Origin: a virus
Taxonomy: Duplodnaviria > Heunggongvirae > Uroviricota > Caudoviricetes
Virus record (IMG/VR): IMGVR_UViG_638275430_000001
Span: 86,274 to 150,273 of that record
Direction: 5' to 3' (one strand)
DNA: 64,000 nucleotides
Every line of letters starts with the position of its first letter. The first letter of the stretch is position 1. The notes below the pieces were generated by a model that worked only from the letters and a program-made list of their open reading frames with translations, made no database searches and was not told the origin of the DNA. The translations under genes and the position numbers were made by a program. Of the stretch, positions 1 to 64,000 are shown piece by piece.

Positions 1-3
1 TTT

Positions 4-3000
4 TTAAAGCTGTTCAGTGAGTTTCAGATAATCTTTCAACTCTTTGCCTTTCAGCTTCTTACATGCTGAATACTCGCGGTATTCTGTGCGCTTGGCAGGG
101 ATGTAGACACGAACGTATCCGTCATCCTCGTTGCCGCCTTCGATCTTGATTCCCGCAGGGAAATCAACTTTCTTGGGTTCCACGTACTCAAGACGACCGT
201 TCTTCCATCTTGGCAATTCGCCATCACGGAAAGAATAAACGATGTAATCTTGAACACTAGAACGCTTGGCTTCGGTAAGCATTTCACCGAACTTCATTGT
301 TTTACTTTCTTCCAACGTTCCCTTCATTTCTGCTTGATACGCTTTGAACTTGTCGTGGCGGTTTAGCTCGACTTCATAGCATTTTAGAATTCGCAGTTGT
401 TTTTCTGGATTAAACACTGCCCATTCCGGACTGATTACGTTTGATTTTGATGTTGCGTTAGGCACACCAGCAGAACGATAATCTTTAATAGGCTGACCCA
501 GAATAGATTCCATTTCGAAAACATATCCCTTTGTTCCAGCTTGACGTCCATAACCGGAGTTACCAACGTACTGCAAGATCTTATCAATCTTGTTACTAAA
601 GTAAATACCGTCACCTAGCATACGTCCAACAACAGATGCATCCTTACTAGGAATGATCTTAAAGCCGTAGCGTAAAATCATGTTAGCAGCGATACCACCA
701 GTTCCGTGAAAACATGGAACAACTTGCTCAAGTTTACCAGCGTCGATTTGCTCTTGCATGAACTTTTTGAATTCACCGTCAGGGAAACTCACGGTCATAC
801 TACGCAGAATTAGCGGATAAACATTGCCGTGTTTACCAGCGTAATAGTTGTCGATCAAATGCTTACCAATCAGGTATTTCTGTTCGTTGGTAATATTGTC
901 GTTCGTCGCTTTAACTTTCGGAACAACACCGTCACCCTTCGCAGCTTCTGCCTCTACTCGCTTGATATAATCGGTGAATTTCTCATTCTTACCGAGTTTG
1001 AGCTTCGCTTGTTTCACCAACTCAGTTGGGTTAATCTCGTTAAACTCAAACATCTGTTTAACACGACGACGATCAAGCTTATCGAACAAGTTAATTGGAC
1101 CTTCAAGAACTTGTCCGTAAACAAACTTGATTGCAGCCAATTGATCACGAACTTTACCACGATAATATGTTTCCAAGTTATCAAAGAACAAGTCGGTAAC
1201 AGTCGGGTCGGTTTCTACGGCGTCGGTCATAATGTCAACCAATGATTGCTGCATACCTTGTTTGTGATCGCGAACGCTAATTGATTTACCGTTCTCAGCG
1301 TTAAAGAACTTGAATCCGTTCTTAACTTCAAGCTTCATGAATTCTACAGCATCTTCTCCCTCGAAATCATAGTATTTCAAGAAAGCAGAATAAAGATTGT
1401 CAAACTTGCTTGAGGTAATACCAAGACTAGAAAGATCCAGATTTTTCCCCAATACGCTATAAGCACCTAGGAAAATCTTCTGTCTGTGTTCTGGCATTGT
1501 GCCGCGATTTGACATCAACAAAATGCGAGTCTTTCCGTATGAGTTAGGTGTACCTTGAATCTTGCTCATAACGTATTCCGCACCAGCTTTAACGTCCTTT
1601 TCACCATGAATGAAAATAGCAGACAATAATGCCCGTTCTTGTTCTTCCCATGGAACACCGGCGCTAGTGTCTTTCGTGATATAAGCGTCCAACGCATCCT
1701 TAACGCGCTGCTTCATGCTCGGTACCATGTTTACTGCCATTTCGTTTACGCGATTTGGGAAGATAACTCCGATTTCAAGAGCACGAATAACGCACTTAGC
1801 AATCATGATCACATCAGCGGTATCCATACGCTCAAGCGGAAACTCGACGGAAGTCTTGTATGCGTCATTAACTTTCAGCATGACATTTTTAAATTCTTCA
1901 TCATCCAGCGCAAAAACTTTGGACCAATGTAGATTAACGAAACCGAAATCCGCATTTGTTTTGTTATCCGGATTCAACAAGAACTCCATGCCATAGCGAC
2001 ACATAGTTAACTTGCTTTGATCGTTCCAAGCACTCCAACGATACGGAGGATAAAAATCTTTGTACTTGTCGGTAACATAGTTAACGACTTGATCCCAACC
2101 AATCATATCAGCAAACGGACCAGTAAACAACAATTCTTTGTAACCATCAGTCAGATACGAAGAATAGGACATCATATAAACGTAAGCGGGTTTGATTACT
2201 TCCAACAGACAGTTGAAATACATTTGGCGAATCATTGGACTCATTTCACGCATATTGCCCATGATGCCGATAACAATGCTATTCCCGTTCGTTCCCTTAT
2301 AGTGATTCACCATATCTTGGCCGATTTTGCCATTTGTCATTTCAAAGGCAACATCAATGCTATTGAATCCAAAGAGCCAGCAAGTCGGGTCAGTTTTCAT
2401 ATTACTAAACGCCATTGCCATTGTCTGATAACCGGTATATCCAATTTCATCACCGAGAATGCTATATTTTTCTTTTAATCCACGGAAGAAGGAAATGTGT
2501 TTACGCAAGAATTCAACGTTTTTCAATTCCATTGCTTCTTCAATCGCATAAACGCTATTTGAGTTATCACCAAGCATATAATGACTGATACGTTTGCCCA
2601 TTTCTGAAAGCTGGGTAATAGTAGCAGAGTATCGGGTACGGTACTTGTCGTGCATTTCGGATTGCGCTTCATCGTTCAGATCGAATTCGAATCCAGTTAC
2701 CATTTCGCCGTACTTACTCACAATAGGATATGCAGTTTGAGCCAACCCATATAGACCTTTCAGACCGGTACTTGTGTTAACACACTCTTCAATCTGCTTG
2801 GAAATGAATTGGAGCAATCCCGCGTCATGATCATATGTCTGATAGTCTGGTTGAACAGGAACAGCTACAGGCTCGTCCTGGACGACCGGAGCGACGTCAT
2901 CGGCAACGTCATCGACATCAGGAGACGCATGGACTTGTGCCAAGTTATCGTTTTTGTCGTCGTCATCATCGTCTCCGGTATTTGATGTAACACCAGCACC

Positions 3001-3639
3001 AGCAGCAGTACCAACAGTTACGGTACTCACACCAGCAAGACGCGCATATTTAACATACATACTCACGGTCCACAGATCTTCACCTGCTTCTGGGAATTTT
3101 TTGATTACGCGACGCAATTCCTTGGAAGTATCAATCAGACTAATAGCACCTGTCTTAAACTTGTTCATCAGATCACGAAGCTTTGGATGCAAATTCATCA
3201 ATGCGGTAGATTTAATGTTTGCTACCCAACCACGAACGATATCATCATCAACGGTGTTAATAACTCCGGCTTTGCATTTAACTAGGAAGCGGGTCATTTC
3301 GCTTACCTTAGCGTCGCTGATAAACATTTTCTTATCAGTCATTAGTTTCAGTACCAGGGAAATGTTGTTGTTATCGTCTCCGATATTCTTCAACATCAAT
3401 TGGCCGTCACTCTTAAAATAACGCTCATACTTGCGCAGGCTAGATAGATGATTCATCTGGCGTGCAGCGTTGAAACTACCCAGAATACCGATGAAGTTGA
3501 ACATGAACGCATTCATGATCGCGGTTTCGTCATCCACGAAAGTCGCTTTGTTTGCGGCATCATAGAGGGTATTTTCTGCCAAGAAGCGTTGGTAATCCTC
3601 TTCTTCTTGACGCTCGAATAATTGTTTGGTTGTTAACAT
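4..3639 (-). CDS. Large protein with C-terminal PARP-like (H-Y-E) ADP-ribosyltransferase domain; probably late and virion-associated
   Basis: Motifs CFHGT, GDGIYFS and SPEWAVF match the PARP catalytic triad layout; CTAAATA late-type promoter and GAGG RBS upstream. Confidence 0.8.
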   Translation of the reverse strand: MLTTKQLFERQEEEDYQRFLAENTLYDAANKATFVDDETAIMNAFMFNFIGILGSFNAARQMNHLSSLRKYERYFKSDGQLMLKNIGDDNNNISLVLKLMTDKKMFISDAKVSEMTRFLVKCKAGVINTVDDDIVRGWVANIKSTALMNLHPKLRDLMNKFKTGAISLIDTSKELRRVIKKFPEAGEDLWTVSMYVKYARLAGVSTVTVGTAAGAGVTSNTGDDDDDDKNDNLAQVHASPDVDDVADDVAPVVQDEPVAVPVQPDYQTYDHDAGLLQFISKQIEECVNTSTGLKGLYGLAQTAYPIVSKYGEMVTGFEFDLNDEAQSEMHDKYRTRYSATITQLSEMGKRISHYMLGDNSNSVYAIEEAMELKNVEFLRKHISFFRGLKEKYSILGDEIGYTGYQTMAMAFSNMKTDPTCWLFGFNSIDVAFEMTNGKIGQDMVNHYKGTNGNSIVIGIMGNMREMSPMIRQMYFNCLLEVIKPAYVYMMSYSSYLTDGYKELLFTGPFADMIGWDQVVNYVTDKYKDFYPPYRWSAWNDQSKLTMCRYGMEFLLNPDNKTNADFGFVNLHWSKVFALDDEEFKNVMLKVNDAYKTSVEFPLERMDTADVIMIAKCVIRALEIGVIFPNRVNEMAVNMVPSMKQRVKDALDAYITKDTSAGVPWEEQERALLSAIFIHGEKDVKAGAEYVMSKIQGTPNSYGKTRILLMSNRGTMPEHRQKIFLGAYSVLGKNLDLSSLGITSSKFDNLYSAFLKYYDFEGEDAVEFMKLEVKNGFKFFNAENGKSISVRDHKQGMQQSLVDIMTDAVETDPTVTDLFFDNLETYYRGKVRDQLAAIKFVYGQVLEGPINLFDKLDRRRVKQMFEFNEINPTELVKQAKLKLGKNEKFTDYIKRVEAEAAKGDGVVPKVKATNDNITNEQKYLIGKHLIDNYYAGKHGNVYPLILRSMTVSFPDGEFKKFMQEQIDAGKLEQVVPCFHGTGGIAANMILRYGFKIIPSKDASVVGRMLGDGIYFSNKIDKILQYVGNSGYGRQAGTKGYVFEMESILGQPIKDYRSAGVPNATSKSNVISPEWAVFNPEKQLRILKCYEVELNRHDKFKAYQAEMKGTLEESKTMKFGEMLTEAKRSSVQDYIVYSFRDGELPRWKNGRLEYVEPKKVDFPAGIKIEGGNEDDGYVRVYIPAKRTEYREYSACKKLKGKELKDYLKLTEQL

Positions 3640-3671
3640 TTATGTTCCTCATTGGTGAACTTAATTTACTG

Positions 3672-3678
3672 TATTTAG
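3672..3678 (-). promoter_or_regulatory. Late-type promoter CTAAATA for the PARP-like gene
   Basis: Same heptamer precedes several structural genes in this window. Confidence 0.6.
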
Positions 3679-3689
3679 TGCGTCCAGCA

Positions 3690-3810
3690 CTGCGGCGTAA
3701 GCCGCTAGATCAGAAAAGACAAAATAAAATCTCTTATAGATCTTTAATGATAATCTATTTTGTCTTCCTTAAGGTAATCAATGAGTTAGCTTCGCAGTCG
3801 CTGGCGCGAC
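3690..3810 (+). repeat. Dispersed palindromic repeat, copy 1
   Basis: GCGGCGTAAGCCGC hairpin, AAGACAAAATA...TATTTTGTCTT inverted core, AATCAATGAGTTAGC; near-identical copies at 33666, 33856 and 62541. Confidence 0.95.
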
Positions 3811-3813
3811 ATC

Positions 3814-4695
3814 CTACAACTGGTCAACTATTGAACAAACAACTCGGTGCGTGAACTCGTTAACAATGCTATCGATTATATCTTGTCGTTTGATATTTTC
3901 GATCAGCCAAGGAGTAAACTCTTGATTTTTGTTCTGGACAGTTGTATATGCGCCAATCATTGATCCATAGATACTTGCGATTGTATCGCTATCTAATCCC
4001 ATGTTTGCTATGAGAAAAATCCCATACTCTTTGTGTTCGAACTCTAGGAACACTCTCCAAGCGATTGTGAGTGAGTCCTTAACATAGCCAGTAGGCAAAC
4101 ATGAGTCTTCATCGAAATACGCTCCAAATTCGGTACGAAGCGTCCTTTTGTTTACTCCGTCGAATATCCGATGCATGATACGAACATACAACATAGAGTA
4201 ATGCAAACACAACGGAACCGGATGGGTAAACTCCGTCATGTATTTAACGATACGTTCGATATCTTCTTGACTTCTGCCGTAAGTGGCAATTGCGACTGGA
4301 TACATACGCATGAGCGCACCATTACCAGCTCCCTTAGTTGGGTCAGTGACCGGCTTGTTCGCGAGTATAGCATAGGCAGTACCTGTGCCAACATCAAAGC
4401 ACTCGCCTGTGGAAGAAAACGCACCTTGCTCGATCCAGCGCGTCATATCACGCTTAATTGCGGGCACATTGAACTCGCCATTTTTGAAATTGCGCATAGT
4501 GATCAGCGCACAAGTGGTATCGTCTGTGAAGTTACCATACTTATTGTGAAAAACATCGCGATCTGTTTTCAGCAGATTCATGTCCACTTTGCGAAGTTTT
4601 TTCTTGCCTTTGGTGCCGAAATTGAATTCGTTGAATGCGCCAACACAATCGCCAATGATAGCAGATTGCGTGGTATTTTTGATAATGTCGATCAT
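3814..4695 (-). CDS. ADP-ribosylglycohydrolase (ARH/DraG family)
   Basis: Motifs IIGDCVG, FTDDT, GAGNGALMRMYP, THP and DSDTIASIYGSMIGA. Confidence 0.9.
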   Translation of the reverse strand: MIDIIKNTTQSAIIGDCVGAFNEFNFGTKGKKKLRKVDMNLLKTDRDVFHNKYGNFTDDTTCALITMRNFKNGEFNVPAIKRDMTRWIEQGAFSSTGECFDVGTGTAYAILANKPVTDPTKGAGNGALMRMYPVAIATYGRSQEDIERIVKYMTEFTHPVPLCLHYSMLYVRIMHRIFDGVNKRTLRTEFGAYFDEDSCLPTGYVKDSLTIAWRVFLEFEHKEYGIFLIANMGLDSDTIASIYGSMIGAYTTVQNKNQEFTPWLIENIKRQDIIDSIVNEFTHRVVCSIVDQL

Positions 4696-4764
4696 GATAT
4701 CCTCATAAATGAAAAAGGGTCTATACTCGATAGACCCATATTGTACTTCTTTATTGATTTGAAA

Positions 4765-5382
4765 TCAACGACGATGTGGAATAATTGATTCCAGATAGTT
4801 GTTGACATAGACAACATCACCAGCAACACGTTGCAGATTACAATCTTGTTGTTCGGTTTTGACGGAGTGGAATACAACTTGATCTTTGCTATCGTCTTTG
4901 CTGATAATTTTCAGCAGGATGTATTCTTGCGTCATCGGGTCGATCATAGGCTCGCCGCCCATTTTCAGAACTTCCAATCGAGTACCACTGTTGCGGTACA
5001 ATTCGATCATGTCGCCTTCGGTGATAGCACGACCGGAAATCAGACCAGGATTGGTTACTTTTCGGGTTTTGTGTGAATAGAAGCCACCGCGTTTCACCCA
5101 TCCCATAGTACCAACTTCGATACTTTCATTGGTGATACCAAAGTTAACTTTGTTGACTCGGGTAATCAGCGCGTTCCCGTTAACGATGCGCATAGAAACA
5201 CGTTCGTCGCTCGCTTCCAGATTGTATACCGGTTCGACGTTGGTGCCAGTTCGCTCGATGTTCAGCAGAACATAAGAACGATCTTTGATGTCGATGGAGT
5301 CGCCCGGTTTCATGTCGATCAGTCGAACATAATTGATATCGATATTCGGCATAGCCACTTGATGTTTCAGATAATAAGCCAT
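4765..5382 (-). CDS. Hypothetical protein, 205 aa
   Basis: ATG ORF in the co-oriented early cassette. Confidence 0.7.
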   Translation of the reverse strand: MAYYLKHQVAMPNIDINYVRLIDMKPGDSIDIKDRSYVLLNIERTGTNVEPVYNLEASDERVSMRIVNGNALITRVNKVNFGITNESIEVGTMGWVKRGGFYSHKTRKVTNPGLISGRAITEGDMIELYRNSGTRLEVLKMGGEPMIDPMTQEYILLKIISKDDSKDQVVFHSVKTEQQDCNLQRVAGDVVYVNNYLESIIPHRR

Positions 5383-5391
5383 GATAATTCC

Positions 5392-5589
5392 TTAGTGTGT
5401 GATTTCGTTGATGCGGGTTTCGTAAACTTTGATCTTGCTGCGGAACAGATCCATGTTTTCTTTGTGTTCCATGATAACAGCTTGTGACAGTGCGCGTTGT
5501 GCGAATGCATGAGATTCGATCAACACATCTTTCTCAGTAGCGTAGCCACGTTTAGCGCGTTTTGCTTTCAGTTCGGCGGTAGTCATCAT
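5392..5589 (-). CDS. Hypothetical protein, 65 aa
   Basis: GAGG RBS; follows a sigma70-like promoter. Confidence 0.7.
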   Translation of the reverse strand: MMTTAELKAKRAKRGYATEKDVLIESHAFAQRALSQAVIMEHKENMDLFRSKIKVYETRINEITH

Positions 5590-5619
5590 GATTTGTTCCT
5601 CAGTTCGTTTGATGTAGCT

Positions 5620-5647
5620 ATATTAACAGATCTGGATTTGCTGTCAA
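5620..5647 (-). promoter_or_regulatory. Sigma70-like early promoter
   Basis: TTGACA-N16-TAATAT. Confidence 0.55.
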
Positions 5648-5925
5648 TCGATTCTAGGAATTATTTTCACATAAATCTGAAAATGTCCTCTCGCGTGACG
5701 TTCGCGATTGAAACTCTCGACAAAATCCTCGTTATCAATGCAACTCAACTCCGGACAAAGCTTGTCAAATAGCCAATAGGTATCGCTCTTGAAATCTGCG
5801 AATTCTTGGGATTCTGCTATCTTTTTTGATCTAGGATAGTAGTTGTTCAGAACGTTAAGCAGATACAGGAGACGATTCCGCAGAACTGGATGCGTAATAT
5901 AGTGACGGGTTTCATATGATTTCAT
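5644..5925 (-). CDS. Hypothetical protein (start MKSYE)
   Basis: ATG with GGAG RBS. Confidence 0.6.
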   Translation of the reverse strand: MKSYETRHYITHPVLRNRLLYLLNVLNNYYPRSKKIAESQEFADFKSDTYWLFDKLCPELSCIDNEDFVESFNRERHARGHFQIYVKIIPRID

Positions 5926-5935
5926 CTTTATCTCC

Positions 5936-5956
5936 AAAAAGGGCCCGAAGGCCCTT
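5936..5956 (-). terminator. Rho-independent terminator
   Basis: GGGC-CTTCGG-GCCC hairpin followed by a U tract. Confidence 0.8.
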
Positions 5957-5958
5957 GA

Positions 5959-6507
5959 TCAAAATTCGTTATCTTGCTCATACAGCTCAACAAAGCCGAG
6001 TCCGTGTGCATCCAGAGCGCCTTCGTCGTTCTTACGGATAAGAATAGTCTTACCTTTAGAATCACTCAAAACAACAGCATCGGGAGTGATCAACAGAACA
6101 CTGCATTTCCCGTTCCGACTTTCAACTTCATCGGCGATAGAAAGAGGCTCACCAACACCGATTCGATATGCTGCTTTCTCAACAAACAGGCCGTTTGAAC
6201 TTGATTTACGAGCGATTCCAAGTGGCTTCATTTGCTGACGAGTTACGCTATAAGTTTTGGAATCTTTATATACTCGGGTAATCTCTACCTCATACGCACC
6301 GAACAGTCGGAAAGTAAGTTCGGTCTTGCCGTCTTCGGATTCAGCACGATAGAATGGAGAATATACTCCAGACCCATTACTTACTCCATATCGAGTGAAC
6401 ATACCAAACTTGATGTTATTTGCTTCATCAACGAACGGCTTACCCGCGAGGTGAATTTCTACAAGTTCCACCGGAACGTCTTTGATATTTCGCTTATGAT
6501 AAAACAT
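5959..6507 (-). CDS. Hypothetical protein, 182 aa
   Basis: ATG ORF closely following the upstream gene. Confidence 0.7.
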   Translation of the reverse strand: MFYHKRNIKDVPVELVEIHLAGKPFVDEANNIKFGMFTRYGVSNGSGVYSPFYRAESEDGKTELTFRLFGAYEVEITRVYKDSKTYSVTRQQMKPLGIARKSSSNGLFVEKAAYRIGVGEPLSIADEVESRNGKCSVLLITPDAVVLSDSKGKTILIRKNDEGALDAHGLGFVELYEQDNEF

Positions 6508-6510
6508 CTT

Positions 6511-6897
6511 TTATCCTTTTGATTTGTAATAACCGGATTTGACTCGTTCGCGATACGCTCGACGTTGTTCTAAAGTCAAACCATCTTTCATCAGTGTTAC
6601 CAGCTTATACGGTTTCGGCATTTCCGTCAACTGCAAATACAGATTTGTTTCACGCGGAGCACCTGGACGTTTCTCAGATTCGTAAAGCAACGCCTTTCCG
6701 ATGATTTCACAATCTTTCGAATGGAGATCTTTTGAGTAAAGAAACTCAATCGGAGGCGAGCATAATCCAGTTACATCACGATCTTCTGCCTGATCTCGCA
6801 GCTTATCAAACTCTTCTTTGTTGACTTCCACGTAATCGTGAGTTATTTCTCCGACGTCACAATATTCGTCGTGTTCTCGAATTCTTTCAATTCTCAT
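6511..6897 (-). CDS. Hypothetical protein, 128 aa
   Basis: ATGA overlap with the upstream gene. Confidence 0.7.
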   Translation of the reverse strand: MRIERIREHDEYCDVGEITHDYVEVNKEEFDKLRDQAEDRDVTGLCSPPIEFLYSKDLHSKDCEIIGKALLYESEKRPGAPRETNLYLQLTEMPKPYKLVTLMKDGLTLEQRRAYRERVKSGYYKSKG

Positions 6898-7535
6898 GAT
6901 TTGAATCCGTAGTATTTGAAATCGACGTACTTACCAACATACATGCCAGTCATATCTTGATAGATTATAGTCTGTGTTTCTCGGTCTTGCAACATCGGAC
7001 TAGCCTTAGTTACATCAATTGATACCATATCCACGTTATCAAAACAAGCAGGAGTTTTCCCGTCTTTCGACTTTACATCACGATCTTTCCAGATTTCAGC
7101 GACAGTCGGACGAGTTACACCTTTGGACTTACGAATCACTTGAATAGTGAAAATAACATCGATTTCGTGAACAGCTTCAATTCGCTTGATGTATGAGCGC
7201 AGTTTCTCCAGTCGATCTTCGGTACCGTTGAAATCAGCATAACCGGAGAAGTCTAAAACAACAACGTCGATTTTACGCTCTCTTCCAAGCTCTACCGCAG
7301 CGTTGTGAACGGCGTCCTGTAGGGCAGTCAGACTTACACCGTCAACTTCACCAACAGCAATCTCACCGTCTCCAAAGTCGGTATCGATATCGGAGATCTT
7401 TCCGACGATACTCTCTTGGGTTTCTTCGTTGTTCAGGAAGACGACATACTTGCCTTTCTTCGCTTCTTCTACCGCAAGTTCAATTGCTTTGCTAGTCTTG
7501 CCAGCGCCGGCACTTGCTTTAATTATCTTGATCAT
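6894..7535 (-). CDS. P-loop NTPase (RecA/DnaB-like fold, function unknown)
   Basis: N-terminal Walker A ASAGAGKT; Walker B-like VVVLDF. Confidence 0.65.
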   Translation of the reverse strand: MIKIIKASAGAGKTSKAIELAVEEAKKGKYVVFLNNEETQESIVGKISDIDTDFGDGEIAVGEVDGVSLTALQDAVHNAAVELGRERKIDVVVLDFSGYADFNGTEDRLEKLRSYIKRIEAVHEIDVIFTIQVIRKSKGVTRPTVAEIWKDRDVKSKDGKTPACFDNVDMVSIDVTKASPMLQDRETQTIIYQDMTGMYVGKYVDFKYYGFKS

Positions 7536-7791
7536 TTACTTCCTCGTGATATTCGTCAATCCAATATTGGTCAGAGTCTTTGTTTCGACGTTTCAGATCT
7601 GATTGAATGCAATCGATAACAGATTGTCGATTTCGTATAGTCTCAGCATGTGGCTCAACGTCGGACGATAAAGTGAATTTTATCTCACCTATCTGAACAA
7701 TGCAACTCAAGAAATCGCGACGTTTGACCCAAACGGTGACATCGTATTTCTTGAGTTTCTGTTTGCGTTTAAAAAAGTCAAGTATTTTCAT
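7519..7791 (-). CDS. Hypothetical protein, 90 aa
   Basis: Co-oriented ATG ORF. Confidence 0.6.
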   Translation of the reverse strand: MKILDFFKRKQKLKKYDVTVWVKRRDFLSCIVQIGEIKFTLSSDVEPHAETIRNRQSVIDCIQSDLKRRNKDSDQYWIDEYHEEVNDQDN

Positions 7792-7806
7792 ATGTAAAAT
7801 CGGGGA

Positions 7807-8064
7807 TTAACCCCGATTCTCCAGAGATTTGATCATCGCATAGAGACGGTCAATATGACGGCGCTGGGTGATTACCATCATCCACAGACACACAAAGAAC
7901 GACATAGCGGAGATCACGAATGTGCCTTCCGCCTGATAGTTTTCATAGCCAGCATACACATCCATGAAAATGTATGAATAGCCAAGCAGCATCAGCAGAA
8001 TATAGATAACGTTATCCATATTGAAATTCCACTTGCCGTCTACTTTCATTCGAGTATCAATCAT
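7807..8064 (-). CDS. Small membrane protein with two hydrophobic segments
   Basis: Two ~20-aa hydrophobic stretches; AGGA RBS. Confidence 0.65.
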   Translation of the reverse strand: MIDTRMKVDGKWNFNMDNVIYILLMLLGYSYIFMDVYAGYENYQAEGTFVISAMSFFVCLWMMVITQRRHIDRLYAMIKSLENRG

Positions 8065-8074
8065 TTTATTTTCC

Positions 8075-8266
8075 TTAGTTCATTACCAACATAAATGGGC
8101 AGTTTACACAAACAGCATACCAGAGTGCGCCACTTGCTGCCACGGGGATAAGAGTGCCGATATCAATCTTGCCACTTAATGCAAGTTGCGCGTATGTACC
8201 AAAAGCGGTAGCGAACGACACAACAACAGCGATAATCACAAGAACAATCCAACCGAATACGATCAT
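8075..8266 (-). CDS. Small membrane protein (start MIVFGW)
   Basis: ATGA overlap; hydrophobic N-terminus. Confidence 0.6.
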   Translation of the reverse strand: MIVFGWIVLVIIAVVVSFATAFGTYAQLALSGKIDIGTLIPVAASGALWYAVCVNCPFMLVMN

Positions 8267-8490
8267 ACAGTCAGATCTCGGTGAATTTGCGACAGTGCTG
8301 CCAGTTCGTTTTCGTCTTTGCATTCAAACGAGGCATCTTCAATCAGTCGCACAATGATATCGTGGTGCTTGATCATGTTCATCATAACACGGCGAGCATT
8401 TTTAAAATCTGACTCGCTCATATCTTTTGGTTTACCTTGAATACGCAGACCATTACGAGCGTTTTCAGGCAACATTTCATTCAAGAACAT
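8263..8490 (-). CDS. Hypothetical protein, 75 aa
   Basis: GGAG RBS. Confidence 0.65.
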   Translation of the reverse strand: MFLNEMLPENARNGLRIQGKPKDMSESDFKNARRVMMNMIKHHDIIVRLIEDASFECKDENELAALSQIHRDLTV

Positions 8491-9046
8491 ATTTTACTCC
8501 CAACCGTTGAGCCAAATTTCGAAGTCTTTCTTCTCGTTCATCACGAGTCTCAATTACCATACGATTATAGAACGATGTGCCAGCTAGGTCAAGCAGTTTC
8601 TTTGTTATTTCTTCTGCTTCTGATTTCAATACAGTTTGAGCGGCGTGAGTTGTTAACATGCTCTCTATGGTATTGAGTTCTTTCATGTTCTCGGATGGAA
8701 TACGAACTGGACTCTTTTGTACACTAATACCACTGCTATTTGCGGTCACTTTAATGTGTACCCAGTCACAGTTATTTTCGTTCGGCACATCGACATCCAC
8801 CAACACGGTATCTTCGGATTGTAGCGATGAAAGAAATATCAGAGGTACCCGACCAAGATAACGTCCATTAAACTTACCATCAAGATCAAAGAAGCAAACG
8901 TGGTAAACTTGTTGATCTTGTACTACTTGAGAGATAGCGTAAACGTTCTTCGGGTTACCTGTTCCAACAATGCGGTCACGATAACGAAAAGTCGCTTTCA
9001 TATCGTTCAGCATTTCGGCAATGCTATCAGTTGCTTTGGTGTTCAT
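8477..9046 (-). CDS. Hypothetical protein (start MNTKAT)
   Basis: GGAG RBS before the internal ATG at 9046. Confidence 0.65.
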   Translation of the reverse strand: MNTKATDSIAEMLNDMKATFRYRDRIVGTGNPKNVYAISQVVQDQQVYHVCFFDLDGKFNGRYLGRVPLIFLSSLQSEDTVLVDVDVPNENNCDWVHIKVTANSSGISVQKSPVRIPSENMKELNTIESMLTTHAAQTVLKSEAEEITKKLLDLAGTSFYNRMVIETRDEREERLRNLAQRLGVKYVLE

Positions 9047-9422
9047 CTTGCTTCTCCATTTCTTTGATAAGATCAATATACACGGCTTTGGCTTCGTTCT
9101 CAACATATTCCGGGAGTCCCATTATGTCGAAACACAGACAGCGATTTTTATCCCATCCAAGATTGAAAGCGATTGACTGAGGGATATTTTTGTTTCCAAA
9201 CGGACGTTTCGCCGTTTTCAGAAACTCAACAATGCCCATTTTACATTGTTCGTCTTCTTCGCTTTGGAGATATTCGAGATAGAAACCCTTCAACACAGTT
9301 TCCAATCGAACACGTTCCCAAAACGGCTCCATTCGATTGTTGAGCGCGTTGTCCCAATACTTGACTCGGGTCATACCTGATTCGGCAACATATCGGGCAT
9401 TCAGTTTATGGAGATTCATCAC
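9027..9422 (-). CDS. Hypothetical protein, 131 aa
   Basis: GGAGG RBS; ATGA overlap. Confidence 0.7.
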   Translation of the reverse strand: MMNLHKLNARYVAESGMTRVKYWDNALNNRMEPFWERVRLETVLKGFYLEYLQSEEDEQCKMGIVEFLKTAKRPFGNKNIPQSIAFNLGWDKNRCLCFDIMGLPEYVENEAKAVYIDLIKEMEKQDEHQSN

Positions 9423-9676
9423 GCTTCCTCCTTCATTTCAGTTGCGTATTTCTCGATCATCTGCATAGTGATCCACTCGGGTTTAGTTTCAAAGCTGTTA
9501 TACAGTGCTTTCATGCTTTCGATTTGTTCGTCAACACTGCCAGCCCACAGACGGGATACAGAACGATTACCGTATCCCAGAAAGAATTCGCAATCGGATT
9601 TCATACGACTCAGTAACATGTATTTGAATTCATGATCTGCTGGACGAGTCGCGATAACTTCTTGAATATAGCTCAT
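9419..9676 (-). CDS. LPD11-like (large polyvalent protein-associated domain) standalone protein
   Basis: YMLLSRMKSDCEFFLGYG..LWAG..EQIESMKALY..KPEW matches the LPD11 pattern as recalled. Confidence 0.75.
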   Translation of the reverse strand: MSYIQEVIATRPADHEFKYMLLSRMKSDCEFFLGYGNRSVSRLWAGSVDEQIESMKALYNSFETKPEWITMQMIEKYATEMKEEA

Positions 9677-9704
9677 GATTTATTCCTCTCGTTTCGATGT
9701 GTCC

Positions 9705-9732
9705 ATAATAGCAGGTTGATTTGATGTGTCAA
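9705..9732 (-). promoter_or_regulatory. Sigma70-like early promoter
   Basis: TTGACA-N16-TATTAT directly after a terminator. Confidence 0.6.
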
Positions 9733-9741
9733 CAACAAAAC

Positions 9742-9765
9742 AAAAAAGCCACCCGAAGGTGGCTT
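9742..9765 (-). terminator. Rho-independent terminator
   Basis: GCCAC-CTTCGG-GTGGC hairpin plus U6. Confidence 0.85.
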
Positions 9766-9782
9766 AAATTTATCTTAACTGA

Positions 9783-10061
9783 TTACTCACTATCCCAAGA
9801 CCGTTTTACGTTACGTCCATCACGACGAGGGCGAGACTTGTCTTTAGCCGGTTTTTCGATATGTTCACGTTCGTCCATGATGGACTTGATCAGATCGTAA
9901 TAATCGGCCAGATTGTGAGCGCGTTCCATATCCGCATCAGAACAATTCTGATTATCTGCATGATACTGTGCGGCAGCGCGAGACTTCAACACGGTTTTAC
10001 GCAGTGCATTCAGACGTTCGGTAGTCAGATTGCGGAGTTTTTTCTCAGTTAGAAATTCCAT
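9783..10061 (-). CDS. Hypothetical protein, 92 aa
   Basis: AGGA RBS; ends before a terminator. Confidence 0.7.
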   Translation of the reverse strand: MEFLTEKKLRNLTTERLNALRKTVLKSRAAAQYHADNQNCSDADMERAHNLADYYDLIKSIMDEREHIEKPAKDKSRPRRDGRNVKRSWDSE

Positions 10062-10110
10062 CTTTGTTTCCTACAGGTGGTTTTAATACACTATCACGAA
10101 TGACAGATTT

Positions 10111-10232
10111 TGGAGGGGAAGACGGGACTCGAACCCGCGACCAACAGTTTGAATTTGCGTTTATTTGCGGTAAAGAATCTTAATCAGATTCCGCTTTGTG
10201 CGACTACTGCTCTACCACTGAGCTACTTCCCC
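10111..10232 (-). ncRNA. tRNA-bodied RNA (CCA-ended) with the anticodon loop replaced by a ~54-nt motif insert
   Basis: GGGGAAG/CTTCCCC acceptor, T73-CCA, normal D and T arms; insert GAATCT-GATTA-AGATTCTTTACCGCAAAT. Confidence 0.8.
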
Positions 10233-10240
10233 AAATTTTT

Positions 10241-10376
10241 ACAACACTATGCTGGCGGTGCTGGAGTCGAACCAGCGTTACAGGCTTAACAGGCGAGTAT
10301 TTATTGCAGGAATCATTCTTGACAGAATGAATTTTACAGTGTCCTACCACTAGACGAACCGCCAGCATAATGTTGT
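10241..10376 (-). ncRNA. tRNA-bodied RNA, CCA-less, ~19-bp terminal clamp, motif hairpin in place of the anticodon arm
   Basis: Glu-like D arm CGTCTAGTGGTAGGAC; T arm GCTGG-TTCGACT-CCAGC; insert TCATTCT-GTCA-AGAATGATTCCTGCAAT. Confidence 0.8.
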
Positions 10377-10505
10377 TTGTTGTCGCGATACTGGATTCGA
10401 ACCAGTGACGTTTCTCGATGTGCCCACACGCAACGGAATCGAACCGTTCTCGATACTTCCTCGGCTAGAGGACGTTCTCCCAACTGAACTAATCGCGACA
10501 ACAAA
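10376..10505 (-). ncRNA. tRNA-like RNA with two T arms and a 14-bp terminal clamp
   Basis: D arm GTTC-AGTTGGGA-GAAC; AACGG-TTCGATT-CCGTT and ACTGG-TTCGAAT-CCAGT; no CCA. Confidence 0.75.
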
Positions 10506-10518
10506 ACTATATTAACAC

Positions 10519-10995
10519 TTATTTCTTAGAAGGTAAACCATTTTCGTTGAACTTTTTCACTGCGAGTTTGAACTTCAAACGAATACACGGCTCACGACTC
10601 GGATCCACTTTCATGATCTTGGCATTTCCACGGTGAATCAGCGAGTAAACATCTTCGATCTGATTCCGAGCAATCAGTTCCGCGAATTCTTCGCTGTATC
10701 GAATCTGGGTAGTGAAGTCAATAAACTCCTCGCCAGAAATCAGATCAACACAACGAGTTACGGCACCATCATACATGTAATCCGTATTCACAACAACACG
10801 AACATTACCAGCACCGTCGAAAGAGATCATCGGGATGCCGAGAGGACGTTTGTATGAAAGCATGATCAAACGATCTTTCTCTTTACGTTCTTCGTATTCT
10901 TTGCGCTTTTGTTCGATTCCAGCCCATTTGCCTTCTTCGACGATAGCAGTATAAGTATTCGGGAACAACAGTTTAGCCAGATATTTCATACTCAT
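10519..10995 (-). CDS. Hypothetical protein, 158 aa
   Basis: GAGG RBS. Confidence 0.7.
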   Translation of the reverse strand: MSMKYLAKLLFPNTYTAIVEEGKWAGIEQKRKEYEERKEKDRLIMLSYKRPLGIPMISFDGAGNVRVVVNTDYMYDGAVTRCVDLISGEEFIDFTTQIRYSEEFAELIARNQIEDVYSLIHRGNAKIMKVDPSREPCIRLKFKLAVKKFNENGLPSKK

Positions 10996-11025
10996 AATAA
11001 CTTCCTCATTGATTTGATATTCGTA

Positions 11026-11370
11026 TTATAGCGACTCTGGATTACCAGTCAAGCAAAAATATGCGATTGCGATCAAAATTTTACACACAACATGAAGTGC
11101 CTGATCTTGATGTAATCCAATCTTACCGTTGCACTTAGCATAATCGATGATCCAATGACTTACAAGCTCTGCCAAACTAAGCCAAACGCTCTTGGTTGCA
11201 ACGTATACCACAAGCGCATGGGTAGCACTATGGGCAGTTAGCCAGTAAATCCAATGCACTCCATAGAGTGGAGAGTTGATAGGATTCTTACCACGAGCAA
11301 TACTATCGGATTGCAGAACATAATCGGCCACAAAATGACCGATAATCAGAACATATAGAATCTCAAACAT
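11026..11370 (-). CDS. DUF3307-like membrane protein
   Basis: GHFVADYVLQ, H..HA, HWIIDYAK and DQALH pattern. Confidence 0.75.
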   Translation of the reverse strand: MFEILYVLIIGHFVADYVLQSDSIARGKNPINSPLYGVHWIYWLTAHSATHALVVYVATKSVWLSLAELVSHWIIDYAKCNGKIGLHQDQALHVVCKILIAIAYFCLTGNPESL

Positions 11371-11569
11371 TTCGCGGCGCCATCACTAAGAAAACGTGAT
11401 ATCCGTTTTGTTTGATTTGTCTGGTATGAAAGCTGAATCCGCGAGACAACAGAATAACATGATCGTGCTGGCTAATGAAATCGCTTCTGTCCATTGGATC
11501 GGTACTAACTTCGTCGTATCCGATACACTCGATAGTCCGAAGAATCCGAGATAGATTTTCAGATACCAT
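11363..11569 (-). CDS. Hypothetical protein (start MVSENL)
   Basis: Fills the gap between flanking coupled ORFs. Confidence 0.5.
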   Translation of the reverse strand: MVSENLSRILRTIECIGYDEVSTDPMDRSDFISQHDHVILLSRGFSFHTRQIKQNGYHVFLVMAPRNV

Positions 11570-11846
11570 CGTGTTCGATCTTCTCTTGCAACTCTGCTTT
11601 GCAGTTTGCCAAATGATGTTCGATAACACGTTCATCGGCAAACAATTTCAGATTCAGGCTGGTGCGATAGTGATCGCCTTCGCCAGCGTGAGAGTGAAAC
11701 CAGAACTCCACATTACCTTCATCGTCGATGTTGGCATCATTGGATTCCCAGTTAGAATCTCCATTGACTTTGATTTCGTTCGCATGTGCGACTATCGCTT
11801 GCTTGAAAGTCTTGATGTTATAAATTAGCGCATTTGTATTTCGCAT
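11559..11846 (-). CDS. Hypothetical protein, 95 aa
   Basis: GGAG RBS; coupled to the upstream gene. Confidence 0.65.
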   Translation of the reverse strand: MRNTNALIYNIKTFKQAIVAHANEIKVNGDSNWESNDANIDDEGNVEFWFHSHAGEGDHYRTSLNLKLFADERVIEHHLANCKAELQEKIEHDGI

Positions 11847-12101
11847 TTATTCTCCGTTAACTTGTTTCAAAAAATCTTCCACCTGCTTGATCCAAGACGA
11901 AACGCTTGCTTGATCGCGGAAGAAATCCATTTCAAATTTGTGTTCAAGCTCTTTGCCGTCGGCATCGAACTTCACAATGATTTCTTTCTTGTTCAGATTG
12001 AACGATACATCATCGGCCTTAAAATCCATTTTGTGGATTTTTGCCATTGCATCGCCGTACATCTTCACGTTGGCAAGTATAAACTCAATAATAGAACTCA
12101 T
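11847..12101 (-). CDS. Hypothetical protein (start MSSIIE)
   Basis: GAG RBS before the ATG at 12101. Confidence 0.6.
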   Translation of the reverse strand: MSSIIEFILANVKMYGDAMAKIHKMDFKADDVSFNLNKKEIIVKFDADGKELEHKFEMDFFRDQASVSSWIKQVEDFLKQVNGE

Positions 12102-12108
12102 GATAATC

Positions 12109-12522
12109 TCACATTGGAGTTGGAATTTGGCCGAATTCAGCTTGCAGTCGCTTGTAATGTTCCAAGCGTTGTTGCTTCTGATTAGCAATCCATGCTTCTT
12201 TCTTGACCCGGTACTCTTCGTCTTTCTGCTTTATGTGAGCAAAAGATCGCGCAATCTCGGATTCGATATCTTCCAGGATGTCGTCGATCTCTCGATCATC
12301 AACCGCGACGTCAATGCTACAAACATGGAAGTCGTCATCCCAGCCAGTCTCAAAAGTGACGCTAATCGTCATGTCTTCGAGATCCATGCTAACATTCGAA
12401 TATCGACCAGTCAACTTGCGAATGTTATCTTTATCGTGAAACTGGGAAACTTTTTCGTTCCATTCAGCTCGCAACGTCTCGACTTTCGCCACAATCTTCT
12501 TACAATCTTCACTTTTGAACAT
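12109..12522 (-). CDS. Hypothetical protein, paralog of 12524..12910
   Basis: Shared MF...DC.K, ID.I..D..S and charged C-terminal helix ending FG. Confidence 0.7.
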   Translation of the reverse strand: MFKSEDCKKIVAKVETLRAEWNEKVSQFHDKDNIRKLTGRYSNVSMDLEDMTISVTFETGWDDDFHVCSIDVAVDDREIDDILEDIESEIARSFAHIKQKDEEYRVKKEAWIANQKQQRLEHYKRLQAEFGQIPTPM

Positions 12523-12523
12523 G

Positions 12524-12910
12524 TTATTCTCCGAATTTCTCTTTAAGTTTCAGATAGGTTTCGCGTTCTTCTTGCTCTCGTTTGGCAATTTGATCCAGTC
12601 TATCTTGCTCTTTTTTCTTGCGTTCGTCAAGCTTCGATTTCAATCTGTCGCCGAACTTGGAATTCAGATCATTGATGATAGTATCGATGTCTTTTGTTCC
12701 GATGTTGGTTTCCACACAGAATACCGCACCATCTTCCCACCACATATGATCGAATGCTACATGAATATCCAGATATGAGAATCTGATATCGATTGTTGCC
12801 GTTCTTACTTTGAGATGAGTGTCTATCGTGGCAATCTCTTGATTCCATTTCAGTTGAGCAGCAAATGCCCATTGCTTCAATTTATCACAATCATTTTTGT
12901 TTATGAACAT
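12524..12910 (-). CDS. Hypothetical protein, paralog of 12109..12522
   Basis: AGGAG RBS; similarity to the neighbouring gene. Confidence 0.7.
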   Translation of the reverse strand: MFINKNDCDKLKQWAFAAQLKWNQEIATIDTHLKVRTATIDIRFSYLDIHVAFDHMWWEDGAVFCVETNIGTKDIDTIINDLNSKFGDRLKSKLDERKKKEQDRLDQIAKREQEERETYLKLKEKFGE

Positions 12911-12958
12911 GTTTGTTCTCCTTTTGTATATTCTCTCATATCCAACGCATATGTCAAT

Positions 12959-12982
12959 AAAAAAGGCACCCGAAGGTGCCTT
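12959..12982 (-). terminator. Rho-independent terminator
   Basis: GGCAC-CTTCGG-GTGCC hairpin plus U6. Confidence 0.85.
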
Positions 12983-12987
12983 AATTT

Positions 12988-14424
12988 TTAGAAGTCGATA
13001 CCGACGTAACGGTCGCTCATGATCTTGTCAAGCATGATTTGCATCGGGTTAAAGTCTTTCGCACTCAGGATTGTCTCCATGATTGCGGGACTGAAACCGG
13101 ACACCAACGCAGTGCCTTGATCATCTTTGGTCACCGGATTGTTAGTCGGGCGCGGGCAAAGATTCCAGAATACCAGCTTCGGCATTTCGTAACCAGCATC
13201 GCGGTAAGTCTGACGAATCACCTCAAAGTTGGTACGTTCGCGATCACGCATACGATAGTATCCGCTGTAACCGCCGTCAGCGATGTTGAATTCCATGTCA
13301 GACAAGACGACCATCATAGTCGGCATATCTTCTTGCGGAACTCGATTGCGTACAGCGCGATCAAGAATGATCTTGAATGCACCGGCAAAGTTGGTAGAGC
13401 CACCCCAAGGAGCGCGTCCCAGATGATTCACCATGCTTTGCAGATCGTCGCCTTTCGCTTTGATGTTGTAGAACTGAGGATTATCATCGAAGGTAATCAC
13501 TTCGTTCTTGAACACGCCACCAGAGCGTTCGCCGATATACAGACCCAGAGAAATCGCGATGTCCATAGCAGACAGACCAGCAACAGCAGTCGGAGTGCTC
13601 ATAGAACCGGAAACGTCAACCATTGCGATTACGTTTTCGGTAGAGCCAGCCATCCAGTCGCGTTGTGCTTTCCATTGCGCGTCAGCAGCAATAGAAGAAC
13701 CGGTACGCATGGACTTGATCATGTCATACGGGTAAACTGCACCAGCGTTGATCTTAGCCTCGCCCTTTTTCAGAGACTCAAGGTAAGCAACATAACGCTC
13801 GTTCGCGTTTTTCAGGAATGCTTTCTGATATCGAGCAGAAGCAACAGACGGCAGTTTACCGAACTCAATGCCATCCCACTGACGAGCACACATCTTTTGT
13901 TCAACGGTGTTCGACATACGGACGATAGTGTGACGGTATTCTTTGGCAGTCATCTGCATGGCTTTCGCTAGAATGCCAGCTTCTGAGCCTTTGCGCGGTG
14001 CCCACTTTGCAGCAAGACCGTTTTGCTTGGTCATGATTGCATCAACCATGATCGCAACAGCGGCGTCCTGAATCGGAGAGTTGAACATCGCTACCACATC
14101 TTTGAAGCGACCGATTTCAGGAGTGTTCATCAGAACAACGGTAGCATCAACCGGGTGACGGTGTGCAAGGACTTTCAGCAGGCGGATGAATTGTTCGCGT
14201 TCACCGGCACCACCGCGAATATCGCGAGCCCATTGCAGAATGCGAACAGCCCAGTCCGGAGACTCGGTATAAGCATCAACAAACATCTGAGTTAGATCTT
14301 TCCCGCGAGAGGAACCAATCTGAGAAAACAGATTCAGACACTTGTCGCCAGTAGTGTAGTTAGTAACAGCACCGTTAGCAGTGCGGGCTTGAGCTTGTAC
14401 CATTGCATTCATAAAAGTAGACAC
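12988..14424 (-). CDS. DUF2828 / vWA protein (Ro60/TROVE-like), 478 aa from GTG
   Basis: RTANGA, WARDIRGGAGER, AAKWAPR, KINAGAVYPYD, MIDAS DVSGS, GGSTN and LSDMEF; GAGGT RBS before the GTG at 14424. Confidence 0.85.
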   Translation of the reverse strand: MSTFMNAMVQAQARTANGAVTNYTTGDKCLNLFSQIGSSRGKDLTQMFVDAYTESPDWAVRILQWARDIRGGAGEREQFIRLLKVLAHRHPVDATVVLMNTPEIGRFKDVVAMFNSPIQDAAVAIMVDAIMTKQNGLAAKWAPRKGSEAGILAKAMQMTAKEYRHTIVRMSNTVEQKMCARQWDGIEFGKLPSVASARYQKAFLKNANERYVAYLESLKKGEAKINAGAVYPYDMIKSMRTGSSIAADAQWKAQRDWMAGSTENVIAMVDVSGSMSTPTAVAGLSAMDIAISLGLYIGERSGGVFKNEVITFDDNPQFYNIKAKGDDLQSMVNHLGRAPWGGSTNFAGAFKIILDRAVRNRVPQEDMPTMMVVLSDMEFNIADGGYSGYYRMRDRERTNFEVIRQTYRDAGYEMPKLVFWNLCPRPTNNPVTKDDQGTALVSGFSPAIMETILSAKDFNPMQIMLDKIMSDRYVGIDF

Positions 14425-14437
14425 AGAATTACCTCTT

Positions 14438-15037
14438 TCAGGTTTGTTTGAATTTGTCCCAATCATAGGACAGTTTGTTTTTCCAGCACTTGCGGCAGAA
14501 CGAGATATAACGTTGTTCAGCCCCAATGCAAATTTGTTCACCGCGACGGATAACATTGCCGTTATCATCAACGCGAGCTACCATACAGGATTTTCTACCA
14601 CAATCGCAGATACCAGACAGTTGTCGGATTTCATCTGAGATCGAAAGCAATGCCCTAGAGCCGGGGAACAAGTTACCGAGAAAATCGGTACGCAGTCCGT
14701 AGCACATCACAGGGATATCCAGCTTGTCAACTACATCAGATAGTTCCCATACTTGTTTTTCAGTTAGGAACTGCGCTTCATCAACAAGAACACAGGCGAT
14801 TTCGGACAGTTTACTCTCTTTTTCGATCATTGTAAACATGTTTTCATTAACATGTACACATCGGCATTCACGCTGGATACCGATACGTGATCCAATCGTG
14901 CCTTCCGTTCTCGTGTCAAATGCTGGTTTGTACAACAGAACGTTTTGATTTCTCTCGTTGTAGTTGAAAGCCACTTGCAGTAATTGAGTGCTCTTTCCAA
15001 CGTTCATCGAGGCATGGGTGAAAAATAACTTAGCCAT
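14438..15037 (-). CDS. tk: Thymidine kinase
   Basis: SMNVGKST, VLVDEAQF, YGLRTDF and C-terminal Zn cysteines. Confidence 0.95.
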   Translation of the reverse strand: MAKLFFTHASMNVGKSTQLLQVAFNYNERNQNVLLYKPAFDTRTEGTIGSRIGIQRECRCVHVNENMFTMIEKESKLSEIACVLVDEAQFLTEKQVWELSDVVDKLDIPVMCYGLRTDFLGNLFPGSRALLSISDEIRQLSGICDCGRKSCMVARVDDNGNVIRRGEQICIGAEQRYISFCRKCWKNKLSYDWDKFKQT

Positions 15038-15086
15038 TGATTCCTCTTTTCTGTTACTTTAACTCGCCTTCCATGGCAAGTAAACA

Positions 15087-15413
15087 TCAGTAACAATATT
15101 TCGCTAAAAAGTTAGCTTGGTATGAATCGTCCTTGATGTAGTATTTGATTCCACTTTGATACACAGCTTTCAATAGTACAACGGTTTCTTGTTTGAACTC
15201 GGGTACAATCGTACAGCTACCAGTTTCGATTGTGTGAACAAGAATTCCGTTATATTCAAACTCAACGCGAGCAGCTTGATAGAACTTACCTCTCCACTCT
15301 TGTGGCTTGTATCGCGTCGCCTGTGCTGTTACTTCACGAACAACAATTGGCTTTTCTGGTTCGCCGCAACCAGATAACAGCGCGACGAACACAAGAAACA
15401 TTACACGGAACAT
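15087..15413 (-). CDS. Putative lipoprotein
   Basis: Signal peptide with lipobox LSGC. Confidence 0.7.
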   Translation of the reverse strand: MFRVMFLVFVALLSGCGEPEKPIVVREVTAQATRYKPQEWRGKFYQAARVEFEYNGILVHTIETGSCTIVPEFKQETVVLLKAVYQSGIKYYIKDDSYQANFLAKYCY

Positions 15414-15422
15414 ATAATTCCC

Positions 15423-15851
15423 TTACAGAACAGGCACCACGGTGATAGCGGAACTAGCATTGTCGCCGTCCATTTTCTTGGTATAGCTCACATAAACCAT
15501 GTTCATATGCTCTTTGTCATACACACGGTCGATCACCATGTTTTTGAAAAACCAGCTTTTCTTCTGAGAGAAAATGTTTTTGCGAGACGTCAGCTCAACG
15601 CCAGAAGCAAACGGAGCAGAAACACACTGCATTGCCACGTCGGTCTGATCTTCGAAACTCAGAGTTCGAGACGGCAGATTCACATAGCAGGTGATGTTCG
15701 GATAGTCTGGATCACTGAATACTTCCACACTCAGGGTATCTTTGAATACCAGGCCGGAAGTCTCAACTTCGTACAGGGTATCGGCTTTAACAGCACCAAC
15801 AGCCAGCATGGCACACACGAACATCAGGTTTTGAATAATCTTTTTCATCAT
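15423..15851 (-). CDS. creA: CreA-family periplasmic protein
   Basis: Signal peptide; FSDPD.PNITCYV, FFK.M.IDRVYD and AITVVPV match the CreA layout. Confidence 0.8.
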   Translation of the reverse strand: MMKKIIQNLMFVCAMLAVGAVKADTLYEVETSGLVFKDTLSVEVFSDPDYPNITCYVNLPSRTLSFEDQTDVAMQCVSAPFASGVELTSRKNIFSQKKSWFFKNMVIDRVYDKEHMNMVYVSYTKKMDGDNASSAITVVPVL

Positions 15852-16051
15852 ATTTCCTTAGCAATTACTTTGCAGTTGACAACATAACACGATTTGCCGT
15901 TATACTTAAATGTAACAAAATCGCGGGTAATACTCAAATCGGTGACTATCAAGTTCCTCGCGAGGATTTTCTCTCCGCTTTCGCTTGGCAGTTGATAGTA
16001 TGTCTCATAAGCTTTATCTATGTAATAGATCGATACAACATGTTGGGCCAT
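15848..16051 (-). CDS. Hypothetical protein (start MAQHVV)
   Basis: Coupled to both flanking ORFs. Confidence 0.55.
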   Translation of the reverse strand: MAQHVVSIYYIDKAYETYYQLPSESGEKILARNLIVTDLSITRDFVTFKYNGKSCYVVNCKVIAKEI

Positions 16052-16293
16052 TATTTCAGATCCCAGATAACGGAACAAGTGGCATTTGTGACGTAGTATT
16101 GACGCTCGTTGAGCATAAACATCCAACCATCACCAATTCGACTCAACTCACCGGCACGAATGCCGTTAATCAGCATACCGTCTGGAGTCTTCACATATCC
16201 GCCGTTTTGAAACCAGCAAGTAATCATGCCAGGTACCGCGAACACAGAGCTATTAAACAACATCAGAGCCACAAACGCAAGAACTTTTTTCAT
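16051..16293 (-). CDS. Small secreted protein, paralog of 16297..16518
   Basis: MKKVLAFVAL signal peptide; TCWFQNGGYVK. Confidence 0.75.
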   Translation of the reverse strand: MKKVLAFVALMLFNSSVFAVPGMITCWFQNGGYVKTPDGMLINGIRAGELSRIGDGWMFMLNERQYYVTNATCSVIWDLK

Positions 16294-16296
16294 TTT

Positions 16297-16518
16297 TCAC
16301 CTTTCAAGTAAGCAAATAACGCCATTTAGTTTATACGACTTCTTATCATACCAGAATGACGTTTCCATTCCGTCAATTATTGCAAGTCGAACGTATAGAT
16401 TTTTAATCTCCGCATCGCCGATCTTAACATAGTTCCCGTTTTGAAACTGACAAGTTAGAATCTCTGCATTAGCGGTACTCGCAAACATCAGAGCGACAAA
16501 AGCAATAACTTTTTTCAT
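16297..16518 (-). CDS. Small secreted protein, paralog of 16051..16293
   Basis: MKKVIAFVAL signal peptide; TCQFQNGNYVK. Confidence 0.75.
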   Translation of the reverse strand: MKKVIAFVALMFASTANAEILTCQFQNGNYVKIGDAEIKNLYVRLAIIDGMETSFWYDKKSYKLNGVICLLER

Positions 16519-16739
16519 TTTTCACCACATTTTTCTCTGAGACGTTTGATTTCATCGTACATTTCGGACACGATGTTGGAAACATAACGGTGACAATCGC
16601 CGCCGGTTCCCCAGCAAGTAGTACAGCAGTATTGATCATCGAAGCTCATTCCGCGACAGTCTGGACAGTTCACAACACCACGGAATTCATCTTCATCGAT
16701 CATACGCTTGATCATATGCAGTTCTGAGCTATCAATCAC
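16515..16739 (-). CDS. Small Zn-finger protein (start approximate)
   Basis: CPDC and CTTCWGTG motifs. Confidence 0.5.
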   Translation of the reverse strand: MIDSSELHMIKRMIDEDEFRGVVNCPDCRGMSFDDQYCCTTCWGTGGDCHRYVSNIVSEMYDEIKRLREKCGEK

Positions 16740-17010
16740 CTTGTACGTCCATGAACATGTTGTCGGCACCATAGAACTTGATAAAGCGTTGTCCAACGAT
16801 TGCCACCATTGTACCATACTCGGACATAATGCTACCACAGTCATGATACATATTCTTTGTGAAAACGAATGGACGAACACCAAAGACGTTTTCGAACAGT
16901 TGACCGGCATCGTCGTTTCGCTCATAGATTGAGCCCATACAGTCAACAATGCGCACACCGACCAGGCTCATTGTCAACAGTTCTTCCAGATTCTTTACAA
17001 ATACTTTCAT
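16732..17010 (-). CDS. Hypothetical protein, 92 aa
   Basis: Coupled ORF. Confidence 0.6.
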   Translation of the reverse strand: MKVFVKNLEELLTMSLVGVRIVDCMGSIYERNDDAGQLFENVFGVRPFVFTKNMYHDCGSIMSEYGTMVAIVGQRFIKFYGADNMFMDVQGD

Positions 17011-17240
17011 TTTCCATCTTCTCCATACAGTTTTATCAAATCGTAGTTACCGAAATCGCATGTAAACGCAACAACTTTCAGATTTTTATAGACTTCGCAA
17101 TACAGCTCCAGTCCACGATTACGCTTAAACAAATCCGGCTCGCCGTCGAACTTCACGGTAATTGTTTCAAACTGACTAAGTTCGGTAGCGGTGAAGTCGT
17201 GGATCTCTTTGACTGTATTGAACGTGATGTTTTTGCCCAT
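17007..17240 (-). CDS. Hypothetical protein, 77 aa
   Basis: GAGG RBS. Confidence 0.65.
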   Translation of the reverse strand: MGKNITFNTVKEIHDFTATELSQFETITVKFDGEPDLFKRNRGLELYCEVYKNLKVVAFTCDFGNYDLIKLYGEDGK

Positions 17241-17242
17241 GA

Positions 17243-17731
17243 TTAACCTCGTTTGTTAATGTCAACATTAAAGTAACCGCTGATAACAAAATAGTGTGAT
17301 TTCTTGACAACGACGGCAACGTCCTCACACCAAAAGATCATACACTCACCGAACATCGGTTTCCATTCTTGTTCGAGTTTGCGGTTGCGCTCATAGACAC
17401 AATCGGAAGTTTCGATCTCGTTAACGCTATCATCCAGTTCAGCATAATTCAAATCGTCGAGTGTGTCAATACAAGTTTTATCGAAATACACACCGATATC
17501 GGATGCGTTTTCAACCGTAGAATATCCACGCTCGGTAATGATATACAGCTCCGGTGAATTGCCTTTGTTGACATATACCGCAGACTTGTATCCAAACCGA
17601 TCAAATATATACTGTGAGATTTTGCGACTGTATGAACATTTGAAAATATTCGGACGAAGACCGTCATTAATCGCAACTTCGGCACCAACATTCAATTCGA
17701 AGTTAAACAGAAAATCGTGAACTGTAGTCAT
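17243..17731 (-). CDS. Hypothetical protein, 162 aa
   Basis: GAGG RBS; first gene after a promoter. Confidence 0.7.
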   Translation of the reverse strand: MTTVHDFLFNFELNVGAEVAINDGLRPNIFKCSYSRKISQYIFDRFGYKSAVYVNKGNSPELYIITERGYSTVENASDIGVYFDKTCIDTLDDLNYAELDDSVNEIETSDCVYERNRKLEQEWKPMFGECMIFWCEDVAVVVKKSHYFVISGYFNVDINKRG

Positions 17732-17764
17732 AATGTATTCCTCATAAGTTGTTTCGATATGGAC

Positions 17765-17792
17765 ATCTTATCAGGACAAACCATGGTGTCAA
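17765..17792 (-). promoter_or_regulatory. Sigma70-like early promoter
   Basis: TTGACA-N16-TAAGAT after a terminator. Confidence 0.5.
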
Positions 17793-17805
17793 CACTTTTG
17801 GAAAT

Positions 17806-17829
17806 AAAAAATCCCGCCGAAGCGGGATT
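17806..17829 (-). terminator. Rho-independent terminator
   Basis: ATCCCG-CTTCGG-CGGGAT hairpin plus U tract. Confidence 0.85.
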
Positions 17830-17833
17830 CTGT

Positions 17834-18211
17834 TTACCATTGAATGAACCAGCGAAAAGCGCAAGTATCGTACTTTCTACGGTCAATGATCTCAACATCG
17901 GTATTATCCAATGAGATCTTTTTCAGTTGATCGCGAACTTTAGCACGACCCAGATTGGCATACTGTCTGCAACTCTTGTTAGAGTAGTTGCCGGTTTTGC
18001 TAACTTCGCAGTCATAACCACGAACGATCTGATTTTTCTCTCGCTCATATTCTTCATAAACGTTCATATTGATGCGTTCTTGTTGAATATGATATCGCCA
18101 GTAATCATACTTACCGATTCGGTAATACTCGTTGCAATTATCTTTCCAGAAGTCGTGGCCAATCAGATACTTGACTTCATTTTTGTTCTTAACTCGGGTA
18201 GTTCTTGACAT
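17834..18211 (-). CDS. Hypothetical basic protein, 125 aa
   Basis: GGAG RBS. Confidence 0.65.
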   Translation of the reverse strand: MSRTTRVKNKNEVKYLIGHDFWKDNCNEYYRIGKYDYWRYHIQQERINMNVYEEYEREKNQIVRGYDCEVSKTGNYSNKSCRQYANLGRAKVRDQLKKISLDNTDVEIIDRRKYDTCAFRWFIQW

Positions 18212-18266
18212 CTTGGATCTCCATTGTTAGTTAAAACAATGAAAGAACCGTCCCTTATGACTAATC

Positions 18267-18428
18267 TTAGCCTTTATGTTTTGCAATCTCAATAGCCTGT
18301 AGTTGATCTACTGCTTGTTCTTTGGTCTTGTGTGTGCCAAGAACTTTCGTCTTAGCATGATTCAAAACCACCCAATCGTCGCCTCGTTTCTCAACGTATT
18401 CCAGCAACATGAAACTCTTAAAGTCCAT
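18267..18428 (-). CDS. Small protein, 53 aa (MDFKSFMLLE...), possible internal head protein
   Basis: GGAG RBS; late-type promoter at 18531-18537; N-terminus resembles T4 capsid-targeting peptides ending in E. Confidence 0.6.
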   Translation of the reverse strand: MDFKSFMLLEYVEKRGDDWVVLNHAKTKVLGTHKTKEQAVDQLQAIEIAKHKG

Positions 18429-18444
18429 ACGATCTCCAAATATA

Positions 18445-18527
18445 GGCGTTAGAAGGCGGGACTCGAACCCGCACCCCACTGGGTTTCTGCCCAGTAGCTC
18501 TTCCAATTGAGACTTACTACCAACACC
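18445..18527 (-). ncRNA. Degenerate tRNA-like element, CCA-less, extended acceptor stem
   Basis: GGTGTTGG/CTAACGCC stem, D-loop TGG, ACTGGG-CAGAAA-CCCAGT arm, canonical T arm. Confidence 0.65.
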
Positions 18528-18533
18528 TAATAT

Positions 18534-18809
18534 TTAGATCTCTTCGGCAGCGTCTGCTACCATTTCAGCCAACTTATCTTCGTTGTCGCTAACAATCAAA
18601 TAACGAGCCTCATTGATTTCCCAGCGATACGGACACAATTGTCCATAGCAGTATTCGGCACCACTTTTCATGATGTCTCTGATTTCATCGGCACAATCTT
18701 CGATGTAATCCTCGTCCACGATATCTTTTCTGGCGAGGAATGCAATGATTTCCCAGCGATGATGAACAACTTTCTTTTTGTAACCTTCAATCATCAGAAT
18801 CATGTTCAT
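18534..18809 (-). CDS. Hypothetical protein (start MNMILM)
   Basis: Internal ATG of an ORF-track frame. Confidence 0.55.
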   Translation of the reverse strand: MNMILMIEGYKKKVVHHRWEIIAFLARKDIVDEDYIEDCADEIRDIMKSGAEYCYGQLCPYRWEINEARYLIVSDNEDKLAEMVADAAEEI

Positions 18810-19098
18810 ATTCCCAATTGGCTTCATGCAAAGCTTTATGCATTTGAAAGTTGAAATCGTCTTTCTGTCTTGACAGTTCTCGGTGAAATGCGAACTCACT
18901 AGCACAAGCGATCAACATCTTTTTATCTTCTACGGCGTTAAACGGCGACTGAGCAACAAAGACAACTTTATTTTGTTGGTGCATTTCATTGATGTACCGA
19001 CACACTCGATCACCGTTGTCAAACATACGAGATAGGTAGAGTCGTTGAAACTGAGACAATCGGACTTTCTTGTCCTTGTCAACGTCTATATAATGCAT
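18787..19098 (-). CDS. Hypothetical protein, 103 aa
   Basis: Coupled ORF. Confidence 0.6.
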   Translation of the reverse strand: MHYIDVDKDKKVRLSQFQRLYLSRMFDNGDRVCRYINEMHQQNKVVFVAQSPFNAVEDKKMLIACASEFAFHRELSRQKDDFNFQMHKALHEANWEYEHDSDD

Positions 19099-19313
19099 TA
19101 ATTCGGACCGCCTTCGAGTTCACCGAAAGTTTCTTCGGTATGCTCTTGGACAGAGAAGTGATAGCTTTCGCTGTATCCTTTCTCGGAATACTCGGCGTTA
19201 GCGCGAGCAGCAACAGATTCAGCGATCTTTTTGTCAGTGCGAACGGCATAGAACTCTTTGTATTCTCCACCGTACTCTACATCAAAGAATGAACGAATGA
19301 CAACATAAAACAT
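19098..19313 (-). CDS. Hypothetical protein (start MFYVVI)
   Basis: GAGG RBS; the ORF-track 5' extension overlaps a tRNA gene. Confidence 0.65.
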   Translation of the reverse strand: MFYVVIRSFFDVEYGGEYKEFYAVRTDKKIAESVAARANAEYSEKGYSESYHFSVQEHTEETFGELEGGPN

Positions 19314-19334
19314 GATTATTTCCTCAGATGAATT

Positions 19335-19409
19335 TGGTGGCCCCGGTGGGAATCGAACCCACATCAAGCGGTTATGAGCCGCACGCTAAAACCCTCCAGC
19401 TACGGGGCC
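19335..19409 (-). tRNA. tRNA with CAT anticodon (probably Ile2, else Met)
   Basis: Cloverleaf GGCCCCG/CGGGGCC-A-CCA, loop CT-CAT-AA; acceptor resembles enterobacterial Ile2. Confidence 0.85.
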
Positions 19410-19449
19410 ATGTTTATAGGAACCATTATTACATAGTTCCTAATGATAG

Positions 19450-19836
19450 TCAACCTTTAAGATTCAGTTTGTATCGAATCGAAGTCAAAAACGTCATGAT
19501 ATCTTCCAGTGCATTCACCAGATCGAAATGGCGTTTAGTCTCCAAATACTCATGCACCATAGTACACTCTTGTAGGAAATTGTCAATCAACATTTCAACT
19601 TCCACTTCCGCGTGAGTGGCTGTAAAACTCTGAACATAGCCACGAGCGATAGCGCATTCAGCAAAGCTATCAATCAGCTCTGGAAGTCCTTCGTAGTACG
19701 CTTGGAGTGCTGTATGGCGGCTATAGATGGTAGTAGTCAGGTGTTGATGATGAACGTATGCCACGCTTTTCAGAAGCTTGGAAATTAGTTCACCAACACT
19801 TGAGTTCGCATCACCTTTGAAATCTTTGAAACTCAT
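19450..19836 (-). CDS. Ferritin/Dps-like four-helix protein (DUF5856-type)
   Basis: H..HL....YSRH.AL..YY..L..L.D.F.E pattern; AGGAG RBS. Confidence 0.55.
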   Translation of the reverse strand: MSFKDFKGDANSSVGELISKLLKSVAYVHHQHLTTTIYSRHTALQAYYEGLPELIDSFAECAIARGYVQSFTATHAEVEVEMLIDNFLQECTMVHEYLETKRHFDLVNALEDIMTFLTSIRYKLNLKG

Positions 19837-19851
19837 ATTATACTCCTAATG

Positions 19852-19876
19852 AAAAAGGGAGCCGAAGCTCCCTTTT
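19852..19876. terminator. Bidirectional hairpin terminator
   Basis: AAAAGGGAG-CTTCGG-CTCCCTTTTT. Confidence 0.8.
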
Positions 19877-19883
19877 ATTTAGA

Positions 19884-19970
19884 TGGTACGGATGGTCGGA
19901 CTCGAACCGACACGCTATCACTAGCGCGAGCACCTAAAACTCGTGTGTCTACCAATTTCACCACATCCGC
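19884..19970 (-). tRNA. tRNA-Leu(TAG)
   Basis: Class II cloverleaf, loop TT-TAG-GT, CCA. Confidence 0.95.
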
Positions 19971-19976
19971 ATTGTT

Positions 19977-20064
19977 TGGAGGAGAAAGTGGGATTCGAAC
20001 CCACGGACCCTTGCGGGCCTACGAATTAGCAATCCGCTACGTTCGGCCTCTCTGTCATTTCTCC
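19977..20064 (-). tRNA. tRNA-Ser(GCT)
   Basis: Class II cloverleaf, loop TT-GCT-AA, CCA. Confidence 0.95.
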
Positions 20065-20174
20065 ATGTTCTTTGATGTAATCAGCGGCTCGTTTAATCTG
20101 TTCCCACTGAGAATCAGTTACTTTACTACCGGATAACTCGAACGAGGCTCTTACGTTTTCCTCGATCTCTTGTT

Positions 20175-20396
20175 TTAAGCTTTGCAATAGTCGGTACCAC
20201 TTCGAACAAAACCACCATGATCTTTCTGTCCAATGCAGTGGACACCGCGACATACTTTAATCAGTCCAAGCTTTAGCAGTCTAGTAATCTGATCATTAGA
20301 ACATCTTGCCTTGGATTGAGTTGTACCAAATCCATTAGAATTAGCGGTATCAGCGAAACGAGATTGCAGTTCAATATCAGCTTTGGTGATTTTCAT
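20175..20396 (-). CDS. Hypothetical protein, 73 aa
   Basis: GAGAG RBS; lies between tRNA genes. Confidence 0.55.
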   Translation of the reverse strand: MKITKADIELQSRFADTANSNGFGTTQSKARCSNDQITRLLKLGLIKVCRGVHCIGQKDHGGFVRSGTDYCKA

Positions 20397-20420
20397 AATA
20401 TAACTCTCTATTGTTTAATT

Positions 20421-20515
20421 TGGCGGAAGCGATCCGATTCGAACGGATGGACGAGGGGATACCTCGCCGCAAGTTTTCAAGACTTGTGCAATAAGCCGGA
20501 CTCTGCCACGCTTCC
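20421..20515 (-). tRNA. tRNA-Ser(TGA)
   Basis: Class II cloverleaf, loop CT-TGA-AA, CCA. Confidence 0.95.
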
Positions 20516-20601
20516 AAATTCTTCGACACGGCTCTATGTCGTCATGACTCTTGAACATTACGTTCTGGCTACATACGCGCATCACCTTCCCATTTGATAA
20601 T

Positions 20602-20946
20602 TTAACGAGCTACGGGAATCATAGCAGCTCGTTCCAACCGATCTGCACATTGATTTCTAATATCGACAATAACAGAACGAGCAGACTCAGTGGAAATACC
20701 AAGAATGGTATTCAATTCCGTTATATTGACTCCAATCAATGGGTCTTTATATTTTATATTATCGAATCGTTTGATTAGATGGTTTATGCGTTTCAGTTCT
20801 TCTGGACGAGCATGTAAAGAATCGCGATACAAGCCGTCAACTATTTCCATAAACTCACGCTCGTTGAAATTCAACGTAGCGACCAGTTCACAGTTAGACC
20901 CATACTCAGATTTATCAATAGGTTTTACAATCATTTCTCGGCTCAT
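20602..20946 (-). CDS. Hypothetical protein (start MSREMI)
   Basis: The ORF-track upstream part overlaps tRNA-Gln, so the start was moved to 20946. Confidence 0.55.
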   Translation of the reverse strand: MSREMIVKPIDKSEYGSNCELVATLNFNEREFMEIVDGLYRDSLHARPEELKRINHLIKRFDNIKYKDPLIGVNITELNTILGISTESARSVIVDIRNQCADRLERAAMIPVAR

Positions 20947-20960
20947 TTTATTTTTGAAAT

Positions 20961-21037
20961 TGGCGGGGGATGTTGAATTCGAATCAACGATATCGGAGTC
21001 AAAGTCCGATGCCTTAGGCCAGCTAGGCGAATCCCCT
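20961..21037 (-). tRNA. tRNA-Gln(TTG)
   Basis: Cloverleaf, loop CT-TTG-AC, A1/C72 mismatch, G73-CCA. Confidence 0.9.
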
Positions 21038-21290
21038 ATAATTCTTAGCAGACATGAACGTTTAACGTGAGTCGCTGCCTTATCGTTTCGGTAACTTAAT
21101 CCTACTTTGTGTAACCTCACATCATTCAACGCAACGCTGAATCAATTCAAAGAACTCTAATCAAGAACTCTTTGAAGTGACTCACAAGTAAATCACTCGC
21201 CCCTTAAAATCGCATGTTCTTTCGAACAGAGGGAATTTTTCAGCTGGACTTCTAACAAAGTTTCCTAGGACATTGTTAGCATTCTCTATT

Positions 21291-21365
21291 TGGTCTCGGG
21301 TGAGTGAATCGAACACTCGACGACCTGGTCCCAAACCAGGCGACATACCACTTGCCTAACCCGAG
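21291..21365 (-). tRNA. tRNA-Pro(TGG)
   Basis: Cloverleaf, loop TT-TGG-GA, CCA. Confidence 0.95.
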
Positions 21366-21374
21366 GTAACTAGA

Positions 21375-21476
21375 CGCTAAGGTAGAGAATCGAACTCTAC
21401 ATGAAATCAATACCGACGGGGCAATATATATCCCGACTTTCGAGAAGCTATCTCATTGCACTTAAAAGCATTAGCG
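21375..21476 (-). ncRNA. tRNA-like element with acceptor stem and T arm only
   Basis: CGCTAA/TTAGCG stem with GTAGAG-TTCGATT-CTCTAC; non-tRNA middle; no CCA. Confidence 0.55.
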
Positions 21477-21501
21477 ATTTCACCTTTCAAAGCGATTAAA
21501 C

Positions 21502-21577
21502 TGGTGGGCCCTCCCAGAATTGAACTGGGGACACTATGATCTTCAATCATATGCTCTACCTACTGAGCTAAGGACCC
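21502..21577 (-). tRNA. tRNA-Phe(GAA)
   Basis: Cloverleaf, loop TT-GAA-GA, CCA. Confidence 0.95.
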
Positions 21578-21582
21578 GAGAT

Positions 21583-21658
21583 TGGGGTGACGGACGGGGA
21601 TCGAACCCGTGACTACCAAGATCACAGCCTGGAGCTCTACCAACTGAACTACCGTCAC
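21583..21658 (-). tRNA. tRNA-His(GTG), with T at position -1
   Basis: Cloverleaf, loop CT-GTG-AT, C73-CCA. Confidence 0.95.
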
Positions 21659-21737
21659 ATAAATGATCACTCGAAAGAAAGCATTTATGTAACGAGTTAC
21701 ACACTGACATATATGGGAACATCAGAACCCTTTTCAC

Positions 21738-21812
21738 TGGAGCCCCCACTCGGGATTGAACCGAGGACCTACTGCTTACAAGGCAGTTGCTCTACCACTG
21801 AGCTATAGAGGC
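21738..21812 (-). tRNA. tRNA-Thr(TGT)
   Basis: Cloverleaf, loop CT-TGT-AA, CCA. Confidence 0.95.
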
Positions 21813-21818
21813 GAAATT

Positions 21819-21910
21819 TGGTGGATGCGGTAGGAGTCGAACCTACAATGTTTACCCTGTGGGGCCAGATTTACAGTCTGGTGCAATACCACCGTCATTG
21901 CAGCACATCC
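21819..21910 (-). tRNA. tRNA-Tyr(GTA)
   Basis: Class II cloverleaf, loop CT-GTA-AA, CCA. Confidence 0.95.
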
Positions 21911-21923
21911 ATTATTCTTTATT

Positions 21924-22022
21924 TAGTACGCTATGATGCGAGTGGTGGATTTGAACCACCGACCTTTAGCTTATGAGGCTAACGAGATACCGGACTTCTC
22001 CAACTCGCATCATAGCGCACTA
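21924..22022 (-). ncRNA. Initiator-Met-like tRNA(CAT), CCA-less, 20-bp terminal clamp
   Basis: fMet-like D arm and TTCAAAT T loop; TAGTGCGCTATGATGCGAGT pairs with ACTCGCATCATAGCGTACTA. Confidence 0.8.
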
Positions 22023-22029
22023 ATCAATT

Positions 22030-22105
22030 TGGTTCTCCGTATGGAATTCGAATCCATGTTACCGCCGTGAAAGGGCAGTGTCCTAGTCCACTAGACGAAC
22101 GGAGA
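22030..22105 (-). tRNA. tRNA-Glu(TTC)
   Basis: Cloverleaf, loop CT-TTC-AC, CCA. Confidence 0.95.
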
Positions 22106-22109
22106 TCTG

Positions 22110-22349
22110 TCAATAAGCGAAACTAAACAATCGTCTTTGTTTTGCTTTTAAGTCTTCTTCGACAACAGAGACATTATCACATGTTTCCGCAGTAGAGTAA
22201 ACATCTTTTTGTTTTTCTTTTTCAGCGGCTTCCGCAGCTTTCTTTCTAGCAAGTGGACCAACGTTTTTCCACAACGGAGCGTCGTACCATGCTTTGCTAC
22301 ACTGATTACCCGAGCCACGATTGGCGCGAGCGTCTTGATCATTACTCAT
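22110..22349 (-). CDS. Hypothetical protein (start MSNDQD)
   Basis: AAGGAG RBS. Confidence 0.65.
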   Translation of the reverse strand: MSNDQDARANRGSGNQCSKAWYDAPLWKNVGPLARKKAAEAAEKEKQKDVYSTAETCDNVSVVEEDLKAKQRRLFSFAY

Positions 22350-22381
22350 ATAAACTCCTTTAATAGCAAGTCTATTTAGTA

Positions 22382-22520
22382 CCAAATTTAAATGCACTGT
22401 CTAGATCCCCGCAGGTGGTTCCCACTCTACTAGCCTTTGTTTGCACAAGCTTGCGGCTCTTAGCTACATACGAGGGCTTATCTCGTCCAATGATGGTAAG
22501 GGCAATGCACTTAAATTTGG
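22382..22520 (-). ncRNA. Candidate structured RNA closed by a ~18-bp stem
   Basis: CCAAATTTAAGTGCATTG pairs with CAGTGCATTTAAATTTGG; internal hairpins; no credible ORF. Confidence 0.5.
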
Positions 22521-22591
22521 TGGAGACGACGGGATTTCCGCCCGTATCTCAGGTCCCAGTGACCTGCGATTATGAAGTTATCTACGTCCCC
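22518..22591 (-). ncRNA. Ala-acceptor tRNA mimic (G3:U70, A73, CCA) without a D stem
   Basis: GGGGACG/CGTCTCC-A-CCA; CAGGTC-ACTGG-GACCTG; T loop CGGAAAT. Confidence 0.65.
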
Positions 22592-22596
22592 GAATC

Positions 22597-22671
22597 TGGT
22601 GGTGCATGGTAGATTCGAACTACCGACCGACGGCGTATGAAACCGCAGCTCTACCACTGAGCTAATGCACC
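22597..22671 (-). tRNA. tRNA-Met(CAT) (elongator or Ile2)
   Basis: Cloverleaf, loop TT-CAT-AC, CCA. Confidence 0.85.
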
Positions 22672-22890
22672 AGACGGTATCCAGAATAACAGATACCGAG
22701 GCAATAATCAACCATTCGGTTGCAAAGAGATTTAACCAACAACAAACTACTCTCATTGTATGTCGTGTTGGAAGCACTTCTCAGATCGTCCGTGGTAAAC
22801 ATCACGCGCCCCGTCTGAGCCTAATCTATTGCTTTTTTATAGCCTATCGCCACGCAACAAGTATATGGCCTATTGCTTGACTCGACTATT

Positions 22891-22967
22891 TGGTACGCCG
22901 CCCGGGACTCGAACCCGGAACCTATCGGTTAAAAGCCGATTGCTCTAAACCATTGAGCTAACAGCGC
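22891..22967 (-). tRNA. tRNA-Lys(TTT)
   Basis: Cloverleaf, loop CT-TTT-AA, CCA. Confidence 0.95.
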
Positions 22968-22973
22968 ATTGTT

Positions 22974-23047
22974 TGGCAGGGGATGTAAGAATCGAACTCA
23001 CGTCAACGGATTTGGAATCCGCCGCATAACCATTTTGCTAATCCCCT
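22974..23047 (-). tRNA. tRNA-Trp(CCA)
   Basis: Cloverleaf, loop TT-CCA-AA, CCA. Confidence 0.95.
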
Positions 23048-23240
23048 ATATTCTTACCAGCTATCAAAATCCGTAATGGGAACACTCTTTGCTCCATCTT
23101 TGACAGCTTTTGCACTAACCACAGTACCGATTGATCCGCTTTCGTATTCAACATCAATCAGATTCGTTTCGTGCATCTGCATGAGTTCCATCATACGCTG
23201 AATCTCAAGCATTGTAAACCTTACTTTATTCATTTTTCAC

Positions 23241-23441
23241 CTACAGAATAGGACTTTCGATTGTGACGTCAAGAACGGAATAATACGTGCTGTATTCCGA
23301 ACCCATGTCGTCGTAATGTGCGCGAACTTTACTTTCGGCATCGTCTATGTCTTCCGCTTCTACCAATTTAATGGTATCGAATGACTTGGATGATCCCATG
23401 TATTCGCTTTTCATATAACGTATCTTAGCAAGAAACAACAT
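23241..23441 (-). CDS. Hypothetical protein (start approximate)
   Basis: ORF between tRNA genes. Confidence 0.5.
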   Translation of the reverse strand: MLFLAKIRYMKSEYMGSSKSFDTIKLVEAEDIDDAESKVRAHYDDMGSEYSTYYSVLDVTIESPIL

Positions 23442-23847
23442 CGTTGTCAACCTTTAACGTATAGATTTTCGAAGTGTGTCCAGTCATAGGCTGAACTCCG
23501 CAAATTTCCTCAGCAATCAGCTTGGGAACAAATCTAGGAACAACTGTGAGTCTATCGAAAATCGCTTGATTTCCTTTATCCCAGTTCTGTTGTCTTTTGA
23601 TCGCCGCAATCTGTGTTGACTTGATATCAAGTTCTTCCGCTTTCAGAAGCTCGAATTCTAAGTCATTGCTATAGGTAACACCATACGCGATTACGATATC
23701 AAAGTCAATAGGACATTCAGGCGTTTCGGTATATCTAATGATCTGTCTCAGTGTTCGAACATCATCTTGAAACCAACCGCAGTTGATAAAGCATTGTCCG
23801 ACACGTTCGCCGTTCTTCATGAACAGCGCCCAACTAGGTGCGCTCAT
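23425..23847 (-). CDS. Hypothetical protein, 140 aa
   Basis: ATG ORF; the C-terminal VQPMTG motif also occurs in T4-like major capsid protein fragments. Confidence 0.6.
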   Translation of the reverse strand: MSAPSWALFMKNGERVGQCFINCGWFQDDVRTLRQIIRYTETPECPIDFDIVIAYGVTYSNDLEFELLKAEELDIKSTQIAAIKRQQNWDKGNQAIFDRLTVVPRFVPKLIAEEICGVQPMTGHTSKIYTLKVDNDVVSC

Positions 23848-23991
23848 ACTTTATTTCTCAATAGAGTGAATCACAGATAATAGTGAGGACAAGAAGTACA
23901 TCCGTTAGGATGGCATGTTGCCGTTCTATCATCACAAATAAAAACAACAGGAATTAATACCATATTAGCTTTCATTTTTATTCCTTGTTAT

Positions 23992-24066
23992 TGGAGTACC
24001 GGATCTGATTTGAACAGACGTAAAAGTGATTTGCAATCACTTGCCTTACCGCTTGGCTACCGGCAC
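23992..24066 (-). tRNA. tRNA-Cys(GCA)
   Basis: Cloverleaf, loop TT-GCA-AA, U73-CCA. Confidence 0.95.
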
Positions 24067-24073
24067 GTTAATC

Positions 24074-24147
24074 TGGAGCCTCATTCGGGAATCGAACCCG
24101 ACACTACGACTTGGAAGGACGGTATGTGACCACTACACCAATGAGGC
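24074..24147 (-). tRNA. tRNA-Gly(TCC)
   Basis: Loop CT-TCC-AA, U73-CCA; anticodon stem has two mismatches. Confidence 0.85.
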
Positions 24148-24220
24148 ATTTCTGAGTAGTCGAGCCGACTTATCCGTATTCTTTCAACGGTGAGCTGATA
24201 GCTACTCTAAACTTTAAATT

Positions 24221-24296
24221 TGGTGGAGAAAATGGGACTCGAACCCACGACCCCCAGCTTGCAAGGCTAGTGCTCTCCCATCTGAGCTATTTCCCC
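24221..24296 (-). tRNA. tRNA-Ala(TGC)
   Basis: Cloverleaf, G3:U70, loop CT-TGC-AA, CCA. Confidence 0.95.
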
Positions 24297-24364
24297 AAAT
24301 TCTAATAGATACTCGCAAGTATACATTAGAATAGGCACTTTATGCAAGTACCTACGCAAGTCTT

Positions 24365-24510
24365 CGGATTCACATACGGGAGCGGTGACTAACCCGCGTT
24401 ACTTTTATATGCTGTTCCCTCTCAGCCGCACATCCAACTACCGAAGCAAAGGAGTGCTATCCATTAATAGTAGAGTTTTGTTTTTGTATTGATTGCAGAA
24501 GTGAATCCAT
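24365..24510 (-). ncRNA. Motif RNA with a multi-hairpin interior
   Basis: GGATTCAC-TTCTGCAATCAAT ... GTGAATCC-G terminal stem. Confidence 0.7.
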
Positions 24511-24571
24511 GCAATTTCAAAGAGCAATTGAACTACTGTCGGGTAAGTTCATTTTCCTGCTAGGCAGAAAC

Positions 24572-24658
24572 TGGTGGAGAAGACTAGCTTCGATTCTAGT
24601 AAGGCTTGTAAAGCGGGCCCATCACGAGGACCTGAGACTCTTTATCTCTTACTTCTCC
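24572..24658 (-). ncRNA. Degenerate class II tRNA-like RNA with CCA
   Basis: GGAGAAG/CTTCTCC-A-CCA; GGTCC-TCGTGAT-GGGCC; non-canonical D and T loops. Confidence 0.6.
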
Positions 24659-24665
24659 ATAAAAC

Positions 24666-24740
24666 TGGCGGTGCATACGGGAATCGAACCCGTATCTTGT
24701 GATAGACAGTCACGAATAATAGCCATTATACTAATGCACC
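24666..24740 (-). tRNA. tRNA-Asp(GTC)
   Basis: Cloverleaf, loop CT-GTC-TA, G73-CCA. Confidence 0.95.
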
Positions 24741-24746
24741 TAAATT

Positions 24747-24821
24747 TGGTAGTCCCGAATGGTATCGAACCATCCACATCCGCGTTATCAGCACGGCGCT
24801 CTACCTCTGAGCTACGGGACT
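24747..24821 (-). tRNA. tRNA-Ile(GAT)
   Basis: Cloverleaf, loop CT-GAT-AA, CCA. Confidence 0.95.
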
Positions 24822-24826
24822 AAAGA

Positions 24827-24936
24827 CTGAAAGACTTTTTAACTGCCACCTGGACTCTTGTGCTAGAGAGTTGAGGAATCGAACCTCACCGTTTTCTTAA
24901 AATAGAAAAGTTATATTGATTGCTGAAATCTTTCTT
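24827..24936 (-). ncRNA. Motif RNA with a circularly permuted tRNA-like domain (YrlA-like layout)
   Basis: GAAAGATTT-CAGCAATCAAT ... AAGTCTTTC stem enclosing a hairpin, a T arm TGAGG-TTCGATT-CCTCA and a closed stem ACTCT/AGAGT. Confidence 0.7.
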
Positions 24937-24947
24937 AGCACGGTAAA

Positions 24948-25048
24948 TCATTATTGCGGAGGAGGTTGGACTCGAACCAACATAGGGTTATTACCCGCAG
25001 ATTAACAGTCTGCCGCTCAACCTTTGAGCCACACCTCCGCAATAATGA
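24948..25048 (-). ncRNA. tRNA-Asn(GTT)-like, long variable arm, CCA-less, terminal clamp
   Basis: Loop CT-GTT-AA; variable arm GGGTAATAACCC; TCATTATTGCGGAGG pairs with CCTCCGCAATAATGA. Confidence 0.8.
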
Positions 25049-25063
25049 CTTGCAAATAAGAAA

Positions 25064-25127
25064 CGGAATGAACTTTTAAGGCTATTTCAAATAATGGCTT
25101 TTTAAGTTAGTTGCTGAACTCATTCCT
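25064..25127 (-). ncRNA. Minimal motif RNA
   Basis: GGAATGAG-TTCAGCAACTAA ... TTCATTCC-G. Confidence 0.7.
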
Positions 25128-25137
25128 ATCTTTGTTT

Positions 25138-25167
25138 ACTATACACTACTATTTAGTGACTGTAAAC
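25138..25167 (-). promoter_or_regulatory. T4-type early promoter with an embedded CTAAATA
   Basis: GTTTACA-N17-TATAGT. Confidence 0.75.
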
Positions 25168-25187
25168 AAAGCATCTTAAATTTTTGA

Positions 25188-25242
25188 CAGGCTCACTTTT
25201 TGATTTCATCCGCAGAAAAGTTTTGATTGCTGAACGGAGCCT
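25188..25242 (-). ncRNA. Minimal motif RNA
   Basis: AGGCTC-CGTTCAGCAATCAA ... GAGCCT-G. Confidence 0.7.
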
Positions 25243-25249
25243 TATAAAG

Positions 25250-25279
25250 ATTGTATCACGTTTTATCAACGTTGTAAAC
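25250..25279 (-). promoter_or_regulatory. T4-type early promoter
   Basis: GTTTACA-N17-TACAAT. Confidence 0.75.
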
Positions 25280-25317
25280 TATCTTTTATTTATGCTCTAC
25301 TTTAAGAGCATGTGATA

Positions 25318-25347
25318 ATGATAGCATACGGTTCATAGAGTGTAAAC
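25318..25347 (-). promoter_or_regulatory. T4-type early promoter
   Basis: GTTTACA-N17-TATCAT. Confidence 0.7.
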
Positions 25348-25367
25348 ATTCTTTATCACGATATCCC

Positions 25368-25507
25368 AACATTGCTTCATGCTACTGCCGGTTGAGTCCG
25401 AAGACCGACTAAGGGTTCACTTCCGCTTTAGATTTACGGCATACCGTGATAAAGACAGTCCGCATCGCAAATTGGACACAACGGCATCGCAATCTGCCAC
25501 TAATGTT
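25368..25507 (-). ncRNA. Candidate late structured RNA
   Basis: Begins just after CTAAATA (25507-25513); AACATT/AATGTT terminal stem; internal TTGCGATGC repeat and CTTCGG hairpin. Confidence 0.45.
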
Positions 25508-25611
25508 ATTTAGTGTCTACTGTCAATCAGCTTTGGGTGGGTGCTGATTCCGTCCCACGAGCGTGAGCCACCGATACACGCTCGGAAAGATCTTACGGTT
25601 TATCGAATTCT

Positions 25612-25836
25612 TTACTTGTCGTAATAATACGGCTTACATTGACCTTCGAACTTGGTTTTACCGCCGAAGAATCCAGTACGATTCTCGCCATATGTATCTT
25701 GTGCATTTTCTTCCGCGACTTTCAGCGCGGCTCTGCACTCTGCTTCGGTGTCAAACTTCTCAATTGCGTGACTATGTGAGCCCCAATTAGTACCGAAGTT
25801 AACGAACAACGAAGTAATCAACAAGAACTTAATCAT
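25612..25836 (-). CDS. Small secreted or membrane protein
   Basis: Hydrophobic N-terminus; AGGTG RBS. Confidence 0.6.
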   Translation of the reverse strand: MIKFLLITSLFVNFGTNWGSHSHAIEKFDTEAECRAALKVAEENAQDTYGENRTGFFGGKTKFEGQCKPYYYDK

Positions 25837-25861
25837 AACATCACCTATTGGTATAGTAAAC

Positions 25862-26149
25862 TTATTTAGTATCGCAGGAATACACTTCTTTCACGCGAGT
25901 AACAGAACGTTTGGTAACGTTGATCGAACTACCCTGATACCAGCGAGACTCTGAATCCAGCACTTTGTCAACAACTGCCTCCGATTTGGGTAGAATAGCG
26001 TCGAAACAGGTTTTACCCATACTGTCTTTCATGTGTGACCAGATAGACAGTGAGAAACGTTCGATCTTGTTACAGACTTTTACCTTGCACATTTCTTCGG
26101 ACTGAGCACCAAAAGACAACAGCGCAAGCAGAATTACAGCAGCTTTCAT
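25862..26149 (-). CDS. Small secreted Cys-containing protein (start MKAAVI)
   Basis: Signal peptide ending AQS. Confidence 0.65.
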   Translation of the reverse strand: MKAAVILLALLSFGAQSEEMCKVKVCNKIERFSLSIWSHMKDSMGKTCFDAILPKSEAVVDKVLDSESRWYQGSSINVTKRSVTRVKEVYSCDTK

Positions 26150-26472
26150 TCTTCGATCTCCACAACTGCACCGGTTTTTATAAGATGATCCCACAACTTT
26201 TGATAAGAGATCGAGTGATCTTCCTTTTCGTTACAGCAGGAACAACCTTGCTCATAGTACACAGTGATCCAATTCATGTCAAGCTTATAACCGCAGCCAT
26301 AGAAATGACGACTGCCGTGACTCGGTTTACCCAGTTCATAGTTGACGACATCTTCCAGAGCGTTATCAATACCGTCAGAGTCGATGAAGTCTTCCGGTGC
26401 GTCTTGTTTACGCAAAGCGTCCATAAAGTCAAACAGATTATCAATTTGCATTTTATTTTCCTCATTAGCCAT
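26146..26472 (-). CDS. Hypothetical protein, 108 aa
   Basis: Coupled ORF. Confidence 0.6.
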   Translation of the reverse strand: MANEENKMQIDNLFDFMDALRKQDAPEDFIDSDGIDNALEDVVNYELGKPSHGSRHFYGCGYKLDMNWITVYYEQGCSCCNEKEDHSISYQKLWDHLIKTGAVVEIEE

Positions 26473-26547
26473 AGTAATACGTTATCGCATTAATATGGCG
26501 GCTCTTTCGAGCCACCTCTTAGAAATCAGGCCATTCGTCTTTCACGA

Positions 26548-27651
26548 TTAGACCTCCTTGAACTCCACGATACTTGAAATCTCGTTGAACTCGCCGTATT
26601 TCTTCATTGATGGAACAAGATTTCCGTTCTCGCCATGAATCAGATCTGGGTTTTCTTTCCACTTATTAGCTGATACGTATTCTTGCACAGCTTTCGTGTC
26701 CAAGTCAACAACTAATTTCGGACTAATTTTCAGTGGATATTCGCGAGTCCGATCATTCTCCGCACCAGCTACCACGATTCGAGTCATCAGATCGGCATGA
26801 TACAGATGATCGTTGTCCTGACTGCCGTATTGTTGTGGGTTAAACTCGATGTTGAGTTCACACAACATACTAACAAACTTACGAAGTCCGATATGCAGCT
26901 CTGCATTAGCGGCAGTGAGTTTAATAACACGGTTTGTCAAGTTGTTTTTAGAGTAGGGACCCATTCCTACATTGACAACACTATCGTATTCCCAAGAGAA
27001 TCCCATACTGAGATATTCGTTGAACAGATCTTTTGTCAGTTCTTCGCGAATGATCTCGGGCGCTTTCTGAATTTCTTCCATTCTGAACGCGAGTTCTTCT
27101 TTAGTCAAGCGTTTTTTATCCGGATCTCGAAGTTCTAGTTTGGCGAAACTTTCGCGGATCTTTTTGTGCGACTCAATAACGTATTCTTTGTTCCAAGAGT
27201 GTTCAAACGTGCGGTCGTATTCTGCTACCATCAGATCATATACTTTTCGCTTGATTACCATGAACATAACCTGAGATTTCTTACCGCCCATAAACGATGA
27301 GGCTGGTTGAATATACAAAGCTTCCTCATGCATTAAGTCTTGATATGACAGCTTGTTCAGATCGAATAGATCGTCGATGTTAACATTGCGATCTTCGTCA
27401 CAGACGATATGAGTCTTTACCATGTCTTGGAACGCTTGGTATGCGGCATTATCTTCGATCTCGAAGTTACCATAGTCGTCATACGTCGCATACAATGGAA
27501 GATGCAGTGCAAGCTGGTATCGATCCCAGTTATAGCAACCAGGTGCGGCTGGGATAGTTTCTCCGTGACAAACGAGTGCCAGTAAAACAACCGGCTCGCC
27601 ACAAGTAACGATATGACGACTAACGCCACAAATAGTATTGAAAGAACCCAC
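26548..27651 (-). CDS. Hypothetical protein, 367 aa
   Basis: Long GTG ORF with AAGGA RBS. Confidence 0.8.
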   Translation of the reverse strand: MGSFNTICGVSRHIVTCGEPVVLLALVCHGETIPAAPGCYNWDRYQLALHLPLYATYDDYGNFEIEDNAAYQAFQDMVKTHIVCDEDRNVNIDDLFDLNKLSYQDLMHEEALYIQPASSFMGGKKSQVMFMVIKRKVYDLMVAEYDRTFEHSWNKEYVIESHKKIRESFAKLELRDPDKKRLTKEELAFRMEEIQKAPEIIREELTKDLFNEYLSMGFSWEYDSVVNVGMGPYSKNNLTNRVIKLTAANAELHIGLRKFVSMLCELNIEFNPQQYGSQDNDHLYHADLMTRIVVAGAENDRTREYPLKISPKLVVDLDTKAVQEYVSANKWKENPDLIHGENGNLVPSMKKYGEFNEISSIVEFKEV

Positions 27652-27671
27652 GATATTTTCCTTTTGGTTAC

Positions 27672-27696
27672 AAAAAAGCCCCAGTTAAGGGGCTTT
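27672..27696 (-). terminator. Rho-independent terminator
   Basis: AAGCCCC/GGGGCTT hairpin plus U tract. Confidence 0.8.
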
Positions 27697-27703
27697 CGAA
27701 TTG

Positions 27704-28093
27704 TTAAGCGATAGCTTCCAGGACAGCTTCCAGAGATTCTTCGATCATGACGCGATTCGGTACGTCATACTCGGAAGTGCGGAAACTCAACAGAACTTCA
27801 CCATGGATGTTCTCATGCAGACCAACGATCTTGTCAGCACCAACTACGAACTTCTCGATACCGCGGTGTTCAACCGGAGTAACAACGGCGCGCTTGAGGT
27901 AGCAATCTTTCAGTTTCAGTGCCAGATCTTCGAAACGTTCAGAAACGGTATACACAGTCGGCAGTTGACCGTCAACTTTTACAGTCAGCAGGGTCTTACC
28001 AGAGCGCAGCTTTACCAGGCCAACAACTTTCTCGGAGTTGACTACAAAACGGGTGATGTTACCAGCTACCGGGGATACAACAAAACGGGACAT
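27704..28093 (-). CDS. Hypothetical protein with an internal tandem duplication
   Basis: Two ~60-aa halves (RFVV..EKVVGL / KFVV..DKIVGL). Confidence 0.7.
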   Translation of the reverse strand: MSRFVVSPVAGNITRFVVNSEKVVGLVKLRSGKTLLTVKVDGQLPTVYTVSERFEDLALKLKDCYLKRAVVTPVEHRGIEKFVVGADKIVGLHENIHGEVLLSFRTSEYDVPNRVMIEESLEAVLEAIA

Positions 28094-28102
28094 TTTAGTT
28101 CC

Positions 28103-28339
28103 TTAAACAGTGATAGAAAATACATACTGGTCATTCTGAATGATTCCAGCGTTGTTGTCAACGAAAATTTTGAAATTCATTTCCTTTGACGTTTCGATGT
28201 GAGCTTTCGCAGCTTCTAATGCTACTACACTCGGGTATTCATGTCTAGCACCCGCGAAAATACAGATGCCGTTTAAACCATAGACTCGGCCACTAAAGCT
28301 TCCGTCTTCATCTTGGTCTAGTATACAGATTAATTTCAA
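28103..28339 (-). CDS. Hypothetical protein, 78 aa (start uncertain)
   Basis: Co-oriented ORF. Confidence 0.5.
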   Translation of the reverse strand: MKLICILDQDEDGSFSGRVYGLNGICIFAGARHEYPSVVALEAAKAHIETSKEMNFKIFVDNNAGIIQNDQYVFSITV

Positions 28340-28358
28340 CGTGTCAATCTCTTTTATT

Positions 28359-28447
28359 TGGTGCGAGTGGTGAGGATCGAACTCACATGGCGCGTTAGCA
28401 CCGGCAAATTTTAAGTCTGCTGCCTATACCGATTCGGCTACACTCGC
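28359..28447 (-). tRNA. tRNA-Leu(TAA)
   Basis: Class II cloverleaf, loop CT-TAA-AA, CCA. Confidence 0.95.
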
Positions 28448-28452
28448 AATTC

Positions 28453-28537
28453 TGGTGGGAGTAGTGGGATTCGAACCCACACGACTATTGTCAACAAGGT
28501 TTGAGCTTGCCCTGTATGCCAGTTCCAGCATACTCCC
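28453..28537 (-). tRNA. tRNA-Leu(CAA)
   Basis: Class II cloverleaf, loop CT-CAA-AC, CCA. Confidence 0.95.
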
Positions 28538-28624
28538 AAAAATAATGCCAGTCCGGATCTCTTCTCGTATAAATTGGACTTTATGGGATTTGTCAGATCC
28601 GACTGGACTTTTTCTTTTGTGTAA

Positions 28625-28745
28625 AACACATTGTCCGGGTGGCGGGACTCGAACCCACAACCCACTGCTTCTTCTGTACTCTCGTTAGAAAGCACAGGAG
28701 AAGGCAGATGCGCTATCCTGTTGCGCCACACCCGGACAATGTGTT
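28625..28745 (-). ncRNA. tRNA-Arg(TCT)-like with a 28-nt anticodon-arm insert, CCA-less, 17-bp clamp
   Basis: TCTGC-CTTCT[CCTGTGCTTTCTAACGAGAGTACAGAAG]AA-GCAGT; AACACATTGTCCGGGTG pairs with CACCCGGACAATGTGTT. Confidence 0.8.
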
Positions 28746-28759
28746 CTAATAGACTGGAA

Positions 28760-29254
28760 TCAAGGACTCCAGTCAAAATTTAAATCTTCCGTGTATTCTT
28801 CAAGTATACACAGCTTGTAATCGATTGTAAAGCTTTTTGGCAAAACAAAATCAGGACCAACATCATAACTAGCGGTAATGTGTGGATGATAGTCAGGATA
28901 ATCATGAGTTGCCCCATGCTTTTCTCTGATCTCTTTGTGTCTAGCACCAAACCATGGGTCGGTCAACTTGAGCACAAGAGCACGTTTGCCGCTTTGAGTT
29001 TCAAAGATATCAGGTATCATGACTCCTTGCAACACTTTATCGATCTTACCGCTTGCTTGAAACTCAGGCAAGTATTTTCTTGAGTAGACCAACGTGGTAT
29101 GCATTTTGTCATAGGGGACAAGATTAGGTATCCCCATTTCTCTGCATCTTCGAACAATTGCCATTGCAGTGCGCGGCTTATACCGTACTGCTACGTAAGT
29201 GCCGCGCGTGTCTTGCTTAGTCGCTTCTGTGAATTCAGAAAACGACTTTAACAT
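28760..29254 (-). CDS. 57B: gp57B / Acb1-like 2H phosphoesterase
   Basis: Two HxT motifs (HTTLVYS, HITASY); TYVAVRY N-terminus; synteny with 57A and gene 1. Confidence 0.85.
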   Translation of the reverse strand: MLKSFSEFTEATKQDTRGTYVAVRYKPRTAMAIVRRCREMGIPNLVPYDKMHTTLVYSRKYLPEFQASGKIDKVLQGVMIPDIFETQSGKRALVLKLTDPWFGARHKEIREKHGATHDYPDYHPHITASYDVGPDFVLPKSFTIDYKLCILEEYTEDLNFDWSP

Positions 29255-29487
29255 TACTCGGTTACCAGCTCGCCGTCAACTGCTTTCGGAGCTTTCAGAT
29301 CAGCGATTGCTTTCAGATAAGCTTCCGGTTGAGAAGCGTCTTCGCCTACCAGGCCCAGTTCTTTAGCCAGTTGAGCAAAGAAACCCTGATAAAACTCAGT
29401 TTCTTGAGTACGGGCTTCTTGGGCATCAAACAGACGAACTTTCAGGGTGTTCAGTTGCGCTTGCAGTTGTTGAACTTGTTCTTGCAT
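29254..29487 (-). CDS. 57A: gp57A tail-fibre chaperone
   Basis: LKVRLFDAQE coiled coil; synteny. Confidence 0.8.
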   Translation of the reverse strand: MQEQVQQLQAQLNTLKVRLFDAQEARTQETEFYQGFFAQLAKELGLVGEDASQPEAYLKAIADLKAPKAVDGELVTE

Positions 29488-30140
29488 TTCAATTCCTTAT
29501 ATGTTGTTAATACTTGATCACTAAGTGCCGCTAATGTCGCGTCATTGTGAATTATTGGTTCATGTTCTAGCGGAGTTAGTCCCCGCTCTGTGATGTGATT
29601 ATCACACAGATTAGTGTCGCGATAAACAAACATCATTTTCCCGAACTCTCGAACAAACTCGATTTCGTGAGTCTGTCTAATGTCTGGGATAATTATATCT
29701 TTATTTAGTGACTTTTTCATTAGAGGCAATAGCCAATAGTTCTTATTGACTGATACCATAATGTCAGTTCCCAGAGTCTGCATCATTCTTCGAATTGTCC
29801 ACGGCTCGTTGTAATCAAGACTTTCAATGATCTTGGTTACTTCCGTATATTCGGCGATGGATATTTTATTATAAGACAAATGCAGCCAACGTAAGCACTC
29901 TCGTATCATTTCAATATCAACCAGAAATAGATCTTCATCACGATTGACGGTTGTTTTACCATCAAAGTCGTCAAATGTTAATCCGAGTTGTCTACCAATA
30001 CCGAAGTCTAATGCGAGTTTGATTGGAAACGCGAGTGAATAAATCTCGGCATTGCCTCCCTGTTCAACTTCGTAATTTCTAATGAAACGAGCGGCAGTAT
30101 CTTTGCCGCTTCGTTTTTTACCGTGAATACCAATTAACAT
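29451..30140 (-). CDS. 1: gp1 dNMP kinase
   Basis: GIHGKKRSGKDT, R..MQTLGTDI, DIRQTHE and HITE motifs. Confidence 0.92.
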   Translation of the reverse strand: MLIGIHGKKRSGKDTAARFIRNYEVEQGGNAEIYSLAFPIKLALDFGIGRQLGLTFDDFDGKTTVNRDEDLFLVDIEMIRECLRWLHLSYNKISIAEYTEVTKIIESLDYNEPWTIRRMMQTLGTDIMVSVNKNYWLLPLMKKSLNKDIIIPDIRQTHEIEFVREFGKMMFVYRDTNLCDNHITERGLTPLEHEPIIHNDATLAALSDQVLTTYKELKCKNKFNNCKRN

Positions 30141-30147
30141 AGTTACC

Positions 30148-30717
30148 TTATGCGTGTGAATAGAATGGATGTAATTTAGGCACACTGCCATTTGATCCAG
30201 CGACATAAGGACGTATTTCTACACCGTCTTTTTCAATGACGAATGACTTATACATAAACTGAACAGGAAGAACTATCGGAGTATTACTTTCATCGGTGTA
30301 CGTAAATTCTACCTCACCTAGATTAGACGGCCAAGCGTCGATAAACTTGAATGTAAGAACGATCTTCTTCTTGGAGTTATCCAAAACGTGGAGCAGCAGT
30401 GTTCTAGGAACAGTGCCGTCAATTTGTGCAGTGCTGTTTAACTTTGCATAGTCTACCACAGATAACATCCACTTGTAAACTTCCACGTATGCGCTTAGGT
30501 GTTCATCAAGTAACACACGGATGTTAAGCGGTTCAAAGTCAACTGCGGTGCCGGGTATTTTCCCAACTGTCATTGGGTTAATAGGTATTTCAATCGGATT
30601 TATATTAATTCCAGGGATGCTCAATCCCTGGACTGCCATTTCAAATGCAACTGTGCCACCCGTGTCTGGAATATCCAGTCGGAAGTTCGTTACGTGAGCT
30701 GGATTACTATGTATCAT
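30148..30717 (-). CDS. 3: gp3 tail tube terminator
   Basis: TNF.L.IP, SIPGI, F..L..R..LDE and LHVLDNSK motifs. Confidence 0.9.
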   Translation of the reverse strand: MIHSNPAHVTNFRLDIPDTGGTVAFEMAVQGLSIPGININPIEIPINPMTVGKIPGTAVDFEPLNIRVLLDEHLSAYVEVYKWMLSVVDYAKLNSTAQIDGTVPRTLLLHVLDNSKKKIVLTFKFIDAWPSNLGEVEFTYTDESNTPIVLPVQFMYKSFVIEKDGVEIRPYVAGSNGSVPKLHPFYSHA

Positions 30718-32561
30718 CTATTTTGCATCCCATGTGGTGTTGTGTTTGAATATGCATGATCAGACGGGAACGCAAACGAGCTGGTATAAATGCTAGTATT
30801 GCTGTTATTGACGTTGTTTGTCATAGCCATTCTAGATTGCATAGCCGTAGCGTCTCGTTGTCTATCACGCTCCTGCTTCTCTGCCTCGGCGCGTTTCAAA
30901 TTCTCTCCACTCGATTCAACAGCAGCACTTTCTGGTGCCATACCGCTTTGAATATTAGCAACCGGAGACAGTTTCTCTTTCAGTGCATTACCGGCGTTGC
31001 TTACCATTTCAGAGACTTTACCGTCGGTAGCATAATCCGCGATATCATATAGATCACTCAATAACAAAGCGGTACCAACAAACGGAATAAACTTAGTCGC
31101 AACTCTACCAACAACTTTAGCAGCTCCAGTCAATGCAGCTTTGCCACCAAGTCTCTCCATAATACCCTTAGTGCCTGCGGCAGCAGCTTTTTGTCCGGCT
31201 TTACCTTCAACAGTTTCAGCAGCTTCACCGAGAGCTTTACCTGGCTTCATTTCGACGTCAGGTGTTTTACCAGGCTCAATAGTTGGCTTAGGCTTTCCGT
31301 TTACATCAACATCAACATTAGGTCTAGGCTTTCCTTTCGCATCAACGTCTGTAGTCGGCTTTTTGCCGTCGATATCAGGCTTGGGTTTTTTGCCGTCAAC
31401 ATCAACACTAGGCTTAGGCTTTTTGAATCCAGGGAAAGCTTTTTCGAATAATGATCCAAGCGACGACTTGATTGCACTAGCGAATTTAATTGCTAGTCCT
31501 CCTAGAGTAGTAATCAACAGGCCAAATCGAGAGAATAATCCAGCGCCTAGACTCGATAGACTACCGAGTAAACCACCGAACATTTTCATGATGCCGCCAA
31601 TCAAGATCATTTTTCCCAAGTCTTTCAGTGTGCCGATCAAAGTCTTGTGACGCTTGTCATTCTCGCCACGCTCCTTCTTATTTTCACCACGTTCTTGACG
31701 TTGCTCTTGATTGTCTTTCTTTGTCTGATCTTCGGCGTTTACATCTTCACCTGTTTGAACTTCTCTAGATGCTTGGAATTTACTAATCTCTTTCTCCTTG
31801 AGACGTTCAAATCTATTTTCCTTTATCTTCTCTACGCCTTTGCTACCGACAAACTTAGCAAATTTGGTGCCCTTACTAGCGACTGTATTCACCGCGGATT
31901 TTGCAATCCCATATCCAGGAATATCTTTGAACAAAGCGGATTCGATACCGCTTGCCATTTGACCAAATGCACCACTCGCGGTTTCTTTGATTGTTGATAA
32001 TGATTCTTTGATAAAGTTGTCGGCAGATTTACGAATAAATCCCTTGTTATTTTCGCGCTCCTGCTTATCTGCTTTCTTCTTGTCCTCATACTCCTTTCGA
32101 CTTGTCAATCCTTTGTCTTTGAGAAACTTTTTCAACTCCGCATCCACATCCGGTTTTGTTTCCGGTGCTGGTGCTGGACTTGGTGTGTCTCCGGTCGGAA
32201 CGTCAGTCTGTGCGGCAGCATTAGCCGCTTGTTCAGAATACCGAACAATCGGACTCTGACTTGCTATTTTGTTTTCTAGCTCCGTTCTACGCTGTAATGC
32301 CTTTTGATATTCGTCCTCAATTTGAGTGCTATTTCGCTGTGAGTAGGCAACCGTGTCCATATAATCGGTAGCACGTTCGGTTGCCTTGACTTTAGCTGAT
32401 ATAGACTTAACAAGCGTATCTTCCGCTTTCGCGACGTCGAGACTGGAATCGGTAGTCATATCGAATGCCGTTTCTAGATCCCTTGCTTGTTTTTTGGTAT
32501 CATCAAGTTGTACAGCGAGCTTTAAACTAGAGTCTTCAAGTATTTCGTTTGCTTCTTTCAC
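30714..32561 (-). CDS. Tape-measure / gp29-like baseplate hub protein
   Basis: 615 aa, helical K/E/A-rich, Gly-rich hydrophobic segments, DVDGKKP repeats; follows the chaperone gene. Confidence 0.6.
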   Translation of the reverse strand: MKEANEILEDSSLKLAVQLDDTKKQARDLETAFDMTTDSSLDVAKAEDTLVKSISAKVKATERATDYMDTVAYSQRNSTQIEDEYQKALQRRTELENKIASQSPIVRYSEQAANAAAQTDVPTGDTPSPAPAPETKPDVDAELKKFLKDKGLTSRKEYEDKKKADKQERENNKGFIRKSADNFIKESLSTIKETASGAFGQMASGIESALFKDIPGYGIAKSAVNTVASKGTKFAKFVGSKGVEKIKENRFERLKEKEISKFQASREVQTGEDVNAEDQTKKDNQEQRQERGENKKERGENDKRHKTLIGTLKDLGKMILIGGIMKMFGGLLGSLSSLGAGLFSRFGLLITTLGGLAIKFASAIKSSLGSLFEKAFPGFKKPKPSVDVDGKKPKPDIDGKKPTTDVDAKGKPRPNVDVDVNGKPKPTIEPGKTPDVEMKPGKALGEAAETVEGKAGQKAAAAGTKGIMERLGGKAALTGAAKVVGRVATKFIPFVGTALLLSDLYDIADYATDGKVSEMVSNAGNALKEKLSPVANIQSGMAPESAAVESSGENLKRAEAEKQERDRQRDATAMQSRMAMTNNVNNSNTSIYTSSFAFPSDHAYSNTTPHGMQNR

Positions 32562-32734
32562 GACTCACTAGCCTCCTTAGCTCGTTTATTTCTGTCATTA
32601 ATGAATAGAGTACGATAAATGGCACGTTCGAAGGGAGTGGTAGTTTCCAATTCTTCAATCGTCCAACCCTCTTTGTGCATTTCGTAATTTACGTTGAATA
32701 AGTCGTAAACCGAATCATTGACGAGGGTCAGTCG
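32558..32734 (-). CDS. -1 frame extension of gp26 (58 codons, gp51 C-terminus-like)
   Basis: No start codon of its own; entered at slippery T TTT TTC; its TGA overlaps the GTG of the next gene. Confidence 0.65.
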   Translation of the reverse strand, partial: RLTLVNDSVYDLFNVNYEMHKEGWTIEELETTTPFERAIYRTLFINDRNKRAKEASES

Positions 32735-33504
32735 AAAAAATCGGAGAGTCCTCGCAGAATAACCGGCTCAGAATGTCCACACACAGGACACTTGACAGCT
32801 AATTCCATTGTAGTCTGAGGAATATCATTCACAAACTTAGCCATTTTCTCATATCCGTCTTTGTCCAGATAATCCAATAGCTCGATCAGTTCCTCATGCT
32901 TAATATCTTCACCGACTCGCATTACGTCTCCGTTTAAGTGAACTTCCTCAACACAGCGCATTGTGATATCAAACAAATCAGATTCTTTTTCTACGTCAAA
33001 GAATTCGGATTCATATACGGTCGGATAACGCATCTTGATTGATAGCTTATCGCTGACTTTGATCATACTTTCTGGGACGCGGGACAATTTAGCGCGGCGC
33101 AGATCAGCGTTGATTTTAATTTGAGTTGAGCACTGGTGTTGCACTTGAACTCCATTGAACATCACAGGATTGCCTTCTTCATCAACACTGTCAACCATAT
33201 TCTGACAGATAAACGCAACAGGAACAACTGAGGTGCCCTTGGAGAGCTTCCACACAGCTAGATAGATCGTCTCTATGTCGAAAATTGGAAGCGTCTCCAA
33301 ATCGATTCCAGCCGTGTCAATCACGCAGTTCTTGAGAACTTGAATCATCGCTTCTTCCATAGACGACTCGCTTTCATGAGCCAACATCAAGATCTTATAT
33401 TCTTTTACCAAGAATGCACGAACTCGAACTTTCTTACCGTTTGACAGCTTGACGCTTGATTGTTGAACAGCTTCAAGAAGCATGTCCCTTGTAAACTTTG
33501 CCAT
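32728..33504 (-). CDS. 26: gp26-like baseplate hub assembly chaperone
   Basis: RAFLVKEY, MRYP and CPVCG...ILRGLSDFF motifs. Confidence 0.85.
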   Translation of the reverse strand: MAKFTRDMLLEAVQQSSVKLSNGKKVRVRAFLVKEYKILMLAHESESSMEEAMIQVLKNCVIDTAGIDLETLPIFDIETIYLAVWKLSKGTSVVPVAFICQNMVDSVDEEGNPVMFNGVQVQHQCSTQIKINADLRRAKLSRVPESMIKVSDKLSIKMRYPTVYESEFFDVEKESDLFDITMRCVEEVHLNGDVMRVGEDIKHEELIELLDYLDKDGYEKMAKFVNDIPQTTMELAVKCPVCGHSEPVILRGLSDFFD

Positions 33505-33526
33505 TAAAAACTCCTTTAGTTAATCT

Positions 33527-33534
33527 TATTTATA
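33527..33534 (-). promoter_or_regulatory. Canonical T4 late promoter TATAAATA
   Basis: Exact match upstream of gene 26. Confidence 0.85.
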
Positions 33535-33665
33535 GAAACGCTCGCAAACTTCACCAATCGAATGGAGAAGCGATTCGAACTACCTATAGTACGAACGTAT
33601 CAGTTAGGTAACAAATCGATTATAGAGCATTCCATATAGATAGTAATCAAGCAGGCGAGTCGATA

Positions 33666-33800
33666 GACTGCGGCGCAGCCGCTCAATTGTTACTACCTAG
33701 TTATAAAAAGACAAAATAAAATCTCTTATAGATCTTTAATGAGAATCTATTTTGTCTTCTTCAATGAAATCAATAAGTTAGCTCACTACGTTCGCGATCT
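33666..33800 (+). repeat. Dispersed palindromic repeat, copy 2
   Basis: Same core as 3690; extra spacer after the GC hairpin. Confidence 0.95.
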
Positions 33801-33855
33801 TGCGATCATTGATTTCTGGAAGAGACTACTTTATGAACTAATGTAAACAGTCGCT

Positions 33856-33970
33856 AGACTGCGGCGTAGCCGCTAGAAAGACAAAATAAAATCTCTTATA
33901 GATCTTTAATGAGAATCTATCTTGTCTTTTTCAATTAAATCAATAAGTTAGCTCGCTACGCTCGCAATCT
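33856..33970 (+). repeat. Dispersed palindromic repeat, copy 3 (tandem with copy 2)
   Basis: Same core, one substitution in the right arm. Confidence 0.95.
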
Positions 33971-34009
33971 TACGATAGTTTACTGACTGGTACTTGCATC
34001 ATATAATGA

Positions 34010-35005
34010 TTATGCATTTCTGATACCGCGTACCATTCCCTTAGCTCTGTTATAGAACGACTCAACCGAGTTGATCAAATTATCTTTACCGGCATGTTCG
34101 GCATGAATCATTGTGCTGACTGTAAATTCAACCTCAAATGTCGCTACTTGGTTGTTATTCTCAAAGTCTAGTTGAACTTCACCAACTCGGGTAGGGAAAC
34201 ATCCGTCACTGTGAACAACGGAAGTCATTACTCCGCGTCTGTTTAGTGTCACGATATCGATATCTCTTGCGTAATTGCTATAAAAGCCAAATGTACCCTT
34301 CTTCGGATTATGAATAGAGTTCATCCAAGTTAAAAACCAAATGCGCTCCGCATAATCGGAAGAGCAATAAAATGTCATTCTAATTGGGTCAACTGTTCTA
34401 TTTCGAACTTCCGTAAACGGTTTTCGTTCGTTATAGTTTGTTTGAGTGTCGAAACTCACACCCGGTAAATTAACAGACTTGACCATTAATGCCAGATCAC
34501 GGTTGACGTCATAATCAGATCCCAAGAATCCGTCTAGTAATTCACCTGCACCAGGAATCATTCTCACTAGCGTTGGGTCAATCGCTCCCATAATATTCTT
34601 GATCTTCGGACTCAATAACTTTTTGCCCTGATTCATCGCTATATCCTGAATACGATGCCACTGAAAACTTGTACCACCGAAGAATCCACCGGTTGACTTG
34701 TTGATCGCATCACCAATCCCACCAATTGTCTCGCCTAGTGGACCCAAATGTCCCAAAATACCGTCCGCGGAAGCAACGGATTTAAAATCACCAAATCGAA
34801 CAAGAAACGTATTTGCTCTTGCCAAATCTTTATTCTCAATCACTCGCATAAAACGCGCAAAGTCCGGAGTTGAATTCGGATCATCTGCTAATCTATCTGC
34901 AATATAATCAATGCCGTCCGATAATGCCGTACTCGCCATCCCAGGAATTTTACCAGGAATCTCTTTGATATAATTCGCGGCAGTATCCATTAAACTTAAA
35001 CCCAT
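34010..35005 (-). CDS. 54: gp54 baseplate tail-tube initiator
   Basis: DLARAN.F.V.F, MVKSVNLPG and DPIRMTF motifs. Confidence 0.85.
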   Translation of the reverse strand: MGLSLMDTAANYIKEIPGKIPGMASTALSDGIDYIADRLADDPNSTPDFARFMRVIENKDLARANTFLVRFGDFKSVASADGILGHLGPLGETIGGIGDAINKSTGGFFGGTSFQWHRIQDIAMNQGKKLLSPKIKNIMGAIDPTLVRMIPGAGELLDGFLGSDYDVNRDLALMVKSVNLPGVSFDTQTNYNERKPFTEVRNRTVDPIRMTFYCSSDYAERIWFLTWMNSIHNPKKGTFGFYSNYARDIDIVTLNRRGVMTSVVHSDGCFPTRVGEVQLDFENNNQVATFEVEFTVSTMIHAEHAGKDNLINSVESFYNRAKGMVRGIRNA

Positions 35006-35023
35006 TTTAATTCTCCAAATAGT

Positions 35024-35046
35024 AAAAAGGCGGCATTCGCCGCCTT
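35024..35046 (-). terminator. Rho-independent terminator
   Basis: GGCGGC/GCCGCC hairpin plus U tract. Confidence 0.8.
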
Positions 35047-35053
35047 GTGTAAA

Positions 35054-36052
35054 TTAATAACTCTTCCAAACTTTTTGTGCACCAAACGATTTGCTCTGAG
35101 GACCAGATACAAATTTCTGAGTCGGTAAGAACACAGCATTCACCCAGTCTTGTGGCTTGATCTCAATCATGCCGCCTTTGATTCTCTGAGGAATATATGC
35201 CTTGATCATGTGCTCCGCACCACGCATCGATTTAACTTTGTCCCAGTTAATCTTTAGTGTCGTCTTGTTTGTGATACGATCTGTGCTCGCATATTTCAGC
35301 AACTCTTCCAAGAAATCTTTTCTTGCTTTTGGCGGAATATAGTGCAAGTTCAAACCCATCATCAATCCAGGATATCTCAGACTCGGTCCCAGATATACAA
35401 TAAGAGGATATACATCCCAATACGGTAGCGTGTCTTTATGCTTCGCGTCGTAGATATAGGTATACAATTTCCCAATCTGAGGTTTATTCGGTCTAAATCC
35501 TCGAACGTTTTTCTTGATAACATCGCTAAACCACTCAGCCGATTTCTTCTCATTCTTTTGAATGGAATCGCGAGTTCTTGCCTTGACTTGAGCATTAAAA
35601 TCCTGTTTCAGTAGATCGTATTTCTGTTTCGCGCTCAACTTGGATTTATTTTTCATGCTATCTTCCAGATTCTTCTTGATGATAATATCATCCCTGAATT
35701 TTCTGAAAGCACGGCTCATAGTCTCTTTGTTGAGTTTCTTATCATCGGCGAACTGAGAAATGGAAATACCTTTGTCTTTAGCCCTTAGATAAGCAACACC
35801 AAGCTCTACCCATTGCGCTTTGTTCTTGTTCGGATTAATCGCGCTGTAATATTCCTTGATGTCGTCTTTGTAACGACGCATAGCGCGGCCAAACGTCTCG
35901 TATTTTAATCCGTTATCGTCTGCGAACTTCTTGACAGTCAAACTTGGATTCTTTTTCTTTGCGTCGAGAAACTTAACGCCGACGTCGATCCATGCTTTCT
36001 TATTACGCTTTTCAGCCGGAGTTTCCGGAATCTGAACTTCCTCAAATATCAT
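35054..36052 (-). CDS. 2: gp2 DNA end protector
   Basis: YDAKHKDTLPYWD.YPLI and GLNLHYIPPKAR motifs. Confidence 0.95.
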   Translation of the reverse strand: MIFEEVQIPETPAEKRNKKAWIDVGVKFLDAKKKNPSLTVKKFADDNGLKYETFGRAMRRYKDDIKEYYSAINPNKNKAQWVELGVAYLRAKDKGISISQFADDKKLNKETMSRAFRKFRDDIIIKKNLEDSMKNKSKLSAKQKYDLLKQDFNAQVKARTRDSIQKNEKKSAEWFSDVIKKNVRGFRPNKPQIGKLYTYIYDAKHKDTLPYWDVYPLIVYLGPSLRYPGLMMGLNLHYIPPKARKDFLEELLKYASTDRITNKTTLKINWDKVKSMRGAEHMIKAYIPQRIKGGMIEIKPQDWVNAVFLPTQKFVSGPQSKSFGAQKVWKSY

Positions 36053-36512
36053 CTTTCACTCCCTTAAAGCCCATTCGCTTTAGTGTGTCTTCGGTGATTA
36101 TATTAAATCTCCACCCTTTTTGTTCGCATACTTTGATTGCAGCTTTCCATTTTGACGTATTAACGCCCCATGTATATACTTCCTGTGCGAATCTCTTTTT
36201 CGCTGCTGCTGTATTTCGATTCGGCATCTGCGGAGGCATTGTTTCTTTGCGAGGCTTAACTTCCCAAAGTGAAATGCTGCCATTTTTCCAGCACACAGTC
36301 ATGTCCATGAAGTATCGTCTTTTCTTTCCGTCTGCTTCTGAGAAATAAGGAATAACCGTTTCTTCCGAATTCCACCATTTGACTTCTGGGTTTCTGTCAA
36401 GCATTTTCATGATGAAAAGCTCCCAGCTACTCCGATACGTGATCTTGGAGGCATCGCCTCTGTATTTTTCTTTGTTTTCAGGCACAAACTTGCCTTTATA
36501 TGTTTCTGCCAT
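36042..36512 (-). CDS. 4: gp4 head completion nuclease
   Basis: YRSSWE, WNSEE..IPY, RYFMD and EVKP motifs. Confidence 0.95.
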   Translation of the reverse strand: MAETYKGKFVPENKEKYRGDASKITYRSSWELFIMKMLDRNPEVKWWNSEETVIPYFSEADGKKRRYFMDMTVCWKNGSISLWEVKPRKETMPPQMPNRNTAAAKKRFAQEVYTWGVNTSKWKAAIKVCEQKGWRFNIITEDTLKRMGFKGVKDDI

Positions 36513-36530
36513 AATGAACTCCTTTAACTG

Positions 36531-36544
36531 TATTTAGCTAAATA
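36531..36544. promoter_or_regulatory. Back-to-back divergent late promoters
   Basis: Perfect palindrome TATTTAG-CTAAATA at the strand switch between genes 4 and 48. Confidence 0.75.
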
Positions 36545-36564
36545 ATCATAAAAGGAGCTTAATA

Positions 36565-37641
36565 ATGGCCAACAAAACAGTCACTATGTTAAACAACGGT
36601 GTCAAGACTATTTCAGACGCCGCTGGTAAATTTATCGGTGAATTTCTAAGTTCGCCGAGCGGCGAAACTGGGATTCAAGCATTACAATATCCACTCGCTA
36701 TGAAAGGCGAGGCAGATCGCCACAAAAACTATCTATGTTTTTATGCCGTTGATGCAACTGCACAGGGTTTGAGCAATTCGGATATTCAAAATCGGAGTCT
36801 GAATAGCGTTAGTGGTAAATTCAACGAGAAAACAATTGCCGTTATTCAGATGTACATGCCTAGTTTAAACCAAAATATCAGTCATGAATACAGCGATAAT
36901 GATGGCGGTTTCTTGCAAGATATGATGATGAACTATGCTGGCTCTGCTGGCTCCGGTATTATCGAGACGGGCAAAGATCTGGGTATTGCGCTTGCGAAAA
37001 CTGCGATTCAACAAGTAACCGTTAATCTGGGAAAAGCAACTCAACAATATAACGCGCAATTAAGCGGTAAAGTATTGGGTAGCAGAAGTGCTAATATGTA
37101 CAAAAATACATCACTTAGATCCCAAACGTTTTTGTACAACTTGCGTCCTAAGAACTTAGCGGAACTAAAAGAAGTTGGACAGATCATCCGTGCTTTCTTG
37201 TTGTATAGCTCTGCATCTTCGGAGGGAGCGACTTCTATCAACTCGATGATAGGTAGCATTGGCGGTAATGCGAACGTGCTCCAAAGTGAGCTTGGAAGCG
37301 GCGGTGGGTCTGAGAGTATTCAAGTGTTGAAAGTGCCTCCTCTTTGGTATCTGGAAGAACGAATTAACAGTCAGGCTGCATCAGCGGAGATCAGATATAC
37401 ACCAAAGTTTGCAATGGGTCCTTGTGCGCTAACTAATATTCGTATAACTAGCACACCGGAACAGATTTACAACTCATTCGAGGGCACTGCTGGTGACCCA
37501 ATTGCTATTGACTTGGAACTGACATTCACTGAATTGCGTCCTGTGTTCAGAGAATATTGGGACAACTTGACAAAGAATTTAGGCGCACAAGATTCAGGGC
37601 AATTCTTCTTTGGATCATACGGAAGTAAGGAAAGCAAATAA
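36565..37641 (+). CDS. 48: gp48 baseplate tail-tube cap
   Basis: QYPL, R.QTF.YNLRPKN..E, FGPC-like and LELTFTE motifs. Confidence 0.8.
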   Translation: MANKTVTMLNNGVKTISDAAGKFIGEFLSSPSGETGIQALQYPLAMKGEADRHKNYLCFYAVDATAQGLSNSDIQNRSLNSVSGKFNEKTIAVIQMYMPSLNQNISHEYSDNDGGFLQDMMMNYAGSAGSGIIETGKDLGIALAKTAIQQVTVNLGKATQQYNAQLSGKVLGSRSANMYKNTSLRSQTFLYNLRPKNLAELKEVGQIIRAFLLYSSASSEGATSINSMIGSIGGNANVLQSELGSGGGSESIQVLKVPPLWYLEERINSQAASAEIRYTPKFAMGPCALTNIRITSTPEQIYNSFEGTAGDPIAIDLELTFTELRPVFREYWDNLTKNLGAQDSGQFFFGSYGSKESK

Positions 37642-38207
37642 TGTTGATGCAATTTTTTGACCCAATTACATACAACGGTATTCCAACTGCGAACATTTTT
37701 AAAAGCTACGGTAAGTATTTCAATGAAGTCGCTGGTAGCTTTATTCTACGTCGATATTTCGTGACGGGTGATCCCCGTCCCGAATTACTTGCACATAGAT
37801 TATACGGAAATAGTTCATACTACTGGATTTTGTTGATGTTGAATAACATATATGACCCATTTCATGGGTGGATTAAGTCGCAGGAACAAGTATATAGTTC
37901 CGCAGCGCAAAAGTATAAGAACATGCCCGACAAAGAAAATACCGTGTTGTATCACGTTGATTCGGAAGGGAAGCGTTATTACAGAATGAAAGAATTTCCG
38001 ATTGGCTCAAAGAACTGGTATGATATTGGTGATAATCTGAATAGATTTATTCAGCACACCGGAGCACTTGCTCCTGTTAGTGCAATTGAGCATGAATTAA
38101 ACGAGAACGAAAACAAACGAAATATTGTTATTCTGAGTCCGTCCGATTTACAAACATTCTTGGACATGTTGACTCGTAGAATGGAGAGAGTTCGCCGTGG
38201 CAGTTGA
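37641..38207 (+). CDS. 53: gp53 baseplate wedge
   Basis: RPELLAH.LYGN..YYWILLMLN.IYDPF. Confidence 0.92.
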   Translation: MLMQFFDPITYNGIPTANIFKSYGKYFNEVAGSFILRRYFVTGDPRPELLAHRLYGNSSYYWILLMLNNIYDPFHGWIKSQEQVYSSAAQKYKNMPDKENTVLYHVDSEGKRYYRMKEFPIGSKNWYDIGDNLNRFIQHTGALAPVSAIEHELNENENKRNIVILSPSDLQTFLDMLTRRMERVRRGS

Positions 38208-39423
38208 ACGCATTAGTGCCAGTTCGCTTGAGAATTTCACCATTGAGCGAATATTGGTAATGCAGGGTGAAAACGGATTTGAAGTAAGTGATGCCTTTTA
38301 TTCAATCGAGATTAACGAGGGAATGACAAAGGGGTTTATAACTGGTGTGTTGACTATCAAAAACGATGCTGATTTTCTTGACACCGCTATGAATCCACGA
38401 GGAGACGAATTTATCGAAATTAGTTTCTATCACAAATATCCGGGCGGTGGATCCGGTAAAAAGTTTTCTAAGCTGTTTCGCGTCAACTCATATAAAGAAA
38501 TGACGGACGCTAATACAATGAGCCGCGGTTTGATTGAATTCCACTTTGAAAGTGTAGGCTCAGTTGAAAATGAATTTGTTCGTGTTTCCAAGTCATACGC
38601 AAACGTTGGTACTCACGTTATTGTTGCTGATATGCTCAAGCTATTGGGCTATAAGGACAGTGATATGAAAATCGAGCCAACGTTGTATAACAAAGACATT
38701 GTTATTCCAAACATAACACCAGTTGAAGTAATTGGACATTTGGTAGATCACTCTCAATCGGGTGACTCAATCACGAAAGGAGATAGTAACTTTTATTTCT
38801 TCGAGAACAGGGATCAGATCAACTTTGTTAGTGGGTCAAGTCTTGTGAATGCCGCTCCGGTTGCAACTTATGTTTATAGCATGACGAGCGATCAAAATTT
38901 TCAGGGAAAAGTTATTAAGTTTATCCGTGATCGAGGATATAACTTGAGGGATCAGGCAAGAAGCGGTGCATTTGGTGTGACCGTTATTTCAAACAGTCTG
39001 GTAGACAAAAGTTATAAAGTAACTCCATTGGAAGTCGAAAGCGTCAAAGAAGTATACAAGACGTTAAACACTGATAAGTGGTACGGTGGTACTATCGGAA
39101 ATAATCGCGATTCGTGCGTTATGATGTCCTGTGAAGATCAGATGTATCAATATCTGAATATGGGAGCAAACGGTAACAGCCTCGGTATTCAAAGAGTAAA
39201 TAGATCAAACTTCAATGCTAAAAGAGCATTTGCTCGCATTGGCGGAAATACCGACATTACAAGTGGAAGTGTTATTGACTTGAAAGTGCCGAGTATGAGC
39301 GGAACAAACAATAACAGAGATAGCGGCAAGTGGATCGTTTTCTCTGTTCGTCATTTCATAACGAGAGAGCAATATTTTATGGATCTTGAGTTAATGAGTG
39401 ATTCAGATATTAGGAGATCATAA
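38197..39423 (+). CDS. gp27-like baseplate hub protein
   Basis: 408 aa between 53 and 5; YFFENRD..NF and SGKW.V.SVRH hub-like motifs. Confidence 0.65.
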   Translation: MAVERISASSLENFTIERILVMQGENGFEVSDAFYSIEINEGMTKGFITGVLTIKNDADFLDTAMNPRGDEFIEISFYHKYPGGGSGKKFSKLFRVNSYKEMTDANTMSRGLIEFHFESVGSVENEFVRVSKSYANVGTHVIVADMLKLLGYKDSDMKIEPTLYNKDIVIPNITPVEVIGHLVDHSQSGDSITKGDSNFYFFENRDQINFVSGSSLVNAAPVATYVYSMTSDQNFQGKVIKFIRDRGYNLRDQARSGAFGVTVISNSLVDKSYKVTPLEVESVKEVYKTLNTDKWYGGTIGNNRDSCVMMSCEDQMYQYLNMGANGNSLGIQRVNRSNFNAKRAFARIGGNTDITSGSVIDLKVPSMSGTNNNRDSGKWIVFSVRHFITREQYFMDLELMSDSDIRRS

Positions 39424-41237
39424 TGTTTTATGGTTTGAGTTATAAATGGTTTGAGGGGGTCGTTGAGGATCGATTTGACCCTCTCGATCTCGGACGTGTT
39501 CGTGTTCGTGTTATGGGAATTCATAGCAATCAAAAAGCAAAGAACGACAAGAACGGTATTCCAACGGAAGAGTTATTGTGGATGCATCCAATGCTACCAA
39601 TTACTTCTGCTGCTGTTTCTGGCATAGGACAAAGTCCAACCGGCTTATTAGAAGGATCTCACGTTGTCGGGTATTTCAGAGATAAATTCTGTCAAGACGG
39701 GGTTATTGTTGGGTCTCTTCCTGGGATTTACAAAAATAAGCCGGATTCATCTAAAGGATTTGCTGATCCGAACGGACAATATCCTAGATATGTTGGAAAT
39801 GACGTTAACGTGTTGGCGGGTGGCGGTCAAGCAGGCAGCGGTAGTTCTGGCAGCGGTGCAATGGTTGGTCCAGGTGGTGAGCCAATCGACGTATACACAC
39901 AAAATGAAAATACAGGCATCGCCATTAAGCCAGACGATACACCAGCTGGAGAATATATTCCAGATGATGATCCTAATTTCACAATCGAAAAGATGCTTGT
40001 TCAGGATGAAGGTGTTCGCACCAAATGGTATCTTGACTCGGAGGGATATCCAACAATCGGCATCGGCCATCTTATTATTCGCGAGAGAACATCCAACTTG
40101 GTGACTATCAACTCAATTTTGAGTGCTCAACTAGGTAGAGTTGTTACTGGTGGCGTTATTACATCGGAAGAAGTTAGTAAACTATTTTCACAGGACTTGA
40201 ATAAAGTTCGCGCCGATATTATGCGATTCACTTCTATTTCCCAAGTCTACATGAAAGCAAATAGATCTCGCCAAATGGCTATCGAGAATATGTGTTTTCA
40301 GATGGGCGCGGGAGGTCTAGCTAAGTTCAAGAACACGCTTGCGGCTATGGCACGTGAAGACTGGACTGCCGCTTACAACGGATTGCGCGATTCGCTATGG
40401 GCTAGACAGACTCCAGGACGCTCTGCCAGAGTTTCGAAAATCATTCTGACTGGTAACTTAGAGTCGTATGGTGTAATGACTCCAGAGACGGCTCCTAAGC
40501 TCAAACGTATGAATAACGAAGACCCTATTGGTACAGTTGCATCGAACGATTGGATTGAAGATTCTGATGATCCAGAAAATCCGCCGGCGGAAGCTAAATC
40601 TCGTATTATGTTCGAGGAGCCAAAGTCTAGTTATGCCGCACAATATCCGTACAATCATGTTTATGAGTCGGAGAGTGGGCATATTCAAGAATTCGACGAT
40701 ACCCCGGGTAAAGAGCGTTATCACAGAAAACATCCAACCGGTACTTTTGAAGAAATTCGACCTGACGGTAGTCGTTTGGTGAAAATCGTTGGTGATGATT
40801 ATCTTATTGTCAAGAACGGAAGAAATCTAAACGTCAAGGGCAATTTGAAAGTTGTTATTGAGGGAAATGCCGAGCTGTATTATATGGGTAATGTCACGCA
40901 GACAATCGACGGTAATATGACCCAAATGGTAAGAGGCAACGTTCAAGAGACTGTGGAAGGTAGCGTCAATCAGCACGTTGTTGGTAACGTAGATCAATTC
41001 ATTGAAGGAAACGTTGGACAAGTTATTAGTGGAAACGTCAATCAGAAAATTGACGGCAACGTGACTCAGGGAATTAAGGGAAATCAAACATCAAGCGTTG
41101 ACGGTAATTATAAGTTGACTGTTAAAGGAAGTTATGACGTTGAAGCCACCGGTAATGCAAAAATGAAAGGTGCAAACGCGACTATGGAAGCACAGGGTAC
41201 TGCTCAGATTAGTGGTGCAACAATTAACATGAACTAA
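39423..41237 (+). CDS. 5: gp5 baseplate hub / tail lysozyme
   Basis: OB fold (GVVEDRFDPLDLGRVRVR), lysozyme domain (EG...YLDSEGYPTIGIGH), VxGN beta-helix repeats. Confidence 0.97.
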   Translation: MFYGLSYKWFEGVVEDRFDPLDLGRVRVRVMGIHSNQKAKNDKNGIPTEELLWMHPMLPITSAAVSGIGQSPTGLLEGSHVVGYFRDKFCQDGVIVGSLPGIYKNKPDSSKGFADPNGQYPRYVGNDVNVLAGGGQAGSGSSGSGAMVGPGGEPIDVYTQNENTGIAIKPDDTPAGEYIPDDDPNFTIEKMLVQDEGVRTKWYLDSEGYPTIGIGHLIIRERTSNLVTINSILSAQLGRVVTGGVITSEEVSKLFSQDLNKVRADIMRFTSISQVYMKANRSRQMAIENMCFQMGAGGLAKFKNTLAAMAREDWTAAYNGLRDSLWARQTPGRSARVSKIILTGNLESYGVMTPETAPKLKRMNNEDPIGTVASNDWIEDSDDPENPPAEAKSRIMFEEPKSSYAAQYPYNHVYESESGHIQEFDDTPGKERYHRKHPTGTFEEIRPDGSRLVKIVGDDYLIVKNGRNLNVKGNLKVVIEGNAELYYMGNVTQTIDGNMTQMVRGNVQETVEGSVNQHVVGNVDQFIEGNVGQVISGNVNQKIDGNVTQGIKGNQTSSVDGNYKLTVKGSYDVEATGNAKMKGANATMEAQGTAQISGATINMN

Positions 41238-41245
41238 GAGGAAAT

Positions 41246-41797
41246 ATGGCAGCAATAACACCACCAACCGGTGGCTGGGAACAATATGCTAATATCTATG
41301 AGTTCTATGACGGAGCGGGCAATTTGCCCGTTTCCCATGAATTTGAATTTGATGTTAGTTTAGATCCAAATGAAATCGTTGTGTCAAAGGGAATCCAGAT
41401 ATCTGTTCCGATTGAAACATATGGAGGATCGCGTCTCGGTATGAAAGTTGTATCGAAATTCGTTGATTATTTCGAGAGAAACGGTGCCATTATGACGCTT
41501 AGATATCGAGATAGAAAGACTCTAGAAATAAAATCGGTGAACGGATTTAATAATCTCCCGAGTGACGCGAAAACGTGTGATGTTATTGAGTTCAATCCTC
41601 CTGGGGAATTGACTGCTCAAATAGTATACACACCAACAGCAACTATCAGAAAGATCGATTTACAGAACCCCACACTACCTCCTACCGTGTATAACGTAAC
41701 AGCGAAATACACTCAGACACTCCATGGATCATATCAGGGATGGGCAAATAAACTCAGAGATTACATAAATAAGAGTGGACCATTTCCGAGGATGTAA
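41246..41797 (+). CDS. gp5.1-like hypothetical protein
   Basis: Position between gene 5 and the PAAR-like gene. Confidence 0.6.
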   Translation: MAAITPPTGGWEQYANIYEFYDGAGNLPVSHEFEFDVSLDPNEIVVSKGIQISVPIETYGGSRLGMKVVSKFVDYFERNGAIMTLRYRDRKTLEIKSVNGFNNLPSDAKTCDVIEFNPPGELTAQIVYTPTATIRKIDLQNPTLPPTVYNVTAKYTQTLHGSYQGWANKLRDYINKSGPFPRM

Positions 41798-41798
41798 T

Positions 41799-42092
41799 AT
41801 GGCAGGCATTGTATTAAATATGGCCCCGACAATTGGACCGGGGCCATGGAAACCTTCAAAAGTTGTTGGCACTAGCTCTACGGTATTCGCAGAGGGCAAA
41901 CAAATCGTAGTCAGACAAGACGATCAAGTAATAAAACACGAACGACCGGACGGACCCGATTGGAAGCAAGGCAAAGTTATTGCGAGCACTTCCAAAGTAT
42001 TTGTCGAGGGCAAGCCAATTGCACAAATCGGAGATGTTTGTACCGATGGTGAAATATTGGTAAAGTCCGCGACGAGCGTATTTGCATCATAA
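41799..42092 (+). CDS. 5.4: PAAR-like spike tip (gp5.4)
   Basis: TSSTVFAEG, STSKVFVEGKPIAQIGD. Confidence 0.8.
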   Translation: MAGIVLNMAPTIGPGPWKPSKVVGTSSTVFAEGKQIVVRQDDQVIKHERPDGPDWKQGKVIASTSKVFVEGKPIAQIGDVCTDGEILVKSATSVFAS

Positions 42093-42101
42093 GGAGAAAT
42101 C

Positions 42102-42524
42102 ATGAGTTTGTTTAAAAATCGACTGAGATTATTGGCAGTCGAATCGAAGGAATATTATTCCGATATTGCGGCAGATTTCAGTCGAGATTTCAGAGATAAT
42201 GATGTTGGATCAGTGACTAACGTTAGTGCTGTTCAACAATCTATGGCTGGAATTATTGGAACGCGCCGTGGTGAGCGTCCATTCGATCCTAATTTCGGAT
42301 GCGATATACACAATTCTTTATTTGAAAACATGAGCGAGGCATCGGCTACCGCTATTGAACGCTCGATATACGATGCAATTGGCAACTATGAGCCTCGTGT
42401 TCGAGTCGAAAACGTATCCGTTATTCCTGTGTATGACCGAAACGAATATATCGTGACGTTATATTACAGATTAATCACGGATCTCAACTATTTGTATGAA
42501 CTTAAAATGGGAGTAGCTGGATAA
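42102..42524 (+). CDS. 25: gp25 baseplate wedge
   Basis: GERPFDPNFGC and NYEPRV motifs. Confidence 0.95.
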   Translation: MSLFKNRLRLLAVESKEYYSDIAADFSRDFRDNDVGSVTNVSAVQQSMAGIIGTRRGERPFDPNFGCDIHNSLFENMSEASATAIERSIYDAIGNYEPRVRVENVSVIPVYDRNEYIVTLYYRLITDLNYLYELKMGVAG

Positions 42525-44479
42525 TGGCTAACAAGATTAATGCAGTAGATTTGCCGAAGGATTTTACCGGTGCTTCGTTTGAGCAAATCAAAATAAAACT
42601 AATTCGCTGGTTGCAAAACCAGGACGAGTTCAAAGATTATAATTTTGCAGGTAGTCGCCTATCTGTTTTGACGGATCTGTTGGCATATGCGACGCTTTAT
42701 ATTCAGCAATTCGGAAACGCGGCAGTATTTGAAAGCTTCTTGCGTCTTGCACAACTAAGATCATCCGTTGTTCAACACGTACAAGATCAGGGATATTTGC
42801 CGTCTACCGCGAGCGCGAGTGGAACAACCGTTCGATTTACCGGGTATTACAGTCCAATCGAATCTAGCCCTATTTCAATCACTATTCCTCGTGGAACGAA
42901 GTTCACAGGCTCAATTGAAAATATCGATTTCTATGACTACGTTACATGGGATGATGTTCAAGTTATTCGCGGCATCAACAACCGATATATTACAGATCTT
43001 GCATTGAAACAGGGTCGAATTATTCGTCAAGAAATGATTTATCAGAAAGACAGCATTATCGAAATCAACGATACCAGTATTGATAGAAATTACGTTCGTG
43101 TTTATGTTGACGGTGCTCCCTGGACAGACTGGACAACTAAGCCGCTTGTTAGTGTTGGTGGTACAAGTACCGTATTTTATCAGCGCGAAACTATCGACGG
43201 ATATACCGAGATTTTCTTCGGTGAAGGCGAGAAAGTCATTAAAGCAAACGGTCAATTGAGTTCAAGTTTTGTTGGCGGATTGAAACCATCCGTTGGATCG
43301 ACAATCGTTATCGAATATCTGACTACCGATGGTAAAGCTGCTAACGGTTGCCGTAACTTCGCTTATGTTGATACTATCCCTAATATCGTAGTAGAGCGAA
43401 TTGATGAAAACCCAACCGCGCTGCTTGGCAAGGATGATCCCAATTATACTGGTGCTGCCGGTGGTGGTGGTGAGGAAGATATCGAGCGTCTGCGAGAACT
43501 GGGTCCAATTATGCGTGAGACTCAACGCCGTGCTGTTACTCGTTCCGATTATGAGGCTTTCGTAAACTATCGTTTCGGTAATATCGTGCAGGCTGTTCAG
43601 TGTTATACCGACTCAGAAAAACCTGGATATGCATTCATCGCAATCAAGCCAAAAGACGGATTATATCTGACTACCGTTCAGAAAGAAGACATTCAAAACT
43701 TCTTGCGAGAATACAACGTGGCTACAATCACTCCTGTTGTTCATAGTCCGAATTACCTGTATGTTAAATCAAATGTCAAGGTAACATACGCAATGAATAA
43801 TTTGAGTCAGACCGAAGAATGGCTACAAGGTAAGGTATTGGATGCGATTGATCGTTATTACATCGAAGAAGTTGAAATTTTCAACAAGGGTTTCTATACG
43901 TCAAAACTAAACGGACGTATTGACGACTCGGATATTTCAATCCTAGGTACTACTACGGATATCGGACTTGTTCGCGAAATCGAGAATTTCTATTCTTCTC
44001 CAATGATTGGCATTAAATACTTGAATAAGATTGCAGAAGGATCCGTTTATAGCTCGGATATTAAGTATACACCAAGAGCCGGAACAAGTTATAATATTCA
44101 CTATGTGGGAACAAGAAAGAATAATGTAGCGTTTAATGGCGTAGTGAATCGCGATGCTGGTATTACTCTAGTTGGTCCTTTCGCCGCTGGTGATGTTACC
44201 GGAGTAACTGCATATACCGGAACAGATTTTGATCGCAAAGTCATTGACGGTAGGAGTTTATATTATGCTGTTGGCGAAGTTGATTATGTTTCCGATGAAA
44301 TTTCTTTCAACCTAGGTGTTCTAAATCAGAATATCGATAAGTTCAGCTCGGCTTATATCGAGCTTCATGCAACTCCGGTTGAGGATAACATTTATACTTC
44401 CGACGGCACGATGATTGTGTTTGAGAATAACCTCAGACCACAATATACCACAATTCAAATGGAGGCGGTAGTTCGCTAA
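42524..44479 (+). CDS. 6: gp6 baseplate wedge
   Basis: DYNFAGSRLSVLTDLLAY and QRRAVTRSDY motifs. Confidence 0.97.
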   Translation: MANKINAVDLPKDFTGASFEQIKIKLIRWLQNQDEFKDYNFAGSRLSVLTDLLAYATLYIQQFGNAAVFESFLRLAQLRSSVVQHVQDQGYLPSTASASGTTVRFTGYYSPIESSPISITIPRGTKFTGSIENIDFYDYVTWDDVQVIRGINNRYITDLALKQGRIIRQEMIYQKDSIIEINDTSIDRNYVRVYVDGAPWTDWTTKPLVSVGGTSTVFYQRETIDGYTEIFFGEGEKVIKANGQLSSSFVGGLKPSVGSTIVIEYLTTDGKAANGCRNFAYVDTIPNIVVERIDENPTALLGKDDPNYTGAAGGGGEEDIERLRELGPIMRETQRRAVTRSDYEAFVNYRFGNIVQAVQCYTDSEKPGYAFIAIKPKDGLYLTTVQKEDIQNFLREYNVATITPVVHSPNYLYVKSNVKVTYAMNNLSQTEEWLQGKVLDAIDRYYIEEVEIFNKGFYTSKLNGRIDDSDISILGTTTDIGLVREIENFYSSPMIGIKYLNKIAEGSVYSSDIKYTPRAGTSYNIHYVGTRKNNVAFNGVVNRDAGITLVGPFAAGDVTGVTAYTGTDFDRKVIDGRSLYYAVGEVDYVSDEISFNLGVLNQNIDKFSSAYIELHATPVEDNIYTSDGTMIVFENNLRPQYTTIQMEAVVR

Positions 44480-47400
44480 TGATTAAGGCACCCACTATTA
44501 CCAGCTTGCGTATTGCAAAGCTTGGTGCAAACTTCTTGCACTTGAAATGGGATGATGTGGGTTCTAACTTCTTTTACATCGTAGAATATTCCATCGACAA
44601 CGGTGATGGAAATTATGCGTGGATCCAGCGCGGGGTCACACCAGACCCCGACTGGTTCGAAGACAGAATCCTTGCACCTAATACAAAATACGTTTTCAGA
44701 ATTTCAACAACGTTTGCTGGTTTCGAGCCATCCGATTGGGTTTATTCTGATGTATTCGAGACATTTGACACTAACGCATATTCAATTAGCACAATGGCTC
44801 AGTTTATTCCGAACAATGTGTTCGTGAAAAACAAACTAACAAACAACAAAAACTATGTAAATTTTGATAAAGACCCGATTTATGCAACTCTGATGAATGA
44901 GAACTTTGTTTATGATCCGGGCATCGAAAATATTACCAACATCGAAAACTTTATTGCTGCCGATGAAGAGTCACATTTAGTCCAGGAAGAAGTCGAAAAG
45001 GTTTGCGTTGATATCAATCGCACTTACCTAGGCTACAAAGACGATGTATTGTATACATTCGAGCGTTTCCAGAATATGGCTAAAGTCTCCAACGACGGAG
45101 GACAAAACTGGTGGTATTATCAAGCACTAACCGGTAGAATTGGATATCCAGTTGCCCGCACGATCATGTATCAGAACAATAACAGTAGTTTCCTGCTGGG
45201 TTATGATGATGTGTTTTACGGGCGTCAATCCGATGAAATTCGTTTCAGTAGCAACACGCATTTCTGGTCAGACGATCAAATCACATTCGTTCGTATGGAC
45301 GTCGATGCCAGTATCCCATTTAAGACTTTGGTGTTCGGTCGCTATACTTCATATCCGGAAGATATTCGACGCAAGGTAGAAGCACAGGCCGCGTCCAATC
45401 AGTGGATTTATGCTGTTGCCGAAGACAACTTTAGACGTATTCTTGTTAAGAACGCGCCAATCGGAACTGACGGTGAAGGAAACACAATTAAAATGTGGGA
45501 CAGCAATGTGTATCACATTACGAATAATCCTCTTTGCGTTGTTAAGAAGCTCGATGTTTTCAAAGATAAATGTTATGCACTCGTAACTGGTAAAGTTGCT
45601 AACCTGGATGCAGATCGTCGTAATGCCGACAACATTCTGAGAGCGGACGAAATTGGTGTTTATCGATTCGATGAAGTATATAAACCAGAAGTGTTTAAGC
45701 TAGGAAACATTAATACGGGTGGATATACAGCGGGTATCGATTTTGTCAAAATGGCAGTTACTTTTGCTGGCGGCTCACATGCCGGTCAGATTACAACGTC
45801 ATGGGAAAATCGTGTGTTCCGTGGTAAGAACGGAGTACAAATGACCGTACTTCGCACCATTAGTAGCAAGAACAAAGACGCTTTTATTTTTGACGCTGAT
45901 ATTAAAGACGCGGACGGCAATTTAGTTCAGGCTAAAGTTGATGCTTTTAAAGCTGCATTTGCTAACCCGAATGAGTTTGAACTTATTCTAGAAAATGGTC
46001 AAATCGTTCTACCTGGTATTCCAAACGGAGGATCATGGGTACGTGTTTTCGGTAATACTGAAAAAGAGCGTCTGAGTATTGAACACAAGTTCAGTAACAT
46101 GAGCACCGACGGAGAAAAAATATTCGTATCGTCTGCTGCTTATAAGTTTGATGATACCGTTGTTGATAACGATCTACCACTTGAATATCCCGATGCTGTT
46201 AACTCGGCTGTGAAATATAGTTCGGAATATCCGTATTTGTCTTATAAGAGACACCATTTTTATGTTTGGAAGTCGGAAGACGGCGAGAAATACATTAGAC
46301 GTCCACAGACTTACTACAATGAGGCAAACTTTAGCTGGATGGCAACACACGGCCAACGCTGCTGGATTTCACATGATAACAGAGCAGTTGTTATTAATCC
46401 GAAGAAAGCGCACACATACAGACTTGACCCAGACTATAAGACAAACAAAGAAGTGTGGGATAAAGGCAATGTTAAATTCTATCTTGAGAACGTCAAGTTT
46501 AGTGGATTCACCCAATATTGCAACGGTATCATGATTCACAAAGGATATGACCGTGAGCGCAAATCTGGTGGTGAAATCGTTGCTTATTACGAATATCCAT
46601 ATCGTGTTCGTGATAACGCTGCTATTGTGTGGAGACCCGAATTGGTTGCAATGGAAGCTAACTTGCAAAATCAAGAGCGTCCTACTCCTCCAGTTGTCGA
46701 AGACGAAAAAGGATTAGTTGATCCGGATTTGAGTCACTTTATCCGAATTATGGGACCAGAAGTATATTTTGATGATGAATCTAACTTTACGAAGTTCGGA
46801 GAATATTATCTGAAATACATTTCGGAAGGATCAGAGACTTATTACAACAGATTGCTAAACTTGATTAAGAATAAGTATCCAAGAGAGAAAGACAACTTCG
46901 AATATCTGTGGTCAGAAATCAGACGTAGAAATATCTATCTGGATCAAGAAAAACGCGATAGTGTTATCCGATTCTTCGAATCTAAAGCCGCTAACTTCTA
47001 TAGCTCAAAGGGAACAGAAGCGAGTTATAAATTCTTGTTCAAATTGCTATATGATGCCGATGTGGAAATCGAGGTAGAGAGTTCAGTTGGCATCGATTAT
47101 GACATCGTTGTTAAGTCTGGTAACGTTGATTCTGGGCTCGTAGGACGCACTATATACACTCCCACCGGTAGAGCTAATGTTACCTATGTCGAGCGTATCT
47201 ATGACAACGGCCTGCTTCGCTGGAAGATTACCTTGCATAACTTGATTGGTAAGTATGTCGAAGGCCAGATCATTAAGTCTGAAACATCTGCATTCGAGGG
47301 AGAAATCGTTCGTGGCATTCAGGGTAAAGAACTTGCATATTCTGACATCGACTATATCAATCGTAATCGTTCTTATTATGTGATGAAGATTCGTTCCGAG

Positions 47401-47970
47401 TTGAATACCGCTAGATATCGTGATGATATTTTGCGTTTTGTTCATCCAGTCGGATTCGGATTTATCGGTATTGCGATGCTAACTGTTTTCATTAACGGTG
47501 GTATTAGTATGGTACCACAACAGACAATGATCGAGATAAATAAGACATACAGATGGGACTCAGGACTTCCTAGTGTGACTCCGAAACTCAAAACGAGTGT
47601 TAACCCGGATTCGCCATTAGATAATCCAGATCCGTTATTTGACAGCAAGACCGGAGAATTAATTGAAGTACAGCAAGCACAAGTCGCATTTGATATTGCG
47701 AAATGGCAGACTGCGAAAGATTCTAACGGAGTTGCATACGGTAACAGATCATATGATACCGACGAAACGAACGTTACTTGGAACGGCACTGTATATAAGC
47801 CGTCACAAAGAAGATTGGAATGGAGTCCTTTGTTCAGTGATTTCAGCACACGATTTAGTGATTATCGTAGACTGGTAGAACAAAGACTAAAAGACGATTT
47901 GAAAGATCCTCGTGATGTTAGTCGTTTGGTAACATTGAAAGAACCGTCACAAACAAGAATTGGGGAATAA
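44479..47970 (+). CDS. 7: gp7 baseplate wedge initiator
   Basis: KAPTITSLRIAKL, KGTEASYKFLFKLLY and FVHPVGFGF motifs. Confidence 0.95.
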   Translation: MIKAPTITSLRIAKLGANFLHLKWDDVGSNFFYIVEYSIDNGDGNYAWIQRGVTPDPDWFEDRILAPNTKYVFRISTTFAGFEPSDWVYSDVFETFDTNAYSISTMAQFIPNNVFVKNKLTNNKNYVNFDKDPIYATLMNENFVYDPGIENITNIENFIAADEESHLVQEEVEKVCVDINRTYLGYKDDVLYTFERFQNMAKVSNDGGQNWWYYQALTGRIGYPVARTIMYQNNNSSFLLGYDDVFYGRQSDEIRFSSNTHFWSDDQITFVRMDVDASIPFKTLVFGRYTSYPEDIRRKVEAQAASNQWIYAVAEDNFRRILVKNAPIGTDGEGNTIKMWDSNVYHITNNPLCVVKKLDVFKDKCYALVTGKVANLDADRRNADNILRADEIGVYRFDEVYKPEVFKLGNINTGGYTAGIDFVKMAVTFAGGSHAGQITTSWENRVFRGKNGVQMTVLRTISSKNKDAFIFDADIKDADGNLVQAKVDAFKAAFANPNEFELILENGQIVLPGIPNGGSWVRVFGNTEKERLSIEHKFSNMSTDGEKIFVSSAAYKFDDTVVDNDLPLEYPDAVNSAVKYSSEYPYLSYKRHHFYVWKSEDGEKYIRRPQTYYNEANFSWMATHGQRCWISHDNRAVVINPKKAHTYRLDPDYKTNKEVWDKGNVKFYLENVKFSGFTQYCNGIMIHKGYDRERKSGGEIVAYYEYPYRVRDNAAIVWRPELVAMEANLQNQERPTPPVVEDEKGLVDPDLSHFIRIMGPEVYFDDESNFTKFGEYYLKYISEGSETYYNRLLNLIKNKYPREKDNFEYLWSEIRRRNIYLDQEKRDSVIRFFESKAANFYSSKGTEASYKFLFKLLYDADVEIEVESSVGIDYDIVVKSGNVDSGLVGRTIYTPTGRANVTYVERIYDNGLLRWKITLHNLIGKYVEGQIIKSETSAFEGEIVRGIQGKELAYSDIDYINRNRSYYVMKIRSELNTARYRDDILRFVHPVGFGFIGIAMLTVFINGGISMVPQQTMIEINKTYRWDSGLPSVTPKLKTSVNPDSPLDNPDPLFDSKTGELIEVQQAQVAFDIAKWQTAKDSNGVAYGNRSYDTDETNVTWNGTVYKPSQRRLEWSPLFSDFSTRFSDYRRLVEQRLKDDLKDPRDVSRLVTLKEPSQTRIGE

Positions 47971-47972
47971 AA

Positions 47973-48959
47973 GTGTCTTCTATTATCTATCGCTCAATAG
48001 TAACAAATAAGTTCAGAACGGAAAACCTTTTGAACTTCTATAACTCGGTTGGCGATACGCAAGACAAACACACAATCTATGCAACATTTGGCCGCCCAGA
48101 TAAATGGGCGGACAATGAGACAGATTCGAAGTTTGCTCCACCGTATCCTGATGATTCAATCGAGGGGATTGCAGATGTTTGGTCTAGAATGTTGGGTGCG
48201 GTAAAAATTCAACAGGAGCTATTGCGTCCTGTTGTTCCGCGCGACGACTGGGGAGATCAACGATTTACAGATCCGTTTATTCATCACATTGGTGATATTG
48301 TTGTAACTAACAGTGCGCCATATAACAGAACAGAAATTGGCTCCGGTTGGATGATTTATCGCTGTGTCGATGTACCAGAAGTTGGGCAATGTAGTATTAA
48401 GTCGATTGTTGAGAAAGGCGAGTGTATGAAAATCGGCGGCAAATGGACGCCTAGTCGAGAGTCATTATTGCCAGTAGGCAAGAGCGACGGTGTTGATATG
48501 AAAGACGGATACATCTGGGAATATCTTTATACAATTCCGCCTGACGTTGCAATTAACGAATGCACAAACGAGCATATCGTTGTCCCTACTCCACAAGAGC
48601 TAATCGCTAGTCCATCGCGCTGGGGTTATCAGCACGTATTGAAATGGTACCCCAATAAGTACGATGTTATCTATAGAATGAAATGTCATACGCTGCGGTT
48701 TAGAGCGTATATCGACAGTATTTATTTTAAAGAAGCGTCCATGGTTGGTAACAAAGGTTTCCGTCAATTGAGTGTTATTCTTGACCCAATTCTGATGAAA
48801 ACTAATCCAGCTAGTGCTGACGTCAAGGCGACTGGTGCAAACTATTTGCCAACTCAGCTAGAACGTCATTCGGGTGAAATGATTTACATGGAAAATCGAC
48901 AGCCGATTATTCGTTCGAGAGATCAGACCGAAGAATTCAACTTAGTGTTTGAGTTTTAA
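47973..48959 (+). CDS. 8: gp8 baseplate wedge
   Basis: IYRSIVTNKFRTENL, DGYIWEYLY and YMENRQPI motifs. Confidence 0.97.
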   Translation: MSSIIYRSIVTNKFRTENLLNFYNSVGDTQDKHTIYATFGRPDKWADNETDSKFAPPYPDDSIEGIADVWSRMLGAVKIQQELLRPVVPRDDWGDQRFTDPFIHHIGDIVVTNSAPYNRTEIGSGWMIYRCVDVPEVGQCSIKSIVEKGECMKIGGKWTPSRESLLPVGKSDGVDMKDGYIWEYLYTIPPDVAINECTNEHIVVPTPQELIASPSRWGYQHVLKWYPNKYDVIYRMKCHTLRFRAYIDSIYFKEASMVGNKGFRQLSVILDPILMKTNPASADVKATGANYLPTQLERHSGEMIYMENRQPIIRSRDQTEEFNLVFEF

Positions 48960-48961
48960 TC

Positions 48962-48985
48962 AAGCCACCTTCGGGTGGCTTTTTT
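48962..48985 (+). terminator. Rho-independent terminator
   Basis: AGCCAC-CTTCGG-GTGGCT hairpin plus U tract. Confidence 0.85.
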
Positions 48986-48997
48986 GTTGGTGAATCG

Positions 48998-49004
48998 CTA
49001 AATA
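48998..49004 (+). promoter_or_regulatory. Late promoter CTAAATA for gene 9
   Basis: Immediately after a terminator. Confidence 0.7.
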
Positions 49005-49032
49005 AGTTAATATAACATCGGAGAACTTTATA

Positions 49033-49959
49033 ATGCAACAAACAAAAATCCTGGTAGACACCGGTGAAGAAGGTGTAGAAGGAACTGGAGATACCCTATA
49101 TCAAGGCGGTACTTCTCTTAATAGAAACCTGAATAGTTTATATAATGTGTTCGGTGATTATAGACAGTTCAAGTCTGATGCCGGACAGGGAAATCAAGTA
49201 ATGACGCTCCATGCCGGGGGTTATTATCAGAAGCACTCACGCGCATATTATGCGGGTGCGGAGCAACCAAGCGGAAACCCAGTTGAATTCGGCTCACTTC
49301 ATGATCTGTCAGTCACAAGAGACGGCGCGGGTGATCTCGTTGTAACACTACCAGCGGGTAACAATCACGCGGGTGAATACGTTCACTTTATTAACACAGA
49401 CGGATCAGTTGGCGTCGGTACCGGCAAAGAAGTCGTTATTCGTGTTAGTGGCTCCGGTGATAGTATCGGTGGGTTGGGAACACAAATGAAAATCCAGAAA
49501 TCTTATTTCTCGATTCGCTTCTGGGTGGATAAATCTAGTCCAACTGGTTCACATTGGAGCTATAAAGTCGAGAGTTTATTTGGTGACGGGTCTGTTCCAT
49601 ATAACTCAGTAATTAGCAATATCGGCACAGGTGTGACAAAAGATATCGCGTTGTTCAACAAATTCCAGTATAACTCCGTTAAACATATGGTATTTGTTAC
49701 CGAACGTGGTACGAATATTCAACAGGAAGCGAGTGAGGTTTTGGTACTCGTAAATAACAGCAACAACAACGACAACAACGTTTATATGACCGAATATGCG
49801 CGAATTCGTACCAAGCCAACTGCAAATTCAAAAGATGATTTGCTTTATGAAGCTGATTACAGAATTGTGAATGGAGTTGTTAGAATGTATGTCAAGAACA
49901 TCGGTTCGACTGCTATTGACGTTACTGTTAAAGCAATTGAATCAATCGGGGGTCAATAA
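49033..49959 (+). CDS. 9: gp9 long tail fibre connector
   Basis: DTGE....TGDTLY.GG and LHAGGYYQK motifs. Confidence 0.9.
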   Translation: MQQTKILVDTGEEGVEGTGDTLYQGGTSLNRNLNSLYNVFGDYRQFKSDAGQGNQVMTLHAGGYYQKHSRAYYAGAEQPSGNPVEFGSLHDLSVTRDGAGDLVVTLPAGNNHAGEYVHFINTDGSVGVGTGKEVVIRVSGSGDSIGGLGTQMKIQKSYFSIRFWVDKSSPTGSHWSYKVESLFGDGSVPYNSVISNIGTGVTKDIALFNKFQYNSVKHMVFVTERGTNIQQEASEVLVLVNNSNNNDNNVYMTEYARIRTKPTANSKDDLLYEADYRIVNGVVRMYVKNIGSTAIDVTVKAIESIGGQ

Positions 49960-52115
49960 TGAGTAAACAATCTATTATCATCGGTAGCGCAGTTGATGAC
50001 GGTACTGGTGATTACATGCGTCGTGGTGGGCAGAAGATCAACGACAACTTTACCGAATTATACGGTGAGCTTGGCGACGGTGCTATCCCACACGCTGCTG
50101 GTGCGTGGAAACGTTATTCCACCGTCGGCACACCGCTTAGTGTTGTGTTTGGTAAAGCATACACAATCGACACAACCGGCGGACAAATCACAGTTAATTT
50201 GCCAGCGGGTAAACCTTCTGACTACGGTAAAGTAATTCGTCTGCGAGACGTTAACGGCTCTTGGGCAACTAACCCAGTCAACTTAGTCCCAGGTGGCACA
50301 GATACCGTAAAAGGTACAGCGAAAAAGCATAAACTTTGGAAAAACTATCTTGATGCGGAATTAGTATATTGCAGTCCCGGCAAATGGGAATATGCAGATA
50401 ACAAGCGAGTTAACGGTATTAGTACCGCAAACGGAGCGACTGTAGCTAGAAAAGAATTTATTGCGGTTGAAGGTCAAACGGATTTCGTTAATATTTTTGA
50501 ATCGAGTTATAACCCAGCTGCGGTAGAAGTTTACCGTCGCGGTAACTTGCTATATTACGGAGATCGTATTTCCGAGAACACCGACTATGGTTCGATGACA
50601 GCAAAAACTCCGGTTGTTAGTGACGTAACTATTACAGGTGGAACTAAAAACGGCACAGTTGGATATTCGCAGGGAGTAGTTGGTACAATCAACTCAACAA
50701 AAAATAAAGTCGAAGGACTTGTTATTGTTGATTTCCGTGGTGAAGTCGCAACAAACACCGTTATTATGCAATTTGCTGGCGGCGCAAAGCCAATGGACTC
50801 GAATGTAATTTACGTTCAGAACGGAACAACCGGTCCATGGTTTTTGCAATATGATTCGAGTCGTACCGCTTATATTGGTGTTTATCCTGACTTGATTACA
50901 AAGCTAACATCTACTGCCAGTCAAACATACAAAGTATCAGTTTATAAACTGAATACACTTGACGGATATTCAATTCGTTTAGCAGAGCCGTGTTTTGCGG
51001 GTGACGTTGTTACCGTTGTGACTTATCTAGACGGAATCGCTTCTTATCGTAGTTCATACCAGCGTTATACTCTTCGAGTATATGACGAGAAATTAACTAC
51101 AGAAGATATCAAGACTATTCCAGGCCAACGCTGGGTAGGGGATCTGAGTAAGAAAGCTAGATTCAGCTTAAACGACTTTGACCTGCTGGAGAACGAGACC
51201 TATAACCCGTTTAGTATGGAGATACTCGTAAACGGTAGAACGCTTACCAGAGCAGGCGAGGGAGATTTGCCAGCGTTTATTTGTGAAGGCGCAACTGCTA
51301 ACGACGAAACCTCTTGTATTGCTTTGGGTGGTGCATGGGTACCGTCAGGTGGAGATTTCTCAACCGTAACAGATCTCAATGATCGCTATCGCGAGTTCGT
51401 TATCAACCAAGATCTGAATCACAAAGATATTATTACGATTCGTTGGTACAATAACGATATCGGAACAACTCTTGACTGGGAAGGTGACGGTGGTATTAAA
51501 GAAATGGCAGACGCTCGTTTCTTGGTATCAGAACGCACATTCAATAGAAACAGCAAGATTATGTATACCGATACAACTAATCCTAGTTCTAATAACACGG
51601 TTGCTGACCCAGAAACGGAAAATGGAATTAGATTTACAAGCGTGGATAGCTTGTTAGAGTCTATTTATCCTGTTGGTTCAGTTTATATTAACGCAAATAA
51701 CCCGAACAACCCTAAATCATATATGGGATTCGGTGAATGGCGTAGATTCGGACAAGGAAGAGTACCGGTTTCTTGGAACGAAGATAATCCGAACGATCCT
51801 AATTTTGGTCTAAACACAAATGACAAAGACGTAAACGGCAACCCAAGACATTCCGCTGGTAATACTGGTGGTGCGGTAACAAACACACTCGGTATCACCA
51901 ATATTCCTCCGATAACATCAAGTGAAAAAGCTTTGATTGTTGATCCGGCCGGTGATGTTCTTGTTGGTGGTTGCCAATTCGATCCAGACGATCAGGGTCC
52001 AGGGTTTAAGAGATATCGAGAAGACTTGGTGAAAGCGCGTCCGAGTGAGATTGCGTTGCCAGTTAATAATCTGCAACCGTTTATTACGGTTCACATGTGG
52101 CTAAGGGTTCTATAA
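49959..52115 (+). CDS. 10: gp10 baseplate wedge / tail pin
   Basis: IGSAVDDGTGDYMRRGGQKIN, IYPVGSVY and LQPFITV..W motifs. Confidence 0.95.
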   Translation: MSKQSIIIGSAVDDGTGDYMRRGGQKINDNFTELYGELGDGAIPHAAGAWKRYSTVGTPLSVVFGKAYTIDTTGGQITVNLPAGKPSDYGKVIRLRDVNGSWATNPVNLVPGGTDTVKGTAKKHKLWKNYLDAELVYCSPGKWEYADNKRVNGISTANGATVARKEFIAVEGQTDFVNIFESSYNPAAVEVYRRGNLLYYGDRISENTDYGSMTAKTPVVSDVTITGGTKNGTVGYSQGVVGTINSTKNKVEGLVIVDFRGEVATNTVIMQFAGGAKPMDSNVIYVQNGTTGPWFLQYDSSRTAYIGVYPDLITKLTSTASQTYKVSVYKLNTLDGYSIRLAEPCFAGDVVTVVTYLDGIASYRSSYQRYTLRVYDEKLTTEDIKTIPGQRWVGDLSKKARFSLNDFDLLENETYNPFSMEILVNGRTLTRAGEGDLPAFICEGATANDETSCIALGGAWVPSGGDFSTVTDLNDRYREFVINQDLNHKDIITIRWYNNDIGTTLDWEGDGGIKEMADARFLVSERTFNRNSKIMYTDTTNPSSNNTVADPETENGIRFTSVDSLLESIYPVGSVYINANNPNNPKSYMGFGEWRRFGQGRVPVSWNEDNPNDPNFGLNTNDKDVNGNPRHSAGNTGGAVTNTLGITNIPPITSSEKALIVDPAGDVLVGGCQFDPDDQGPGFKRYREDLVKARPSEIALPVNNLQPFITVHMWLRVL

Positions 52116-53090
52116 ATGATCAATATCTATCAACAGCCAGTTGATATTACTTTCACCTACGGTTCGAGATTTTCATTTTCCGTTGGTGCAAACACTGATA
52201 TCGATACTGGCTATGTAACATATCGCTGGGAGTGGACTGCTCCCGGCACATCTAATTGGGCAGCAATTCAACACCCGTCTGCCACTTTAATGAGTGTCGT
52301 TATTCTGCCGTCAATGGGAACAACATACGACACAAACGATTTCCGATGCGTCATTGCAGAATATGACAATTTGGGAGTCAAGAAATCGGAGCTGATTACT
52401 TCGATTGTTAAAGGCATCAAGTTTGAAGGAAGAACATCGGTAGCGAAAACTAAAACTTCCGATGCTGTTCTTATTCGTTCTAGACTCGCAAGACATTCCG
52501 AGTTTGAGCTTCATCCTTCGCTCGATAACACATTCCTGAGTGATAATATTGGTCTAGCTACATTACACGACGCGGAAGACAATATAACGCATCCTAACGT
52601 GCAATCTGCAATCGTTGATATTGCTGACGGTATGACTATGCCTATTGGCTCAGTTATTATCGAACGTAAGAATAACGACCCTAGTGGTAAAGCACAACAA
52701 ACCGTTTTGCAGTTTGACGGAATTGTTGCGTCTCCGGTCGGTGGTGTTGATGCTGTATTGAATGTGTTTGGTCGCAGAGTTGTTATTGCGGATAAGAGCA
52801 TTGCTGCCCAAGTAAAAGATCAGGTATTGACAATTCTAGCTGATTTTGAAAACAAGGGATTGTATGTGAAAAACGTTAGCTCGGTATCTGCTACCTCTAT
52901 TTCGTTTGAGCATAGAGATCATAAGGCACATGTTCCTCCTGCATGGACACAATACGGTGTTACTATGACTGGACTTGTTGCGTCTCCTCCTGCTAAAGGC
53001 TACGGTCAATGGCAGAAGTTCGCAGAAATTAACATCACGGGGTTGGATGCATCGGTATCTAAACTTTATTATTGGGAGAGAATTTCGTGA
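52116..53090 (+). CDS. 11: gp11 short tail fibre connector, with N-terminal extension
   Basis: NVQSAI, MPIGSVII and KLYYWERIS motifs. Confidence 0.85.
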   Translation: MINIYQQPVDITFTYGSRFSFSVGANTDIDTGYVTYRWEWTAPGTSNWAAIQHPSATLMSVVILPSMGTTYDTNDFRCVIAEYDNLGVKKSELITSIVKGIKFEGRTSVAKTKTSDAVLIRSRLARHSEFELHPSLDNTFLSDNIGLATLHDAEDNITHPNVQSAIVDIADGMTMPIGSVIIERKNNDPSGKAQQTVLQFDGIVASPVGGVDAVLNVFGRRVVIADKSIAAQVKDQVLTILADFENKGLYVKNVSSVSATSISFEHRDHKAHVPPAWTQYGVTMTGLVASPPAKGYGQWQKFAEINITGLDASVSKLYYWERIS

Positions 53091-54397
53091 GAACAAATAA
53101 TATCACACAGCATATTAGCTCTAAAGCGGGGTCGGTTGTATTCGACCCCGCATCTGCTCCTGCTTTTGATACGACTATCACAGATCTACAAAAGCTGGGA
53201 AATAAAATCGATGCTCATGCAACTAAACCACTACCGGTCGCATCTGAAACTGTATCGGGTATTGCTGAATTGGCTACCGTTGATGAAGTTCTATTGGGAA
53301 ATGATAAAGTTAGATTAGTCACTCCTTATACACTTCAACAAAAATGGGCGCGTCCTAATGCGAGCGACACCGTTTATGGTCTAGTTAGATATAATACAGT
53401 AGCAGAACGAGAAGAAGCGGCAGCGAAAGTTGACGTTACTGTGAATACCGCATCTTTGTGGGACGTTGTTCGTAATAAATCGATTGCAACTGAGTCCAAG
53501 CGCGGATCAGTGAGTATTTCAACTCTGGTAGCTGCCAAAGCTGGCGTAGATGATACAACAGCAATGACACCAGCGAAAGTTAAAGCGGCAATCGACACGT
53601 TCGCGGTAACTTCTGTATCTGGTGCAACTGAAACCGTTACGGGCACAGTTAAGAATAGTCCGGCATTAATCACTAACGCCGCGCTTCATACCGGTTATGC
53701 AGTTACACCTAAAGGTTTCATTGAAACCAGAGCCGCACAGGCTCGCGTTGGAACAGTTCGTATGGCAACTCAAGCAGAAGCTAACGCTAGAACTCTGGGA
53801 GACGTGGCAATCAGTCCAGCGACGCTTCCAATCGCATCTGATACACAATATGGCATCACTGCTCTTTTGCATAACGCGCAATCCGGCGTAACAAACAAAG
53901 CATTGAGCGCACACGGAGCGACTCTGTTTATCAACAGAAACGGCGACTCCATGACGGGTGATCTTACTGTTCATAATATCTTTACTGCTAACGGACAAAA
54001 CGGACGTGGCGATTCGCTGACTAGAAAGGATTACGTTGACGGACTTTTCAATCAGAAAGCGAATATTTCGCATACGCACGGAACTCCACAAGAATCATGG
54101 ACACTAATTTGGCAGGGACCGTTAGATCGCGGTAATTTCGTGACTAATCAGCCATGGTGGAACTTCGATGCACTCGTTATTGAAAGTTCGCGTGATGGTG
54201 GTAGCTGGTTTAATACCATGGAGATTAGTCGTTGGCAGATCGAACAGATGCAAGCAAAATATCCAAACTTCAACTTGGTATCGGCACAAGAATATTATTG
54301 GTTTGGTAAGTTTAGAGCCGATGGTATGTATTTCGACACCCATACAGAGAACTGCTATCTGTGGAGAATATACGGAGTTAACAAAACTTGGAGCTAA
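53087..54397 (+). CDS. 12: gp12 short tail fibre
   Basis: HIS..AGSVVFDP; ASET..GIAELAT repeats; GTG start overlapping the gene 11 stop. Confidence 0.88.
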   Translation: MRTNNITQHISSKAGSVVFDPASAPAFDTTITDLQKLGNKIDAHATKPLPVASETVSGIAELATVDEVLLGNDKVRLVTPYTLQQKWARPNASDTVYGLVRYNTVAEREEAAAKVDVTVNTASLWDVVRNKSIATESKRGSVSISTLVAAKAGVDDTTAMTPAKVKAAIDTFAVTSVSGATETVTGTVKNSPALITNAALHTGYAVTPKGFIETRAAQARVGTVRMATQAEANARTLGDVAISPATLPIASDTQYGITALLHNAQSGVTNKALSAHGATLFINRNGDSMTGDLTVHNIFTANGQNGRGDSLTRKDYVDGLFNQKANISHTHGTPQESWTLIWQGPLDRGNFVTNQPWWNFDALVIESSRDGGSWFNTMEISRWQIEQMQAKYPNFNLVSAQEYYWFGKFRADGMYFDTHTENCYLWRIYGVNKTWS

Positions 54398-54400
54398 TCG

Positions 54401-54407
54401 CTAAATA
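54401..54407 (+). promoter_or_regulatory. Late promoter CTAAATA for wac
   Basis: Intergenic between 12 and wac. Confidence 0.7.
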
Positions 54408-54440
54408 TTAGCATTAGTATATCAAATATAAGGGTGAATA

Positions 54441-57400
54441 ATGGCTATCGAAAAAGTAAGTCAGTCGCAATTACCGTTTGTTGATGGCGTCCCCGCTGTA
54501 GGACAAACGAGAATTGACTGGATTCAAAACGGTGAGTATACCGACGGTGCTGTTAGCGCCACCGATAATGGTGGCGCCCTTAACCGAGCTTCGGTTAAGG
54601 TACAGAAAAACGTTGATACAATCAACCAAGAATTAAACAAAACAAAAGACTCATTGAGCAAAGTTATTGATTTGGCCGAGACTCATGATCGCATTTTGAA
54701 TGCACAAGGAGACGGCACAAATCTTTATGATCGCGTAACAGCGGTAGAAGTTGTCAATAAAGCACAACAAGATCGACTGGCTAAAATTGAAACAGACGAA
54801 ATCGAACATGTTGCAGGCCAAGAAGCAATTAATAAGCGTATTACTGACACAGTTGATCCTCAAATTACCAATATCAAAAAGATGCTGGGAAATTACAAGG
54901 GTTTTGACCAAGACGGTAATCCTGACATAAATGCTCCTGGACTAGGCGTTAAAGGACAAGTTGAAAGAAACTGGGAAAACGTAGTTCAGCATGATAACAG
55001 AATTAAAAGTCTGGAAAGTTTCTGGCAAGGAGACACTCCTGATGTTCTAATCAGAAATACCCGCGATTTGCGAGCTGAAATGGGTCCGTCTTCTGAAAAG
55101 ACAGATAAGACAATTTACCAGCGAGTAAAAGAATCCGAGGATCATGTTACTACCGCAAATAAACATTTGACCGATATCGATACTGCTATTGGCAAGATCG
55201 AATTCCCGGCCAAATATGTTACCAGTACGGGTACCGAAGTAACCGCAAAAGACATTTGGGAATATACCAAACTCGTTCGTGGTGATGTCGGAGCGAATCA
55301 GAATGCACTGAATACAGCGATTAATGACATTCTGTTGAATAAGTCTGACATCAAGACGATGAAAGAGTTCGATACTTCATCTGGGGCAAAAATTACAAAT
55401 CTCGAATCTCTTGTTGGACTACAACCTACCGACGGTATGCGCGGCGACATCAAAGCTTTGGATTTGCGCGAATCAAATAACGCAACTCGTTTAGAAGGTA
55501 TGGTGAAAACTGTTACCGACGTTGTTAACTTGGAAACAACTCCGGCAGTTCGCAATCTTCAAGAAGATATGACAAAGGCTAAGCCGGATATTTACGGAAC
55601 TAACGTAGATACCGATACTCCTATTGTTAAGCTTGGTATCAAGTCAACAAACAAAACGATGTATGAGGAAATGTATCTGCCGTTCAAATCCGGCAGTGGA
55701 TTTATTCTTGATACTAGCGATCAAAACGTTGATTCTTCTTTCGTTCGTCGTTATGTTGACGGCAAGTGGGAATGGAAAAATCTGTTCAGCGAAGATCTGG
55801 TGATTGGCTCAAATAAATCAGTACGAAGCTTTGACGGACAAAGAGCTGTATCGTTCGCACTGAGAATCGATAAGCCTCCTGTTACTGTTTTCGGCGACGA
55901 TAATACCGAAATTGAAATTCGCGGTAAGATTACAAACGAGATTGATATTACTGGACTGAAATACAAGACTTCCAGTGTGGTTCATTTCACAGATACCCAG
56001 GATACATTCGGTAAAGGACAGCCTGTTCAATTTAAAGTTGACGGCGAAAACGCGCTGACTGTTACATATGGCGGAACTGTTGGTACTATTGTTCATTCTG
56101 CTAATATCAAAAACTATGTTGCTGATATTGATCCAAGAACTGGATTCAGACTGAATCGTGATACTTCCGTTTCTGCCGAAGTTTCGATTGGCAACGTGAA
56201 CGTTATCGGAACTAGCTTTATCAATAAAACTGTCAAGTTGTCAGACGAAGGCATGACTACTCAAATTGAAGGTGAAGTATCCAAGATTCGCATGGCAATC
56301 GACGCGAAATATACCGGATATTCCGCTGGTAATATTCTGATGAATGAGTTGGGAGTCTCGCGATATGTTGCAAATGATTACGTTGAAGTTGGTGACAGCA
56401 AAGCAAGCGCCGCGCTTAGAACACGTGGTGATGATCTGAAATCAGTTAAAGTCGTAGCTGGCACCGGAAACACTCTGTATACCGTATGGCACGACGGCCT
56501 AGATGCTCCGAAAGACGATGCTATGTATGCACGTAAGAATGGTGTTTGGACTGCGTTTAACCCAGGTGGAACCGGCGGTGGATTAGCAGACGACGCACCG
56601 GACAATGGTATGCCACATGTTCGCGTTTCTACTAACGGTAATGCAGTTTGGGAAGCGTTGGGATCTAAAGATATTAACTTGAGCCCGAATATCGGCATTA
56701 AGTTCAATACCACAGATCACGGACTTGTTTCTGCGTTTAGTCCTCTTGCAACTGGTGCAATTAGCATTGGATATGATAATAGCAAGTCTCCGATTACATT
56801 TAAGGGCCGTGTTCAAGCATTCACATTAGGCAATGAACAAGCTTTGATGGGCTTGACTACTTCCGACGAAGTTCGCACAATCGTTAAAGTTGATTTCGAA
56901 AACGACATTATGATCGGCGACGAAAACACTGCCGTTTATTTTGGACGTCAACCGTTTGTTGATTTCAATGGGTCTTCTCATAGGGTTTGGCACGACGGTA
57001 TTGATGCTCCTTCCGATGGAAGTTATTACGCCCGTAATAATGGAACATGGCAGAAAGTATTCAACGGCGTTGACCCGACTGCTGACGTAAATACTACAGG
57101 AGCATTTAAATCTCGCGGAATGAATATTGGTTTCACTGAACAAGTCGGTACCGATTATATCGTACAGCTTGGACAATCAAATCAGTATACAAAACTCAAC
57201 GGTAAAGTTATGGATATTATGCTGGCACAGCCGGTTGATAATGGACAGACTTCTATCAAGGGTATGTTGAAAGGCGCTGAATTAAATGTTATTGCAATCA
57301 AAGACAACGTAGCCGGTAATAATCATGTTATTGTTGGTGATGCTTCCGCTGAAATGCGTATCAATTGCAAAGAAGCTTACATTAACGGAAACACCGTAAT

Positions 57401-57548
57401 TACATCTGCTTTTGATGTTCCTACCGACGACAAGCGTTATTCTCGTCGTAATGGAAAGTGGATCCAGAGTTATTACTATGGCAACTTTGCAACAAACGCA
57501 CCAGCTACACCAGTTGAAGGCGATGTGTTCTTTGAATTCGTAAACTAA
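54441..57548 (+). CDS. wac: Extended fibritin (whisker) protein
   Basis: LPFVDGVP..GQ.RI.WI.NGE N-terminus, coiled coils, several foldon-like DAP.DG..YAR.NG.W repeats. Confidence 0.85.
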   Translation: MAIEKVSQSQLPFVDGVPAVGQTRIDWIQNGEYTDGAVSATDNGGALNRASVKVQKNVDTINQELNKTKDSLSKVIDLAETHDRILNAQGDGTNLYDRVTAVEVVNKAQQDRLAKIETDEIEHVAGQEAINKRITDTVDPQITNIKKMLGNYKGFDQDGNPDINAPGLGVKGQVERNWENVVQHDNRIKSLESFWQGDTPDVLIRNTRDLRAEMGPSSEKTDKTIYQRVKESEDHVTTANKHLTDIDTAIGKIEFPAKYVTSTGTEVTAKDIWEYTKLVRGDVGANQNALNTAINDILLNKSDIKTMKEFDTSSGAKITNLESLVGLQPTDGMRGDIKALDLRESNNATRLEGMVKTVTDVVNLETTPAVRNLQEDMTKAKPDIYGTNVDTDTPIVKLGIKSTNKTMYEEMYLPFKSGSGFILDTSDQNVDSSFVRRYVDGKWEWKNLFSEDLVIGSNKSVRSFDGQRAVSFALRIDKPPVTVFGDDNTEIEIRGKITNEIDITGLKYKTSSVVHFTDTQDTFGKGQPVQFKVDGENALTVTYGGTVGTIVHSANIKNYVADIDPRTGFRLNRDTSVSAEVSIGNVNVIGTSFINKTVKLSDEGMTTQIEGEVSKIRMAIDAKYTGYSAGNILMNELGVSRYVANDYVEVGDSKASAALRTRGDDLKSVKVVAGTGNTLYTVWHDGLDAPKDDAMYARKNGVWTAFNPGGTGGGLADDAPDNGMPHVRVSTNGNAVWEALGSKDINLSPNIGIKFNTTDHGLVSAFSPLATGAISIGYDNSKSPITFKGRVQAFTLGNEQALMGLTTSDEVRTIVKVDFENDIMIGDENTAVYFGRQPFVDFNGSSHRVWHDGIDAPSDGSYYARNNGTWQKVFNGVDPTADVNTTGAFKSRGMNIGFTEQVGTDYIVQLGQSNQYTKLNGKVMDIMLAQPVDNGQTSIKGMLKGAELNVIAIKDNVAGNNHVIVGDASAEMRINCKEAYINGNTVITSAFDVPTDDKRYSRRNGKWIQSYYYGNFATNAPATPVEGDVFFEFVN

Positions 57549-57557
57549 GGAATTAAG

Positions 57558-59162
57558 ATGCCAATTAGAATTGCGGGTCAAAATGGGGAGCTGCATTATG
57601 CAGCCCCCAAAGTTTATAACGGATATTGGAGAAATTCCGTTGCTTGGGTATATTCGGGTGGCGCATGGCGTCGCACATACGATCCAACAGATGAAAACCT
57701 TTTAATCAATAGTCGATTGCTAAATGGCACCGATTATTTCATATACGCGGACGGAAGAGTGATTGGTTTCACGCCTCCTGGTTGGAGTGCTTATTCAAAT
57801 GCTTCTCAAGTAGGAGGAAACGCATATGCGTATTATTCCAACAGAGAAGATGAATATAGCAGAGCTTACACGTTTAAAGCCGCAAATAGTCGTATGTTCT
57901 TCCAGACAAGAATATATCTCAGACAAGGAGAAACATACAACGCGAGCGCGTTTGTTCATTCCATCAACTTACAAGTCGGAAGAAAGTCGTTTGATATTTT
58001 CGTTGACGGTGTTGCATCGAATAAACAATCGGATTACATTCAGATGATCAATCATTTTCCAACTGTTCCTGAGTTGAAAGCAAACACAAGAGTACAAGCA
58101 ACGTTCAAAGCACTAAAGGATTGTTTGGTACAGTTTAATATCGGCGTTGGTGTCGATTACAACGACAGTGGAGAGATTCAAGTAAGCCAGCCAATGGTAA
58201 CTAAGTCTAGTGCATTGCTATCGTACCAACCGACTCCTAAAGATACCAATTACAATGCGATCATCATGAAAGATACATACATGAAATTGAACAAGACTCT
58301 TCCTCCAATCGCAGGAACAAATCATTTGGAGTCTAGTGTTCAATTACTCGATAATGCATCAAATCGCATTATGATTATCGGATACAATAACGACATTTCA
58401 ACATCTGGAATCGGAGTTGATATATCCAAAAACACACTATTTGTTATGGCAGAAGATGTTATAACTCATGAGGTACAAATCAATCAGCCTATTCCGAAAA
58501 ATCAAGTGTTTGGTGCCGGTATATGGTTTGACGTTTCCGGTTCTTATATCAAGAACATTAGATTACATGCAAACGGCGAATTGATTGCTAGAATCCCAGA
58601 CACAACTTCGGTTGTTGCTGCTACTAATTTTGTGTTCGGTAGTAAGCAGTATCCTATAACAGGAGTCATTGTCGAGCAATTCGGGATGTTCGTTAACGGA
58701 CGAAATCACATTTTCAATATCGAAGAGGGATCGGGGAATATTTCTAGCGAAACTCCTAGTCCTGATAATCTGACGGTTGACTTTGGGACAGACGAAACGA
58801 AATATGAATGGCTTGGAGCATTGCTACCTAAGATCACAGTTCAACCAGCAGATGAATATATCGGAACATCTGGTATGTCGGTTGAACTTGTATCGTCAGG
58901 AAGCAATTACGACGCTATAGAATGGAGAACTCAATACGGACAAATCGCGAACTCGAATACAAACAATATCACAGTATTGGTTTCCGATGATTACGATTAC
59001 GGCTTGGTATATCACGCGGTGTATAAGAATCGATTTGGCAGTGTTGAAACAATAAAAACAAAAATCTCCGCATTCCCAACTCCTAAAAAGCTGATGCAAA
59101 CGGAGAAGGGTGAACAGTTGGGTACAGAGGACGATAAGTTAATCGAAACTCAACAGCCTTAA
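57558..59162 (+). CDS. Putative whisker-associated adhesin (beta-sandwich and Ig-like domains)
   Basis: N-terminal W..Y.GGAWR motif; C-terminal Ig-like PKITVQP...W...Y.AVY.N.FG. Confidence 0.55.
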   Translation: MPIRIAGQNGELHYAAPKVYNGYWRNSVAWVYSGGAWRRTYDPTDENLLINSRLLNGTDYFIYADGRVIGFTPPGWSAYSNASQVGGNAYAYYSNREDEYSRAYTFKAANSRMFFQTRIYLRQGETYNASAFVHSINLQVGRKSFDIFVDGVASNKQSDYIQMINHFPTVPELKANTRVQATFKALKDCLVQFNIGVGVDYNDSGEIQVSQPMVTKSSALLSYQPTPKDTNYNAIIMKDTYMKLNKTLPPIAGTNHLESSVQLLDNASNRIMIIGYNNDISTSGIGVDISKNTLFVMAEDVITHEVQINQPIPKNQVFGAGIWFDVSGSYIKNIRLHANGELIARIPDTTSVVAATNFVFGSKQYPITGVIVEQFGMFVNGRNHIFNIEEGSGNISSETPSPDNLTVDFGTDETKYEWLGALLPKITVQPADEYIGTSGMSVELVSSGSNYDAIEWRTQYGQIANSNTNNITVLVSDDYDYGLVYHAVYKNRFGSVETIKTKISAFPTPKKLMQTEKGEQLGTEDDKLIETQQP

Positions 59163-59171
59163 GGAGGCTAT

Positions 59172-59777
59172 ATGCCTACAATTAAGATTTCCGACCTAAA
59201 TCATGTCGATGAATATACTGGCAATGAATTTGGACAAGTAATTCAGAACGGAAGCAATAAAAAGGCCGTTCTATTATTTGCCGATGCCAATAATAAAATT
59301 GTTATACCGAGTGGATTTACTGTTCACGCCGAGACAGACAACGGACTTAAAAACGTTATTGAATTGACGCAAGACGGTAAATCATTCTATCTTGGACCGA
59401 AAAGTGTTCGTCCTGTTATTGAAGCTGATATTTCGGGAATGGTAGTGAAAAACATTACTATACCTAATAATACTGGCTACTACGCAATGAGCACAGAAGG
59501 CGAAAGAAAATGCCTGATTAAACTTGGTAACGACAACAAGGTAACTATCGGAGACGATAAAGCCTCATTGACTTTGATGCAGGGATCCAATCATGAAATA
59601 TCAGTTAGACGCGAAAGCTTGCCAGGAAATAATGATTGGTCGGATTATCGTTTGATCGACACAGGATTGTTTAAGGATTATTTCGTCATACACATGGACT
59701 CAGTTTATACCTACGGTAATGCTGACCCAGATGACAACGACGGATATCCAGACGGACACCTTTACATCAAATACTAA
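59172..59777 (+). CDS. Putative fibre/whisker accessory protein
   Basis: MPTIKISDL start; P.....DG.LYIKY end resembling the wac C-terminus. Confidence 0.55.
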   Translation: MPTIKISDLNHVDEYTGNEFGQVIQNGSNKKAVLLFADANNKIVIPSGFTVHAETDNGLKNVIELTQDGKSFYLGPKSVRPVIEADISGMVVKNITIPNNTGYYAMSTEGERKCLIKLGNDNKVTIGDDKASLTLMQGSNHEISVRRESLPGNNDWSDYRLIDTGLFKDYFVIHMDSVYTYGNADPDDNDGYPDGHLYIKY

Positions 59778-59804
59778 TCAAACGGCGGGGAAACTCGCCG
59801 TTAT

Positions 59805-59969
59805 ATGGAGGTAAGATTTTTGTTCATCAAGATAAATAACACTAGCACACCCTGCGAAGTTCGTTTAAAGATCAACGGACAATATAAGTCAGGAACTGCC
59901 TACATCAAAGTAAACGGTAAATACCAACCGGTAAACAGCCAGACAACAAACTTAAAGCTGAAAGGCTAA
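59805..59969 (+). CDS. Small fibre-tip-like protein (TTG at 59820 is an alternative start)
   Basis: Repeated IKING/IKVNG motifs; not in the ORF track. Confidence 0.45.
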   Translation: MEVRFLFIKINNTSTPCEVRLKINGQYKSGTAYIKVNGKYQPVNSQTTNLKLKG

Positions 59970-59978
59970 GGATTTAAA

Positions 59979-60176
59979 ATGCAAGCGATTATTTTGTTTA
60001 TGCTCAAGCGAGTTGGCACCGAAGTGTTGCTACAAATGCTAAAGCAGTTAGTAAAGATTCTGGAAAAGCGTATTGACAACAACTTTGGTTCCGATGACGT
60101 TGACGCAATTGAAAAGCGTGTTGATGTTGCGAAAGATCCAGTTGCTGCACCAATCGCGCATCCAGGAAAAGAATAA
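59979..60176 (+). CDS. Hypothetical protein, 65 aa
   Basis: AAGGA RBS; amphipathic N-terminus. Confidence 0.55.
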   Translation: MQAIILFMLKRVGTEVLLQMLKQLVKILEKRIDNNFGSDDVDAIEKRVDVAKDPVAAPIAHPGKE

Positions 60177-60191
60177 AGGAGACTAGCCGAG

Positions 60192-61112
60192 ATGATGTCA
60201 AATAATTTTGTTAGGAACCCAAGAGAGCTTAAAGATCTTATTTTGAGACGTCTTGGCGCTCCTGTAATTCAGGTTGAAGTAACCGAAGACCATATTTACG
60301 ATAGTATCGGTAGAGCACTAGAACTCTACAAAGAATATCACCACGACGGTTTGAATAAAGCATATCTAAGTGTTAAACTTAATCAAGAACAAGCGGCAAC
60401 CGGATACATCGATATTTCTGCGTATCCTGTGTTTGCTATCACCAAAATCATTCGTCATAAATCCATGATGTGGGGTGGATTGGGAGGTGGAGCGACATTG
60501 AATTTCTTCACTGACTTTTTGACGACGCTAGGTGGAGGCCCACAAGGAATTAGTTATCACGGACCATTTGGTGCGTTGGGTAATATAGGTTTCTTTGCTC
60601 AGTTCCAAAGCTATCAGAATATGATGATGGATCAACTTGACCCTCTTCCAGATTATTGGCTAGACCCAGTTAATGGTGTTGTTCAGTTAACTGGCAATTT
60701 CAGAGAAAATGACGTTATTATCATGGAAGTTCATATCCAGAACTTTGTTGAACTGGAGAAATCCGTTCGTGGAGTTGCTGGAGCTGGAATCGTGGCCGGA
60801 GGCCCAACGAGTGCTGATAACAAAGACAAGTGGATGAATCCGTATTCTAGAATGCCGTCAAACGTCGCTGGACGCGCTAGGAGCGAATTCCCAGATCAGG
60901 GCGTATACAACGTCAGATGGGTAAAGGATTACGCTACCACGCTCACCAAAGAAGTTTGGGGTGAAATCTTAGCTAAACATCAAGGTATGTCGCTGCCTGG
61001 TGGTGTTACTGTAGACGGAACACGACTTGTTGAAGAAGCTAGACAAGAAAAAGAAGTGTTGCGCCAAGAGCTACTGCTTTTGGAAGAGCCGCTTCCCATT
61101 TTAATGGGGTAA
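60192..61112 (+). CDS. 13: gp13 neck protein
   Basis: ELKDLILRRLGAPVI.VEVTED and LPGGVTVDG motifs. Confidence 0.97.
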   Translation: MMSNNFVRNPRELKDLILRRLGAPVIQVEVTEDHIYDSIGRALELYKEYHHDGLNKAYLSVKLNQEQAATGYIDISAYPVFAITKIIRHKSMMWGGLGGGATLNFFTDFLTTLGGGPQGISYHGPFGALGNIGFFAQFQSYQNMMMDQLDPLPDYWLDPVNGVVQLTGNFRENDVIIMEVHIQNFVELEKSVRGVAGAGIVAGGPTSADNKDKWMNPYSRMPSNVAGRARSEFPDQGVYNVRWVKDYATTLTKEVWGEILAKHQGMSLPGGVTVDGTRLVEEARQEKEVLRQELLLLEEPLPILMG

Positions 61113-61115
61113 TCG

Positions 61116-61904
61116 ATGTTTGCACGTAATCAAAGCATGTTCGCCCAGCTCGAAACCGGAGCTGGGTACAATAAGACTTATCAAACTAATGTATTAAACC
61201 CATATGTGAATAAACATGAATATGAGCCTACTCTTTCGTTGCACGAAATGCTTGTTGCTGAATCTATTCAGATGACTGGTGTTGAAATGTATTATATTCG
61301 CCGTGAGTTCGTGAACTTTGATCGAATTTTTGGCGAAGATATGCAATCCAAGTTTAAGAAGACGTATAAAGTCGCGATGTATTTGGAGAGTTTCGATGAA
61401 TATAGCGGACAAAGGGACTTCTTCTCCAAATTCGGTATGCAAGTCAACGACGAAATAACAATGTCTGTTAGTCCTAAGCTGTTTGAAACCCAAGCAGACG
61501 GAGATCGAGTTAAGGAAGGAGATCTGATTTATTTCCCACTGAATAATAGCCTGTTTGAAGTTACTTGGGTAGAGCCATCGTCTCCTGTTGTTAAGAGAGA
61601 ACAGCTTGCCAAATATAAAGTAACTGCACAGAAATTTATCTACAGTGGTGAGGAAATCAAGCCTGAGTTTGATCCAAATCGGTATGTGCTCGGAGAAGAT
61701 GACCCGCTATCTCAGATCAAGGCACTTGACGGACGCGCGGATATCTCATTGGACGAGTTCGCAGAAGATGACGCATTCAACGAAGAGGCGGAAGATTTTG
61801 TTGTTGAGTTTGACAATATTATCGGAAACGGTACACCAATAGCAGAGCACAAGCCTACTAAGCCAGCGCCTGTTAGTGCATTCGATGATCTAGAATCGTT
61901 TTAA
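61116..61904 (+). CDS. 14: gp14 neck protein
   Basis: LNPYVN, LVAESIQM.G, FFSKFG and EGDLIYFP motifs. Confidence 0.97.
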   Translation: MFARNQSMFAQLETGAGYNKTYQTNVLNPYVNKHEYEPTLSLHEMLVAESIQMTGVEMYYIRREFVNFDRIFGEDMQSKFKKTYKVAMYLESFDEYSGQRDFFSKFGMQVNDEITMSVSPKLFETQADGDRVKEGDLIYFPLNNSLFEVTWVEPSSPVVKREQLAKYKVTAQKFIYSGEEIKPEFDPNRYVLGEDDPLSQIKALDGRADISLDEFAEDDAFNEEAEDFVVEFDNIIGNGTPIAEHKPTKPAPVSAFDDLESF

Positions 61905-61906
61905 GT

Positions 61907-61930
61907 AAGAGCCCGTTATGGGCTCTTTTT
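61907..61930 (+). terminator. Terminator after gene 14
   Basis: AAGAGCCC/GGGCTCTT hairpin plus U tract. Confidence 0.8.
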
Positions 61931-62521
61931 GTATGTGGAACACGACTCGCAAATTGAGTCGGATTTGATTCGACGCAACGAGAGATCGAAGTTGCCGTGT
62001 TGCTTGCAAGTGACTTGATATTGTGTGCTGTTACCAGCCCATCCAGAGACTTGACGAATAGCGTAGCCGTGTTTCTTTGCATAGTCGCTAGTGATCTGAA
62101 TTGCAAGATGTTTCGGCTTTTTGTTTTGTATGCCAGTGCATACGGTACAAGTCGGCGCGTCGAACATGACCTTACCTACCTTCTCATAGAAAATGTGACC
62201 GTGTTCGCAAGTCAAAGCGAGTTGACTATCACGATGCCACTCTTCTTTTTGAGAAGGAGGCATATGAAGTCCAAACGTCGTGCTTGACAAGTTGCGACGC
62301 ACCAGGGTTTCTTTTTGTTGTGCATTGAACGGGTAGCGTCGATTACACCAACACATGAGTCGTTCAATCTGCTGAAATGTACCAGGGAACACCGGCTTAC
62401 CTAGCCATGTTTTCTTTGAGCACTCTTCACAGACACAAGCATACACCTTGTTTCTAGCATTGTCAACACAAATTATACGTGTGATAGTGAAATGAGCAAT
62501 TTTCATACCGATTCTGTTCAT
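61916..62521 (-). CDS. Antisense-oriented protein with three Zn-ribbon modules (homing-endonuclease-associated type)
   Basis: CxCxxC/CxC, CEHGH...CTVC and CKQHG...CESC; GGAAGAG RBS; no clear nuclease motif. Confidence 0.7.
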   Translation of the reverse strand: MNRIGMKIAHFTITRIICVDNARNKVYACVCEECSKKTWLGKPVFPGTFQQIERLMCWCNRRYPFNAQQKETLVRRNLSSTTFGLHMPPSQKEEWHRDSQLALTCEHGHIFYEKVGKVMFDAPTCTVCTGIQNKKPKHLAIQITSDYAKKHGYAIRQVSGWAGNSTQYQVTCKQHGNFDLSLRRIKSDSICESCSTYKKSP

Positions 62522-62540
62522 AATCTATACTCTTCCAGAA

Positions 62541-62662
62541 AGTCGCGCCAGCGACTGCGAAGCTAACTTATTGATTTCATTAAAGAAGACAAAATAGATT
62601 CTCATTAAAGATCTATAAGAGATTTTATTTTGTCTTTTTAGCGGCTGCGCCGCAGTCTTCGA
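62541..62662 (-). repeat. Dispersed palindromic repeat, copy 4 (inverted)
   Basis: Reverse complement matches copy 1, including TTCGCAGTCGCTGGCGCGAC. Confidence 0.95.
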
Positions 62663-62669
62663 CTAAATA
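62663..62669 (+). promoter_or_regulatory. Late promoter CTAAATA for gene 15
   Basis: Upstream of the AAGGAGG RBS of gene 15. Confidence 0.7.
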
Positions 62670-62688
62670 CAAGTAAAGGAGGATACCA

Positions 62689-63516
62689 ATGTTTGGGTAT
62701 TTTTACAACAGCATTTCAAGACGCTACATTGTTCTAATGGGACAACTGTTCAACGGTATACAGGTAGCGCGTGAACGAGACGGCAAAGTATCGTATCAAA
62801 AAGTACCAATCACCTACGCTAGTAAAGAACGTTTTACCGCAAAACTCAACAGCGTTAACAGTAACATCGACGAAAACGGAGTTGCTCGCATCGAGACGAT
62901 TTTGCCACGTATGAACTTGGAACTACTTGACATGGTATATAACCCTATGTTCAAGACCGGTGTCAACGTGAGATCGCAATCGCTAGGAGCGGGTGCGTCG
63001 GTATCTCGTAATAATCCGGTACCATACAAGTATCTTTTTGGCTTGTCAATAGCTACCAGATTTGAGGATGACATGTTTCAAATTATTGAGCAAATCATTC
63101 CTTATTTTCAACCAAACTTCACAACCAAGATTACGGAACTTCACGATAGCTTAACACCGATAGATCGCGATATTCAGATCACAATACAAGGTGTTTCTAT
63201 TTCAGAGGATCTTGAAGGAGCTCCTACCGAGCGTCGTCGTATTCAGTGGGATATTACGTTCGAACTCGACGGCTGGCTATATCCTCCAATCGCGAACTTG
63301 AAAGGCGAAATTAAGACAATTTACATTGACTTTTTCTCCAACAAGACCGAGCTGAAATCTAGCGAAGATAATTTTGAGTCTGTTGACTTCGAGGTTGATC
63401 CTAGAACTGCGACTAAAGAAGAATGGGATGGTAAATATATAGAGACAGCAAGCGAGAATATTCCTATTCCGCGAGATCCTAATAAACCGGGACCCAGAGG
63501 TAAAAAATTAAAATGA
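62689..63516 (+). CDS. 15: gp15 tail sheath stabilizer / terminator
   Basis: MFGYFYNS..RYIVLMG.LF, KVPITYASKE and ILPRM motifs. Confidence 0.97.
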   Translation: MFGYFYNSISRRYIVLMGQLFNGIQVARERDGKVSYQKVPITYASKERFTAKLNSVNSNIDENGVARIETILPRMNLELLDMVYNPMFKTGVNVRSQSLGAGASVSRNNPVPYKYLFGLSIATRFEDDMFQIIEQIIPYFQPNFTTKITELHDSLTPIDRDIQITIQGVSISEDLEGAPTERRRIQWDITFELDGWLYPPIANLKGEIKTIYIDFFSNKTELKSSEDNFESVDFEVDPRTATKEEWDGKYIETASENIPIPRDPNKPGPRGKKLK

Positions 63517-64000
63517 ATGATCTTAATATGAATCAGTTGCTCGATATGAGCGGCATACCGGGTATGAGTTTCGATGATACTATGCCCGTTGTATATGAGC
63601 CGACGGTGCTTGAGCCCGTCGATTCACATCCTGCTGAACGAGCCAAAGACCTAGAGACTGACTATGATCTAGTTAGACAAACTCTGAATTATCAGCAACA
63701 GATGCTAATGGCAATGGGAAAAATCGCATTGGAGAATGCGAAGAACTCAGAAAGTCCAAAGCATGTTGATGCATTCGTTAACTTAATGAATAGCATGACA
63801 AACGTCTCGAAAGAGATTTTGAAAGTTCATAAAGAAATGGGCGCAATCACCAACGAGACTACTAAGACCAAAGACGCGCCGCAACAACAGCAACCGTCTA
63901 TGAATATTGAAAACGCCACTGTATTCGTCGGAACTCCGGCGGAATTGATGGCACGGGAAGGAACTCAGTCTGAATCCATTTCCCGTTCGAAAACTGTAAT
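63513..64000 (+). CDS. 16: gp16 small terminase (truncated by the window end)
   Basis: DLETDYDLVR..L..QQQML and ALENAKNSESPKH motifs. Confidence 0.92.
   Translation, partial: MNDLNMNQLLDMSGIPGMSFDDTMPVVYEPTVLEPVDSHPAERAKDLETDYDLVRQTLNYQQQMLMAMGKIALENAKNSESPKHVDAFVNLMNSMTNVSKEILKVHKEMGAITNETTKTKDAPQQQQPSMNIENATVFVGTPAELMAREGTQSESISRSKTV

What the first reader, a model, noticed from the sequence alone, without database searches (positions are those of the whole stretch)
24827..24936. Circularly permuted tRNA-like domain inside a motif stem (YrlA-type architecture)
Seen: the terminal stem GAAAGATTT/AAGTCTTTC encloses, in order, a hairpin TTTTCT/AGAAAA, CGG, a perfect T arm (TGAGG-TTCGATT-CCTCA), a directly stacked closed stem ACTCT-CTAGCACA-AGAGT, and a GG-containing D-like remnant. 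Established: YrlA Y RNAs have a T arm, then a closed acceptor stem, then a D arm. Inference: this is an elbow mimic with no aminoacylation end that tRNA finders would miss. The D stem is weak.
Basis: partly seen in the sequence, partly recalled or inferred. Interest (0 to 1): 0.8.

Follow-up and report, generated by a model that had tools for sequence, protein, structure and literature searches.

The report
Permuted tRNA-like Y-type phage RNA
Between two tRNA genes of a T4-like Aeromonas phage lies a conserved 107-nt RNA in which a covarying stem with a CAGCAA "handle" encloses a tRNA top half with a closed acceptor end; it is probably a partner RNA of the phage's Ro60-shaped protein, a pairing I could not find in papers or Rfam.

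Summary
On the minus strand, 24934..24828, a 9-bp terminal stem encloses these parts:
- a conserved single-stranded CAGCAA motif;
- an A/U hairpin (V);
- a perfect T arm;
- a directly abutting closed 5-bp stem (AS);
- a GG-bearing 2-3-bp D-like remnant.

ARAGORN and Rfam's tRNA and YrlA models all miss it.

All four helices are kept with compensatory changes in five related Aeromonas phages and in distant phages. A covariance model built only from this element finds relatives next to, and on the same strand as, DUF2828-vWA genes in 48 of 80 unrelated phage loci. Some of those relatives have a 7-bp closed acceptor and a canonical D arm. Two score E 6.5e-7 and 3.6e-4 against Rfam YrlA, below its threshold.

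The window's own DUF2828 protein (12988-14430, minus strand) is predicted to fold like full-length Ro60. So the YrlA-type reading of the architecture is supported. Membership of the YrlA family is not: the handle motif differs, there is no Pfam TROVE match, there is no covariance-model hit, and the D arm is vestigial. Binding and function are inferred, not shown.

This scan has already noted the same protein-RNA pairing on other DNA (at least 151 genomes). I found no published description.

The parts
24826..24936 (-). Whole element e4 (core 24828-24934, 107 nt): a CAGCAA-handle RNA carrying a permuted tRNA-like domain, between tRNA-Asn (24956-25038) and tRNA-Ile (24747-24821).
   Evidence: Model R1 scores it 121.4 bits. 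Orthologues occur in Ah1, PX29, AsFcp_1, phiAS5, avDM12 and phiWae14. No ORF longer than 35 aa overlaps it.
24926..24934 (-). P1 5' strand, GAAAGAUUU (handle stem).
   Evidence: Pairs with 24829-24837. Seven of nine pairs show double-sided changes, and compensatory changes are also seen in the plain MAFFT alignment.
24910..24925 (-). Single-stranded handle motif CAGCAAUCAAUAUAAC, directly after the P1 5' strand.
   Evidence: CAGCAA is invariant in 7 orthologues. It is shared by paralogues in the window and by handle RNAs in DUF2828 loci.
24892..24909 (-). V hairpin, UUUUCU-AUUUUA-AGAAAA.
   Evidence: Five of six pairs show double-sided changes, and the loop sequence and length vary.
24872..24888 (-). 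T arm, UGAGG-UUCGAUU-CCUCA: 5 bp, a 7-nt T loop and a G-C closing pair.
   Evidence: Contains a GGTTCGATTCC match. Four of five stem pairs covary, and the loop is near-invariant.
24854..24871 (-). Closed acceptor-like stem (AS), ACUCU-CUAGCACA-AGAGU, with 0 nt after the T stem.
   Evidence: All five pairs change on both sides, and the loop is 6-8 nt and unconserved. Relatives L029, L036, L084 and L020 have 7-8 bp here.
24838..24853 (-). D-like remnant and linker, CC-AGGU-GG-CAGUUAAA: a 2-3-bp mini-hairpin whose loop carries GG.
   Evidence: Four G residues are invariant in 7 orthologues. The equivalent is CC-UCGGAC-GG or GUC-UGGC-GAC in relatives, and a canonical D arm in L036, L029 and L020.
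24829..24837 (-). P1 3' strand, AAGUCUUUC, followed by the conserved tail AG(U) at 24828-24826 and a 4-nt spacer to tRNA-Ile.
   Evidence: The tail is C(A/U)G in the family.
12988..14430 (-). Gene for the DUF2828 + DUF7788/vWA protein (about 480 aa; the ORF is open to 14571). It is predicted to have the Ro60 fold and is the proposed protein partner.
   Evidence: Pfam. PHROG 850, 'RNA-binding protein'. AF2 model with pLDDT 87.9. Foldseek matches full-length Ro60: 1yvr TM 0.64, 9l5y, 2nvo. The MIDAS residues D272, S274 and S276 are invariant.
25063..25127 (-). Paralogous minimal handle RNA (e5): GGAAUGAGUU-CAGCAAC...AAGUUCAUUCC.
   Evidence: R1 scores it 20.6 bits, E 0.0026, in the window. Sequence.
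25187..25243 (-). Paralogous minimal handle RNA (e6): GGCUCCGUU-CAGCAAUCAAAAC...GUGAGCC-UG.
   Evidence: R1 scores it 19.3 bits, E 0.0065. Rfam Dicty_Class_I_RNA gives a weak full-length match of 15.5 bits.
24365..24510 (-). Paralogous handle RNA (e3): GGAUUCAC-UUCUGCAAUCAAUAC...GUGAAUCC, with non-tRNA cargo. Ends are approximate.
   Evidence: Read directly from the sequence. Not recovered by R1.

Best explanation
**What it is.** The element is a real, selected, structured small RNA of about 107 nt. It belongs to an RNA family with a shared "handle": a covarying stem that joins the 5' and 3' ends, then single-stranded UU-N-C(A/U/C)GCAA, and a 3' tail C(A/U)G. In this copy the handle encloses a circularly permuted tRNA top half: V hairpin, T arm, a closed acceptor-like stem stacked on the T stem, and a vestigial D arm that keeps the GG. 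There is no free acceptor end and no anticodon loop, so it cannot be charged or decode.

**Proposed steps.**
1. It is transcribed with the minus-strand tRNA array. This rests on promoter-like sites upstream and is inferred.
2. It is released by the tRNA-processing enzymes, since RNase P cutting at tRNA-Ile 7 nt downstream would set its 3' side. Inferred.
3. The handle is bound by the phage's Ro60-fold DUF2828-vWA protein. This is inferred from same-strand co-location across unrelated phages.
4. The tRNA-like module forms a T-loop/D-loop elbow. It then serves as the effector module, as proposed for YrlA, docking tRNA-recognising enzymes or RNases onto the ring. That would suit quality control or repair of the phage's large tRNA pool. 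Inferred.

**What is shown.** Sequence, conservation, covariation, co-location with the gene, and the predicted fold of the protein.
For: **Anatomy.**

**Orthologues.** They occur in four genera of Aeromonas phages and keep the four stems by compensatory change, while the hairpin loops drift.

**Covariation.** 93.7% of cells pair, 21 of 25 pairs change on both sides, and the score is 0.509 against 0.06-0.10 for slid controls.

**Search of DUF2828 loci.** Model R1 was trained only on the 7 Aeromonas copies. Over 80 DUF2828 loci (1.37 Mb) it gave 78 hits outside the window.
- 74 of them lie on the gene's strand (p about 1e-17).
- 45 of the 72 same-strand hits outside the gene lie within 1 kb of it, against 12% expected (p about 1e-23).
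- 48 of 80 loci have a hit.

**Small co-occurrence check.** T4 and Aeromonas phage 31 lack both DUF2828 and R1 hits. Ah1, phiAS5 and a 247-kb phage record (G001, the record behind L014) have both. In the window's own 233-kb genome, hits lie only in the tRNA region.

**Relatives with a full tRNA-like domain.** L029:14345-14461 (E 5e-7 to R1), L036:9291-9406, L084:1860-1951 and L020:316-430 show T arm, 7-8-bp closed stem and D arm. Rfam YrlA aligns to L036:9313-9413 at 39.1 bits, E 6.5e-7.

**Protein.** DUF2828 + vWA. The AF2 model (pLDDT 87.9) matches Ro60 over its full length: 1yvr TM 0.64, phage phiLo Ro60, Rsr, all at probability 1.00.

**Permutation isomers in the same window.** Two complete tRNA-like bodies carry the handle as a closed hairpin in the anticodon loop (10114-10232 and 10251-10366).

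**Position in tRNA arrays.** Handle RNAs sit in tRNA arrays with 3-10-nt spacers in other phages too.

**Transcription context.** Three promoter-like sites lie upstream on the minus strand, with no terminator-like site on that strand.
Against: - So expression, RNA ends, binding and modification are all unshown.
- The element lies 10.3 kb from the DUF2828 gene, farther than the 4 kb typical of YrlA.
- The D arm is only 2-3 bp, so the elbow is uncertain.
- The fold's stability is ordinary (z = -1.54).
- The alignment used for the main covariation count was fitted to the model. Several loci are near-duplicates, so the p-values overstate independence.
- The short motif alone is hardly enriched in the window.
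- The 80 loci were chosen for DUF2828, so another constant neighbour gene could be the true partner.
Confidence: 0.6

Rival explanations
1. It is a stable tRNA-like RNA that works without the DUF2828 protein. It could be a decoy or sponge for host tRNA-targeting nucleases or tRNA-modifying enzymes. It could also be a structural unit that guides RNase P or RNase E processing of the tRNA array, like the unexplained T4 species 1 and 2 RNAs (rnaC, rnaD).
For: It sits inside the tRNA array with tRNA-like spacing. T4 also carries stable non-tRNA species in its tRNA cluster, and rnaC has a T arm. The element is 10 kb from the DUF2828 gene.
Against: R1 finds nothing in T4 or phage 31, which lack DUF2828. 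The handle clusters within 1 kb and on the same strand as DUF2828 genes in unrelated phages. Many family members have no tRNA-like part at all, so the shared part is the handle, not the tRNA mimic.
Confidence: 0.2
2. It is a decayed remnant of tRNA genes: the 3' half of one tRNA fused to the 5' half of the next. Such a junction mimics T-acceptor-D order, a false positive that Chen et al. warn about. On this view it has no function of its own.
For: The D region is degenerate. A linear reading gives a 72-nt tRNA-sized unit with a 5-of-7 acceptor (AGAAAGA/ACUCUCU; my reading). The fold's stability is ordinary.
Against: The linear acceptor reading is not kept in orthologues; avDM12 has GCUCGCG with no upstream partner. 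P1, V, T and AS all covary. The CAGCAA motif and four G residues of the D-like loop are invariant while the loops drift. Distant phages have the same design.
Confidence: 0.04
3. It is a true permuted tRNA gene, whose transcript is cut in the AS loop and joined at the P1 ends to give a working tRNA, as in the permuted tRNA genes of the red alga Cyanidioschyzon.
For: The order is permuted.
Against: Joining the P1 ends would give no 7-nt anticodon loop, because the ends pair right up to the termini. The AS is only 5 bp and the D arm 2-3 bp. Sixteen extra nucleotides (the CAGCAA linker) have no tRNA counterpart. Family members with non-tRNA cargo share the same ends.
Confidence: 0.02

Closest known systems
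YrlA-type bacterial and phage Y RNAs bound by Ro60/Rsr (Rfam RF02553; Chen et al. 2014, PMC4201824)
   Same: - The 5' and 3' ends are paired.
- A short conserved single-stranded motif follows the 5' strand.
- Then come V, T, closed acceptor-like (AS) and D elements in that order, giving a tRNA mimic with no chargeable end.
- It is encoded on the same strand as a Ro60-fold protein with a vWA/MIDAS domain.
- Several different Y-like RNAs occur per genome.
- Relatives of this element score E 6.5e-7 against RF02553.
   Different: - The motif is C(A/U/C)GCAA, not GNCGAAN0-1G.
- The protein is DUF2828/DUF7788 and does not match Pfam TROVE.
- This copy does not hit RF02553.
- The D arm is reduced to 2-3 bp and the AS to 5 bp.
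- It is 10.3 kb from the gene, inside a tRNA array.
- Binding is not shown.
Thermus phage phiLo Ro60 with Yrl1/Yrl2 (PMC12135203; PDB 9KOP, 9L5Y)
   Same: A phage-encoded Ro60-fold protein with phage-encoded partner RNAs. The window's protein model matches 9kop and 9l5y.
   Different: phiLo Ro60 is a TROVE-family protein, and its Yrl RNAs were found through a CGAA motif just upstream of the gene. Here both the protein family and the motif differ, and there is no biochemistry.
Class I RNAs of dictyostelid amoebae (Rfam RF01414; Kjellin et al. 2021, PMC7919456)
   Same: A short stem joins the ends, and a conserved motif sits next to the 5' strand. The Rfam consensus reads GaUcuC-CUUACAGCAAU...GagAuC-UG, which is the same CAGCAAU core and CUG tail. 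The interior is variable.
   Different: Only weak sub-threshold matches were obtained: 15.5 and 17.5 bits against a threshold of 41.5, and on paralogues or relatives rather than on e4. Class I RNAs are 42-65 nt with no tRNA-like cargo reported. Their known binder is an RRM protein, Rnp1A. Homology is unproven.
T4 species 1 and 2 RNAs (rnaC, rnaD)
   Same: Stable non-tRNA RNAs encoded inside the tRNA cluster of a T4-type phage, with short spacers (1 and 6 nt) to their neighbours. rnaC has a T arm.
   Different: In rnaC the T arm is followed by an open 3' acceptor strand, which is the normal rather than the permuted order. There is no CAGCAA handle. R1 finds nothing in T4, and T4 lacks DUF2828.
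tmRNA tRNA-like domain and permuted (two-piece) tmRNA
   Same: A T arm, a reduced D region and circular permutation occur in non-tRNA genes.
   Different: tmRNA keeps an open, chargeable acceptor end and a tag reading frame. ARAGORN finds no tmRNA here.

Membership tests
YrlA (Rfam RF02553) | Scores at or above the family's gathering threshold (69 bits) with the Rfam covariance model. | tested here: not met
   No RF02553 match on 24700-25100 even at E <= 10, and none at gathering threshold in the window. Distant relatives reach 39.1 and 29.6 bits, which is still below threshold.
YrlA (Rfam RF02553) | Stem-loops V, T, AS and D in this order between paired 5' and 3' ends (PMC4201824). | tested here: inconclusive
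   V, T and AS are present and covary. D is only a 2-3-bp hairpin with a conserved GG. Relatives have a canonical D arm.
YrlA (Rfam RF02553) | GNCGAAN0-1G motif near the 5' end. | tested here: not met
   The position holds UUUCAGCAAUC, and CAGCAA is invariant in orthologues.
YrlA (Rfam RF02553) | Encoded within about 4 kb of, and on the same strand as, a TROVE-domain Ro60 gene. | tested here: not met
   It is on the same strand but 10.3 kb away. Pfam TROVE is absent from the genome. The neighbouring protein is DUF2828, which has a predicted Ro60 fold.
YrlA (Rfam RF02553) | Bound by Ro60/Rsr, and carrying pseudouridine 55 and dihydrouridine made by TruB and DusA. | not testable with these tools
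   No binding or modification data.
CAGCAA-handle RNAs of DUF2828 phages (undescribed; defined and from earlier notes of this scan) | A terminal stem joining the ends, with the structure kept and the sequence free. | tested here: met
   P1 is 9 bp, and 7 of its pairs change on both sides.
CAGCAA-handle RNAs of DUF2828 phages (undescribed; defined and from earlier notes of this scan) | Single-stranded UU-N-C(A/U/C)GCAA directly after the 5' strand, and a C(A/U)G tail after the 3' strand. | tested here: met
   The element reads GAUUU-CAGCAAUC and UCUUUC-AGU. The same pattern is seen in 30 or more hits from other phages.
CAGCAA-handle RNAs of DUF2828 phages (undescribed; defined and from earlier notes of this scan) | The genome encodes a DUF2828-vWA protein on the same strand. 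| tested here: met
   The gene is at 12988-14430, minus strand. For the strand and distance statistics, and for the presence/absence check.
tRNA (Rfam RF00005) | A cloverleaf with an open acceptor stem formed by the two ends, and an anticodon arm. | tested here: not met
   No hit from ARAGORN or RF00005. The acceptor-like stem is closed by a loop and there is no anticodon loop.
Dictyostelium Class I RNA (Rfam RF01414) | Scores at or above the 41.5-bit gathering threshold. | tested here: not met
   e4 gives no hit. Paralogue e6 scores 15.5 bits and L036:9293-9405 scores 17.5 bits.
T4 rnaC / rnaD | Sequence or structure similarity to the T4 species 1 or 2 RNAs. | tested here: not met
   R1 finds no match in the whole T4 record. 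The folds and element order differ.

The most novel reading that the evidence does not exclude
DUF2828-vWA proteins and CAGCAA-handle RNAs form a large, undescribed sister branch of the Ro60/Y-RNA particle. In it one protein-binding handle is fused to interchangeable cargoes: permuted tRNA halves such as e4, whole tRNAs with the handle in the anticodon loop, or plain hairpins. The same handle survives as the unexplained Class I RNAs of social amoebae. In T4-like phages the particle would use its tRNA-shaped modules to recruit tRNA enzymes or RNases. That would let it guard or repair the phage's own tRNA pool against host anticodon nucleases.
Probability: 0.25. Interest if true: 0.9.

Novelty: new variant of a known kind. 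Interest (0 to 1): 0.7.

Why it matters
Ro60/Y-RNA particles are known from animals, some bacteria and a few phages. What the tRNA-like module of bacterial Y RNAs does is still open.

If this reading holds, a very common phage protein family has its own Y-like RNAs. More than 7,900 DUF2828 relatives passed E <= 1e-5 in one capped search.

T4-type phages would then offer a genetically tractable system, with many natural cargo variants in a single genome, for asking what a tRNA-shaped Y RNA recruits.

It would also explain "orphan" conserved RNAs inside phage tRNA arrays that tRNA finders skip. And it would give a testable lead for the function of dictyostelid Class I RNAs.

Tried and rejected
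1. **Ordinary linear tRNA reading.** Reading an acceptor AGAAAGA/ACUCUCU with the hairpin as anticodon arm gives a tRNA-sized unit. I rejected it because the 3' acceptor strand has no partner in avDM12, phiAS5 or phiWae14, while the closed stem covaries.
2. **Homology to T4 rnaC/rnaD.** No similarity was found.
3. **Rfam.** Nothing at the gathering threshold, and nothing relevant on e4 at E <= 10.
4. **Thermodynamic significance.** Not significant: z = 0.14 with flanks and -1.54 for the core.
5. **Enrichment of the bare motif in the window.** TTNCWGCAA gave 7 matches against 5.6 expected. TTCWGCAA gave 13 against 6.6, with 3 of 100 shuffles as high. The motif alone is too short to prove anything.
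6. **First stem-plus-NGCAA scan of the whole genome.** It was far too permissive and uninformative.
7. **Exact-pattern scan of viral contigs for the T-arm region.** It returned only three known close relatives: two Aeromonas phages already in hand and a third record, L008, matching phiAS5 in length.
9. **Literature.** Searches for DUF2828, for Ro60 with phages and T4-like, and for the literal Class I motif found no description of this RNA family.
10. This was a self-comparison and carries no information.
11. **Complex prediction.** Not used, because it cannot take RNA.

Full report
**1. What is there.**
The window is part of a 233,234-bp T4-like Aeromonas phage genome. The finding lies on the minus strand. 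It sits inside an array of 23 ARAGORN tRNA genes, between tRNA-Asn (24956-25038) and tRNA-Ile (24747-24821).

Read 5' to 3' on that strand, the element is:
- P1 5' strand GAAAGAUUU (24934-24926);
- a single-stranded CAGCAAUCAAUAUAAC;
- hairpin V, UUUUCU-AUUUUA-AGAAAA;
- CGG;
- T arm UGAGG-UUCGAUU-CCUCA;
- with no spacer, the closed stem AS, ACUCU-CUAGCACA-AGAGU;
- CC-AGGU-GG-CAGUUAAA;
- P1 3' strand AAGUCUUUC (24837-24829);
- AGU, four more nucleotides, and then tRNA-Ile.

ViennaRNA returns the same arrangement, but the energy is not exceptional (z = -1.54). ARAGORN and Rfam (tRNA, YrlA and all other families) report nothing on it. No ORF longer than 35 aa overlaps it.

**2. Is it more than chance?**
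The same element lies next to tRNA-Asn in Ah1, PX29, AsFcp_1, avDM12, phiWae14 and phiAS5. In all but phiAS5 it sits directly between tRNA-Asn and tRNA-Ile; in phiAS5 an ORF separates it from tRNA-Ile. The named genera among these are Cinqassovirus, Angelvirus and Chrysonvirus.

In plain MAFFT alignments the hairpin loops drift, yet the stems are kept by compensatory change. P1 reads GAAAGA/UCUUUC, GGAAGA/UCUUCC, GGAACA/UGUUCC and GGAUCA/UGAUCC in different phages. The T stem reads UGAGG/CCUCA or UAGGG/CCCUA. AS reads ACUCU/AGAGU or GCUCG/CGAGU. CAGCAA and four G residues of the D-like stretch are invariant.

On a 16-sequence alignment fitted to model R1, 93.7% of cells pair, against 37-62% when partners are slid. 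There, 21 of 25 pairs change on both sides, and no shuffle in 500 reaches the observed score. That alignment leans towards the structure. The MAFFT result does not have that bias.

An ordinary linear tRNA reading (acceptor AGAAAGA/ACUCUCU) is not conserved, and I rejected it.

**3. The handle and the protein.**
I checked both claims.

*The handle.* Stem + UUC(A/U)GCAA(U)CAA recurs at 24365-24510, 25063-25127 and 25187-25243. It also recurs as a closed hairpin inside the anticodon-loop insertions of two complete tRNA-like bodies, at 10114-10232 and 10251-10366.

*The protein.* The ORF at 12988-14571 (true start near 14430) matches Pfam DUF2828 and DUF7788/vWA, and PHROG 850, "RNA-binding protein". 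It does not match Pfam TROVE. An AlphaFold2 model built on 35 homologues has pLDDT 87.9 and pTM 0.88. It aligns over its full length to Ro60 structures, each at probability 1.00: Xenopus 1yvr (TM 0.64), Thermus phage phiLo 9kop/9l5y, Deinococcus Rsr 2nvo, and human Ro60. The MIDAS residues D272, S274 and S276 are invariant.

**4. Association across phages.**
Covariance model R1 was trained only on the seven Aeromonas copies of this element. I searched it over 80 DUF2828 loci from IMG/VR, with the gene on the + strand and 10 kb either side, 1.37 Mb in all. It gave 78 hits outside the window.
- 74 hits lie on the gene's strand (binomial p about 1e-17).
- 45 of the 72 same-strand hits outside the gene lie within 1 kb of it, where 12% is expected (p about 1e-23).
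- 48 of 80 loci have a hit.

Some loci are near-duplicates and the sense strand is A-rich, so the p-values are generous. Still, the 15 best locus hits (E <= 0.004) all lie on the gene's strand.

In a small presence/absence check, T4 and Aeromonas phage 31 have neither DUF2828 nor R1 hits. Ah1, phiAS5 and a 247-kb phage record (G001, the record behind L014) have both. In the window's own genome, hits fall only in the tRNA region.

The family consensus read from the hits is AAG-[6-9-bp stem]-UU-N-CAGCAA(A)C(A)A ... [stem']-C(U/A)G(A/U).

**5. Is the cargo a permuted tRNA-like domain?**
About half of the 39 better-scoring hits I printed carry a T arm. Several of these show the full design that is only vestigial here:
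- L029:14345-14461 scores E 5e-7 to R1. It has V, then T arm CAGGG-UUCGAUU-CCCUG, a 7-bp closed stem, UG, and D arm GUGU-AGUGGCA-GCAU.
- L036:9291-9406 has a T arm, a closed stem, UA, and then GCUC-AGUUGGUA-GAGC.
- L084:1860-1951 and L020:316-430 are similar.

Rfam's YrlA model aligns to L036:9313-9413 through T, AS and D at 39.1 bits (E 6.5e-7), and to 9431-9544 at 29.6 bits (E 3.6e-4). Both are below the 69-bit threshold.

In the lineage of the window (Aeromonas phages, L014, L065), the D arm has shrunk to a 2-3-bp hairpin whose loop keeps GG: CC-AGGU-GG, CC-UCGGAC-GG, GUC-UGGAC-GAC or GUC-UGGC-GAC.

The two tRNA-like bodies at 10114-10366 carry the handle closed and the acceptor open. They are therefore circular permutations of e4, in which the handle is open and the acceptor closed. 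In both forms the motif side leads to the T arm and the partner strand comes from the D side.

The order handle motif, V, T, AS, D is the one Chen et al. describe for YrlA (PMC4201824).

**6. Context and likely processing.**
Three promoter-like sites lie upstream on the minus strand (25346, 25278, 25166), and no terminator-like site lies on that strand. These are consensus matches only.

In other phages handle RNAs also sit between tRNA genes with 3-10-nt spacers. L014:2157-2273 lies between tRNA-Gln and tRNA-Thr, and L065:19437-19553 lies 3 nt before tRNA-Glu. RNase P cleavage at the downstream tRNA would therefore define the 3' side. This is inference.

Chen et al. found that only a YrlA with a 7-bp acceptor-like stem is itself cut by RNase P. 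On that basis e4, with 5 bp, would stay closed.

**7. Mechanism.**
The best-supported reading is as follows. e4 is a Y-type RNA. Its handle (P1 plus CAGCAA) is the binding site for the Ro60-fold DUF2828 protein. Its tRNA-shaped module is an unchargeable elbow mimic that serves as the effector or adaptor part.

The structure, conservation, co-location and protein fold are shown. Expression, binding, elbow formation, modification and biological role are inferred.

Rivals are:
- a protein-independent decoy or processing unit (0.2);
- a dead tRNA junction (0.04);
- a true permuted tRNA gene (0.02).

**8. Comparison with what is known.**
*What it works like.* Ro60 with YrlA-type Y RNAs, including the phage cases: mycobacteriophages (PMC4201824) and Thermus phage phiLo (PMC12135203).

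*Membership.* It is not a member of Rfam YrlA. There is no model hit, the 5' motif differs, the protein is not a Pfam TROVE family member, and it is 10 kb from the gene.

*The handle.* It closely resembles the consensus of Rfam's Dictyostelium Class I RNA, GaUcuC-CUUACAGCAAU...GagAuC-UG. The scores are far below threshold, though, at 15.5-17.5 bits. The description in PMC7919456 fits: a short terminal stem, an 11-nt motif beside the 5' strand, a conserved 5' G and a CUGU tail. This is a lead, not a finding.

*T4 rnaC and rnaD.* They share the genomic niche but not the design.

**9. Novelty.**
I found no paper on DUF2828 as a Ro60 relative or on these RNAs. One survey of jumbo phages mentions ROT/TROVE proteins with a tRNA-like partner in a few phages (PMC7824862). 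Rfam 15 has no family for the RNAs.

This scan has already noted the same pairing in at least 151 other genomes. So the system is not new to the scan, but it appears unpublished.

This element adds a clean, covarying example of the permuted tRNA-like cargo in cultured T4-type phages. The same genome also carries the non-permuted isomers.

Noticed in passing
window 10114-10232 (-) and 10251-10366 (-): Two complete tRNA-like bodies with acceptor, D and T arms. Their anticodon loop is replaced by an insertion (53 nt in the first; roughly as long in the second) that holds a closed hairpin followed by UUUACCGCAAAUAAAC or UUCCUGCAAUAAAUAC, which is the handle in closed form. Rfam tRNA hits the first at 53 bits; ARAGORN misses both.
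   Followed up: partly
window 28634-28735 (-): A tRNA-like gene (Rfam tRNA, 49.8 bits) with 31 nt where Rfam's tRNA model has 3 positions of the anticodon loop. ARAGORN misses it.
   Followed up: no
window 10393-10403, 10435-10445 and 18459-18469 (-): Three further perfect T-loop sequences (GGTTCGANTCC) lie outside any ARAGORN or Rfam tRNA call. More tRNA-like elements probably lie there.
   Followed up: no
window 25318-25346, 25250-25278 and 25138-25166 (-): Three tandem promoter-like sites (TTTACA-17-TAnnAT) point into the handle RNAs e6 and e5 and the tRNA array.
   Followed up: partly
An ORF of that name also lies between tRNA genes in Aeromonas phage 31, where it is marked as not conserved in 44RR. 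It is possibly a mobile gene, as segB is in the T4 tRNA cluster.
   Followed up: no
window 14438-15037 (-) and 12988-14571 (-): The thymidine kinase ORF overlaps the 5' extension of the long DUF2828 ORF. Homologues are 460-480 aa, so the real DUF2828 start is probably near 14430.
   Followed up: partly
L036:9364-9491 (+): Rfam tRNA (40.3 bits) aligns a tRNA with a 70-nt insertion. It runs from the D arm of one handle RNA to the T arm of the next. In this phage, tandem handle RNAs and split tRNA halves interlock.
   Followed up: no
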